Shown: positions 1-64,000 of the stretch, in pieces
How positions within the stretch are numbered: the first letter of the stretch is position 1
How the letters are laid out: each line of letters starts with the position of its first letter
NCBI RefSeq assembly: GCF_003918875.1
Contig: NW_025765003.1
Coordinates: forward strand, 868,001 to 932,000
Direction of reading: 5' to 3'
Source: Haliotis rubra
Lineage: Eukaryota
Length of the DNA: 64,000 bases
Position numbers and translations under genes: made by a program
The notes under the pieces: generated by a model
Told to the model about the DNA's origin: nothing
The model's database searches: none
The model's input: only the letters and a program-made list of their open reading frames with translations

Positions 1-1034
1 GGAATTAATAGTTATATTTTGAGCTTTGTAACATTAGCCGAAGGTAATTAAGTCAAGAGTATATTGGCATACATTCCTTTGTCAACCCGCGTCAAAAATG
101 TACTTATTTATGACTGAGAACCATTGTGTCGCTTGAACAGTATCCAGCAACCCCACCGAACTTAGGGTACAATTTCTTGCCCCACCTGTCTCCTCCACGC
201 GTGATCGCTACGTCGCAGTGCTGGGCTGGGTCCCGAAACCTATTGAATCACATCTTTAATTTATGTAACATAAATTAGTGTCATAACGCCGGTGTGAGGA
301 ATTATAACAACAAGTACAAAGAATCACAGAACTTTAACCGGGTCAATCGTGTTGTCAACGTGTTTATCGCTGTAAGGTATACCCATGTCTTTATATCTTT
401 GCATGCCGAAAGGCACTTAATCAATGAAGTCTCTACGGAGATATAATTAATTTTCAAACTGACTTGTAATTTTCATGTCTTAGTCCCCATTGTTACGGAC
501 TATGTCGTGACACGAGCGTCGAACGAGTCCCCTGGGGGGTCATTACATTATTATCATATGAATACTAGTAATATATCCCCTTTGTGCTGGCTTGCTTTAC
601 CTGGTGATATGCTGGCATAATGCGAGGAGAACTGAAATTTATGAATATTTATCGTTATGAATGCCTGGTGAAGGCTTGTTTACTCTGCGCAAGAATACGA
701 GCTCATTGTGCCACCATACAATAGCATTTGACCCACGGCGGTGTAATTATATATGTTGTTTTATTACAAAAGTCAGTTTGATGTAATTTGAATATTGCAT
801 TACACTTATATTCGGAAGGAAATCCTCATTAGGGTCTTCAATTTCAGCGTAACGAGAGCATTTTTTGTGTTGATTGTTCACGAAACCCCTTAAGCATTCC
901 GGCCACAAAGTGCGCTTATGAACACCAGCGGAGAGTCCTTATGTTGAGGAGCACGGGTGTGATATGTACAGTGAAGGAAATAAGGGGAATGCCTGCAGGA
1001 TGCTCCCCCGTCATATTCCTTGCAGATAATGTAT

Positions 1035-2985
1035 ATGTGAGATGTGTGTATATACAGGTGCTGTGTGAGATGTGTGTACAGGCAGGTGGCGTGTGAGATG
1101 TGTGTACAGGCAGGTGGTGTGTGATGTGTGTACAGGCAGGTGTTGTGAGATGTGTGTACAGGCAGGTGTTGTGAGATGTGTGTACAGGCAGGTGTGTGTA
1201 CAGGCAGGTGTGTGAGATGTGTGTACAGGTGGTGTGTGTGAGATGTGTGTACAGGCAGATGGTGTGTGAGATGTGTGTACAGGCAGGTGGTGTGTGATGT
1301 GTATACAGGCAGGTGGTGTGTGAGAGGTACAGATGGTGTGTGTGATGTGTGTATATACAGGCAGGTGTGTGTACAGGCAGGTGGTGTGTGAGATGTGTGT
1401 ACAGGCAGGTGGTGTGTGAGATGTGTATACAGGCAGGTGGTGTGTGAGATGTGTGTACAGACAGATGGTGTGTGAGATGTGTGTACAGGGTGTGTGAGAT
1501 GTGTATACAGGTGGTGTGTGTGAGATGTGTATACAGGCAGGTGGTGTGTGAGATGTGTGTACAGGCAGGTGGTGTGTGAGATGTGTGTACAGACAGATGG
1601 TGTGTGAGATGTGTGTACAGGCAGATGGTGTGTGAGATGTGTATACAGGCAGGTGGTGTGTGAGATGTGTGTACAGGCAGATGGTGTGTGAGATGTGTGT
1701 ACAGGCAGATGGTGTGTGAGATGTGTGTACAGGCAGGTGGTGTGTGAGATGTGTGTACAGGCAGATGGTGTGTGAGATGTGTATACAGGCAGATGGTGTG
1801 TGAGATGTGTGTGAGATGTGTGTATGTGTGTACAGGCAGATGGTGTGTGAGATGTGTATACAGGCAGACAGATGGTGTGTGAGATGTGTGTACAGGCAGA
1901 TGGTGTGTGAGATGTGTGTACAGGCAGATGGTGTGTGAGATGTGTATACAGGCAGGTGGTGTGTGAGATGTGTGTACAGGCAGATGGTGTGTGATGTGTA
2001 CAGGCAGATGGTGTGTGTACAGGCAGATGGTGTGTGAGATGTGTGTACAGGCAGGTGGTGTGTGAGATGTGTGTACAGGCAGATGGTGTGTGAGATGTGT
2101 GTACAGGCAGATGGTGTGTGAGATGTGTATACAGGCAGGTGGTGTGTGAGATGTGTGTACAGGCAGATGGTGTGAGATGTGTGTATATACAGGTGGTGTG
2201 TGAGATGTGTCTACGGACAGGTGGTGTGTTTGAGGTGTGTATATAGACAGGTGGTGTGTGAGGTGTTTATACAGGCAGATGGTGTGTGAGATGTGTATAC
2301 AGGAGGAAGGTGGTGTGTGAGATGTGTGTGTACAGGCAGATGTATACAGGTGTGTGAGGTGTGTGTACAGGCAGGTGGTGTGTGTGAGTGTGTAGTGTGT
2401 GAATATACAGGCAGGTGGTGTGTGAGATGTGTATACAGGAAGGTGGTGTGTGAGATGTGTGTACAGGCAGATGGTGTGAGATTTGTGTATATACAGGTGG
2501 TGTGTGAGGTGTGTTTATAGACAGGTTGTGTGTGTGAAATGTGTATAGAGACAGGTGGTGTGTGAGGTGTGTGTATAGACAGGGTGTGTGAGGTGTGTAT
2601 GTAGACAGGTGGTGTGTGAGGTGTGTGTATAGACAGGTGGTATGTGAGGTGTGTGTATAGAAAGGTGGTGTGTGAGGTGTGTATAGACAGGTATTGTGTG
2701 AGAAATGTGTATACAGACTGGTGGTGTGTGAGGTGTGTGTATAGACAGGTTGTGTGAGGTGTGTGTCTGAGGTGTGTGTATAGACAGGTTGTGTGTGAGG
2801 TGTGTGTATAGACAGGTTGTGTGTGAGAAATGTGTATACAGACAGGTGGTGTGTGAGTTGTGTGTACATACAGATGGTGTGTGAGAAATGTGTATACAGA
2901 CAGGTGGTGTGTGAGGTGTGTGTATAGACAGGTGGTGTGTGAGAAACGTGTATACAGACACGTGTGTGAGGTGTGTGTATATACA
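1035..2985. repeat. TG-rich minisatellite, ~28-bp monomer (agatgtgtgtacaggcaggtggtgtgtg)
   Basis: Directly visible tandem array. The monomer drifts to aggtgtgtgtatagacaggtggtgtgtg in the 3' third. Confidence 0.95.
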
Positions 2986-3728
2986 TTTGATGAATATCAT
3001 ATGCAATACATTCTCCGATAAACACAGTGGGGTAAGTGTTAATCTTTTTAGGGTTCAATTCCACGCTGAGCCTTGAAAGCCTGGTCGTGCTATTACTGGC
3101 ATAATACTAAAATGGGTGTAATAACAAAAAACAACAACACACACTTACTCATTCACTCGATCACTCACCAACTCACTCACCTACCAACTCACTCACTCAC
3201 AAAGGGACACACACGCACGCAAAGTAAAGATAAAAATAAAGTCGAAAAACATGTATTTGTGTTGAAAGTCAAGCGTAAGTCAACCGCACGGAGACATTTG
3301 CTGTAATATTTCAAATCTGAAACTGGCGAGCTGGGTATCCCTTACACAACCTACAATAACACTCACCGACGAGACAGAACACACCCAGTCATTAATGAAA
3401 CAGTCATGTCTATATTATGTTACATATCTAAAACTAGATTTGCATTTCCGAGCCTGTTTTAAATTGGGTCTTCCATGGTCAAATCTCACTGTGTTAAACA
3501 ATTCAATAACAGTAAAGAGCAGGCTGAGAAGGTCTTTCACGGCCACTGAAAGTTTATGACGTCAGCCAAGTGATTGACAGGTGGTAATCCCTGGTACATT
3601 TCATTCTGAAATAGCCACGCCCACGTGTCAGTCTTTCCCAGTACGTTGCTGTTACGCTGACGCATTTAGTATGTAATTCCTTCTACGCTGTATCACCTTA
3701 GTACTTCCAATCTGGACTATATCAATCA

Positions 3729-3822
3729 GTACTTGTGAGGAAAATAGTATCCCTTCCCCACGCTGCAACACATGCGGGGTCTCCCAAGCTGTTGGGGAAA
3801 CGCGAACAGGATACCACTTTCC
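3729..3822 (+). ncRNA. Degenerate HDV-like (double-pseudoknot) ribozyme candidate
   Basis: Order P1(gtacttgt)-P2(ggaaa..gtatcc)-P3-L3(cccacgct)-P3'-P1'(acacatgc)-GG-P4(cccaa/ttggg)-GCGAA-P2'(ggatac..tttcc). Several mismatches. Confidence 0.35.
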
Positions 3823-4465
3823 TTTAAGACTAGAGTCTACATCGCTAAATTATTTGTCCCTGAAACAGAGGCATACTGACGTATTCCCTTTATTTATTGT
3901 ATATTAAAATGTGTATTAGAAAGCAGATCATGGAATCTTTTCATTATCATTGAAAATTAAGAATTCTAAACTTGCTAAAGAATTGTAGATTGGCTGAGAT
4001 TTCGGTGACGTGGTTTGTTTTGTAGCCAATCTGAGAGACAAGGCATAACCGTCAGCTGACAGCTTCCTGTGCAGACGGAGACGTTTATACTAATTTTGAG
4101 AAGAATTTGTTTGTGTGTAATTAGAATACTGAAGAGATGTAAACATGCGAAAACTGGTGGTTACCCGGAACTTATAAATGCCATTTGTCTCCATCAACGG
4201 AGCTGACAAACAAGAATAGTGTGTTCCTATATGTTCTCGTGCGTTTTAGGCGAAAAATTGACTTGCCTCTGCATGTGTCTGTGATGGGCGCCGCTGGGGG
4301 AGCAGGATACGCTCACCCTTTCGCGAACTCTTGGCATCGTTGCAATTGCTAGTGTGTGATTCCTAAACACATGATATAATCGGAATCGGCCAATTGACGG
4401 ATTGTTAGCAGTCAGCAGAGATTTCCTATAACCGTGGATCAATTAGGTTTTGTAGCTATATTTGG

Positions 4466-4720
4466 GACTGTCTGGTAGCCTAGAGGTTAAAGCGTCCACT
4501 CGTCACGCCGATAACACGGGTTCAGTTCCCCACATGGGTACAGTGTGCAGGGGCGGATCCGGAAGATAAAACCATGGGTGCCTTCCCCAGTGGTAAAAGT
4601 GTTCGCTCATCATGCCATAGGTGCGGGTCAATTCCCTACATGGGTACAATGTAGGATTTCATTATCCCCATCGATATATTGCTGGAATATTGCTAATAGT
4701 AGATCCCTACTCACTGACTC
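4466..4720 (+). mobile_element. Two degenerate SINE-A fragments
   Basis: gtagcctagaggttaaagcg...ggttcagttccccacatgggtaca, then a second decayed copy ending gctggaatattgct...actcact. Confidence 0.75.
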
Positions 4721-4733
4721 TTAAATTATTTCT

Positions 4734-4905
4734 GGGCGGTGGGGTAGCCTAGAGGGATAAAGCGTTGGCTCATCACGCCGAAAACCCAGGTTCGATTCGA
4801 AACATGGGTACAATGTGTGAAGCCCATTTCTGGTGTCCCACGCAGTGATATTGCAGGAATATTGCTAAAAGCGGCGTCAAATTCCATACTCACTCACTCA
4901 CTCAC
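4734..4905 (+). mobile_element. tRNA-derived SINE (SINE-A), full length
   Basis: A-box-like tagcctagaggg, B-box ggttcgattc, (actc)n tail. 13-bp TSD tta[a/c]attatttct at 4721-4733 and 4906-4918. Confidence 0.9.
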
Positions 4906-5650
4906 TTACATTATTTCTACCGTTATGGGAAACTGTAACGCTCTTCAAAGCGGCGTCAGACCCGGCGAACTTTAATATTTGTAGTTAATGATTCTTATGC
5001 TAACGCTGATCACAGAAGTATGAAGTATTTGAGGTCTCAAATGTATAGACCTACATGTGCAAATGTTCATGAACAGACTGATTCACCATCTGTTTCGTAA
5101 CAAATCTCAGTTTAGCATAAAAATATCTACCGTTTCAACGAATAACTGGAATATACAGTTGTCTGTTGTTTTCCTTTAATCTTCCGACATAGGCCCGTTG
5201 TCACGACGCAGGGAGGACGGAAATTGCTTTATTTTGACACAAACTTGGCGCATGTTTGCAGATGTTTAATTATTTCTTATGTCGCATGTCATAGGTACCC
5301 CGACAGGCGAACTTTAAATATTTATGTACCAGGATGCGTATGATTATTTGCGTTAGCTTTGAAGACTAACAGGACATTTGAGAGAATAACTGTACAAGCG
5401 AGTACAGATTTAGCAATTACCTGAGATAAAAATGTAATCGTCAGTGTAAACCATAAACGAGTATAAAGGAAAACCGCAGGAGGTTTTTAATGGCAGACTT
5501 TGTAACAAGTAAAACCACTTTGAGAGAGATGAGTCAGAGAAGCACACATAACACATCGGTATTAAATTATGACAAAGTTGCCCCGGTGTGTTTAAATATA
5601 GATGGTGGAGTGACGTCTCTTTGACTAAACCCAGTGGGGTCACCCCGCCC

Positions 5651-6270
5651 CCTCCCTACTTGTCCCCCTCAATTTTAGATTCTTCCACTGAAAGACCCTG
5701 AGTCTTAATTCAGGCTTAACCCATAAGCCTCTTTGCAGAGTTATGCCCCTTGTCTGCCAGGATGCGCTGGTTTGGGGTCCTCGATCTTCAGATTTGATGT
5801 CATACCATCCAGGTATTTTGGAACTTATAAACTATTGCCCTCGATCTTAACCCATAGACCTCTCTACAGAGTGATGCCCCTTGTCTGCCAGGATGCGAGG
5901 TTTTGGGGGTCCTCGATCTGCTGACTGAATGACATGCTATCCAGGTATTGTTGGAATTATAAACTACCACGTACCCTCGATCTTAACCCATAGACCTCGC
6001 TGCAGAGTTATGCCCCTTGTCTGCCAGGATGTGTTGGTTTTGAGGTCCCCGATCTGCTGACTGAATGTCATACTATCCAAATATTGTGTACATTATAAGC
6101 TATCCCTCCCTACTTTTCCCCCTCAATTTTACATTATCCCCCTGAAAGACCCTGAGTGTTAACTCAGGTTTAACCCATAAGCCTCTTTGCAGAGTTATGC
6201 CCCTTGTCTGCCAGGATGCGCTGGTTTTGGGGTCCTCGATCTGCAGACTGAATGTTGTGGTATCCAGGCA
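5651..6270. repeat. Four ~130-190 bp tandem units with a gagttatgccccttgtctgccaggatg core
   Basis: Units begin at ~5717, 5848, 5984 and 6171. The leader containing the palindrome cctgagt-gtta-actcagg is duplicated at ~5651 and ~6105. Confidence 0.85.
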
Positions 6271-6568
6271 GTGTGGGTATTATAACACTGCTTATTCCAT
6301 TTGCGAGTCCTTTCAAGAGCAACGTCCCCCATCCATGTGATTACCAGAATTTCCACATGCCCGATGTAGCCCATCCATGTGATTTTATTTCCATATGTGA
6401 CCCATCCTTCCGTTAGACCAGCACCACGTCCACCCGACAGACACCCATCCATACCCCTCGTCCGCTATATACCCCGGGCATACCTCACTCAACACCTGAA
6501 CCTTCCACATCCAACAACCCTCTTCCACCATACCACCCTTTCCAACCCTCCTCCTCTTCTTCAGTATA

Positions 6569-6954
6569 GGGGCAGTGTGGTAGCCTAGTGGTTAAAGCGT
6601 TCGCTCGTCGCGCCGAAGACCTGGGTTCGATTCCCCACATGGGTACAATGTGTGAAGCCCATTTCTGGTGTCCCCCGCCATTGCTAAAAGCGGCGTAAAA
6701 CTAAAAAACTTACTCACTCACTCCTAAGTGGAGGGGCGGTGGGGTAGCCTAGTGGTTAAAGCGTTAGCTCGTCACACCGCCATATAGCTGCATTATTGCT
6801 GAGTGCGGCGTAAAACTAAAGAAAACTCGCTCGTCACGCCAAAGACCCGGGTTCGATTCCCCTCATGGGTAAAATGTATGAAGCGCATTTTTGGTGACTC
6901 CGCCGTGATATTGCAGGGATATTGCTAAAAGCAGCGTAAAACTAAACTCACTCA
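6569..6954 (+). mobile_element. Tandem pair of SINE-A (6569-6723, 6733-6954); the second carries a SINE-B tail fragment
   Basis: Two A/B-box heads and two (actc)n tails. ccgccatatagctgcattattgctgagtgcggcg is inserted at ~6777-6820. Flanking near-repeat tcttc[t/c]tcagta. Confidence 0.9.
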
Positions 6955-6969
6955 TTCTTTCTTCCTCAG

Positions 6970-7070
6970 TAGAAACCGTCATCCCTCCCAATTTCATGAC
7001 TCCCCTCCCGATTCAGCACGAATTTCTGCGCACCACCCCAGCTCCCTTCGCCATGTGGCTGAGAGGCGAG
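6970..7070 (+). CDS. Possible isolated internal coding exon (..ETVIPPNFMTPLPIQHEFLRTTPAPFAMWLRGE), product unknown
   Basis: Polypyrimidine tract plus cag acceptor (ctttcttcctcag), consensus donor GAG|gtgagt, and a 101-nt open frame (phase 1 to phase 0). No homology recognised. Confidence 0.3.
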
Positions 7071-7437
7071 GTGAGTTAGAGTCATGTATACACTCTGCGG
7101 ATTAACACCCTTGTGTTGATTGAAACCTGCACACATGCAGCACGTCACCCACACATCGCCATTCTCGCACGTCGATAATCCCCCTTTCTCACAAATATTA
7201 CTCAAATTTCAATAAAACACATCACACATAATAATTTCAGTATTATTAAGTATCATAATCATACAAAACTCAACCTTCCTATAAATTTACGATTTTTAAA
7301 TATTAATTCATATTCATCATCGCATTTAAGTGAGTCCTTGGGTAGCCCTTTGGTTAAAGCGTTCGCTCGACACGTGTAAGGGCGGGTTCGAATCCGTATG
7401 TGGTATGTGAATCCCATTGCTGTGATATTACACGTTC

Positions 7438-8125
7438 TTGTTTGTTGTTTAACGCCGCACTCAGCAATATTCCAGCTATATGGCGGCAGTCTGTAAGTAA
7501 TAGAGTCTGGACCAGACAATCCAGTGATCAACAGCATGAGCATCGATCTACGCAGTTAGGATACGATGACGTCAGCCAAGTCACCGAGCCTGACCACCTG
7601 ATCGCCTCTTATAGTCTGTTTGTTGTGAAAACGTACCGATGACTTTCCCTTTAAACTAATATGTAAATCCAATAAAGTGAAATTAAGATTGCGATTCCTC
7701 CTGATTTTACCTTGCCAAATGAACATTTAAATCTCAGAATTATATTCAACTTAGGATAAAAGTTGTTTAACAAACGATCATAGATTCAAACCACTATTAC
7801 TGGTTTGTATTTCAAGGGGGTAAGCGCAGTAGTTGTAACAGTGAAACAAATGCACGTGCGGTACGTGATGAGCGTTAACTTTGACCAACCCTACTTGTTC
7901 TCGGTGTTTCATTTAAGGTGCACACACCCTTGTAATACAAACCAATAATAGATTTAAATGTTCAATTGGCAAGGTAAAATTATGAGGATTCGAAATCTTA
8001 ATTGCACTTTATTCGATTTACGTTTTTGTTTAAAGTGAAATTCATCGGTACGTTTTCACAGCAAACAGACTATAGGACAAGCATGGGTTGCTGAAGACCA
8101 ATTCTAACCTGGATCTTCACGGGTC
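7438..8125 (-). mobile_element. SINE-B (aaac-type tail) interrupted by a MITE
   Basis: Reverse complement of the SINE-B consensus, split at cgcctctTA|..|TAggacaagcatggg. Confidence 0.9.
7612..8072. mobile_element. Foldback MITE with ~125-bp TIRs and TA target duplication
   Basis: tagtctgtttgttgtgaaaacgtaccgatg...catttaaatct versus agatttaaatg...catcggtacgttttcacagcaaacagacta. A second, inner inverted repeat lies at ~7795-7828 and ~7919-7950. TA on both sides. Confidence 0.92.
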
Positions 8126-8188
8126 GATATCACATGAATATTGCTAAATGTGAATAAAAGCATACGATAACAACTTCCTGTTGAACGT

Positions 8189-8451
8189 GACCCGTGAAGA
8201 TCCGGGGTAGAATAGGTCTTCAGCAACCCATGCTTGCCACAAAAGGAACTATGCTTGTCGTAAGAGGCGACTAACAGGATCGGGTGGTCAGGCTCGCTGA
8301 CTTGGTTGACACATGTCATCGGTTCCCAATTGCGCAGATCGATGCTCATGCCGTTGATCACTGGATTGTCTGGTCCAGACTCGATTATTTACAGACCGCG
8401 GCCATATAGCTGGAATATTGCCGAGTATGGCTTAAAACTAAACTCACTCAC
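8189..8451 (+). mobile_element. SINE-B, full length, subfamily with duplicated head hairpin
   Basis: Starts gacccgtgaagatcc and ends (actc)n. 13-bp TSD tcctgttgaa[c/t]gt at 8176-8188 and 8452-8464. Confidence 0.93.
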
Positions 8452-8519
8452 TCCTGTTGAATGTAAAGCTCCATAAAGTCGTATATGCTTAGTTATTGAC
8501 TCCCCATCTTCTAGAATGA

Positions 8520-8762
8520 GACCCGTGAAGATCCGGGTTAGAATTGAACTTCAGGAACCCATGCTTGTCGTAAGAGACGACTAACGGGATCGGGTGGTCA
8601 GGCTCGCTGACTTGGTCGACACATGCCATCGTATCCTAACTGCGGAGATCGAAGCTCATGCTGTTGACCACTGGATTGTCTGGTCCAGACTCGATTATTT
8701 ACAGATCGCCGCCATATAGCTGGAATATTGCTGAGTGCGGCGTAAAACTAATCTCACTCACT
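8520..8762 (+). mobile_element. SINE-B, full length
   Basis: Colinear with the other copies from head to (actc)n tail. Confidence 0.92.
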
Positions 8763-9359
8763 GGAATGCCGATCAAACAATTGCTAAATGTAATGTAAAA
8801 CCGAACTCACTCACGTTCATCTACCATTCCTTAAAAAATATATATAAAATTGCTATACTGGACATAATAATGTAATTATAATAATAATTTACTGTCACAA
8901 TGTAATCCCCAGAAGGTGTGTGTGTGTGTAAGGTAGAAGTATTTCGTAAGTAGAATTATATTGAAATAGACTCTTAAGTGAAATTAAATATAAAAGTATT
9001 CCTTGTTTTTTAGGATTGCTATATTCCTAAGTTAGATAACATCGTGTTTCTAATAATCCTTCAGTGTCATACTAGCGGTGATACAAGATTTGGGTGAAGT
9101 TGGGTAAGTATTTAGCCATGTCTGGTTTTTTACGGCGAAATAACAAAAAAAACTTTTCGTTCGAATTTCAATTTCCTGCGATTTGTGCACTTTGTCAGTG
9201 AACGATTATTTCTAAACGGTGTGTCAGTGTAAAACGAGTGAAACCCAATCCTGGAGTCCCAGACCGTGGCATTCCTGGAATATTGATAAAAATGGCGCAA
9301 TTAACCCACCTACCCACTTAACGACAAATCAGTAATCGTACAGCAATGTAGACATTAGG

Positions 9360-9552
9360 TTTGCAATATTCCAGCTATGTTGCTATGGTAACCAGACAAT
9401 CTAGTGGCTGATATCATGAGTATCGATCTACGCATCTTGAATACAACGACGTGCATTAGCCAAGCCAGATCATCCGATCCCGTTAGTGGCCTTCTACAAC
9501 AAGCATAGCTAGTCGCCTCATATAACAAGCATAGGTTGCTGACGACAAATGA
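9360..9552 (-). mobile_element. Old diverged SINE-B
   Basis: gcaatattccagctat..ccagacaat..atcgatctacgc..gatcccgttagt..caagcat. Confidence 0.75.
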
Positions 9553-9594
9553 TAAGCTCAACTGGAACTGTGTCTATTAAGTCATCTTTTCTAT

Positions 9595-9951
9595 ACCTGT
9601 GAAGATCCGGGTGACAATTGGTCTTCAGGAACCCATGCTTGTCGTAAATGACGACTAACAGGAACGGGTGGTCACTCTCGCTGAGTGAGTGAGTGAGTTT
9701 AGTTTTACGCCACACTCAGCAATATTCCAGCTATATGGCGGCGGTCTGTAAATAATCGAGTCTGGACCAGACAATCCAGTGATCAACCACTCTCGCTGAC
9801 GTGGTTGAGACAATCCATCGTATCCCAATTTCGTAGATCGATGCCCATGCTGTTGATCACTGGATTGTCTGGTCTCGATTCGATTATTTACAGACCGCCG
9901 CCATATAGCTGGAATATTGGTGAGTGCGGCGTAAAACTAAATTCACTCACT
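9595..9951 (+). mobile_element. SINE-B containing a nested antisense 5'-truncated SINE-B (9685-9787)
   Basis: Inner TSD cactctcgctga at 9673-9684 and 9788-9799. Outer TSD tcatctttt(t)ctata. Confidence 0.92.
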
Positions 9952-11231
9952 CATCTTTTCTATATCGACATACAATCAAGATGCAGGTGTATGTTTCAGT
10001 CAATGTATGTTCATCATTTTCGCCATACAGCTGTCGGTAACAATGTGGCCAAAATATTAATAGTAATATGAATCATCTTGCCACTACCTCATCGAGATAG
10101 CATGGGTAAATATGTTATGAACACCACGTGTAAGCTTCTATAATTACATTTATGAGGGAAATGACCCCGGGATTATATTGCAACGACAAACACACCACCT
10201 ACTGTGCTACGCCACCGCGACTTAACACTTTTCTTGTCATGTCAACAAGATAGTTAAGAACACGTGTGTGTTTTTCCGGCGAGCACGTTCACGAACATCC
10301 TGTTTTAGGGTCAGATATAAGACATACAAGTCACTTCTATACCTCCTCTTACATATCTCGTGAATCCCATTGGCTGCCCTTTATGTGATCCCAAATCCCC
10401 ACATAGGGTCACGCGATCCCTTGGCCTGTATAGGCTAGGCAAACAATAAGCGACAATCTCACAGCCATGTCAAAAAGATGATTCACAAACCCAATATTTG
10501 CAAAAATTTTGATACGCTTTTGTTGACGGTATCCGACGGATTTTTTCATTTTTCTAAATTTACGCATCATATTTCGAGTAAACAACTTGCGCCCCGATGT
10601 GCAAGCTCCGTATAACTTATAAAGAGAATACAGCTCGGAGTTGCGAGAAACCACACGTTTTGTCAGCTCATTGAATTCCAACCCGACTTAGCGGGGGACA
10701 TCGAAAACTCCTCCACAGGCTGTTGCGTTGAGGGCACTCTCAACACCTGTGTCTCACAAAAACTGCTAAATACTTATTGTGAGATGGAAATTACGATTGG
10801 TATTGAGAAAAGACTATGTTATTTGAGAATAATGTGATTTTGCACGATACTGGACAAAAAATAACCTTTTGCCTAAACTCATTACGTTTTTCGTTAGGTT
10901 CACCTGCTTCGAAAACCATGTAATCTATAATATACATCCAGATGTTGAAAAAAGTGACGTTTTCGATGTTTGCTGTTATTGTGACGAAACGCATGCACCC
11001 TGGTGTACTTTTTATTATGAGGTTATACATCATAGGGAGAAATAGACCCGCGGTAACACACATGCTCGAAGAACAGTGTCGGTATCACAGAAAGTTCCCT
11101 TACATGTAGCTGATAAGCCTTACTTCACCGTATATTGCACTTTTGAAAGTTATTGAAAATAAAAGTTTGAAACCTCTGTCCTAGTAATGACGTGAGGTCA
11201 GTTTAACCAGCGAGACATCCCTCACATACCA

Positions 11232-11362
11232 CGGGGCGTCAGGGTGGCCTTGTGGGTAGAGCTTTCGCCCGTCACTTCGCACGTCCGGGTTCAGTTCCTT
11301 ATATGGGTGCAATGTTCCCCTTATTTCTAGGGTTGTTCCCCGCGGTGTTGTTGCTGTAATGT
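11232..11362 (+). mobile_element. Degenerate SINE-A
   Basis: ggggcgtcagggtggccttgtgggtagagc...ccgggttcagttcc..atgggtgcaatg. Confidence 0.65.
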
Positions 11363-11499
11363 ATAAAACAGGCGTACAACCATATTCACACACTCATGTG
11401 CTATGATAAATTCAAGGTTTGTGACGTGCGCGCACACAGGACCGTGTAGAAAGTGATTAAGGGTTGTGACGAGTGAACGGTTATGCAATCGTATAGTGG

Positions 11500-12210
11500 C
11501 GCCCTTATTTGGGATGCACTCATGGGTTTCTAATGCACTTATTTTGGAGGCAATCATGGGATTCTAATGCCCTTATTTGGGAGGCAATGGGATTCTAATG
11601 CCCTTATTTGGGATGCACTCATGGGTTTCTAATGCCCTTATTTGGGAGGCAATCATGGGATTCTAATGCCCTTATTTGGGATGCACTCGTGGGTTTCTAA
11701 TATGGGCAGAGGTACAGATAAGCTGCGTAAATTACGCAAATATTTATGTGAAAACTTAATTCCTATTAAGTCTATTGCGTACAAGTACGCTTGAATTTTG
11801 GTAAATACTCAATAAATGTGATCTTACATGCGTACACACGAAAATGTCAAATCTTAGCTTGGGTACCGGTGGATAGATAAAATAACTGAGGTATACCGAG
11901 AGGTGCTATTTCAGGACATGTATGAACTTGCAGTCTTTCTTATCGTTTCTCATATTGCAGATCAAATATAAATAACAAACACTAACATTTATACTTTATT
12001 ACATTTTTAAAATTAATGGAAAATGGCAAAATACCCAATTGAGTTTGAGTGAGGTGAGTACAATTTATTTGGTTACTCAAAGGAAAATTATGATATCCAA
12101 TTGAGATGAACACAAGCGAGTACATAACTCAATGACCCAAAAAGTTATCTGTAGGTCTGCTCATGGGTTTCTAATGCCCTTATTTGGGATGCATTAATGG
12201 GATTCTAATG
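11500..12210. repeat. 34-bp minisatellite (gcccttatttgggatgcactcatgggtttctaat) split by a MITE
   Basis: About 6 units at 11500-11700. The array resumes in register at 12165. Confidence 0.9.
11701..12165. mobile_element. MITE with ~21-bp imperfect TIRs and a 9-11 bp flanking duplication
   Basis: atgggcagaggtacagataa versus ttatctgtaggtctgctcat, flanked by ggtttctaa on both sides. TSD length is ambiguous because the target is a tandem repeat. Confidence 0.75.
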
Positions 12211-12227
12211 TAACTGATGTTTACCAA

Positions 12228-13622
12228 CACGTACAGGTAAATAGCGACGTACTGCTACACGTACATGTAAATAGCGACGTACTGCTACACGCACAGGTAA
12301 ATAGCGACGTACACGTGCTAAATAGCGACGTACTGCACATGTGCTGGTATACAGATGCATGACGGCTTGGGTCATGAATACGGGTAAATGACATTGCTGT
12401 GTTCTACAGACACAGATAAAATTAATGACGGCATTGTGTTACAGCTACAGGTAAATGACGGCATTGTGTTACAGCTACAGGTAAATGACGGCATTGTGTT
12501 ACAGCTACAGGTAAATGGCGGCATTGTGTTACAGCTACAGGTAAATGACGGCATTATGTTACAGCTACAGGTAAATGACGGCATTGTGTTACAGCTACAG
12601 GTAAATGACGGCATTGTGTTACACAGCTACAGGTAAATGGTGGCATTGTATTGTTTACAGCTACAGGTAAATGACGGCATTGTGTTACAGCTACAGGTAA
12701 ATGACGGCATTATGTTACAGCTACAGGTAAATGACGGCATTATGTTACGATTGTGTTAGCTACAGGTAAATGACGGCATTGTGTTACAGCTACAGGTAAA
12801 TGGTGGCATTATGTTACAGCTACAGGTAAATGACGGCATTGTGTTACAGCTACAGGTAAATGACGGCATTGTGTTACAGCTACAGGTAAATGGTGGCATT
12901 ATGTTACAGCTACAGGTAAATGACGGCATTGTGTTACAGCTACAGGTAAATGACGGCATTGTGTTACAGCTACAGGTAAATGACGGCATTGTGTTACAGC
13001 TACAGGTAAATGACGGCATTGTGTTACAGCTACAGGTAAATGGTGGCATTATGTTACAGCTACAGGTAAATGACGGCATTGTGTTACAGCTACAGGTAAA
13101 TGGTGGCATTATGTTACAGCTACAGGTAAATGACGGCATTGTGTTACAGCTACAGGTAAATGACGGCATTGTGTTACAGCTACAGGTAAATGACGGCATT
13201 GTGTTACGGCATTGTGGTTACAGCTACAGCTACAGGGTAAATGACGGCATTGTGTTACAGCTAAATGACGGCAAATGGTGGCATTATGTTACAGCTACAG
13301 GTAAATGGTGGCATTATGTTACAGCTACAGGTAAATGACGGCATTGTGTTACAGCTACAGCTACAGGTAAATGACGGCATTGGCTACAGGTAAATGACGG
13401 CATTGCTTACAGCTACAGGTAAATGACGGCATTGTGTTACAGCTACAGGTAAATGACGGCATTGTGTTACAGCTACAGGTAAATGACGGCATTGTGTTAC
13501 AGCTACAGGTAAATGACGGCATTGTGTTACAGCTACAGGTAAATGACGGCATTGTGTTACAGCTACAGGTAAATGACGGCTGTGTGTTACAGCTATAGGT
13601 AAATGACGGCATTATGTTAAAG
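12228..13622. repeat. 30-bp minisatellite (gtaaatgacggcattgtgttacagctacag)
   Basis: Tandem array, with diverged related units (gtaaatagcgacgtactgctacacgtacag) at the 5' edge. Confidence 0.95.
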
Positions 13623-14271
13623 CTGTAGATCAAAACCAGCTTCAGTCTGGGCTAGTACAAGCAGCCGCACATACACATACACACGCATGCACGTCGTCAT
13701 ATGAGCGAAATATTTTTTCGAGCACGAAGTTAAACCCAATTTCATCTCACCTAAAGCTGTAGGTATATTTCAATGTATGTCATCTTAGAGGAACAGTTTA
13801 AATGTTTATCATCTTATAGATACAATTTCAGTTTATATCATCTGATATATACAAATTAAACGTGTATCATCTGATAGACACAACATATGCAGAAAAATCA
13901 CCCAAAAGCAAAAAAACATTTTCTGAGATTCGCACTTCTGTTGAACCTTGACTCTTTGTCATCAAATGACCACACACGACGAAGCCGACATTCAAGTTTT
14001 ATGTTTAAATTTCATATCAAGACGCCATCTAGCGGATTCATGTACATTTACACACGCTCCAATTTAACCTCAAAAGTGATTAATCTACATTCACAAGTCG
14101 CGTTTTTACACAACCGCAAACAACACGTATAGTTATTTAGACTGGTAGTCGATGTTTTCCTGCACTCGTTCAATCCATATGGATAATAATCTGTACCCTC
14201 TGTTCATATAGCATCAATTGGATACATAATCTGGACACCAAGTGCAGCAGAAAATAGCTAAACACACAACC

Positions 14272-14770
14272 CTTGCATTCAACTAGCTTAAGATCCTCCT
14301 ATGAACGTGGAAATTTATTCAGATTTAGTATTGTACATATTTACATAGAGGGTATGGGTGTCTCAACATTAAACTGAGTTGATATTAACATGAAATACAG
14401 CGACATACAAACACACCTTATGACGAGGATGTTCAGGTGCGCCGTGGGCTGGTCTGTTAACTTACCGTATACACACATATATATACAGACAGACAAACGG
14501 ACAGACATACAGACATACAAACACACCTTATGACGAGGATGTTCAGGTGCGCGGTGGGCTGGTTTGTTAACTTACCGTATACACAGATATATACAGACAG
14601 ACAGACAAACAGACACTCACTCCTCACTTACCTATCTACCTACCTGCAAACCTACCCTCCTTCCTTTGTACATGGGGCGGTGGGGTAGCCTAGTGGTTAA
14701 AGTTCGCTCGTCACACCGAAGGCCCGGGTTCGATTCCCCACATGGGTACAATGTGTGAAGCCCATTTCTG
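14272..14770 (+). repeat. Left arm of an inverted duplication (partner 28452-28813)
   Basis: cttgcattcaactagcttaagatcctcc...cagcgacatacaaacac plus the SINE-A head is the reverse complement of 28452-28813. It contains an extra 110-bp tandem duplication at 14411 and 14521. Confidence 0.9.
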
Positions 14771-14837
14771 GTGTTCCCCGCCGTGATATTGCTGGGGTAT
14801 TGCTAAAATCGGCGTAAAACCAAACTCACTCAGTCAG
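14674..14837 (+). mobile_element. SINE-A, full length
   Basis: 12-bp TSD tcctttgtacat at 14662-14673 and 14838-14849. Confidence 0.93.
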
Positions 14838-14873
14838 TCCTTTGTACATAGATGGGTAGGTGGGTTAATAGGT

Positions 14874-15026
14874 NNNNNNNNNNNNNNNNNNNNNNNNNNN
14901 NNNNNNNNNNNNNNNNNNNNNNNNNNNNNNNNNNNNNNNNNNNNNNNNNNNNNNNNNNNNNNNNNNNNNNNNNNNNNNNNNNNNNNNNNNNNNNNNNNNN
15001 NNNNNNNNNNNNNNNNNNNNNNNNNN
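14874..15026. other. Assembly gap (153 N)
   Basis: Run of n. Confidence 1.
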
Positions 15027-15319
15027 AAAATTTAATATTCAAGTTCAATTTATGTTAGATGTGTGTTGACCTAACAATTGCATTTCTCTTTTGAAAATTT
15101 GATAAAACGTATCGGGAGCAGTAGTATTGCTCTTTGTCCGTATATTCTGGTTTAAGTTATTTGTATCATAACCCCACCCCCTCTCGTCCCCAGGAATATC
15201 AAAATCCCCAGGTGAATATGCAGAACGGATGCTTGTCTGACCAGTTACCTACAGCGACATCCAGTGTTTACCGAGACGGACCGCGTGTAAAGCATATATA
15301 AATACACTTGACGGTGTAC

Positions 15320-15515
15320 ATGTCAATATATTTCCTGTAAATGACAGTGATTTACATAATTATTTAACAGTTATCCCATCACGGAGTAATGTCGATAGCT
15401 TGTCACTTGCAGTCAATGATGCGAATGACAGGGGCTGGCGGCTTGTGAGAGGTGGAAATTGTTTATGATATAGTGATCGATTGACAGGGATGAGTTTATT
15501 TGACAGCTAACGACA
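15320..15515. promoter_or_regulatory. Candidate enhancer: cluster of TALE (TGACAG) and Pbx-Hox (TGATTTAC) motifs
   Basis: TGACAG four times plus two reverse TGTCA within ~190 bp of non-repetitive DNA. The first TGACAG abuts TGATTTAC. Confidence 0.3.
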
Positions 15516-16500
15516 GCCTCAGCTGTTGGGAAAGATGACTGGGTCTATAATGAGAAAATATCCTCGAGACAATCTGTTGAGAATATGTATAACGTCACAT
15601 GGCACAAGTCCGGCTCGCGTGTTCGTACCACAGGAGATCTAAATACACGATCGCATTACACCATTTCAACCTAGACCTTGCAGCATTCGGAGTAACCCGT
15701 TTGAAAATATCGAATTTTCTCGTTATTTCTTGAAAACCGTTATATTTAGAAATGTATTTTCACAATATATTTATTCATGTTTAAAGATTCAGGAAGTAAG
15801 GATTATCTGCTGGACTAGATTTTGTCCGTATATTTATCTTGTGATAACCTCCCGGGTTAGAGAGAGTATACACCTGTGTTTGATGGCGGCTAACTTGAAA
15901 CACACACAAAATGAAATAGGTATTCGAAGGTGATACATAACTGCTTTTAACCTTAAGTTTACAGTGACTGTTTCCACCCTAGTAACTAATGTTTAAATAA
16001 TAAAGAAATATGATTTGTCTGTAAGAATGGATCAAGTCTGGTTTCATTATTTTATGAATATTCTTCATAAACAAAGCTGGACATACTCATGAACTAAATG
16101 TTAATGTTAATGACGAATAATTCAACAAATTATCAACTTTATGCAAAAAAGTTGATAATGCTTCGTGGCGATTATTTCAACAAATTATCAACTTCATATT
16201 AAAAAAAATCCTGAGTTGTATAACGAAAATGGAATCTAAAAAACCTTGCTGAATAACCCCTTTATTGCAGAGTCCACTCCGACACTCCGACACTCCCTTA
16301 AAAACGCACCGAAATATTATCCAACGCTCTAAAGATGACTTTTATATAATAAATTAAATGAGTCGTTATGAAGAAACTAAAGTGTACCACGAAAGGCCAT
16401 GATGGTGTAAAACTGCTTGAAGTGAAACGAAATGTTAATTACTTTATTGTTGACGTCATCAATTCTCGTCCTGCCTGTGTCTTTACCGCGTGAAAGACCT

Positions 16501-17096
16501 TTAACCTCTTTTCGGAATTTTCCTGATTAAAACTTCTCGCTTTCGTCTACCTGTCACGTGATAGACGCGCGCGCAGCATATTTTCTAATTTCTCTGTAGG
16601 GTGTGTGGCGAGAAGGGGAATTATAACTTGGATCATGGCGAGTCTCGCTGTATTAACCTCAGTTGTAATGGCAATAGGAGGAATTCCGGCCTACGGGAGC
16701 CGCGCTCGTTGTTGACTTTCTGTGTGTAATTTGAATGAAAATCAACAAATTTGCCCCATAACATCCGGGAGATATGGTAGGGCTGAAATGGCCGACCATT
16801 AAATATTTGAACAAAATTGTCAGTATGAGGTAGAATTCAGAAGTGTGATCCAGCTCTGGTGCTTGGATTTGCTGACGGGCGACTGTTGGAATTTTAAATG
16901 ACATTAGGCTACTTGCCGATATCTCTGTACACACACCCACATCTCCCCCCTATATCTCCCCCAACCCCTCCCCGATGACCCGAGCGGAATGGGCCAGCTA
17001 TCACTCATGTGCTGTGCATACTAACACATCGTTTCACCGAAACAATCGTTAACTAGGAAAAAACTGACACGAAAGATTGTGCGGAAAGGGAGTTAA
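16501..17096. mobile_element. Possible piggyBac-type non-autonomous element
   Basis: TTAA-cctcttttcgg ... cggaaagggag-TTAA. The internal block tgtgtaatttgaatgaaaatcaacaaatt recurs at ~40606-40690, followed by ggggTTAA at ~40875. Confidence 0.45.
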
Positions 17097-17524
17097 AATT
17101 GATACTTCACTTTTTGAAACTTCCATCATTATCTGTGGCTGACAGATGAAGACAGATATCCTGATAAAATTAGTGAGTTAAAATTTAGCGTCACATTGGC
17201 AATATTTTAGCTGTATCGTGACGATAAATCTTGATAAATACTCATTTCGTGTAATATTTACATCATGTAATTGTAATCATGTAATCGGATCTTATTTACA
17301 AGTCTGATTAAATCAGGCTGCAGCAATCTGCAGGTTTGTTTAAACAAGTATTCAGCGATTTGTTTTTGTGTTTTTGAGATTTGAGATTTGACCTCTCAGT
17401 GTGCAGAAATGTCGTTAAACACAACTTCACTCCCAGCACACGTATCGGCTATAAATATACTGCATATATTCGTTCATGTTACTATATTCAGTCTGTCATA
17501 CAACCGATTGTTTTATATTACTGA

Positions 17525-17655
17525 AGTGAGTGAGTGAGTGAGTATGGCTTAACGCAGCTGTTAGCAATATTCCAGTAATATCACGGTGGGGGACACCAGA
17601 AATGGGCTCCACACATTGTACCCATGTGGGGAATCGAACCCAGGTCTTCGGTGTT
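17525..17655 (-). mobile_element. SINE-A, 5'-truncated
   Basis: Reverse complement of the B-box, body and (actc)n tail. Confidence 0.88.
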
Positions 17656-17703
17656 ATGACTGAAGTGTACCTGTGGTGCTGTAACAGATCAGCTTTAGTT
17701 ATA

Positions 17704-17947
17704 TGAGTGTGAGTAAGTTTAGTTTTACGCCGCACTCAGCAATATTCCAGCTATATGGCGGCGGTCAGTGAATAATCAAGTCTGGACCAGACGATCCAGT
17801 GATCAACAGCATGATCATCGATCAACGCAATAGGGATACGATGTCATATGTCAACCAAGTCAGCGAGCCTTACCACCCGATCCCGTTAGTCGCCTATTAC
17901 GACAAGCATGGGTTACTGAAGATCAATTCTTACCGGATCTTCATGGA
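17704..17947 (-). mobile_element. SINE-B
   Basis: Reverse complement of the consensus. The head abuts the 39-bp satellite. Confidence 0.9.
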
Positions 17948-20082
17948 TTATAGTTATATGAGAGAATCGACATATCACTTGATTCTCTATAGTTTTATGA
18001 GAGAACCGACATATCACTTAATTCTCTATAGTTATATGAGAGAATCGACATATCACTTGATTCTCTATAGTTATATGAGAGAATCGACATATCACTTGAT
18101 TCTCTATAGTTTTATGAGAGAATCGACATATCACTTAATTCTCTATAGCTATATGAGAGAATCGACTTTATCACTTAATTCTCTATAGTTATATGAGAGA
18201 ATCGACTTTATCACTTGATTCTCTATAGTTATATGAGAGAATCGACTTTATCACTTGATTCTCTACAGTTATATGAGAGAATCGACATATCACTTAATTC
18301 TCTATAGTTATATGAGAGAATCGACTTATCACTTGATTCTCTATAGTTATATGAGAGAATCGACATATCACTTTGATTCTCTATAGTTATATGATTCACT
18401 TGATTCTCTATAGTTATATGAGAGAATCGACATATCACTTGATTCTCTATAGTTATATGAGAGAATCGACATATCACTTAATTCTCTATAGTTATATGAG
18501 AGAATCGAATCGACATCTATCACTTGATTCTCTATATTATGAGAGAATCGACATATCACTTGATTCTCTATAGTTATATGAGAGAATCGACTCACTTGAT
18601 TCTCTATAGTTATATGAGAGAATCGACATAGTTATATGTTATATGAGAGAATCGACTTTATCACTTATTCACGACATTGATTCTCTTTATTCTCTATAGT
18701 TATATGAGAGAATCGACATATCACTTTATTCTCTATAGTTATATGAGAGAATCGACTTTATCACTTTATTCTCTATAGTTATATGAGAGAATCGACTTAT
18801 CACTTGATTCTCTATAGTTATATGAGAGAATCGACATATCACTTGATTCTCTATAGTTATATGAGAGAATCGACTTTATCATGATTCTCTATAGTTATAT
18901 GAGAGAATCGACTTTATCTCTACGACTTTCACTGATTCTCTATAGTTATATGAGAGAATCGACTTATCACTTATATTCTCTATAGTTATATGATTCTCTA
19001 TAGTTAGAGAATCGACTTTATATGAGAGAATCGACTTATTCTCACGACTTTATCACTTTGATTCTCTATAGTTATTCTCACTTTATTCTCTACAGTTATA
19101 TGAGAGAATCGACTTTATCATTGATTCTCTATTATATGAGAGAATCGACTTTATCATGATTCTCTACAGTTATATGAGAGAATCGACTCTACAGTTATCA
19201 CTTGATTCTCTATAGTTATATGAGAGAATCACTTGAGATTCGACTTATATGAGAGAGAATCACTACAGTAATTCTCTATATTCTCTATTATATGAGAGAA
19301 TCGACTTTATCACTTGATTCTCTACAGTTATATGAGAGAATCGACATATTTATTCCCTATAGTTATATGAGAGAATCGACTTTATCACTTGATTCTCTAC
19401 AGTTATATGAGAGAATCGACTTTATCACTTGATTCTCTACAGTTATATGAGAGAATCGACATATCACTTGATTCTCTATAGTTATATGAGAGAATCGACT
19501 TTATCACTTGATTCTCTACAGTTATATGAGAGAATCGACTTTATCACTTGATTCTCTATAGTTATATGAGAGAATCGACTTATCACTTGATTCTCTATAG
19601 TTATATGAGAGAATCGACTTTATCACTTGATTCTCTATTATATGAGAGAATCGACTTTATCACTTGATTCTCTATAGTTATATGAGAATCGAATCGACTT
19701 TATCTCTATAGTTATATGAGAGAATCGACATTTATACAGTTATATGAGAGAATCGACTTTATCACTTCACTGATTCTCTCTACAGTTATATGAGAGAATC
19801 GACTTTATCACTTGATTCTCTACAGTTATATGAGAGAATCGACTTTATCACTTGATTCTCTATAGTTATATGAAAGAATCGACTTTATCACTTGATTCTC
19901 TATAGTTATATGAGAGAATCGACTTTATCACTTGATTCTCTATAGTTATATGAGAGAATCGACTTTATCACTTGATTCTCTATAGTTATATGAGAGAATC
20001 GACTTTATCACTTGATTCTCTATAGTTATATGAGAGAATCGACTTTATCACTTGATTCTCTACAGTTATATGAGAGAATCGA
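17948..20082. repeat. 39-bp satellite (tagttatatgagagaatcgac[a/t]tatcacttgattctcta)
   Basis: Tandem array. Each monomer has the inverted repeat agagaatc/gattctct. Confidence 0.96.
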
Positions 20083-20771
20083 GGGGTATGTAACTCTTTC
20101 AGTAATATATTCAACAGTGTAGTCAGAAAAGTAATCATTTTGAAGAGAACTGTTTACGGCAAGGCTGCGATACAGCGCTTGACACATACTCTGCCTTCAC
20201 GGTAGGCAGCAAAATACCACTGCCTGGAGTTTCCGCAACACGACTGTGACGTCATGATAATGGGGCTGGTCGATGTGGCTGCTAGGTGTGATGTTGAACT
20301 CATAACGTGGATGTACTTCATCAGGACACGAAACAAAGAAAGCAAAGCTACAGAAATATTGTCATTCCCAGCGAAATATAAGCTAATTGATTAAGTACTA
20401 CCGGCGGAGACAAATTTTTGAATATTTATTTGAATATAAAAGTTTAGTTTGTTGTACCCATCATAATTGTTTTCCCAAATTAATACTTTTGTCAGACAGA
20501 TATCTCATCCAGCAAACCCAGCGAAATGTAATACAAGAATTTTTTACCAAGCACATCCCGTAGCAATAGTGTCTGAAAGAAACTAAGAAACCGTGGACTT
20601 GTGTCGGTATTCAGAGAAAGACGGGGACAGCCAGACAGAAGTACTGCAGTAATCAGACAGTTAACAAGTTTGTAGCGATAATAATATATTTTCATAAGAA
20701 GGCGACCTTTTGCAATTGCAATAATGTAACTTCCTAACTGAAAAATTAATTATCAGTTGGATAGATGGTAT

Positions 20772-23700
20772 TTTGTTGGCTGTAACAATGAGGCAATATG
20801 TTGGACTACACGGTATTATGTTGGCTGTAACAATGAGGCAATATGTTGCATATCACACTACATGGTATTATGTCGGCTGTAACAATGTGGCAATATGTTG
20901 GACTACACGGTATTATGTTGGCTGTAACAATGAGGCAATATGTTGCATATCACACTACATGGTATTATGTCGGCTGTAACAATGTGGCAATATGTTGGAC
21001 TACACGGTATTATGTTGGCTGTAATAATGAGGCAATATGTTGCATATTACACTACATGGTAATATGTTGGCTGTAACAATGAGGCAATATGTTGCATATC
21101 ACACTACATGGTATTATGTTGGCTGTAACAATGAGGCAATATGTTGGACTACACGGTATTATGTTGGCTGTAACAATGAGGCAATATGTTGCATATCGCA
21201 CTACATGGTATTATGTTGGCTGTCACAATGAGGCAATATGTTGGACTACACGGTATTATGTTCGCTGTAACAATGAGGCAATATATTGCATATCGCACTA
21301 CATGGTATTATGTTGGCTGTAACAATGAGGCAATATGTTGGACTACACGGTATTATGTTGGCTGTAACAATGAGGCAATATGTTGCATATCGCACTACAT
21401 GGTATTATGTTGGCTGTAACAATGAGGCAATATGTTGGACATCACACTACATGGTAATATGTTGGCTGTAACAATGAGGCAATATGTTGGACTACACGGT
21501 ATTATGTTGGCTGTAACAATGAGGCAATATGTTGCATATCGCACTACATGGTATTATGTTGGCTGTAACAATGAGGCAATATGTTGCATATCACACTACA
21601 TGGAATTATGTTGGCTGTAACAATAAGGCAATATGTTGCATATCACACTACATGGTAATATGTTGGCTGTAACAATGAGGCAATATGTTGGACTACACGG
21701 TATTATGTTGGCTGTAACAATGAGGCAATATGTTGCATATCACACTACATGGTATTATGTTGGCTGTAACAATAAGGCAATATGTTGGACTACATGGTAT
21801 TATGTTGGCTGTAACAATGAGGCAATATGTTGGACTACACGGTATTATGTTGGCTGTAACAATGAGGCAATATGTTGCATATCGCACTACATGGTATTAT
21901 GTTGGCTGTAACAATGAGGCAATATGTTGGACATCACACTACATGGTAATATGTTGGCTGTAACAATGAGGCAATATGTTGGACTACACGGTATTATGTT
22001 GGCTGTAACAATGAGGCAATATGTTGCATATCGCACTACATGGTATTATGTTGGCTGTAACAATGAGGCAATATGTTGCATATCACACTACATGGAATTA
22101 TGTTGGCTGTAACAATAAGGCAATATGTTGCATATCACACTACATGGTAATATGTTGGCTGTAACAATGAGGCAATATGTTGGACTACACGGTATTATGT
22201 TGGCTGTAACAATGAGGCAATATGTTGCATATCACACTACATGGTATTATGTTGGCTGTAACAATAAGGCAATATGTTGGACTACATGGTAATATGTTGG
22301 CTGTAACAATGAAGCAATATGTTGCATATCACACTACATGGCATTATGTTGGCTCTAACAATGAAACAATATTTTGCATATCACACTACACGGTATTATG
22401 TTGGCTGTAACAATGAGGCAATATGTTGGACTACACGGTATTGTGTTTGCTGTAACATTGAGGCAATCTGTTGCATATCACACTACACAGTATTATGTTG
22501 GCTGTAACAATGAGGCAATATGTTGCATATCACACTACATGGTATTATGTTGGCTGTAAGAATGAGGCAATATGTTGCATATCACACTACATGGTAATAT
22601 GTTGGCTGTGACCATGAGGCAATATGTTGCATATCACACTACATGGAATTATGTTGGCTGTAACAATAAGGCAATATGTTGCATATCACACTACATGGTA
22701 ATATGTTGGCTGTAACAATGAGGCAATATGTTGGACTACACGGTATTATGTTGGCTGTAACAATGAGGCAATATGTTGCATATCACACTACATGGTATTA
22801 TGTTGGCTGTAACAATAAGGCAATATGTTGGACTACATGGTATTATGTTGGCTGTAACAATGAGGCAATATGTTGGACTACACGGTATTATGTTGGCTGT
22901 AACAATGAGGCAATATGTTGCATATCGCACTACATGGTATTATGTTGGCTGTAACAATGAGGCAATATGTTGGACATCACACTACATGGTAATATGTTGG
23001 CTGTAACAATGAGGCAATATGTTGGACTACACGGTATTATGTTGGCTGTAACAATGAGGCAATATGTTGCATATCGCACTACATGGTATTATGTTGGCTG
23101 TAACAATGAGGCAATATGTTGCATATCACACTACATGGAATTATGTTGGCTGTAACAATAAGGCAATATGTTGCATATCACACTACATGGTAATATGTTG
23201 GCTGTAACAATGAGGCAATATGTTGGACTACACGGTATTATGTTGGCTGTAACAATGAGGCAATATGTTGCATATCACACTACATGGTATTATGTTGGCT
23301 GTAACAATAAGGCAATATGTTGGACTACATGGTAATATGTTGGCTGTAACAATGAAGCAATATGTTGCATATCACACTACATGGCATTATGTTGGCTCTA
23401 ACAATGAAACAATATTTTGCATATCACACTACACGGTATTATGTTGGCTGTAACAATGAGGCAATATGTTGGACTACACGGTATTGTGTTTGCTGTAACA
23501 TTGAGGCAATCTGTTGCATATCACACTACACAGTATTATGTTGGCTGTAACAATGAGGCAATATGTTGCATATCACACTACATGGTATTATGTTGGCTGT
23601 AAGAATGAGGCAATATGTTGCATATCACACTACATGGTAATATGTTGGCTGTGACCATGAGGCAATATGTTGCATATCACACTACATGGTAATATGTTGG

Positions 23701-24960
23701 CTGTAACAATGAGGCAATATGTTGTATATCACACTACATGGTAATATGTTGGCTGTAACAATGAGGCAATATGTTGGATATCACACTACATGGTAATATG
23801 TTGGCTGCAACAATGAGGCAATATGTTGCATATCACACTACATGGTAATATGTTGGCTGTAACAATGAGGCAATACGTTGCATATCACACTACATGGTAA
23901 TATGTTGGCTGTAACAATGAGGCAATATGTTGGACTACACGGTATTATGTTGGCTGTTACAATGAGGCAATATGTTGCATATCACACTACATGGTATTAT
24001 GTTGGCTGTAACAATGAGGCAATATGTTGGACTACACGGTATTGTGTTTGCTGTAACAATGAGGCAATCTGTTGCATATCACACTACACAGTATTATGTT
24101 GGCTGTAACAATGAGGCAATATGTTGCATATCACACTACACAGTATTATGTTGGCTGTAACAATGAGGCAATATGTTGCATATCGCACTACATGGTATTA
24201 TGTTGGCTGTAAGAATGAGGCAATATGTTGCATATCACACTACATGGTAATATGTTGGCTGTAACAATGAGTCAATATGTTGGACTACACGGTGTTATGT
24301 TGGCTGTAACAATGAGGCAATATGTTGCATATCACACTACATGGTATTATGTAGGCTGTAACAATGAGGCAATATGTTACATATCACACTACACGGTAAT
24401 ATGTTGGCTGTAACAATGAGGCAATATGTTGGACATCACACTACATGGTAATATGTTGGCTGTGACCATGAGGCAATATGTTGCATATCACACTACATGG
24501 TAATATGTTGGCTGTAACAATGAGGCAATATGTTGCATATCACACTACATGGTAATATGTTGGCTGTAACAATGAGGCAATATGTTGGATATCACACTAC
24601 ATGGTAATATGTTGGCTGCAACAATGAGGCAATATGTTGCATATCACACTACATGGTAATATGTTGGCTGTAACAATGAGGCAATACGTTGCATATCACA
24701 CTACATTGTAATATGTTGGCTGTAATAATGAGGCAATACGTTGCATATCACACTACACAGTATTATGTTGGCTGTAACAATGAGGCAATATGTTGTATAT
24801 CACACTTCATGGTAATATGTAGGTTGTAACAATGAGGCAATATGTTGCATATCACACTACATGGCTGAGTGAGTGAGTGAGTTGAGTTTTACGCCGCACA
24901 CTACATGGCATTCTGTTGGCTGTAACAATGAGGCAATATGTTGCACATCACACTGCATGG
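20772..24960. repeat. Satellite of interspersed 45- and 52-bp monomers with a 1043-bp higher-order duplication
   Basis: ttatgttggctgtaacaatgaggcaatatgttg followed by gactacacggta or catatcacactacatggta. Identical ORF sets recur at +1043 (21633/22676, 22374/23417). Confidence 0.96.
24866..24896 (-). mobile_element. 31-bp SINE tail-only insertion
   Basis: (gagt)n-tgagttttacgccg between perfect 13-bp repeats cacactacatggc (24853-24865, 24897-24909). Confidence 0.85.
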
Positions 24961-25234
24961 TAATATAACCCTGAAGAAATATCTTGCATATCATATAACA
25001 TGGTAATATGTTGCATACCATACAGTTCTGCACTCTGATATACATCCCGTTGTATAGTACCGTGATGTTGAGTGAGTTGAGGTTCACGTTGTATAGTACC
25101 GTGATGTAAATCATACTTAGTAGTATTGTGATGTATATCATTCTACATGGCACTGTGGGGCACACTGTATTATAATGTCATAATGTATAATGTAATCATA
25201 CGTCTTAGTAATATACTGGACATCCTGCTGCATA

Positions 25235-25482
25235 GTAATGTTAATGTGAAGCATGTTACACTGCATGGTAATGTTATAAATACCATCCTGCATGATGATT
25301 GTGTAATATAACATACCCTTAGTTATATGTTTGCTTTCATACTGCATGTCAATGTGAAGCATGTTACACTGCATAGTAATGTTATAAATACCATTCTGCA
25401 TGATGATTGTGTAATATAACATACCCTTAGTTATATGTTTGCTTTCATACTGCATGTTAATGTGAAGCATGTTACACTGCAC
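25235..25482. repeat. 108-bp tandem repeat, ~2.3 copies
   Basis: aatgtgaagcatgttacactgca recurs with a 108-bp period. Confidence 0.9.
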
Positions 25483-25959
25483 GGTAGTGTGTTTCATATC
25501 CTACTGCATACCACGGGTGTAACTGCCTGATTACATTGTTAGTTTTACTATGGTTCACACCATGCCTTTAGTTTAGTAAAAAAATTATCTTCCAGTGGAA
25601 ATATCTGTTTGATGTCATACGTGATATACTCATAAACAGAGCGATCCATGTGACAGGTTGTAATCTTGTTGTCTGCGTCGACCTCTTATAAAAAGCCAAA
25701 CTATTTGAACATGTAATTTTCCATATGTCTATTCACTGTATGCAGTCGGGAACATTAAAAAGGTAAAGTGTTTTTTTCCGTGCCCCCCACCTGAGTATAT
25801 TATGGATTAAACCATTACGATGACGCCATGCTATTGTTATTGTGTTATATTCTGAGCCAGGAATTCCCCCTTCGGGGCTCGTTGATTCTGTTTTCGCAGT
25901 CAGCTGATTTGAGTGATGGATCCATTACTGTCTCACCTATATGTATGTAACCCGGAAGG

Positions 25960-27312
25960 ACACATAATGCTTCAAACCTATACCTATATCATGCCTTTAA
26001 CATATGCCTATCCCACGCCTCAAACATATGCCTATCTCACGCCTAAAAACCCATACCTATCTCACGCCTCAAACATATACCTATCTCACGCCTCAAACCT
26101 ATACCTATCTCACGCCTCAAACATATGCCTATCTCACGCCTCAAACCTATGCCTATCTCACGCCTCAAACATATACCTATCTCACGCCTCAAACATGTGC
26201 CTATCTCACGCCTCAAACATATGCCTATCTCACGCCTCAAACATATACCTATCTCACGCCTCATACATATGCCTATCTCACGCTTCAAACATAAGCTTAT
26301 CTCAAGCCTCAAACATATGCCTATCTCACGCCTAAAAACCCATACCTATCTCACGCCTCAAACATATACCTATCTCACGCCTCAAACATATGCCTATCTC
26401 ACGCCTCAAAACATATGCCTATCTCACGCCTCAAACATATACCTATCTCACGCCTCAAACATATGCCTATCTCACGCCTCAAACCTATGCCTATCTCACG
26501 CCTCAAACATATACCTATCTCACGCCTCAAACATATGCCTATCTCATCTCACGCCTCAAACATATGCCTATCTCACGCCTCAAACATATGCCTATCTCAA
26601 GCCTCCGCCACGCCTCATATACCTATCTCACGCCTCAAACATATGCCTATCCTCATCTCAAACATATACCTATCTCACAAACATGTGCCCTCAAAACATA
26701 TGCCCATCTCACGCCTCAAACATATGCCTATCTCATGCCTCATACATATGCCTATTTCACGCTTCAAACATAAGCTTATCTCACGCCTCAAACATGTACC
26801 TATCTCACGCCTCAAACATGTACCTATCTCACGCCTCAAACATATACCTATCTCACGCCTCAAACATGTACCTATTTCACGCCTCAAACATATACCTATC
26901 TCACGCCTCAAACCTATACCTATCTCACGCCTCAAACATATACCTATCTCACGCCTCAAACATATGCCTATCTCACGCCTCAAACATATACCTATCTCAA
27001 GCCTCAAACCTATGCCTATCTCACGCCTCAAACATATGCCTACCCCACGCCTCAAACATATGCCTATCTCACGCTTCAAACATAAGCTTATCTCACGCCT
27101 CAAACATATGCCTATCCCACGCCTCAAACATGTACCTATCTCACGCCTCAAACATATACCTATCTCACGCCTCAAACATGTACCTATCTCACGCCTCAAA
27201 CATATGCCTATCCCACGCCTCAAACATAAACCTATCTCACGCCTCAAACATATGCCTATCCCACGCCTCAAACATATGCCTATCTCACGTCTCAAACATA
27301 TGCCTATCCAAC
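25960..27312. repeat. 24-bp minisatellite (cctatctcacgcctcaaacatatg)
   Basis: Tandem array, followed by a C-rich degenerate repeat at 27320-27600. Confidence 0.96.
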
Positions 27313-28451
27313 ATATATGCAACTTTTACTCAAACCCAACCCCGCTACAACCTCCATTCCGCTCCAACTCTTTCGTCCCGCTTTAACCCCAACCGGCTTC
27401 AACCTCACCTTAACCCCACCCTACTTCAACCACCACCGCTTCACCCCTCTCGAACTCCCACCCCCAACCCGTTTCAACCTCACTGCTTCACCTCTCACCC
27501 CTCTCAAACCCCAACCTTCAACCGCTTCAACCCCCACCACCCACTCTGCTTCAACCCCAATCCGCTTCACCTCTCACTTCACCCCTGCTCCCAACCGTGT
27601 ACATACTCTGTACCACATACAATCATACGGCTATATGAATGGATGTTATTCACGTAACAAGCAGCTCAGCACATAACGATAGTATTTTCACTATTATCAG
27701 ACAGACACGGAAGTACAACATTTGCGGCTACCTGAAGCTGTTACCAGCGTTACCTGTCGCTTGTGCCGCTCCTCTAAGGCTCCAAAAAACTAATCCTTTT
27801 CATTCTTAACTATTTAAAAACCGCTTCCTTGACCTATTGTTTTCACGTGTAGGTGCGATGTCTTTTTAAGGACAACCATGTACTTAACTCAACTCGGCCA
27901 CGGAAATCGGATTTAAATTTCCCAAAAGCGATTTTCGTCATATTAAGAATGAAAAGTTCAACTGTATTCAATTTAAATGTGATATATACTGCAGATACCT
28001 GGACGTGATTGGTGTTTGTCTTGAGAAACATAGGAAGGGCTGTTAAAATGCTCAGGTATACGTTCCCGGAGTCGGTCGTGCTCATTACAAATAATGATGG
28101 CTTGTTATCCGCTCGCTAAATGGCTGACACTGGGTGACATGGCGGTGGTTCTGATGAGTGATGTCTAGTTTAAACAAATCTGGATAATTTTGAGATGACA
28201 TGTGAGTGTTGGACGGGATGATTGTTTGCTTCAATGAACGTGTCAACTCGTCCACACTTGTGAAAAATCGTGTCCATACGTTGGGGGCGATGCTCTTGCA
28301 CTTGTGGAAATGACAGGTGGAAATGTTAATGGTGATGATGATGATGATGATGATCAATTGAAAGATAACATCGTTAATCCATAATCAAATCATGTCAAGC
28401 ATTGTCTACCGCGGTTCCTTCTGATCAGCAATCCTCACATTTTAAGACTTA

Positions 28452-28813
28452 AGAAATGGGCTTCACACATCGTACCCATGTGGGGAATCGAACCCGGGCC
28501 TTCGGCGTGACGAGCGAACTTTAACCACTAGGCTACCCCACCGCCCCATGTACAAAGGAAAGAGGGTAGTTTTGTAGGTAGGTAGATAGTAATTAAGTAT
28601 GTGTCTGTCTGTCTGTCTGTGTGTCTGTCTGTTTGTCTCTGTATGTTTGTCTGTCTGTGTGTCTGTCCGTGTGTTTGTATGTCGCTGTATTTCATGTTAA
28701 TATCAACTCAGTCTAAGTTTGAGACACCCATACCCGCTATGTAAATATGTACAATACTAAATCTGAATAAATTTCCACGTTCATAGGAGGATCTTAAGCT
28801 AGTTGAATGCAAG
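28452..28813 (-). repeat. Right arm of the inverted duplication, including the 5' part of SINE-A
   Basis: Shares the flank tcctttgtacat and the diagnostic 2-bp deletion (ggttaaagttcgctcg) with the copy at 14674. Confidence 0.9.
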
Positions 28814-28999
28814 GAGAGAGTATATATGAGTATATATGAGTATATATGAGTATGTATATTAGTGTGTGCGTTTATGAGATGAGCATTAACCACAGTGTTT
28901 AACACTGCACTAATGTTGAAAGAAAGCTGCTATTATTTACCTTATGCAGCGAAGTTACCCATTCGTTGTCTCATAGAATACTTATACTGTGAAGTCGGT

Positions 29000-30260
29000 A
29001 TCTTATAGGGTGCAGTGATTGTCAAGTTAGCCACTCGGTGTATCACAGGGTGTTATGATTGTGAAGTTAAACAGTGTGTCTCAAATAGTACTAAGATTGT
29101 GACGTCACCCACTCGCTGCCAAACAGGGTACTAAGATTGTGAAGTCACCCACTCTCTGCCTAACAGGGTACTAAGATTGTTAAGTCACACACTCTCTGCC
29201 TATAGTACTAAGATTGTGAAGTCACCAACTCGCTGTGTAAAAGGGTACTAAGATTGTGACGTCACCCACTCGCTGTCTAACAGGGTACTAAGATTGTGAA
29301 GTCACCAACTCGCTTTCCAACAGGGTACTAAGATTGTGAAGAAACCCACTCGCTGCGTAAAAGGGTACTAAGATTGTGAAGTCACCCACTCGCTGTCTAA
29401 CAGGGTACTAAGATTGTTAAGTCACCCACTCGCTGTTTAACAGGGTACTAAGATTGTGAAGTCACCCACTCTCTGCCTTATAGTACTAAGATTGTGAAGT
29501 CACCCACTCGCTGTTTAAATGGGTACTAAGATTGTGAAGTCACCCACTCTCTGCCTTATAGTACTAAGATTGTGAAGTCACCCACTCGCTGTTTAAATGG
29601 GTACTAAGATTGTGAAGTCACCAACTCTCTGCCTTATAGTAATCAGATTGTGAAGTCACCCACTCGCTGTGTAACAGGGTACTAAGATTGTGAAGTCACC
29701 CACTCGCTGTTTAAATGGGTACTAAGATTGCGAAGTCACCCACTCGCTGCTTAACAGGGTACTAAGATTGTGAAGTCACCCACTCGCTGCCTAACAGGAT
29801 ACTGATAAGATTGTGAAGCCACCCACTCTCTGCCTAATAGTACTAAGGTTGTGATCACCAACTCGTTGTCTAACAGGGTACTGAGATTGTTTAAAGCCAC
29901 CCACTCACTGCCTAATAATAGTACTAAGATTGTGATCACCAACTCGCTGCCTAACAGGGTACTGAAGATTGTGAAGTCACCCACTCTCTGCCTAATAGTA
30001 CTAAGATTGTGAAGTCACCCACTCTCTGCCTAATAGTACTAAGATTGTGAAGTCACCCACTCTCTGCCTAATAGTACTAAGATTGTGAAGTCACCAACTC
30101 GCTGTCTAACAGGGTACTGAGATTGTGAAGTCACCCACTCTCTGCCTAATAGTACTAAGATTGTGAAGTCACCCACTCTCTGCCTAATAGTACTAAGATT
30201 GTGAAGTCACCCACTCTCTGTCTAGCAGGGTACCAAGATTGTGAAGTTGGCCCACCCTGA
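29000..30260. repeat. 38-40-bp minisatellite (cagggtactaagattgtgaagtcacccactcgctgtctaa)
   Basis: Tandem array with degenerate edges. Confidence 0.95.
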
Positions 30261-32019
30261 TTCTCACAGGATACCGCCAGTCAAGACTCACGTTGATAGC
30301 ACTGAGACAATGAAGGTGATTTGTAATGGGAACAAGCAGAGTGACGTCATCCCCTCAAAGGTGGTATCCTTGACACAAAGATCCCAATTCCACCCAAAAT
30401 ATCCGCAAAAACATTTAAATGATGAATATAAATAATACCACATAATGATGATCATAGTCTTTTCTTGACTCGTTGACGTCAAACAATTGACGCGTTCTGA
30501 TTACGCGAAGAAACATGGATTCGCACTGGCTAAACGGGTGCTACCCAACGTCTGATTTGTTGGTCATCTTCAAGCAAAGTTGTAAAAGTGATATGTTGAG
30601 GCCAAAACTGTCTCGTCTCGCATTACGTGTGCTGCTTTGGATTGTTCAACTCGCCACAAATGATGGTAATTCCCCAACAAACAAAGTGCAGTACTGGAAA
30701 TAATGGTTCTTGTATAACTCACTTTAAATAATGCATGTAAATTGAAGCTTTTATCACTCACGCCGAAGTCTTTTTCTTGTTTTCAATCCTGACAAAATCG
30801 TCAGATCTTCTCGCTCAATGCGGAAATAACATGAATTTGGTCGTAAGTGCTACCGATATTTGAATATAATCTTTCTGCGGCGATGAAATATACGAAGGCT
30901 ATAATTTGCGGAGCGATTTGCCACTTATATCCGGAATTCTATCGGCGGATTCTTCATCTCTATTCATAACGTTCATACAGGTTATCGGAAACGCAAGCCC
31001 AACCGTCACGATGATTGCAGAGCGTGTTTATTACACAGAGAGGCAATACAGCTCCCTATAACGCCAATTACAGCTTATGTGTGCCTCTGTATATGCCCGC
31101 GATGTATTACCGCAATTACCCCCGTTGACCGGTAATATGGAAGCACGATATTTTCCCGCTCAATTTATGGCTTTCTTCCAATAAAAAGGTACAACGTTGG
31201 TGGGAGAAGACCACTATTAACAGTTGTTATTTGGATGCTAATATTTGTAAGAGATCCTTTGCGATGCGCCTCGGCCAACAGAGCGTCTTAACATTCAATC
31301 AGTGTTGCAAACTATCATAAATAAAAGTCGTGAAAACGAAATCGCTCGTTTCGTATTTTGCCAGGTGAGTTATGTCCCCTTGTCAAATGAAAAACGTACA
31401 CCCAATAACACCAGCTATCATGAATTAAGATAATGGTACCATTAGCAGAATGCTAGCGTGTTTACAACATCCCAGCAGACCAGGGGACCAGGCCGAATTG
31501 AAGCAAGACTATATGAGAAGATTTGCAAAGGGAATTAAACTTGACAATCTCATATGACTTCGGCTGGGCCCCACAAAGCTGTCATTCCCTTGCCTGATTT
31601 CTCAAAGGAGAACGCCTCGGCATTACACTTTGACACAGGGTGCAAGTCACTTTATAAACACAGTGATGACTGCAAGGATGTCCATCCCTCTAATATCGCC
31701 TGTGATCCTCGTATGAATATTGACACTTCGAGACAAATCTGCTGCTCCCATTAATCATATTTTCATGCGTGAATCATAATAGTTATTCGCCATAGAGGGC
31801 TGATTCATCCGTTTCATAATTACTGCAGTCAATATGCTAAATACATCGGTGTTTGACTCAATGTGTAAAATTGAAGAGATGGGGCATTTAAAGTTTTAGA
31901 AGTACCTTTTGATCCTCCGATTTGTCTGACCCGATCTGTTGATGTATTTGACTGGGCCTTTTGAGATTTTACCAACATGTCTGACGGGGTCGACTGAGAA
32001 GCGTTCCTACGACCAGAGT

Positions 32020-33740
32020 TCCTGGCTGGATATGTTAAAAACTGTTCTTTAGTGCGTTTGAAATGATCTACTGGATCTGTTAGTAGATGTTCCTTAGAGC
32101 GTTGAAAGACGGACTGGATCTGTTGAAAACTGTTCTTTAGAGCGTTGAAATGATCTACTGGATCTGTTAGTAGATGTTCCTTAGAGCGTTGAAAGACGGA
32201 CTGGATCTGTTGAAAACTGTTCTTTAGAGCGTTGAAATGATCTACTGGGTCTGTTAGTAGATGTTCCTTAGAACGTTGAAATGATCTACTGGATCTGTTA
32301 GTAGATGTTCTTTAGAGCGTTGAAATGATCTACTGGATCTGTTAGTAGATGTTCCTTAGAACGTTGAAATGATCTACTGGATCTGTTAGTAGATGTTCCT
32401 TAGAGCGTTGAAAGACGGACTGGATCTGTTGAAAACTGTTCTTTAGAGCGTTGAAATGATCTACTGGATCTGTTAGTAGATGTTCCTTAGAGCGTTGAAA
32501 GACGGACTGGATCTGTTGAAAACTGTTCTTTAGAGCGTTGAAATGATCTACTGGGTCTGTTAGTAGATGTTCCTTAGAACGTTGAAATGATCTACTGGAT
32601 CTGTTAGTAGATGTTCTTTAGAGCGTTGAAATGATCTACTGGATCTGTTAGTAGATGTTCCTTAGAACGTTGAAATGATCTACTGGATCTGTTAGTAGAT
32701 GTTCCTTAGAGCGTTGAAAGACGGACTGGATCTGTTGAAAACTGTTCTTTAGAGCGTTGAAATGATCTACTGGATCTGTTAGTAGATGTTCCTTAGAGCG
32801 TTGAAATGATCTACTGGATCTTTTAGTAGATGTTCCTTAGAGCGTTGAAATGATCTACTGGATCTGTTAGTAGATGTTCCTTAGAGCGTTGAAATGATCC
32901 ACTGGATCTGATAGTAGATGTTCCTTAGAGCGTTGAAATGATCTACTGGATCTGTTAGTAGATGTTCCTTAGAGCATTGAAATGATCTACTGGATCTGTT
33001 AGTAGATGTTCTTTAGAGCGTTGAAATGATCTACTGGATCTGTAAGTAGATATTCTTACGAGCTTTGAAATGACCGACTGGGTCTGTTGTCAACTGTTCC
33101 TTAGAGCGTTGAAATGATCTACTGGATATGTTAGTAGATGTTCCTTAGAGCGTTGAAATGATCTACTGGATCTGTTAGTAGATGTTCCTTAGAGCGTTGA
33201 AATGACCTACTGGATCTGTTAGTAGATGTTCCTTAGAGCGTTGAAATGATCTACTGGATCTGTTAGTAGATGTTCCTTAGAGCGTTGAAATGATCTACTC
33301 TATCTGCGTTGAAATGATCTACTGGATCTGTTAGTAGATGTTCCTTAGAGCGTTGAAATGACCGACTGGGTCTGTTGTTAACTGTTCCTTAGAGCGTTGA
33401 AATGATCTACTGGATCTGTGAGTAGTTTACTGTTCTTAGATCGTTGAAATGATCTACTGGATCTGTTAGTAGATGTTCCTTAGAGCGTTGAAATGATCTA
33501 CTGGATCTGTTAGTAGATGTTCCTTAGAGCGTTGGATCTGTTAGTAGATGTTCCTTAGAGCGTTGAAATGACTGACTGGATCTGTTGTTAACTGTTCCTT
33601 AGAGCGTTGAAATGACCGACTGGGTCTGTTGTTAACTGTTCCTTAGAGCGTTGAAATGATCTACTGGATCTGTGTTGGTTTGATTACTGTTCTTTAGATC
33701 GTTGGAATGAGTGACTTGATCTGTTCCTAAAATGACGAAA
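32020..33740. repeat. 43/44-bp satellite with a 306-bp higher-order unit
   Basis: tagagcgttgaaatgatctactggatctgttagtagatgttcct. The variant pattern recurs at 32095, 32401 and 32707. Internal inverted repeat atctact/agtagat. Confidence 0.95.
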
Positions 33741-33744
33741 TGAT

Positions 33745-34095
33745 ACACAGTGGTTTGGGTAAAGTTGGTCACGGTGGAGTTACGTTTTGGGTAAAGTTGG
33801 TCACGGTGGGGTGACAGTGGGTAAAGTTTCACGGTGGAGTTACGGTTTGGGTAAAGTTGGTCACGGTGGGGTGACGGTTTGGGTAAAGTTGGTTAGGGTG
33901 GGGTTAGGTTTTGGGTAAAGGTGAATAGGGTGGAGTACGTTTTGTGTGAAGTTGGTCAGGGTGGGGTTACGTTTTGGGTAGAGTAAACGGGGTGGGAATG
34001 TGCATGGGGTAGAGGTCGGGCCAGAGGATGCGTGTGGGGTCAGTGGATGGAGTTGACGGTTGCGGTTTGGGTAGAAGTAATCGGGGTATGGGCTG
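33745..34095. repeat. G-rich degenerate ~32-bp repeat (ggtttgggtaaagttggtcacggtggggtgac)
   Basis: About 6 recognisable units that decay toward the 3' end. Confidence 0.8.
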
Positions 34096-34160
34096 CTGTT
34101 ACCCGTCAGTGTGTCTTGTTATGTACCTTAACAATCTTAACTTTTTGTCCCGAGGTGTGA

Positions 34161-34385
34161 ACCCGTGAAGATCCGAGTTAGATTTGGTCTTCTTCGTAAG
34201 AGGCGATTAAGGGGATCGGGTGGTCAGGCTCACTGACTTGGTTGACACATGTCATCGGTTCCCAATTGCGGAGATCGATGTTCATGCTGTTGATCACTGG
34301 ATTGTCTGGTATGGTCTCGATTATTTACAGACCGCCTCCATATAGCTGGGATATTGCTGAGTGCGGCGTTAAACAACAAACAAAA
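34161..34385 (+). mobile_element. SINE-B (aaac-type tail, deletion in head)
   Basis: Consensus match. TSD gag[g/a]tgtgaa. Confidence 0.9.
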
Positions 34386-34814
34386 GAGATGTGAATTCAT
34401 ATGCCGTGATTAAAATTGCAGATGACACTAAATACTAGCCCTACTGTTTAAGGTTGAACCACCGGTTCGTGTCAACAATGATCTTACATATTGACTTACA
34501 TCGGTCAATATTTGATATGCTTGTAGATTGCGTGATATTTCTTTGCCACGGCCTATATTAGATAAGTGATGACATGAGACCTGACCTTTACATCTTTCTT
34601 GACTTACAGTCTTCGGTTTCATTTCTTGGGAGTTAGGTTGGCAGTGTTCTTCATCCGGCTGAGGACCCCGCGTCTCAAACATAATGGGTTGTATGACAGG
34701 TAGGTCGGAGAATCTTAGTATAATTAGTGGTGCGGCAATCAGGCTACGGACAAACAGTCATCATGGAAAGGAATAGCCGTGTATTATGTTTGTGTGAAGG
34801 CCAGTAGAAGCTTT

Positions 34815-35850
34815 TGTGTGTGTGTGTGTGCGCGCGCGCGCGTGTGTGTGTGTGTGTCCGAGCGCGTGGCGTGCGCGAAAGAGGTAGGCGGAGGATGTGT
34901 GTGTATGTGTGTGTGGGGGGGGCGTGTGGATTTGCAATTGTAGATGTGCGTGTTTGTGTGAATCTGTGAGTATGGATGTGCAATTGTAGATGTGTAATTG
35001 TGTATGTGTGAGTGTTGATCTGTGAGCGTGCAGGTGTGACTGAAAATGTGTGATTGTGTATGTGTGAGTGTGGATTGTGTTGGTGTGAATATGGATGTGG
35101 AGGTGTGAGTGTAGATGTGTAATTGTGTGTGTGTGTGAGTGTGGATTGTGTTGGTGTGAATATGGATGTGGAGGTGTGAGTGTAGATGTGTAATTGTGTG
35201 TGTGAGTGTGGATTGTGTTGGTGTGAATATGGATGTGGAGGTGTGAGTGTAGATGTGTACTTGTGTGAGTGTGAGTTTGAGTGTGGATTGTGTTGGTGTG
35301 AATATGGATGTGGAGGTGTGAGTGTAGATGTGTATTTGTGTGTGTGTGAGTGTGGCTTGTGTTGGTGTGAATATGGATGTGGAGGTGTGAGATGTTTGTG
35401 TGAGTGTGGATTGTGTTGGTGTGAATATGGATGTGGAGGTGTGAGTGTAGATGTGTATTTGTGTGTGTGTGAGTGTGGCTTGTGTTGGTGTGAATATGGA
35501 TGTGGAGGTGTGAGTGTAGATGTGTAATTGTGTCAGTGTGAATTGTGTTGTGTGAATATGGATGTGGAGGTGTGAGTGTAGATATGTAATTGTGTGTTTG
35601 AGTGTGAGTGTGGATTGTGTTGTGTGAATATGGATGTGGAGGTGTGAGTGTAGATGTGTAATTGTGTGAGTGTGAATTGTGTTGGTGTGAATATGGTTTT
35701 GAGGTGTGAGTGTAGATATGTAATTGTGTGTGAGTATGAATCTACTTGTAACAGTGTACACATGAGCTTGGACTCGGATGTATGAGAGAATGTGTGGGCG
35801 TCGATATGTGAGTGTAGATGTTGACTTAAATGTGTGGGAGTGGATGCAAG
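34815..35850. repeat. (TG)8(CG)6(TG)7 tract followed by a TG-rich ~60-70 bp minisatellite
   Basis: gagtgtggattgtgttggtgtgaatatggatgtggaggtgtgagtgtagatgtgta repeated. Confidence 0.92.
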
Positions 35851-36654
35851 TGTTTCGGGATGTACAACTATAGACGAGAGGTTTTGCTGGCCATATTTCA
35901 ACAAACATATTCGCCCTTGTGATATAAACACACTCGCCACATTCTGGCCACGCCGCTCGTCCCATTTGAACGAAGTCACAGCACCTCAAAGCCATTCGCT
36001 ACATTTCAGCAAAGGTCGGGCTAAGTTTTAACCAATCTAGCTGAAGCTCTCGTCACATGGCTGTTGGACTCCATACACACTCTTCAAACAATAATTATAC
36101 CTGGACAATTATATTCGTCCTCCGCTGACGGCAATAATGAGACCTGAAAAATATGCTGGCATTTCTCGCCAACAATCATCCTTTACCTGCGGCTCTCCTG
36201 TGTATATATTCTCAAATTTTGTATAAATGGCTTTTTTTCGAATGTGAATCCTATTAGCAGGGAGGCATTGTTGAGACATACGAGGGTTAAGAATGCCATC
36301 GAACCACTTATTACCTCGTATGACGCCTTGAAACCCAATTTGTCTATTTGCATCAGAAATCCAAGACGTCTTGCTAAATAAGCAATTTTCCTGATGTATC
36401 TCTATCGAGCGCTTCCCTCTTCAAGTGTGTTTGCCCCTCCATATGTAACTGAACACCTACATATAAGCCACCTTCAAGGCCTTAATTATTATCCCCAATC
36501 CACGTCTTCTTATAGCCATTGAGGCGAACTTGGGCAAGTTGTTATAAGGTTCTGAGATAATGACACCGCAACAATTACTTTGGTGTTTAAAATTACAATG
36601 AGATCGGATTCATCAAAGCAAGAAAAACTCTCAACGTAAACACATGACGATCTT

Positions 36655-38161
36655 AAGAAGTGGCTGAAAAGTTTTGAGCCTAATTACTAAAGCGGCATAT
36701 TAATCGTTAACATTTGTAATGTTAAGAGTATGTTTCATGCTTTTTGGCCAAATACACAACCTTGCAGCTTATTTCTACTGGATTAAGGGACGTGGTATTC
36801 TGTGGTGATGGACAAATTGTCCTTCGTCTCTAATTAATGGGCTAACTTCACCAGTATGCCATGCTGACATTGCGTCTACTTTAGGGGATCTTACCCCTTT
36901 TTTGCCACTGTTGACTTGGGGAGAGGAATACAAGAGGTCAAAATGAGCCTGGAAGATGAACACCTCCATCTGTTTGTTTATTTGTTTATTAACGCCGCAC
37001 TCAGCAATATTCCAGCTACATGGCAGCGGTCTGTAAATAATCAAGTCTGGACCAGACAAGTCAGTGATTAACAGCATGAGCATCGATCTACGCAATTAGG
37101 ATACGATGATGTATCAACCATGTCAGCGAGCTTGACCACCCGATCCCGTTAGTCGTCTATTACGACAAGCGTGTTGCTGAAGACCAATTCTAACCAGGAT
37201 CTTCACGTGTATCCAGCTCGGGACGAAAACTAAGATTGTTAAGGTACATAACAAGAGACGCATGTGAGTCTCATTAACAGCCCCAAATGGCGTCCCTACT
37301 CCGATAACTTCGACCCAAAACGCAACTCTTAATCCCACCAACTGGCCCCACAAGCATCCAGAATCGCTTCTACCCCAAACGCAGCCCCTACTCCTCTTAC
37401 AAGCATGGGTTCCTGAAGACCAATTCTAACCCGGATCTTCGTCTGCCACCAAGGAATATGTTGATAAAATACATGATATGATTATGGACGGTCGACGTTC
37501 ACAACATTGCCCATGCAGTAGGAGTCCCTCAGGACAAACCTGAGAACATTCTAAGGAATGAACTGGGCATTGCAAAATTTCAGCGCCCTGGGCTCCAAAT
37601 CTTCTGACCCCTAATCAGAAAGACATTTTTTGTCGTTTTAAAGCAACCCCAGCTGATTTCATTGAGCAACTTGAATCCTTGAACGAGTCTGGGGTTCACC
37701 ATTGGCAGCCAGCCTAAACAACAATCAAAGCAGTTGAAACATCTAACATCTCCTCCTCTGAGATCTGTTCCATGAGATGGTGATATTCACGGATCCCTGG
37801 GTTTCCAAAGGAATTCTACTTGTGGACTATCCACGAAAGGTCAGATAATCAATGGCCAATATTATGATTATCTGCACGGGCAACTGATCGGGAATATCGA
37901 GTTTATACCTCGTGGGACACTCTTGGTGGGTGTTTTGCTCCACTAGGACAAGGAACCTGTCCACAAGTCTGTGGTCACCATGGCTACAGTGTATGTTCGT
38001 GGCTTTGAGTTCATTGAACACTGTCCGCATTCACCAGATTTGCCATTATCAGATTTAAACCATTTCCCAAAACTTACAAATGATGATGACGTCATTTCAG
38101 CCCTGGAGGGCAATGCAACATCGTTGACAGGTGTGAACCACATGGGTACGTTGAAAAGTAA
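36655..38161 (+). pseudogene. Decayed mariner-type transposon, interrupted at 36971-37441
   Basis: TIR-like gtggctgaaaagttttgagcct. Frameshifted motifs in order: GLT..HADIASTLGD, SLEDE, SAPWAPNLLT (WVPRLL-like), NESGVHH..KQQSKQ, GILLVDY, HCPHSPDLPLSD (HPPYSPDLAPSD-like), GYVEK*. Confidence 0.85.
36971..37441 (-). mobile_element. Composite insert: SINE-B head fragment (37394-37441) + ~190-bp captured flank + SINE-B (36971-37210)
   Basis: The flank is the reverse complement of 34000-34160 (tcttgttatgtaccttaacaatctta). Confidence 0.82.
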
Positions 38162-38979
38162 TTAGCAACCAACTTCTTCAACGCAACCAATCATAGTTAC
38201 ACTCTCCGTCATGACAATCTCTCCAATAAATATTTGGCTGCGAGCATTTTGTGTTGTGATGTTGAAGCCCGAGTGTGTATACAAAAATTGTTTTCCTCCA
38301 TAGCAATGACTTAGTCGTCGAGTATTTCCTTGAGTACAAAGAAATGAAAAATAATGAGATGTAAAAGAATTTAGTGAGGCATTGTTTGAAGTATTAACTC
38401 CATGATTTTCTTATGGTTTCTGATGAAACTTAGGGTTCGCGTTACAATGAACCTACTCCCCGCGTATTTGCCGGAAATAAATCAAAATTTGAAATTAAAT
38501 ACATCAAATTGTAAAATAGAAACAGACGTGATAAACATTTCTTTAATCGTTTAAAAATATAACTACATTACCTTTTTGTGAGAAAATGCGCACATGAAAC
38601 TTTTGTGAACGTTAAGGCTGTAACAAAAACCAATCTCGTGCTGGGATTCAAACCACGGTTTGAGGCGGAACGGTTTAGCACTTTAACCAATAGGCTGTTC
38701 TACTGATAACATTGCTTCATTGTTTGTTGTTTAACGCCGCACTCAGCAGTAGAACTGCCGCCATGGAATATTGCTAACACATAGGACATGACCGTTTTGG
38801 AGCGGGTGGATGCGGGTGCGGGTGCGGGTGTATGGGACCCTCGACGCTCATGTAACACACTGCCATCTCAGTTAATTTGGCGCATATGAGAAACACAAAA
38901 TAAGGAACTCGTTCCATTCAAAACATTTGGGGGCACGCATGGTCGCGTCATTCCAAGCGTGATCCAGTGAAATCACGTT

Positions 38980-39090
38980 TACCCATGGAGCGAAAGGTCG
39001 GGGTTCGAATCCCAGGCCAGTCATTCCTAAAGCCTTTACAAGACGCGTTACCTGCCTGGCACTCTTCTTTAAGGGGAATATACCAGACTA
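38980..39090 (+). mobile_element. Fragment of a different tRNA-derived SINE (Meta-domain-like)
   Basis: B-box ggttcgaatccc followed by gtcattcctaaagcctttac..ctgcctggcactc..taagggg. The family label is from memory. Confidence 0.5.
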
Positions 39091-41394
39091 ACATCAAGTC
39101 TCTGACATGAACATAGTACACAGAAACAACTGTTCATACAAAATAGTAATCATATTGTACAACTTAAAGGAGCACAGATACTTTCCTGAAACTGTGGAAA
39201 TCTAGACTTGCCACACATTCTCGACTTGCATGGGCTTTCTCTGATATATTTGTTTCAGGGTCTGTATGACAGACTAGGAATATACAAGTACCTATCGTTC
39301 AAAGTCAGTATACTGTGTCTGAGAGGGGTATCCAGAGTAAACCGACGGTATTTCAGTGGGCTAGCATTAGTAAACCCTCATTACTGGGGACTAGTGGGAA
39401 CTAGAACAAACTGCCAAACAGACACGCACACGCACGCACACACATCCTGGTGTTTAACACACACCATCGTCATACTGTATATATCATCCTACAAGTACCA
39501 AAAGCATGTTTCAAAATCCGCAATATGTAAAAACGCGATTACGGCCACTACATCCTGAAATTCACGAGTTCACAACCGGGATCAGCTGAGGTCACATTCT
39601 TTCCCTAGCAGACATTGTTGGAACCAATATTTGGGATATTCCATACAGATTCGGAACGGATGGACAGGTGCGTCTCTTTGATGTGAGCTGCCATTGTCTA
39701 AGTTATGACACCCAAGTGACAATATTCCCGATATGCTCCACTCACAGGAATTCAAAATATTCAGCCAATAATCTGCGTAAATATTGGTCACGTGATACGG
39801 TCAGCTCGCAAATATTAGTCACGTGACCTACATGTCCCTCCCAACGGCGTCTCGAATTCCAGGAATGTTGTCATAGAACTGAAGCATACTAACTCCAGCG
39901 TCAAAGCCGACTGGCTCATGTCACATGGTGGCTGAAGAAAAATCTTCGGAACGGTATTACCAGGAATGTGTTTCTAATATTCTCCCTCTGTAGTGTCTTT
40001 CAAATGTTATTCAGTAAAAAAAGTAATCTGTCTATCGTTCCGTGGGGAAACCATGTTGGCAAAAGTTCTGAAGAATACCGGACGGAAATATGTTTTTTTC
40101 ATATCCGGGGGTTAGAAAGACCGCAACTTGTAAGAACGTCAAAAAACACCGAAATATGAATATGTACCGTGAGTCACTACGGGGGCGAGCGGTGGCAGAA
40201 TTATAACATTTTGTTTTTCTATGATATTATAAAATAACGCGGAGGCTCACACCCTGCTTTGGGATGAGAACCAGATGGCACCCGGAAGTTGGGTATGCTT
40301 GCTATTTTCATATGGAACAATATCAAAACAGCTTGTCAGACGTGCAATGCCAGCTATTCACTTTATGATCTGATTCGCGTGCTGCCAAGCTCGGAGTCAA
40401 TAAGTGATGGTGGTTTTGGGGAGCGCTTCACCGCACTGGAAAGGACCGGAACGGTCAGCGTCCGAGACGGCAAACCATGGTCATCTGGAATTGGCGGCGA
40501 TGTATAACTGAACATGATGCGGCCAAATAGCAAACTGAGGCACGGTGATGATGGTTACATATCGCATTCTTTTCGAGACGTGTCGCGTTCTTTGTTTACT
40601 GACAATGTGTAATTTGAATGAAAATCAACAAATTTTACCCATAGCATCCGGTATTTATGGCTCTACGGCTATTTGTTCAAAATTGCTGACATCAACAAAA
40701 ACGTCCACACGTGTACCGGCTATGCCGATGTGGGGATCCGTTATTTGTCCGCTCGCTGAAATTCTGAAAAATATTGATACAGGCAGTTCAGTATTTGTTT
40801 GTTATCATTTACATGAGTAAAGGCTAACTCACAAACGAATTTTCTCGTGTTTTCTGCCTATAAGACGGGGTTAAAACATTCTCCGTGGCATTGTGAAATG
40901 AAACAGCGAAATGACTGTCGTATCTTTTCGTTAGCACGTATAACGTGTCATTCGGGGCCGACGACGACAAGTTAGGACTTTGAGACGTTTGCTTTGGGAT
41001 CAACACCGACGTTGGAAAACTGAATATTAGTTTATAATATTACTGTCAAAACGGGCGGATCAGGGGTCATAACGTTATCACGGTGTAAACGAGCGGTATT
41101 ATGTACTTTTCTCAAGACCCGACTCTTGTTAAAAGAAAATCACGACGTGGAAATATGGACATTGTTTATAGCATGTCCGACAACTGACTCCAAACGGTCG
41201 GGGTCAGTTCGACAACAGGGACAATAGAACCGTTGCATGTTATACAAGACAATTTACAGAGCTGTATAACTAAATACACCCATTTAATTCATAATATTTG
41301 GTGTTTTGAAGGACGATTCAATATTGTTCGGGCTATAAAAAACCTTCTGTAGAAAAGACACACAAGGTTCTCTGGAAACTGATCTCAGTGACTA

Positions 41395-42592
41395 AAACCT
41401 CTCATACACAGATGTAAAACGTCAAACCTCTCATACACATATGTAAAACGTCAAACCTCTCTCATACACAGATGTAAAACGTCAAGCCTCTCATACACAT
41501 ATGTAAACGTCAAACCTCTCATACACAGATGTAAAACGCCCAACATCTCTCATATACAGAGTTAAACGGCCAACATCTCTCATATACAGAGTAAAACGTC
41601 AAACCTCTCATACACAGATGTAAAACGTCAAACCTCTCTCATACACAGATGTAAACGTCAAACCTCTCATACACAGATGTAAACGTCAAACCTCTCATAC
41701 ACAGATGTAAACGTCAAGCCTCTCATACATATGTAAAACGTCAAACCCCTCTCATACACAGATGTAAACGTCAAACCTCTCATACACAGATGTAAACGTC
41801 AAACCTCTCATACACAGATGTAAACGTCAAACCTCTCATACACAGATGTAAACGTCAAACCTCTCATACACAGATGTAAAACGTCAAACCTCTCATACAC
41901 AGATATTGAACGTCCAACATCTCTCATACACAGATGTAAACGTCAAACCTCTCATACACAGATGTAAACGTCAAACCTCTCATACACAGATGTAAACGTC
42001 AAACCTCTCATACACAGATGTAAACGTCAAACCCTCTCATACACAGATCAAACGTCAAACTCTCTCATACACAGATGTAAACGTCAAACCTCTCATACAC
42101 AGATGTAAACGTCAAACCTCTCATACACAGATGTAAAACGTCAAACCTCTCATACACAGATGTAAAACGTCAAACCCTCTCATACACAGATATTGAACGT
42201 CCAACATCTCTCATACACAGATGTAAACGTCAAACCTCTCATACACAGATGTAAACGTCAAACCTCTCATACACAGATGTAAACGTCAAACCTCTCATAC
42301 ACAGATGTAAAACGTCAAACCTCTCATACACAGATGTAAAACGTCCAACATAGATGTAAAACTCTCATACATATGTGTAAAACGTCAAACCTCTCATACA
42401 CAGATAAACGTCAAAACGTCCAACTTCTCTCATACATATGTGTAAAACGTCAAACCTCTCATACACAGATATAAACGTCAAACCTCTCATACACAGATAT
42501 AAACGTCAAACCTCTCATACTCAGATGTAAAACGTCAAACCTCTCATACACAGATGTAAAACGTCCAACCTCTCTCATACACTGATGTAAAA
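41395..42592 (+). repeat. 28-30-bp minisatellite (aaacgtcaaacctctcatacacagatgt)
   Basis: Tandem array. Confidence 0.95.
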
Positions 42593-42632
42593 TGTCATCA
42601 TTTGAGGAAAGTTAGTGAGGTTGGTTTTATGT

Positions 42633-42781
42633 AGACTTGCACCAAGTGTCTAAGGTAATAATTAGTAGTTTAAATGATAATTTCTAAAAAATATAAATAA
42701 CCTTTACCTAGACTTGCCTTTAAAGGATAAAATTACTATACATCCATGGGTTTAGCCTTCAGTACAGCCTTGGAGCAAGGC
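42633..42781 (+). repeat. Dispersed repeat fragment, second copy at 50257-50421
   Basis: Shared tctaaggtaata..aaatgataa..ctagacttgcct..aattactatacatccatggg..cagtacagccttggag. Confidence 0.85.
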
Positions 42782-42879
42782 AAGGTTTTATGCTGTATTT
42801 AAGAATATACCGGCCACAACAGGATGGGTTCACACACTAGATCATGTCTTCGGCGTAGATACCTCAAGAGGTGCCGGTT

Positions 42880-43410
42880 TGGTGAGAGAGTTTGTACACG
42901 TGCGAATCCCTGCCTGGCATATGACATATTACTTCCGTGTGCGAGTGAAATTTGACGTTTTACGTCCGCGGATAAGATGAGTTTAACGTTGTAGGTCCGT
43001 AAATGAAAGGGGCTGCCGTTTTACGCCCGTGTATGAGAAGGGTTTGGGTGTTTTACCTCGGTGTGTAAGAGGGGTTTGACGTTTTACGTCCGGGTATGAG
43101 AGGGTTTGACGTTTACTTACGTGTGCATGAGGGTTTTGGTGTTTTACTTCGGTGTCTACCAGCGGGTTGACCTTTTACTTCCGTGTAAAAGAGTGATTTG
43201 ACGTTTTCAGTGTATAAGAGGGGTTTGACGTTTTACTCACATGTGCATGAGGGATTTGGTGTTTTACTTCGGTGTATACGAGGGGTTTGACGTCTTACTT
43301 CCGTGTGAAAGAGTGATTTGACGTTTTCGGTGTATAAGAGGGGTTTGACGTTTTACTTACACGTGAATGAGCGGTTTGGTGTTTTACTTCGGTATATACG
43401 AGGGGTTTTA
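42880..43410 (-). repeat. Diverged inverted copy of the 41395-42592 minisatellite
   Basis: gtatgagagggtttgacgtttt units are the reverse complement of aaaacgtcaaaccctctcatac. Confidence 0.85.
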
Positions 43411-44534
43411 CCCCCATAAATGTGACTATAGTACTGTCGGAAATAGAAAAAACACTTTTTTCACATTTATATCTACAATTTTGGTAGTTATTATGTGAAA
43501 GTGTGAAATATCTGTAAAACTAAGTTCGGCCTAACTACAGTCTCAGTGGGAGGGAGATAGGAAATGTTAAAGAAGGATTTTACTGAGGAGAGATTAGTGC
43601 AGAAATGAGCAATGCGGTTTTTTTCAAAGTCTGAAGCGACTTATTTGGAGCAGACCATGGCTTTATGCAAATTAATGTGCGATGATATTGTATAACAAAT
43701 GACACTTTTTTGAATATCCATTATCAAAATTAGACTTAGTTTTATTGTAAACTATAGCAGATGTAAAAAATAACAACTTTAATGCTGAAACTATTAAGGA
43801 GATAGATACCATTGAGTCTCACCATCACTATAAAAAGAAACAGGTAGGAGGGGTCGTCTCAAAAGCAACACCGAGACGGGTGTTGCTGACAGTAGTTAGG
43901 GTCGGGCTTGGGGATAGAGGCATTAGCTACGATTAGATAATCAATAGAGACATATTCAATAGACATGAAAAAGCATGAAATATATCTGAGATGAGCCCTT
44001 GTGTCTCTGAGCAGCACGTGCATTTCATGTCAAGTGAGTCGACGGTCCGTCGTCATACCTGGCTGAGCGACCTAATTGCCATCTATAGTCTGATCTATTG
44101 TTTTCAGCAGCTATTCGTATTTTTTCTAAGTTTCGCCCGATTTTACGAATAAACATGCTTTTCTGGATAACCTATTACGCATCCCCCTGAACGCCCAGTT
44201 AGGCCAATATGGGTTATTTCGACATATGCTATTTGCATATTTTTTTTTTCTATTTCCGACAGTACTTTAGTTTTACGTCAGCTATGGATTTGTTAGCTGT
44301 GTCACGATATTTCATATTGACTAATGCTGTTGGGAGAAACGTTTGCACACGACCCCGGTGCACGACGACACACCGGCAGTCAGGCTCCGATGGATAGGAA
44401 ACTGATAGTTAACTATCCTACCCATTCCTTAACAATCTTTATTTCCGTCACGGCCACCCGATCTCCATTTGTGCCTTTGTGGTTTGCATATGTGTTTCGA
44501 TTAAATGAACTGATATGTTACTTTCAGAACATAA

Positions 44535-44789
44535 ACCCGTGAATGTCCGGGTTAGACTATTGATCTTCAGTATCCCATGCTTGTCGTAAGAGGCGACTAA
44601 CGGGATCGGGTGGTCAGGCTCGCTGACTTGGTTGACACATGTCATCGTTTCCCAATTGCGCAGATCGATGTTCATGTTGTTGATCACTGGATTGTCTGGT
44701 CCAGACTCGATTATTAACAGACCGCCGCCATATAGCCGAAATATGGTGGAGTTCTGCGTAAAACTAAACTCACTCACTCACTCACTCAC
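44535..44789 (+). mobile_element. SINE-B, full length
   Basis: TSD tcagaacataa at 44524-44534 and 44790-44800. Confidence 0.93.
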
Positions 44790-45123
44790 TCAGAACATAA
44801 TGATTACAGACACTTTCGGACGCTTTATAAAGAACTTTTATCAAAGAGTTAAATGCCCTCATCTGAAACTGACCTTATGTAACTCAACATTTTACAAAAA
44901 ATGTCTTGCAGAACTGTTGACAGCATATTGACGTAAAACTGGTCAAACAAGATGCTATTTTCATTGAAACAATAACGTTAAAAGCAAATAGATCACTCTG
45001 AAGAAACTGCACTGGCTGGGTGGGTTAGATCACTGACTTTCTGTGCTGAGACAGTAGGTTCGAATCCCAGATGAGACTCAACCTGACAAAATACTAGAAC
45101 CTGTACTTTACTGAGAAAGTGTA

Positions 45124-45274
45124 GTGAGTGAGTTTTGTTTTACGCCGCTTTTAGCAATATTCCAGCAATATCACGGCGGGGGACACCAGAAATGGGCTTC
45201 ACACAATGTACCCATGTGGGGAATCGAACCCGGCCTTCGGCGAACGCTTTAACCATTATGCTACCCCACCGCCC
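45124..45274 (-). mobile_element. SINE-A inserted into an older tRNA-like element (B-box ggttcgaatccc at ~45057)
   Basis: 13-bp TSD ctgagaaagtgta at 45111-45123 and 45275-45287. Confidence 0.92.
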
Positions 45275-47027
45275 CTGAGAAAGTGTAATCCCAAAATATA
45301 ACATATGTTACATCTGACCACTTTCTAAATGGCATTGTTTAATCATAGATCACTCCATAGATTCTTAAATCGAGATACTGTTGAAAGGCTGGCAAATATG
45401 TTTGTAAGAATTGTCTTCCGGTGTTCGTGGTCAAGGGGAAATAACTCTTGTTTTCGGTAATTAGTAACATGTCTATGAACATTTTAAGAGTCAAAATTAT
45501 GAAATAATTCAAAATCGGGACACAAGATCTGGATAACACAGCTCACTTAGATTACACGACCAAACATACAATGGTAATTCCCGGCAGCGTGCATTTCAAG
45601 ACTTTATATTTAGAGTGGTGTATAAATCAAGATGTTTCTCCACTTGCTTGTAATCTGACAAATGACAGTGAGTTGAGTGTCATAATAAAAGAAAATAGAC
45701 GTCAGCTAAAACCGCCATCTCGTAAAGTCTCGTAACTCATCGATTATTCTCGTATTAGCGTGTATCTCACCTGCACGTTCAGCGTCTACCGGAATTAAGC
45801 ACGCGCTGCCAGCGTACAGCAGTCCCGTGATTTGAATGAAGAGTAGCGATAATGATATGAAGAATAATAATACTCTGTACCCTTAGCGATGCTGGCAAAC
45901 CTTCCTCCTCATCAAAGCGACATGGCGAAGCTGAAGAGTAGTTATCGTAAATAACGACATGGGTTTGATCAGCCACTACAACACAAATCCATTATGTACA
46001 ATTATTTGATTATTTTCCTGCTCTCTATGCCTCGTCAAATAAACATTCTGCGCTTTTATGAAACTAATAATTTTTCTGTATGAAACCAGTTCACGTTTGT
46101 TCCCAAGACTGTTTGAGTCCGTTGCTAATATACTTCCCTTTGATCTGCACGTGCAGGCCGTGGCTCGTGCAACGACCGGCCCACTGACGCTACGATGCAC
46201 ATACGACATCCTATCCCACAAGCGCCAAGCCTGTTCCACCGGCGGAGATGATATCTTTGATACGACGTCACGTTGACGAGCTTACGGTCAGTAAAACGCA
46301 CTATCTATAGTAACTTTTCATGTTACGATGGGAGAGTTTCCTCAGAGTATATACCGACTGAATATTACGTCTTTTGGTCTATTAAATCGAATCCGCATTC
46401 GGAAATACGCATCGCATCTGGCAATTTATACCATTTCCACCGATACCTCATTAATGGCGTGTTTTACAGTAAAGTTATTTCAACATTTAGCAATTATCCT
46501 GTTGATCATGATGGGCACAATAAATCTCGGTGTATAAAAATAACATTAATCGAAAACATGACGTGTCTAAGGCCCACTGATGGACAGTAATTGTTGGACA
46601 TGGTTTGGACATTTCGATAAAATGTCATTACCAATTAACTGGGATTAGATGAGTTAAATATGTATTGTAATCATTAATAGTGTTTGAGTTTCTACAAACA
46701 TAATGTTCTGCCCATAATGTCGTAAATTCTTCAGAATGAAAAGAGGGCACTTATATGAAATCTGTTAAAAAGCGGAAAGACCAAATTAACACCTTTGGTT
46801 TAAATGCATTATATGCGAAAATAATTCGATATTGTCAGAAATATATGACAGTTTTATTTCTAGCCAGTAGGCATGATAATTCGCATTCCAGATTGGGTTC
46901 TTTCTTATCCACCCGTGGGCCACGTCGACAAGGGAGATAACTCGACCTTTTTGTGATGTCGCTCAGCAACCATGTATCTTCGAGTTTTTCTCCCGAATTG
47001 ATAAGATCTTTTTCTTATACACACGAA

Positions 47028-47178
47028 GGGTTGCCCAGTGGTTTAAGGTTTCACAGTTGGCTCTGCAGTGTTTGGTCTCTTTTACATGGGTTCGAATCCC
47101 AGACTGGCCCTGAATTCGATCAGTTTTTTTACACCACATCGCCCATTGGCTTTGGGGTTCATGTTAAAATAACAACCG
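47028..47178 (+). mobile_element. tRNA-derived SINE or tRNA pseudogene of another family
   Basis: A-box ttgcccagtgg, B-box ggttcgaatccc with long spacing, and tail gttaaaataacaacc. Confidence 0.55.
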
Positions 47179-47179
47179 A

Positions 47180-47760
47180 GTCACGGTTTGATGTCCCATC
47201 CAATGGGTCATGACTTCATGTCCCTAAAAGCGTGTCAAGGTTTGATGTCCTATCAAGCGGGTCACGGCTTCATGTCCCAAAAGGCGGGTCATGGTTTGAG
47301 GCCCCATCCAATGGGTCACGGTTTGATGTCCCCAAAAGCGTGTCACGGCTCGATGTCCCATCCCATAAGTCACGGCTTCATGTCTCAAGAAGCGTGTCAC
47401 GGCTCGATGTCCCATCCCATAGGTCGATGCTTCATGTCCCAAGAAGCGTGTCACGGCTCGATGTCCCATCCCATAGGTCACGGCTCGATGTCCCATCCTA
47501 TAAGTCACGGCTTCATGTCTCAAGAAGCGTGTCACGGCTCGATGTCCCATCCCATAAGTCACGGCTTCATGTCTCAAGAAGCGTGTCACGGCTCGATGTC
47601 CCATCCCATAGGTCGATGCTTCATGTCCCAAGAAGCGTGTCACGGCTCGATGTCCCATCCCATAGGTCACGGCTCGATGTCCCATCCTATAAGTCACGGC
47701 TTCATGTCTCAAGAAGCGTGTCACGGCTCGATGTCCCATCTCATAGGTCACGGCTTCCCA
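47180..47760. repeat. 27-bp two-variant minisatellite with a 189-bp higher-order unit
   Basis: gtcacggctcgatgtcccatcccataa and gtcacggcttcatgtctcaagaagcgt. Confidence 0.93.
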
Positions 47761-49627
47761 TCTCGCCTGGCTGCATTAGTGTGATTTCTTATTCCAAAAT
47801 GATCAGAATAATCAGAATTTTCATAGCCGAATGTTATTTTGGCCCTCGAAGAAAGACAGACAAATCCCACCAGTGCGCCATAATATACAATTACCAAATG
47901 AAATTCCAGACACCCAGTGCAGCATCTTCAGACTTGGTCGGACATTCAGCGACAACCAACCTCCGTTATGTTCTATTTTGCGATATGATATTACCCTGTC
48001 AACTGCTAATAGATGCCGTCGAACGTCTGTCGATCATACCCCAGACGGTTGCTCGTGTTAAACGTGTCTAATGAGGGATTGAAGAATCCTAGAAAAACAG
48101 AAGGAAGTGATCCATAACCCTATGTTATTGGGGGCAGAATACCAGGTCATTTCTGCGCCAGATACAAACAGGTCTGACATGCCTTGGACATAACACGGAA
48201 ATCATTTCAATACGTCCGCCAAGAAAATTGACGCTCCGATTATACTCTGTATGTGAAGACCAAAACCCAATATCCTGAGTATGATAAATTGCTGTATAAT
48301 AACCAGTTTAAATAATGTCAAATATGGAAATAACCGATCGGGATAATCTCCAAGATTGCCCCCAAACAGTATCAGTCCATTATACCCCATCAGGCGATTT
48401 CCTTTCGTGTTTATGCTCTATGATCAAAATTCACTTAGTTCCAAAGATCAATTTCATGTAGCTATCAGATAATAGACGGGTTATTAACATGGCAGATTCA
48501 AATCAACACAATCAGTCATTACACTTTGTATGTCGATTTCATGGATGAACAATGTCGGCCTTTATCGTTTATTCTTCATTTATGTATTCTGTAATAAGCC
48601 AGGGTAAGCGACGCGCTTGATGGATGTTAAAGGATTATTACTGGTGAGATTTTGAAAGCGGGATCATCGAAAACTAGGACCAGGCTTTTTCCACTCATTT
48701 TGTAGCCGGATTCGGCTCATATGAGGCAATTTAACGTAGTTTTAGAAATTTCATTTTCTACTTTATGATTGTCCGTGTCGTGTATTTTGTCCTTTGATGT
48801 TTGAGCTATAAATTATCTGAAGGTTGCGGTTTATGACTAGAGAAAACAAGCACACAAGGCAACGCAGCCGGGGGATATTTTCTCTTGTTTATGAAAAAGC
48901 CACATATTGTTGACTTAAACTTTATTTAGATTGTCGTATTCTCTGTTTCGCTTGGCGTCTGTCATGGCATCTCCATAACGGTCATTGATACGTCACTTTA
49001 AAGGAACATTTTGCGTCGGGTTAAAAACCCGTCACCAATAGCAAAACAAATGTAGCCATTTTGGAAATTAGAGAGGGGACCAAAGGGAATGATGGTATGT
49101 TTTTCTCTCGCCCAAAATGATAGATTGTCATATGAGATATCGGGCTGTAATAGATTGAGTGGCCGTTATGGCTTTCAATACAAACTCTCGTCACTGAATT
49201 CCCAATGATTCAACCTGATGAATTTATCTGAGTCAATAGCAATGACCCTGTTGGCGAATAAGCTGCTTTGGGCGCGGTTGTAATACCTCATCAGAAAGAG
49301 TGAATTAAAAAATAGAAACGAGAAATACCACCAACAAAGGATTCTGAATACCCTCCAGCTCCTCTACGACGTCAATATCAGGTCAGCTTCAACATTGTTA
49401 GTGAGAGTGTGGTTTGATGGCAATATTACAGCAATGTCAAGACGAGGGATATCAGGAACTGGCTCCATACGTGAAGGCAGCGGGAAGGGACGTGTTCGTT
49501 GACAAGCAGGTCATGCAATGTAACCACGCGATAATTAGGCTGCTACGACCAGTATTAGAGATACTTGGGTCTTTTCTTACACATGGTCAGTCATGATTTT
49601 TATACTTGCCATCACTTCACAGATAAT

Positions 49628-49874
49628 ATCCGTGAAGGTCCGGGTTAGAATATTGGCCTTCAGTAACCCATGGTTGTCTTAAGAGGCGACTAACGGGTTC
49701 GGGTGGTCAGGCTCGCTGACTGGGTTGACACATGTCATCGGTTCCCAATTGCGCAGATCGATGCTCATGCTGTTGATCACTGGACTGTCTGGTCCAGACT
49801 CGATTATTCACAGACCGCCGCTATGTAGCTGGAATATTGCTGAGTGCGGCGTAAAACTAAACTCACTCACTCAC
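49628..49874 (+). mobile_element. SINE-B, full length, with a compensatory change in the head stem
   Basis: TSD tcacttcacagata. Head stem gaaggtc/ggccttc. Confidence 0.93.
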
Positions 49875-49936
49875 TCACTTCACAGATATGGAATGTAATA
49901 ATGGAGTGTTCTATCGGAGGACGAGTTAAAAAATAT

Positions 49937-50080
49937 TGATGATGATGATGATGATGTTGATGATGGCCCATCCATTGATCCATCCAACCATCAGCCTATC
50001 TATTTGTCCATCCATTCATCAATCCATCCGTCCGTCCGTCCGTCCGTCCGTCCGTTCGTTCGTTCGTTCGTTCATTCATT
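49937..50080. repeat. Microsatellites (gat)n, (tcca)n, (tccg)n, (ttcg)n
   Basis: Directly visible. Confidence 0.9.
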
Positions 50081-50487
50081 CACACCATTTTCAACTCTAC
50101 GGATCAGGGTTATTCCTACAGAATTCTGAATTATTCCCAACTGCGATGGGGACTCCTAAGAAGTTACGTCCCTTGGGCATGCCAGGAACCTCTGAATCCA
50201 ATATTTGCCCCCCAATCGTTTCCAGGTTTCACCAAATAGGTAAACGTATGAGATTAGACCTGCACAAGCATCTAAGGTAATATTCATAGTATAAATGATA
50301 ACTTCTAAAAAATATAAATAAGAGACTGGCGTACTGTCCGCTTATCTAGACTTGCCTCTTTAAAGGACAGAATTACTATACATCCATGGGCTGAGCCGTC
50401 AGTACAGCCTTGGAGAAAGGCTAGTCTGAGAAAGGCTAGTCTGAGACCTGCGCCTCTTCGGGCTTGATACCCACATGAAACTGACTC

Positions 50488-50645
50488 AGCGTTCGTTCGT
50501 CACGCCAAAGACCCGGGTTCGATTCTCCACATGGTCACAATATGTGAAGCCCATTTCTGGTGACGCCCGTCGTCATATTGCTGTAATATTGCTAAATATA
50601 AGGTTGAAATGCATGTCCGTGCGGCGTAAAACCTAACTCGCTCGC
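50488..50645 (+). mobile_element. SINE-A, 5'-truncated
   Basis: gcgttcgttcgtcacgccaaagacccgggttcgattc...gcggcgtaaaacctaactcgctc. Confidence 0.85.
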
Positions 50646-51535
50646 AACGCTTTAGCCCGAAGGTGGGTAGGATTAAGCAAGAGGATCAACATTTTGGTGA
50701 AGCAGTGTTTTTTTTTCTTTCATGTGAACACAATATAACGGTGAACACACGTATCGCCATGAAAGCCGAGATTAACCCAGATTAGCGACTGTTGTGTGCG
50801 TGCTTCCATATCTTTATTTGTTTGGCCATACTTTCTGAGCTTGTTTCAAACAGTGATTGATTATAATCCTATAGTCATACTCTCTCTTGTCACCGGAAGG
50901 CCTCGTGGGAATTCTGGGAATAAATAGGCTAGCGGTATGCAATGCTTGTCGTGAAGCCTGTTTGATTGCAACTTCTAGAGGTTATAAACATAATATCTCG
51001 TTTATTCCGTGTCAACGCATCGTAATGTTAAATATCGTTACTCATATTATTGATCACTGGTTTTCATGACCCAGACTCGGAACGTTTACGTGTTATTTTT
51101 ATAAAGATGTAGAATCGCCCACTGTGGCATACATCAAAACCGCCAAACTCGCAAAGTTAAATGTGTCTCAAAATATAAGTCTCATTACACACAGCCATTT
51201 TAAGACTTAACTTAATCCTTGAATTTACAACTGTGGCCATCTTAATGCCATATACATGCTTTGAAAATTGGGATTGGATAGCCACGTACTGCTAGGGGTG
51301 GATTCTCTTTGGGTGCTCATGCCATCAACAGCTGGTTGTGATCTGGGCCACTCTAGCACGTGCCTAAACGCCGCGAATAGGGACAAGTAGCGACTGCCTA
51401 TCAAATACTATTTTTCGACTGGGAGATTATATGGCACAGCCCTAGTATGATGTATTCCTGTGGAGGATGACCAGATCCAAAGTGCCCCATCACCCTGTGT
51501 GGATTCAGGGACGGGAAGAATCCCAAGTATCCCAA

Positions 51536-54500
51536 GCTTGCAACCCTGTAGGGATTCATGGACAAAGAGGGCCAGCAGTAGCCTCTGCTTGTCTCTCAGT
51601 GGGCGTCGGGGACAGAAAAGGCCCACAGTATCCTACATGTGTCTCCCAGTAGGGGTCGGGGACAGAAAAGGCCCACAGTATCCTATATTTGTCTCTCAGT
51701 GGGGTCGGGGAGAGAAAAGGTCAACAGTATCCGATGTTTGTCTTTCAGTGGGGTCGGGAACAGAAAAGGTCCACAGTATCCTATATTTGTCTCTCAGTGG
51801 GGGTCGGGGACAGAAAAGGTCCACAGTATCCTATATTTGTCTCCCAGTGGGGGTCGGGGACAGAAAAGGTCCACAGTATCCTATGTTTGTCTCTCAGTGG
51901 GGTCGGGGACAGAAAAGGTCCACAGTATCCTGTGTTTGTTTCTCAGTGGGGGTCGGGGACAGAAAAGGTCCACAGTATCCTCGGTTTCTCTCTCAGTGGG
52001 GTCGGGGACAGAAAAGGTCCACAGTATCCTATGTTTGTCTCTCAGTGGGGTCGGGGACAGAAAAGGTCCACAGTATCCTGTGTTTGTTTCTCAGTGGGGG
52101 TCGGGGACAGAAAAGGTCCACAGTATCCTCGGTTTCTCTCTCAGTGGGGATCGGGGACAGAAAAGGTCCACAGTCCTCAGTGGGGATCGGGGACAGAAAA
52201 GGTCCACAGTATCCTATGTAGGTCTCTCAGTGGGGGTCGGGGACAGAAAAGGTCCACAGTATCCTATGCTTGTCTCTCAGTGGAGGTTGGGGACAGAAAA
52301 GGTCCACAGTATCCTATGTTTGTCTCTCAGTGGGGGTCGGGGACAGAAAAGGTCCACAGTATCCTATGTTTGTCTCTCAGTGGAGGTCGGGGACAGAAAA
52401 GGTCCACAGTATCCTATGCTTGTCTCTCAGTGGGGGTCGGGGACAGAAACAGTCCACAGTATCCTATGTTTGTCTCTCGGTGGAGGTCGGGGAGAGAAAT
52501 GGTCCACAGTATCCCATGTTTGTCTCTCGGTTGGGGGCGGGGACAGAAATGGTCCACAGTATCCTATGTTGTCTCTCAGTGGAGGTCGGGGACAGAAAAG
52601 GTCCACAGTATCCTATGTTTGTCTCTCAGTGGGGTCGGGGACAGAAAAGGTCAACAGTATCCTGTGTTTGATTCTCAGTGGGGTCGGGGAGAGAAAAGGT
52701 CAACAGTATCCTATGTTTGTCTCTCAGTGGGGTCGGGGACAGAAAAGGCCCACAGTATCCTATATTTGTCTCTCAGTGGGGTCGGGGACAGAAAAGGTCC
52801 ACAGTATCCTATGTTTGTCTCTCAGTGGGGTCGGGGACAGAAAAGGTCCACAGTATCCTATGTTTGTCTCTCAGTGGGGTCGGGGACAGAAAAGGTCCAC
52901 AGTATCCTGTGTTTGTTTCTCAGTGGGGGTCGGGGAGGGAACGAAAACGTCCACAGTATCCTCGGTTTGTCTCTCAGTGGGGTCGGGGACAGAAAAGGTC
53001 CACAGTATCCTATGTTTGTCTCTCAGTGGGGTCGGGGACAGAAAAGGTCCACAGTATCCTCGGTTTCTCTCTCTCAGTGGGGATCGGGGACAGAAAAGGT
53101 CCACAGTCCTCAGTGGGGATCGGGGACAGAAAAGGTCCACAGTATCCTATGCTTGTCTCTCTCAGTGGAGGTTGGGGACAGAAAAGGTCCACAGTATCCT
53201 ATGTTTGTCTCCCAGTGGGGATCGGGGACAGAAACAGTCCACAGTATCCGATGTTTGTCTCTCAGTATGGGTCAGGGACTGAAAACGTCCACAGTATCCC
53301 ATGTTTGTCTCTCCAGTGGGGGTCGGGGACAGAAACAGTCCACAGTATCCGATGTTTGTCTCTCAGTGGGGGTCGGGGACAGAAAAGGTCCACAGTATCC
53401 TATGTTTGTCTCTCAGTGGGGGTCGGGGACAGAAATGGTCCACAGTATCCTATGCTTGTCTCCCAGTGGGGGTCGGGGACAGAAAAGGTCCACAGTATCC
53501 TATGTTGTCTCTCAGTGGGGGTCGGGGACAGAAAAGGTCCACAGTATCCTATGTTTGTCTCTCAGTGGGGTCGGGGACAGAAAAGGTCCACAGTATCCTA
53601 TGTTTGTCTCTCAGTGGGGGTCGGGGACAGAAAAGGTCCACAGTATCCTATGTTTGTCTCTCTCAGTGGGGTCGGGGACAGAAACAGTCCACAGTATCCT
53701 ATGTATGTTTGTCTCTCAGTGGGGTCGGGGACAGAAAAGGCCCACAGTATCCTATATTTGTCTCTCAGTGGGGTCGGGGAGAGAAAAGGTCAACAGTATC
53801 CTATGTTTGTCTCTCAGTGGGGTCGGGGACAGAAAAGGCCCACAGTATCCTATATTTGTCTCTCAGTGGGGTCGGGGACAGAAAAGGTCAACAGTATCCT
53901 ATGTTTGTCTCTCAGTGGGGTCGGGGACAGAAAAGGCCCACAGTATCCTATATTTGTCTCTCAGTGGGGTCGGGGAGAGAAAAGGTCAACAGTATCCGAT
54001 GTTTGTCTTTCAGTGGGGTCGGGAACAGAAAAGGTCCACAGTATCCTATATTTGTCTCTCAGTGGGGGTCGGGGACAGAAAAGGTCCACAGTATCCTATA
54101 TTTGTCTCCCAGTGGGGTCGGGGACAGAAAAGGTCCACAGTATCCTATGTTTGTCTCTCAGTGGGGTCGGGGACAGAAAAGGTCCACAGTATCCTGTGTT
54201 TGTTTCTCAGTGGGGGTCGGGGACAGAAAAGGTCCACAGTATCCTCGGTTTCTCTCTCAGTGGGGTCGGGGACAGAAAAGGTCCACAGTATCCTATGTTT
54301 GTCTCTCAGTGGGGTCGGGGACAGAAAAGGTCCACAGTATCCTGTGTTTGTTTCTCAGTGGGGGTCGGGGACAGAAAAGGTCCACAGTATCCTCGGTTTC
54401 TCTCTCAGTGGGGATCGGGGACAGAAAAGGTCCACAGTCCTCAGTGGGGATCGGGGACAGAAAAGGTCCACAGTATCCTATGCTTGTCTCTCAGTGGAGG

Positions 54501-55510
54501 TTGGGGACAGAAAAGGTCCACAGTATCCTATGTTTGTCTCCCAGTGGGGATCGGGGACAGAAACAGTCCACAGTATCCGATGTTTGTCTCTCAGTATGGG
54601 TCGGGGACTGAAAACGTCCACAGTATCCCATGTTTGTCTCTCAGTGGAGGTCGGGGACAGAAACAGTCCACAGTATCCGATGTTTGTCTCTCAGTGGGGG
54701 TCGGGGACAGAAAAGGTCCACAGTATCCTATGTTTGTCTCTCAGTGGGGGTCGGGGACAGAAATGGTCCACAGTATCCTATGCTTGTCTCCCAGTGGGGG
54801 TCGGGGACAGAAAAGGTCCACAGTATCCTATGTTGTCTCTCGGTGGAGGTCGGGGAGAGAAAAGGTCCACAGTATCCAATGTTTGTCTCTCAGTGGGGGT
54901 CGGGGACAGAAAAGGTCCACAGTATCCCATGTTTGTCTCTCAGTGGGGGTCGGGGACAGAAAAGGTCCACAGTATCCCATGTTTGTCTCTGCAGTGGGGG
55001 TCGGGGACAGAAACAGTCCACAGTATCCGATGTTTGTCTCTCAGTATGGGTCGGGGACTGAAAACGTCCACAGTATCCCATGTTTGTCTCTCAGTGGAGG
55101 TCGGGGACAGAAACAGTCCACAGTATCCGATGTTTGTCTCTCAGTGGGGGTCGGGGACAGAAAAGGTCCACAGTATCCCATGTTTGTCTCTCAGTGGGGG
55201 TCGGGGACAGAAAAGGTCCACAGTATCCTATGTTTGTCTCTCAGTGGGGGTCGGGGACAGAAAAGGTCCACAGTATCCTATGTTTGTCTCTCAGTATGGG
55301 TCGGGGACAGAACACGTCCACAGTATCCCATGTTTTGATTCTCAGTGGGGGTCGGGGACAGAGAAGGTCCACAGTATCCGATGTTTGTCTCTCAGTATGG
55401 GTCGGGGACAGAAAAGGTCCACACTATCCTATGCTTGCAACCCTGTTGGGATTCAGGGACGAAAAGGGCCAATAGTAGCCCCTGCTTGTCTCCCAGTGGG
55501 GATTCGGGCA
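51536..55510. repeat. 49/50-bp satellite (cagtgggg(g)tcggggacagaaaaggtccacagtatcctatgtttgtctct)
   Basis: About 80 monomers, bracketed by the same diverged unit gcttgcaaccctgt.gggattca (51536, 55433). Internal higher-order duplication at ~51660 and ~53925. Confidence 0.97.
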
Positions 55511-56702
55511 CATCAGAGAACCCCAGTACATGTATTGTGCGTGCGTGCGTGCGTGTGTGTGCCTACGTACGTGTGCGTGCGTTACTGTTCTTTAAATGAA
55601 TGGACCTTTCTCAGCGTTCAATATGTTTATTACAATTATAACACCGTCAGATAGAAAGCATCCGGTCCCGTTCTGCCCTATAACTATCTTTTATAATTGA
55701 AACAACAATGTGTGATCGTCCTTGACCTATTCCTGAATCTCTTAGAAAAGGAAATGTTGGTTAGAAGTTAGACATGAGCTGCAATGTTCTCCCAACATCA
55801 AATAATATCCATCTGAGAGTAGAACTTATTACCTCTTTCAAACAGTAAATTATGTCGAACGTATTTCAGCTTTTAGCAGCATCAAAGCAACCGGGCATTG
55901 TAGCATCACCACGCGTAGAACGTACACACCACTCCCTGAACCCGCTAACCATTCACTACAGCTTGTCGCTGCTCGAGCAGAAACACACTGGGTCCACTGA
56001 TCGATCGTTCACAAATGGACTTTCAATGTTGACAGCGATTTTATGAGAGCTTCACTGCTTTCATGCACCAATTTGATTGCTTGTCAATCTGTTTCAGAAA
56101 ATAATCATGCGATTAATTTCCATAACAACAAAGGCAAAATATTTTCAGATTACAGTTGTTGCTTTTTTTTGGTCATCCTTAAAGAATGTTTAAAAAACAG
56201 GCACCCAACAGTACCTCAGACGCGCGACTGAAAGAGGTACGGTCAAAGGGAAGTAACTCTATATCACCACCGCCGCTTCTATTTGTTGAACGAGCTCGTC
56301 ACGCAAACACAAACAAACGAAGAGTTTCGTTACAGCAGCAGGCCTTTCCACAACTGATATCGATATTTTGTAAGTAGGGGCATCCTTTTGAACAGTAAAA
56401 TGTCCCGAAACTGTTCAAATGTCCGGTGACCGCTTTTGTTTGTTTGTAAGCGTGTCAGAACGTGGTGGTTTAAATGTTTTAAATGTCCAATTTGTCATTC
56501 AGTTCACGACCTGAGGTGAACTTTTGACCAGATGCACAGTTGATACTGAGTCGGACCGGATGATCAGAATGACAGACAAACACCAACTGACTCACAATGC
56601 CACACTAGAGACACTCTATAAAACGGTCACCTTGATAATGAGGACCACCATATCTGTTAACGTGAGAGAAGTGTGACTGAATAATTCTCAGCTTGAATTT
56701 GA

Positions 56703-56899
56703 TTTGTTTGTTTCTTTAACGCCCGACCCTGCAATATTCCCGCTATATGACGGCGGTCTGTTAATACTCGAGTCTGGACCAGACAATCCAGTGATAGGCA
56801 TCATGGGCATCGATCTAAGCAATTGGGATACGATGACGTGTCGACCAATTCAGCGAGTCTGTCCACCCGATCCCGTTAGTCGCCTCTTACGATAAGCAT
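56703..56899 (-). mobile_element. SINE-B lacking the pseudoknot part of the head
   Basis: Reverse-complement match from the aaac tail to atgcttatcgtaagaggcgactaacggg. Confidence 0.85.
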
Positions 56900-57829
56900 T
56901 AGTGGTGGTCCGATTAATTGAAATAATCGAAGATTGGTCGCAGTGACTTAACGACCAAGCAATCGATCATGTTTTCTCATAATCGAACGCAAACAATTCT
57001 GGAACACTTGTTTGCATTAACAATATTTTTCATAAGGTTGGTTTTGTCTGTTACATTTCATGAGTGCTACAAGCTCGTTCCAAGTCATGGTTGAATTTAT
57101 CTTCAAGACTCCAAGAAATTAGTGTTCCTAACCTACTAGTCATCCTATAAAGATGTGAAATTTGCCAATGCCTTTTGTGCAATTTGCAAAAACACCAAAG
57201 AACTACAGGGTTTTTTCTTTATTTTTTTTGTCCATTAACAAAAATAATCAGGAAAATTTAATAAATGACGCTAACCAATTATTTTCGATGATTGATCAGT
57301 TGTAATGAACCAATCATCAATTATGAGATTTTGACCAAATCCAATCCGATTTTGTATATTATTCTTGTTTCTGAGTTCATATGTAATCGACCAAGTTGTA
57401 TGTCAAATATATTTGTTTTCAACAACAGAAGATGTTCATCCTCTACTGAACATACAAATCAACAGATACAAAATTCACACGTACGACTCATTGTTGTTTT
57501 ACGCCGCAGTCAGCAATAGACGTCGAGTCGTAACATCTCCTGGCTCTCAGTTAAGATTCACAAAAACAGAAAACTGTTGCCAAGCTCCGTTCTGTTCCGG
57601 TATTCTCCAGAGTATCATGTCTTCAGTGAAATTTTATTTTTATAAAAACATTCATCTTGGACCAGTCCGCCACATTAGTTTCTTTTCAGCGTTATGCCAT
57701 CACCTTTAGCACAATACATTGACAGACATTCTCTCTCATCCATCGGCATAATTTCATGAATTGGTTATACTAAGCGTACTGTCTTTGGAATCCTGCTCAA
57801 AACGAACACATCCGGGGTACTTATCAGGG

Positions 57830-58005
57830 TGGGTGAGTGAGTGGTTGGGAGAGGGAGGCAGCGAAGCTTTACGCCGTTTTAAAAATATTCCTGCAATATC
57901 ACGGAGGGGTACCCCAGATATGGACTTCACACATTGTGGGTAATTGAACCCGGCTCTTCGGCGTGATAAGCGAATACTTAAACAACTAGCCCATTCCACC
58001 TTCCC
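57830..58005 (-). mobile_element. Diverged SINE-A
   Basis: tttacgccgttt..aatattcctgcaatatcacgg..gaacccggctcttcggcgtga. Confidence 0.8.
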
Positions 58006-58196
58006 CGTAACCTATGCATGGGAGGAACCCTTATTACTCAGGTTTCCATTATTCAATATGTGTGCCATAAGTACCGGTCAGTCACAATTGTGGTCTAATT
58101 GTGTATCTCAACGATGGAGGAAATAACTGCTGGGCTCGTCATATTATGAAACTTTTATGATATCATGATGTTTACAGAGTTCATTTTCTTGTTGTA

Positions 58197-58442
58197 ACCC
58201 GTGAAGATCCGGGTTAGAATTGATCTTCAGTAATCAATGATTGTCGTAAGAGGTGACTAACGGGATCGGGTGGTCAGGCTCGCTGACTTGGTTGACACAT
58301 GTCATCGTATCCCAACTGCGTAGATCGATGCTCTTGCTGTTGATCACTGTATTGTCTGGTCCACACTCTATTATTTACAGACTGTCCCCATATAGCTGGA
58401 TTATTGCTGAGTTCGGCGTAAAACTAAACTCACTCACTCACT
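58197..58442 (+). mobile_element. SINE-B, full length
   Basis: Head stem gaagatc/gatcttc, (actc)n tail, short TSD ttgtaa. Confidence 0.92.
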
Positions 58443-59129
58443 CCTTGTAATACAGAGGCGTGTAAGTATTTTCGTGATGGATATTTTATGAACGCATCTC
58501 TCTTTTCGTTCATTCATCTTATGAAGGGTGTGTTATTCAAACATTTATGACGATCATCTATATTTTACAATATTTATGTTCGGCAGCACGTGCTATAAAA
58601 ATCACTTTATTGATATACGCAGAATATATTGAGTATGTCATGGATTGGACGCAACCAGCTCAGCGGCCTTCGAGTCAATCACAGTGGAAGGGAAGCAACT
58701 CTGTCCGACGGCGTCAACAGTCCGTTTGATTTCATTTGAGACAGATGAATTACTGACTAACACAAAATCTAATAATTGCAACAAAACCAAATTTTGAAAA
58801 GTCACGTGAAATCGACAGACAGTACCTAACTCGGGAAATCATGTTTCAGTGAATGCACATGAAAAGCTGATCTGTTTTTATGGGTAAGTCTGCATGGGTA
58901 AGGGTATTTTTTCATCGGAGCATAAATTTCATCGGCGGGGGAAAATGAAACAATATTTTTTTTTTATTATTTCACGTAGGAACGAAAACTTAGGGCGGAC
59001 GGGATGGAAACACTGAACAAATACCAACAATCCCGATAGTACCTAAGCGTTTAGTTGTGAAATAGTACTTTAGTATTCTTCTTTATTTCTGAACTGTAGG
59101 CCAGAGGCCCGTAGTACACGTAAAAACAG

Positions 59130-59728
59130 TTATAATGGGTGAGTGGTACAAGCGCGTTTGCGTTTTAACAGTGCATGGTGTATAAACATAGCAATATTCT
59201 GAAGGAGCCGTACATTTTCGGTTGACATTAGTATACAGAATTTGGAAGATGTGGGACAGGACGTATACTTAGGTATATAATAGCTCCTTAGATCTACTGT
59301 GGACAGATGAGAAGGACATGGTATTCGTCTTCAGTCATATCCCTGTCACACATTTTGCAGGATTGGTTCTCAGTAGCATGACATATTCTTTTAAAATCAT
59401 AATAAACACATCGAAACTGCGATAACTATACTCTTAATTTCCTTATATTTACAACTGTTAAATACTGTTCACACATAAAATGTTGTTTAAACAAAGAATA
59501 CGAATCTGAACATTTCCAGTTTGAATATTTCTGGTCCGCTCTTGCTGAAAGCAATCCTTACATCTTTGTTGAACAATGGATAAAAAAGCTGTATCATGCC
59601 AAACTCCCTGTCCAACCCATGCATATCCAAGACCAAGTTGGAACAATGTATTTTATATTAACATAGCCCAGTTATGTTTAATTCTAGCCTCACTTGCATT
59701 TCAACCAAATACAGTAACATTTATAAAC
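59130..59728 (-). pseudogene. LINE ORF2 C-terminal remnant (RTE-X-like, CCHC knuckle)
   Basis: NWA..LFQLGLGYAWVGQGV..FLSIVQQRCKDCFQQE, then CKMCDRDMTEDEYHVLLICP. Confidence 0.8.
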
Positions 59729-59873
59729 CAATTGAAGGTTTAATTGTAGCAAACTAAAGTTCACTAAAATCACCGTAAAATACGGTGAAATAAGTATGGC
59801 TGCCGGGGTCGTTACAACAGACAGACAACACAATTCACTTGCATTTCAACCAAATACAGTAACATTTATAAAC

Positions 59874-60582
59874 TTGCTCCAATTAAAGTTTCATCATCAT
59901 ACAATTACCTTGGTATGCTATTTACTAGTAATCTCACTTGGCAGGCATCTATAAACAATCTCACTCTAAAGCTAAGAAGGCTATCATAACTGTTCAGCAT
60001 TGTTTAAGTTTGAAAGTCTCTCATATGAACTATATTATAAAATCTTTGACACTAAAATCCTGCCAGTTGTATTGTATGGTTCTGAGGTATGGGTGAGTGA
60101 GTGAGTGAGTTTAGTTTTACGCCGCACTCAGCAATATTCCAGCTATATGGCGGCGGTCTGTAAATAATCGAGTCTGGACCAGACAATCCAGTGATCAACA
60201 GCATGAGCATCGATCTGCGCAATTGGGAACCGATGACATTTGTCAACCAAGTCAGCGAAACTGACCACCCGATCCCGTTAGTCGCCTCTTACGACAAGAT
60301 AGTCGCCTTGTTATGGCAAGCACATGGGTTGCTGAAGACCTATTCTACCCCGGATCTTCACGGGTCTCTGAGGTATGGGGTATTCAAAGGTTTAAAAGCA
60401 TTTAAAATATACAGTTGCAAGCATGTAAACGTTTTCTGGACATCTGCAGATCAACAGCTAGTGATACTGTATTAGGTGAATGCGGAAGATACCCAATCTA
60501 TATCTTGGCACTGAAACGTTCTGTCTTATATTGGTTAAAAGTCATCTTAATGCGTTCTCACCGCTCTACCTTAAAAGCCTAC
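59874..60582 (+). pseudogene. LINE ORF2 remnant (post-RT region), duplicated at ~60926-61525
   Basis: YNYLGMLF..IFDTKILPVVLYGSEVWG..QACKRFL..VLGECGRYPI..YWLKV..KAY. Confidence 0.85.
60094..60366 (-). mobile_element. SINE-B (duplicated-hairpin subfamily); tail-less duplicate at 61131-61309
   Basis: 13-bp TSD tctgaggtatggg at 60081-60093 and 60367-60379. Confidence 0.94.
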
Positions 60583-61920
60583 TTTAGTATTCAAACACAA
60601 ACAAAGCGATGCGATGCGAAAAATGTATGTGTGTAAATTCACTGAGTATTCTCTATGCATCTCGTCATAAATATCGCACCACCCACTTTTTTCACAGAGT
60701 AAAACTGGATCTATAACCTCATAAAATGGTGCTTAGAAAGCACATTAAACTGTTTAGATGGCCTCATGTGAGCGTTCAAGTCAGAAAATTGACAACACAA
60801 GACCGAATTTAAGCACTAATTGAAGGTTTAATTGTAGCAAACTAAAGTTCACTTAAATCACAGTAAAATAAGGTGAAATAAGTATGGCTGCCGGGGTCGT
60901 TACAACAGACACACAACACAATTCATTTATAAACTTGCTCCAATTAAAGTTTCATCATCATACAATTACCTTGGTATGCTATTTACTAGTAATCTCACAT
61001 GGCAGGCATCTATAAACAATCTGACTCTAAAGCTAAGAAGGCTCTCATAACTGTTCAGCATTGTTTAAGTTTGAAAGTCTCTCATATGAACTATATTATA
61101 AAATCTTTGACACTAAAATCCTGCCAGTTGTCAGTGATCAACAGCATGAGCATCGATCTGCGCAATTGGGAACCGATGACATTTGTCAACCAAGTCAGCG
61201 AAACTGACCACCCGATCCCGTTAGTCGCCTCTTACGACAAGATAGTCGCCTTGTTATGGCAAGCACATGGGTTGCTGAAGACCTATTCTACCCCGGATCT
61301 TCACGGGTCTCTGAGGTATGGGGTATTCAAAGGTTTAAAAGCATTTAAAATATACAGTTGCAAGCATGTAAACGTTTTCTGGACATCTGCAGATCAACAG
61401 CTAGTGATACTGTATTAGGTGAATGCGGAAGATACCCAATCTATATCTTGGCACTGAAACGTTCTGTCTTATATTGGTTAAAAGTCATCTTAATGCGTTC
61501 TCACCGCTCTACCTTAAAAGCCTACTTTAGTATTCAAACACAAACAAAGCGATGCGATGCGAAAAATGTATGTGTGTAAATTCACTGAGTATTCTCTATG
61601 CATCTCGTCATAAATATCGCACCACCCACTTTTTTCACAGAGTAAAACTGGATCTATAACCTCATAAAAATGGTGCTTAGAAAAGCACATTAAACTGTTT
61701 AGATGGCCTCATGTGAGCGTTCAAGTCAGAAAATTGACAACACAAGACCGAATTTAAGCACTAATTGAAGGTTTAATTGTAGCAAACTAAAGTTCACTTA
61801 AATCACAGTAAAATAAGGTGAAATAAGTATGGCTGCCGGGGTCGTTACAACAGACACACAACACAATTCACATTTTATTAATGTTGAACACACTAGTAAG
61901 GTCCACAATGACTGGGTAAC

Positions 61921-62928
61921 TCAGAATCTGGTGTAACCGCCTCACACTTGGATGACATTTTCTACACGCCGTCTCATGCTGGCCACCAGACGTCTGATTC
62001 TCTGTTGGGGGGATCTGATGCCACTCATCATGCAATGCATGGGTCAATTCCTGAAGGTTCTAAACTGGAGGGTCCCTTGCTCTCGTTCTATGTCCCAAAA
62101 TGTCCAACAAATGCTCGATAGGAATCGTGTCTGGACTTCTGGCTGGCCATGGTAGTGTCTCAATTACGTTGGGTTGGAAATGCTGAACAGCTCTAGCACG
62201 ATGTGGTCTGGCATTATCGTCCATGAAGACTGGGCGTGTGTCGAGAGCATGGTTATCGAAATGAGGCACGACAGCTCCGTCCAGGATCAAGTTCTGGTAC
62301 CTCTGTCCATTCAGTGCCACGGGAACTATGATGTCAAGTTTACAGTCATAGGAACAACACCCCACACCATGAGGGATCCACCCCCCAAATGGAACTTCAG
62401 CTTGAAATGTTCTTCTGATCATATGCTGTGCCTCTCTGTCTCCAAACTCGTGACCTCCCGTCTGTATCGGCTTTCATCGGACCAGTGGATCCTTCTCCAT
62501 GACCTCAGGTTCCAGCGAGCACGTGCTTGGCACCAGGCTAAACGGGCATGGCGGTGCTGATTTGTGAGCAGTGGACGTCTGATTGGTCGTCTTGCTCTCA
62601 ATCCTGCAGAATTCAGGCGTCGTCTGATGGTGCTGGTGGACACTTTGTTGTATGGATGCCATCCATGTCGCAGCTATGTACAAGTAGACACTGGGCTTCG
62701 TCTGGCATGGTGTACGAGAGCACGATCTTCCCTGTCATTGGTTTTTCTGGGACGTCCAGACCTCGGTGCATCTTTCATTTCACCGGAAGCAGTATGCTTA
62801 CGTATCAGCCTGCTGATGACAGTGTGATTAATGTTCAGTTGTGCTCCAATAGCACGACATGACATACCAGTTTGGTGCATACCAATAATTTGCCATATTT
62901 GGTTCAGAGGCACTGGACGCTTGGGCAT
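61921..62928 (-). pseudogene. Tc1-family transposase pseudogene (element ~61580-63060)
   Basis: HTH N-terminus, RSGRPRK, WSDES, MDDNARPH...WPARSPDTIPIEHL (33 residues between D and E here, DD34E-like), GGYTRF*. Internal stops and frameshifts. Confidence 0.93.
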
Positions 62929-63062
62929 TTCACTGGTTGGTCACAATAAAGCTTAATTTATGCCTACAATCAAATTTTAGCTGTGTCTACCAACACAACA
63001 TACGCCAAAAGGGGCTATGTGCATACTGCATTTATAGCAAACCGACTCCCGGAACATTCATA

Positions 63063-64000
63063 CTTTTATTTATTTTATTTTTTATTCATTTCAGATAGGT
63101 ATACAAAGACAGTGAGTACACAACTCCATGTTAGGGCTGGTTACATATTGGCAACAAAGAGTTACCAAAATTCAAAGTAAGAAAATATAGTTACTAGTAT
63201 ACAAAGTCAGGGAGTGCACGACTCCAGCAGCAAACTTCATGGGTTACAGGCATGCTTGAGCTAGTTATACATCAGCAACAAAGATTTACTAATTTCGAAG
63301 TGTTGAAACATAGGTACACAAAGTCAGGGAGTGCATCACTCCAGCAACATACTCCATGGGTTACAGGCATGTAAGAGCTGGTTATACATCAGCAACAAAG
63401 AGTTCAAATATAGGTATACAAAATCAGGGAGTACACTACTCCAGTTGCAAACTCCATGGGTAAGGCACTTGGAGCTGGTTATACATTGGCAACAACAAGT
63501 TACAAATTTTCAGAGTGTGAAAGTATAGTAACAAAAGTCGGGGAGGACATGACTCCAGCGACAAACTCATGGGTTACCTGCATGTTGACAAGAGAGAGTT
63601 ACTAATTTCAAAGTTTGAAAGGATGGGTATAGAAAGACAAAGTGCAAACCTCCAGCAGCAAACTCATGGGTCATAGGCATGTTGGAGCTGATTATTTATT
63701 GGCCCAGAGACTTGCAGATTTTCAAAGTTCGAAATAAAGCTATTAGCTATAAAGTTTTTCTTAGCTATGTATTTTTCGACAAATACAATATTCTGTATTA
63801 TTTTCAGAAATCCTGACATTTGCGGCTGTCTGTTGTTTATACTTGAGACATATATGAATCGTTTCCCAGCGAGAATAATGTTGTTAATAATATCATAGCC
63901 AGTTTTAAGTCCCAACAGGATTTTTGAAATCTAAGAGTACAATGTCAATGCTAAAAGGGTTTTTAATAAAAATCCTTACTTCACTCCAGAACATCTGTAC
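63063..64000 (-). mobile_element. 3' end of an L1/Tx1-type LINE inserted in the Tc1 5' region
   Basis: LLG..INNIILAGKRFIY..P..FL..EKYIA C-terminal pattern. 3' UTR with ~100-115 bp tandem units. A-rich tail, seen as ttttatttattttattttttatt on +. Confidence 0.75.

What the first reader, a model, noticed from the sequence alone, without database searches (positions are those of the whole stretch)
49628..49700. SINE-B starts with a conserved non-tRNA pseudoknot module: candidate novel structured RNA or ribozyme head
Seen: essentially all full-length copies (7438-, 8189+, 8520+, 9595+, 17704-, 34161+, 36971-, 44535+, 49628+, 58197+, 60094-) begin at about (g)acccgtgaag, next to the TSD where one is visible. 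The first ~75 nt fold as a closing stem cccgt/acggg around an H-type pseudoknot (S1 tgaagatc/ggtcttca, S2 gggt(t)/(a)accc), a linker atgctt, a hairpin gtcgt-aagag-gcgac and an unpaired TAA. Variation often preserves pairing: A-U to G-C in S1 at 49628 (gaaggtc/ggccttc), U-G to U-A in S1 at 58197, U-G to U-A in the hairpin at 8520 and 9595, and cctgt/acagg at 9595 (this one could be CpG decay). Established: SINE heads normally derive from tRNA, 7SL or 5S RNA, and several non-LTR retrotransposons use 5' self-cleaving ribozymes. By eye the fold does not fit the HDV, hammerhead, twister or pistol consensus. Inference: an RNA module, possibly taken from a LINE 5' UTR, that defines the 5' end or promotes retroposition. 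The repeat family may already be catalogued even if the structure is not.
Basis: partly seen in the sequence, partly recalled or inferred. Interest (0 to 1): 0.85.

Follow-up and report, generated by a model that had tools for sequence, protein, structure and literature searches.

The report
Non-tRNA head of abalone SINE
This stretch is the first ~71 bases of a very abundant short jumping element of abalone; it has a real non-tRNA head of a kind described in 2016 as borrowed from long jumping genes, one hairpin has modest support, and the proposed pseudoknot and ribozyme have none.

Summary
49627-49699 is the 5' head of a ~250-nt, TSD-flanked SINE with a (CTCA)n tail. About 13 copies lie in the window and roughly 2-4 x 10^5 in the 1.38-Gb abalone genome. 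Full-length copies start at the same base, (G)ACCCGTGAAG. Rfam and ARAGORN find no tRNA, 5S, 7SL or ribozyme.

The family type is already published. Matetovici et al. 2016 (PMC4758252) described "LP-SINEs" in Haliotis and other molluscs, with a ~70-bp head shared with the 5' ends of Nimb and RTE LINEs and proposed as a promoter. I could not compare sequences with theirs.

On the fold, RNAalifold recovers the closing stem, S1 and the 3' hairpin. Only S1 varies among active subfamilies (A-U, G.U, G-C; U.G, U-A), and these are all transitions, so support is modest. Two subfamilies break S1. One pseudoknot S2 pair is lost in the most successful subfamily, and the rest of S2 is invariant. Folding z-scores are weak.

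No ribozyme class fits, and I found no LINE carrying this head in this genome.

First-stage readers flagged this same family in several other windows of this genome. Verdict: a known kind of element, whose head structure is an untested hypothesis.

The parts
49612..49625 (+). 5' target-site duplication (tcacttcacagata)
   Evidence: Identical 14-mer recurs at 49875-49888 directly after the (CTCA)n tail
49627..49874 (+). Whole SINE copy (~248 nt): head, body, shared tail ...GCGGCGTAAAACTAAA(CTCA)n
   Evidence: BLAST of this copy finds 13 head-bearing relatives in the window. No TTTT inside any of 7 full copies
49627..49699 (+). 71-73-nt non-tRNA head module (the finding)
   Evidence: CM R1 score 88 bits. 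No Rfam or ARAGORN match
49629..49633 (+). Closing stem, 5' strand (tccgt here, cccgt in consensus); pairs with 49693-49697 (acggg)
   Evidence: Predicted by RNAalifold. Invariant among subfamilies, so untested
49634..49640 (+). S1 hairpin, 5' strand (gaaggtc); pairs with 49655-49661 (ggccttc)
   Evidence: Pair 12:29 seen as A-U 42, G.U 15, G-C 10; pair 13:28 as U.G 43, U-A 27 in 75 distinct young copies
49655..49661 (+). S1 hairpin, 3' strand
   Evidence: As above. Subfamilies GAATTTC and GAATGTC break pair 11:30
49642..49646 (+). Proposed S2 5' strand (gggtt) in the S1 loop; proposed partner 49665-49669 (aaccc)
   Evidence: Pair 19:38 is not kept in the dominant subfamily; GGG/CCC is invariant. 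RNAalifold instead places CCC in the loop of a 4-bp mini-hairpin
49676..49690 (+). 3' hairpin gtc(g/t)t-aagag-gcgac
   Evidence: Predicted by RNAalifold and invariant among subfamilies. Tandemly duplicated (24 nt) in the dominant subfamily
49706..49720 (+). Further hairpin gtcag-gctcg-ctgac just after the head, in the SINE body
   Evidence: Fold. Loop differs between subfamilies (GCTCG or TTTCG). Deleted in some otherwise intact copies
49875..49888 (+). 3' target-site duplication

Best explanation
The stretch is the 5' head of a highly successful, recently active abalone SINE of the 'LP-SINE' type. This type is a short LINE-dependent retroposon whose first ~71 nt are not a tRNA. They form a self-contained module that the literature reports at the 5' termini of unrelated LINEs (Nimb, RTE). 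The module most likely travels with the RNA because it fixes the element's own first nucleotide, that is, it acts as an internal, downstream-of-+1 promoter or start-site unit (inferred, not shown). Its RNA probably also contains at least one real hairpin, S1. Retroposition uses a LINE enzyme that recognises the ~55-nt tail, which this SINE shares with a tRNA-headed SINE in the same genome. Shown here: family, boundaries, TSDs, abundance, non-tRNA nature, shared tail, subfamily variation. Inferred: promoter function, LINE origin, RNA role.
For: Fixed 5' end next to TSDs. Sharp family boundary in contigs of three organisms. About 435,000 rough CM candidates genome-wide and 15 heads in 110 kb of arbitrarily chosen DNA. 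A 58-mer of the body has 4,280 exact copies, showing recent activity. No tRNA, 5S, 7SL or ribozyme match at E<=10, none at gathering thresholds, and no ARAGORN hit. The published LP-SINE description fits: Haliotis, TSDs, tandem-repeat tail preceded by ACTAAA, ~70-bp LINE-derived head, tail shared with tRNA SINEs. A tRNA-derived SINE with the same tail is present in the window. All active subfamilies keep the head even when they delete or duplicate neighbouring parts.
Against: I could not compare the head with the published LP heads or with Nimb-17_LMi, I-3_DR or RTE-9_CPB, because no sequences are held. Membership therefore rests on description only. The paper's wording leaves open whether ACTAAA is the Haliotis or the Ostrea hexamer. 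No LINE carrying this head was found in this genome. Promoter activity is untested, and no recognisable A/B boxes, Inr or DPE were seen by eye. All runs were contigs, so no transcript 5' ends could be read.
Confidence: 0.6

Rival explanations
1. The head works mainly as a structured RNA. It would be a four-way junction (closing stem, S1, a 4-bp mini-hairpin, the 3' hairpin), perhaps with a GGG/CCC loop contact, needed for RNP formation, stability or template use by the LINE enzyme. This is not exclusive of a promoter role, as with the Pr77 module of trypanosome L1Tc/ingi.
For: RNAalifold recovers the three nested helices from 12 copies. In S1, pairs 12:29 and 13:28 change among active subfamilies while staying paired, including sense-strand-only G.U states. 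C29 occurs almost only with G12: 10 G-C against 3 'other' cells at that pair, and A12 with C29 in a single young copy, L083. Cells changed on both sides number 16 against 6.4 +/- 2.2 in shuffles, and the covariation score is 0.105 against at most 0.065 for slid partners. The dominant subfamily inserted a whole extra hairpin at the junction without loss of activity. The module's ends coincide with the closing stem.
Against: All informative changes are transitions, and about 57% of transitions in such a stem keep pairing by chance (my estimate). The number of independent events is about three. Subfamilies GAATTTC and GAATGTC break S1 yet left several copies. The closing stem, the 3' hairpin and GGG/CCC never vary, so they are untested. 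S2 pair 19:38 is lost. The covariation term is only -0.3 kcal/mol and folding z-scores run from -0.4 to -2.6. The shuffle control is known to be exceeded by related sequences that have no structure.
Confidence: 0.25
2. The head is a self-cleaving ribozyme that cuts the SINE RNA out of read-through transcripts at its first nucleotide.
For: The 5' end is exact. LINEs are known to use 5' HDV-like ribozymes, and earlier notes of this scan report one on a Nimb-like LINE of this genome (not verified here). A G1.U71 wobble could close the first helix in the G-starting subfamily (read from the sequence).
Against: No ribozyme family scored at E<=10 on a stretch holding both head types. Upstream flanks are unrelated, so only classes that cleave at their own 5' edge are possible. 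The helix order here (closing stem around S1, CCC strand and hairpin) is not the HDV nested double pseudoknot. The hairpin loop has no C to form P1.1 (read from the sequence). A strict HDV-type descriptor found no solution in four copies, but that descriptor was not validated. The module reported as conserved ends at ~70 nt, so downstream partners cannot be required.
Confidence: 0.04
3. The head is a very degenerate tRNA-derived unit, or another captured ~71-nt small Pol III RNA, carrying an internal Pol III promoter.
For: Its size (71 nt) and cloverleaf-like four-helix layout resemble a tRNA. GGGTTAGAAT resembles a B box (6 of 9 positions, by eye). No TTTT occurs inside full copies. Capture of small RNAs at LINE 5' ends is documented for U1/U2 (cited in PMC4758252).
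Against: ARAGORN finds nothing. Rfam shows no tRNA or any other small-RNA family even at E<=10. The B-box-like motif sits at +16, too close to the start, and lacks the invariant C. No A box is present. No stand-alone gene was identified.
Confidence: 0.07

Closest known systems
LP-SINEs (Lsa_2, Hdi_LP/Hmi_LP, Oco/Oed_LP, Sgl_LP) of Matetovici et al. 2016, Genome Biol Evol 8:253 (PMC4758252)
   Same: Haliotis host. Short TSD-flanked retroposon. ~70-bp non-tRNA head at the exact 5' end. Tandem-repeat tail preceded by a poly(A)-signal-like hexamer (ACTAAA here). Tail shared with tRNA-derived SINEs.
   Different: Sequence identity with the published consensus could not be checked. This genome shows several head subfamilies, including a 24-nt hairpin duplication, and an abundance and recent activity that are not mentioned in the passages of the paper I read. 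The paper proposes a promoter and gives no RNA fold.
Pr77 hallmark of trypanosomatid L1Tc/ingi and their non-autonomous partners (cited in PMC4758252)
   Same: A ~70-80-nt module confined to the extreme 5' end, shared by otherwise unrelated LINEs and by short non-autonomous elements. It is thought to define the 5' end.
   Different: Pr77 has demonstrated promoter and HDV-like ribozyme activity. Here neither is shown, and the fold is not HDV-like. No sequence comparison was made.
HDV-like ribozymes at LINE 5' ends (R2, RTE, L1Tc)
   Same: They sit at the first nucleotide of a retrotransposon RNA.
   Different: The nested double-pseudoknot topology, P1.1 and Rfam similarity are all absent here.
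tRNA-derived SINE heads
   Same: Similar length, four-helix layout, position at the SINE 5' end.
   Different: No A or B boxes, and no tRNA model match.

Membership tests
SINE (LINE-dependent short retroposon) | Short, non-coding, dispersed, flanked by variable TSDs, 3' tail of simple repeats | tested here: met
   ~250 nt; TSDs of 10-14 nt at six copies; (CTCA)n or (CAAA)n tails; dispersed over hundreds of contigs
LP-SINE (Matetovici 2016) | Head not derived from tRNA, 5S or 7SL | tested here: met
   Rfam gathering search 0 hits; at E<=10 only a spurious snoRNA; ARAGORN 0
LP-SINE (Matetovici 2016) | First ~70 bp homologous to Lsa_2/Hdi_LP heads and to the 5' ends of Nimb-17_LMi, I-3_DR and RTE-9_CPB | not testable with these tools
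   No supplement or sequence is held. Collection scans returned only abalone-type copies or chance hits
LP-SINE (Matetovici 2016) | Tail shared with tRNA-derived SINEs of the same or related species | tested here: met
   tRNA-headed SINE copies in the window end in the same ~55-nt tail
LP-SINE (Matetovici 2016) | A LINE in the same genome carrying the module at its 5' end | tested here: not met
   Negative-selection patterns gave only SINE deletion variants. The abundant RNase H-bearing LINE has no CM hit and no sequence similarity in its 5' region. The search was far from exhaustive, and the paper does not require this feature in every host.
HDV-like self-cleaving ribozyme | Nested double pseudoknot starting at +1 (P1, P2, P3, P1.1), catalytic C in J4/2 | tested here: not met
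   Helix order incompatible; no C in the candidate L3 loop; no descriptor solution (descriptor unvalidated); no Rfam hit; drz-agam-2-2 absent from the genome
Hammerhead, twister, pistol, hatchet and other small ribozymes | Match to the family covariance model; for internally cleaving classes, conserved sequence on both sides of the cut | tested here: not met
   No match at E<=10. Sequence upstream of the first base is unrelated between copies
   S1 is kept through variation at two pairs. S2 pair 19:38 is lost in 37 of 66 scored sequences, and the other S2 pairs are invariant. A 2-nt linker would have to span the 7-8-bp S1 (geometric reasoning)
tRNA-derived SINE head | A and B boxes and a tRNA-model match | tested here: not met
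   By eye, the best A-box match is 5 of 9 and the best B-box-like match 6 of 9, at the wrong position

The most novel reading that the evidence does not exclude
The LP head is a genuine, still-undescribed class of structured 5'-terminal retrotransposon RNA. It would be a ~71-nt four-way junction, possibly with a GGG/CCC loop-loop contact. It would move between LINE clades and SINEs across animal phyla and act at both the DNA level (start-site definition) and the RNA level, as Pr77 does in trypanosomes.
Probability: 0.2. Interest if true: 0.65.

Novelty: new member of a known kind. Interest (0 to 1): 0.3.

Why it matters
How SINEs that lack a Pol III-type head are transcribed, and why one ~70-nt unit recurs at the 5' tips of unrelated LINEs and SINEs, has been open since 2016. 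This abalone genome holds an unusually active LP-type family, with hundreds of thousands of copies, thousands of them near-identical, and several live head variants. That makes it a practical system for testing promoter versus RNA-structure roles. As it stands, the finding mainly re-identifies a published element type. It removes the pseudoknot and ribozyme claims and leaves one hairpin with modest evolutionary support.

Tried and rejected
1. tRNA, 5S, 7SL or ribozyme origin: Rfam and ARAGORN were negative.

2. HDV-like fold: topology reasoning plus a strict descriptor gave no solution. My attempted positive control on LINE 5' ends was inconclusive, so the descriptor carries little weight.

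3. Finding the source or partner LINE:
- Head followed by non-SINE sequence gave only deletion or truncation variants of the SINE.
- Tail preceded by non-SINE sequence gave only truncated SINEs.
- I fetched 30 top reverse-transcriptase loci.
- The 5' regions of seven LINE copies had no CM hit with filters off.
- I traced the 5' boundary of the abundant RNase H-bearing LINE. Its alignment score against the head is no better than shuffles.
- Rfam on those 5' regions found nothing, and drz-agam-2-2 has no match genome-wide.

4. A weak CM hit upstream of a tRNA SINE (L034:7002) looked like a compensated S1, but it is unique in the genome, so it is chance.

5. Weak periodic CM hits at 51.5-55.4 kb are an unrelated 50-bp satellite.

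6. Cross-taxon homologues:
- Three viral-contig scans found nothing. The first viral pattern used a gap range that misses the commonest spacing.
- One metagenome scan gave only four abalone-type contigs plus chance hits.
- One genome-contig scan gave two chance hits in prokaryotic MAGs.

7. Literature search for motif strings or later work on LP-SINEs found nothing beyond the 2016 paper.

8. Transcript 5' ends: all available runs are contigs and no run is on record as RNA, so no starts or strands could be read.

Full report
**What is there.** Window 49627-49874 (+) is one copy of a ~250-nt retroposon. It is flanked by a 14-nt target-site duplication (49612-49625 and 49875-49888) and ends in ...GCGGCGTAAAACTAAA(CTCA)n. 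The finding (49628-49700) is its first ~71-73 nt.

Two head motifs recur far above chance:
- The 3' hairpin motif has 12 matches against 0.03 expected.
- The 5' motif has 11 matches against 0 expected.

BLAST and a covariance model built from seven window copies (R1) find 13 head-bearing copies in the window.

**The 5' end.** All full-length copies start at (N)ACCCGTGAAG. Where TSDs can be read (six copies), 0-4 extra bases separate the TSD from that start. In 100 further young copies, the duplication subfamily starts with G in 28 of 30, while the non-duplicated subfamily has no preferred preceding base, four of each. So the G is templated in one subfamily and is not a general cap-derived addition. 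Contigs from runs of three organisms, laid on copy 58196, rise about 100-fold in depth exactly at 58195-58199. Their loose ends before 58196/58197 have no consensus. The fixed 5' end is therefore real.

**Abundance and activity.** The window's genome is 1.38 Gb in 2,855 contigs. Earlier notes of this scan call it an abalone.
- R1 gives about 435,000 rough candidates.
- Eleven arbitrarily chosen 10-kb pieces hold 15 heads, which implies roughly 2 x 10^5 copies.
- A 58-mer of the body has 4,280 exact copies, so the family was active very recently.
- None of seven full copies contains TTTT.

**What it is not.** Rfam at gathering thresholds finds nothing in the window. At E<=10, on a 651-nt stretch holding both head types, the only hit is a spurious snoRNA. 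ARAGORN finds no tRNA. The head is therefore not detectably tRNA, 5S, 7SL, snRNA or any catalogued ribozyme.

**What is already known.** Matetovici et al. 2016 (PMC4758252) described "LP-SINEs" with these features:
- They are TSD-flanked short retroposons in Littorina, Haliotis diversicolor and H. midae, Ostrea and Saccostrea, with the same unit added in scallop SINEs and one family in medfly.
- The first ~70 bp are homologous to the extreme 5' ends of two Nimb-clade LINEs (locust, zebrafish) and one RTE LINE (turtle), and the homology is confined to that unit.
- They end in tandem repeats preceded by hexamers such as ACTAAA.
- They share tails with tRNA-derived SINEs.

The authors propose a LINE promoter and mention the Pr77 module of L1Tc/ingi as a parallel. 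They give no RNA structure for the head.

Everything I can check fits this description. The host is an abalone, the head is non-tRNA and ~71 nt, ACTAAA sits before the repeats, and a tRNA-headed SINE in the window carries the same ~55-nt tail. I could not check sequence homology, because figures and supplements are not held and no paper in the library contains these motifs. The wording also leaves open whether ACTAAA is the Haliotis or the Ostrea hexamer. I put the assignment to the LP type at about 0.7-0.75. No later paper on LP-SINEs is in the library.

**The fold.** It also returns a 4-bp mini-hairpin (34-37 with 43-46) that places CCC in a loop, giving a four-way junction. The covariation term is only -0.3 kcal/mol. 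Single-sequence folds differ from copy to copy, and z-scores run from -0.4 to -2.6.

**Subfamily variation.** Copies decay neutrally after insertion, so only differences between active subfamilies are informative. I sampled 100 young copies anchored on the body, not the head, aligned 79 of them and counted pairs.
- Pair 12:29 occurs as A-U (42), G.U (15) and G-C (10), with 3 unpaired.
- Pair 13:28 occurs as U.G (43) and U-A (27), with none unpaired.
- C29 occurs almost only together with G12, in several loop contexts.
- Cells changed on both sides number 16 against 6.4 +/- 2.2 in shuffles. The covariation score (0.105) exceeds all slid controls, which reach at most 0.065.

This looks like compensatory evolution through a wobble intermediate, on the sense strand. 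The caveats are serious. Every step is a transition, and about 57% of transitions in such a stem preserve pairing by chance (my estimate). There are only about three independent events. The shuffle control is known to be exceeded by related sequences that have no structure. Two subfamilies (GAATTTC and GAATGTC) break pair 11:30 yet left several copies.

The closing stem, the 3' hairpin and the GGG/CCC partners do not vary among subfamilies, so they are neither supported nor refuted. The mini-hairpin shows U.G in subfamily II and C-G in subfamily I, and it tolerates a 2-nt loop insertion, again through a transition.

**The pseudoknot.** Pair 19:38 is U-A in 29 sequences and unpaired in 37. The whole dominant subfamily has G there and some copies have C, without any change at position 38. 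A 2-nt linker would also have to span S1. At most, a GGG/CCC loop-loop contact remains possible.

**The duplication.** The dominant subfamily carries a 24-nt tandem duplication of the 3' hairpin, which has since diverged. The head therefore tolerates an extra hairpin at the junction. Another set of copies has lost the hairpin that follows the head. The head itself is always kept.

**Ribozyme idea.** Flanks upstream of base 1 are unrelated, so only classes that cut at their own 5' edge are possible. The helix order here is not the HDV-type nested double pseudoknot, and the candidate L3 loop has no C for P1.1. A strict descriptor found no solution in four copies, but I could not validate that descriptor. 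Rfam is negative. I rate the ribozyme idea at about 0.04.

**LINE origin.** I could not find a LINE with this head in this genome.
- Patterns selecting heads followed by non-SINE sequence, or tails preceded by non-SINE sequence, returned only deleted or truncated SINE copies.
- The most abundant intact LINE among the top reverse-transcriptase hits carries an RNase H domain.
- I traced its ORF1 and 5' boundary in four copies.
- R1 with filters off finds nothing there, and local alignment with the head scores no better than shuffles.

Earlier notes of this scan report a minimal HDV-like ribozyme on a Nimb-like LINE of this genome and a motif after it that resembles a SINE head. I did not reproduce either on the copies I reached.

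**Other collections.** Three viral scans, one metagenome scan and one prokaryote-genome scan gave only abalone-type copies or chance hits. No cross-phylum covariation test was therefore possible.

**Cross-species hints.** In a run of a second organism, the commonest differences from the laid copy lie in the hairpin loop and in linkers, not in stems. This fits either a promoter or a structure.

**Verdict.** The element type and its LINE-derived head were published in 2016, and first-stage readers flagged the same family in several other windows of this genome.
- Internal start-site or promoter module that is carried in the RNA: most likely, but inferred.
- RNA role for S1 and the junction: plausible, about 0.25, and not exclusive of the promoter role.
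- Pseudoknot: not supported.
- Ribozyme: unlikely.

Noticed in passing
window 51560-55437: A 50-bp satellite of about 78 copies. It creates a spurious 1,321-aa ORF (51689-55654) with meaningless Pfam hits, and gives periodic weak hits to the head CM.
   Followed up: yes
window ~14674-14845 (+), ~45118-45276 (-), 6640-6957 (+): Copies of a ~150-nt tRNA-derived SINE (starting GGGGCGGTGGGGTAGCC) that end in the same ~55-nt tail and (CTCA)n as the LP-type SINE. This implies a shared LINE partner and module exchange.
   Followed up: partly
window 9682-9953: Two partial SINE copies joined tail-to-tail in inverted orientation, a foldback that looks like twin priming. Similar 'opposite strands' joints appear in laid contigs.
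   Followed up: no
window 60251-60366 and 61218-61306 (-): Two heads with identical 25-nt upstream flanks about 940 bp apart, a local segmental duplication rather than two insertions.
   Followed up: no
window 7447-7601, 36984-37211, 56715-56940 (-): An older subfamily whose tail is GGCGTTAAA(CAAA)n instead of GGCGTAAAACTAAA(CTCA)n. Copy 56940 has its first ~45 nt replaced by unrelated sequence.
   Followed up: no
L001, L003, L018 (RT/RNase H); L164:2311-3942 (ORF1): An abundant LINE with an RNase H domain, CCHC knuckles in ORF1 and a strikingly A/C-rich coding strand. Its 5' boundary lies near L164:2011-2036.
   Followed up: partly
G000:C2098:771719-772294; G000:C2198:199445-208972: A tandem array with 54-nt spacing built from the 3' half of the head. 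Separately, three heads 3-6 kb apart are each followed by T-rich sequence instead of the SINE body. I could not fetch them, and a stand-alone gene was not excluded.
   Followed up: no
L156, L158, L161, L162 (PEAW01... contigs): Contigs filed in the metagenome collection carry abalone-type copies of this SINE, so they are probably host DNA.
   Followed up: partly
L142, L143, L149 and similar: SINE copies lacking the GGTCAG...CTGAC hairpin that follows the head (ACGGGATCCCTGA...). That hairpin therefore appears to be dispensable.
   Followed up: partly
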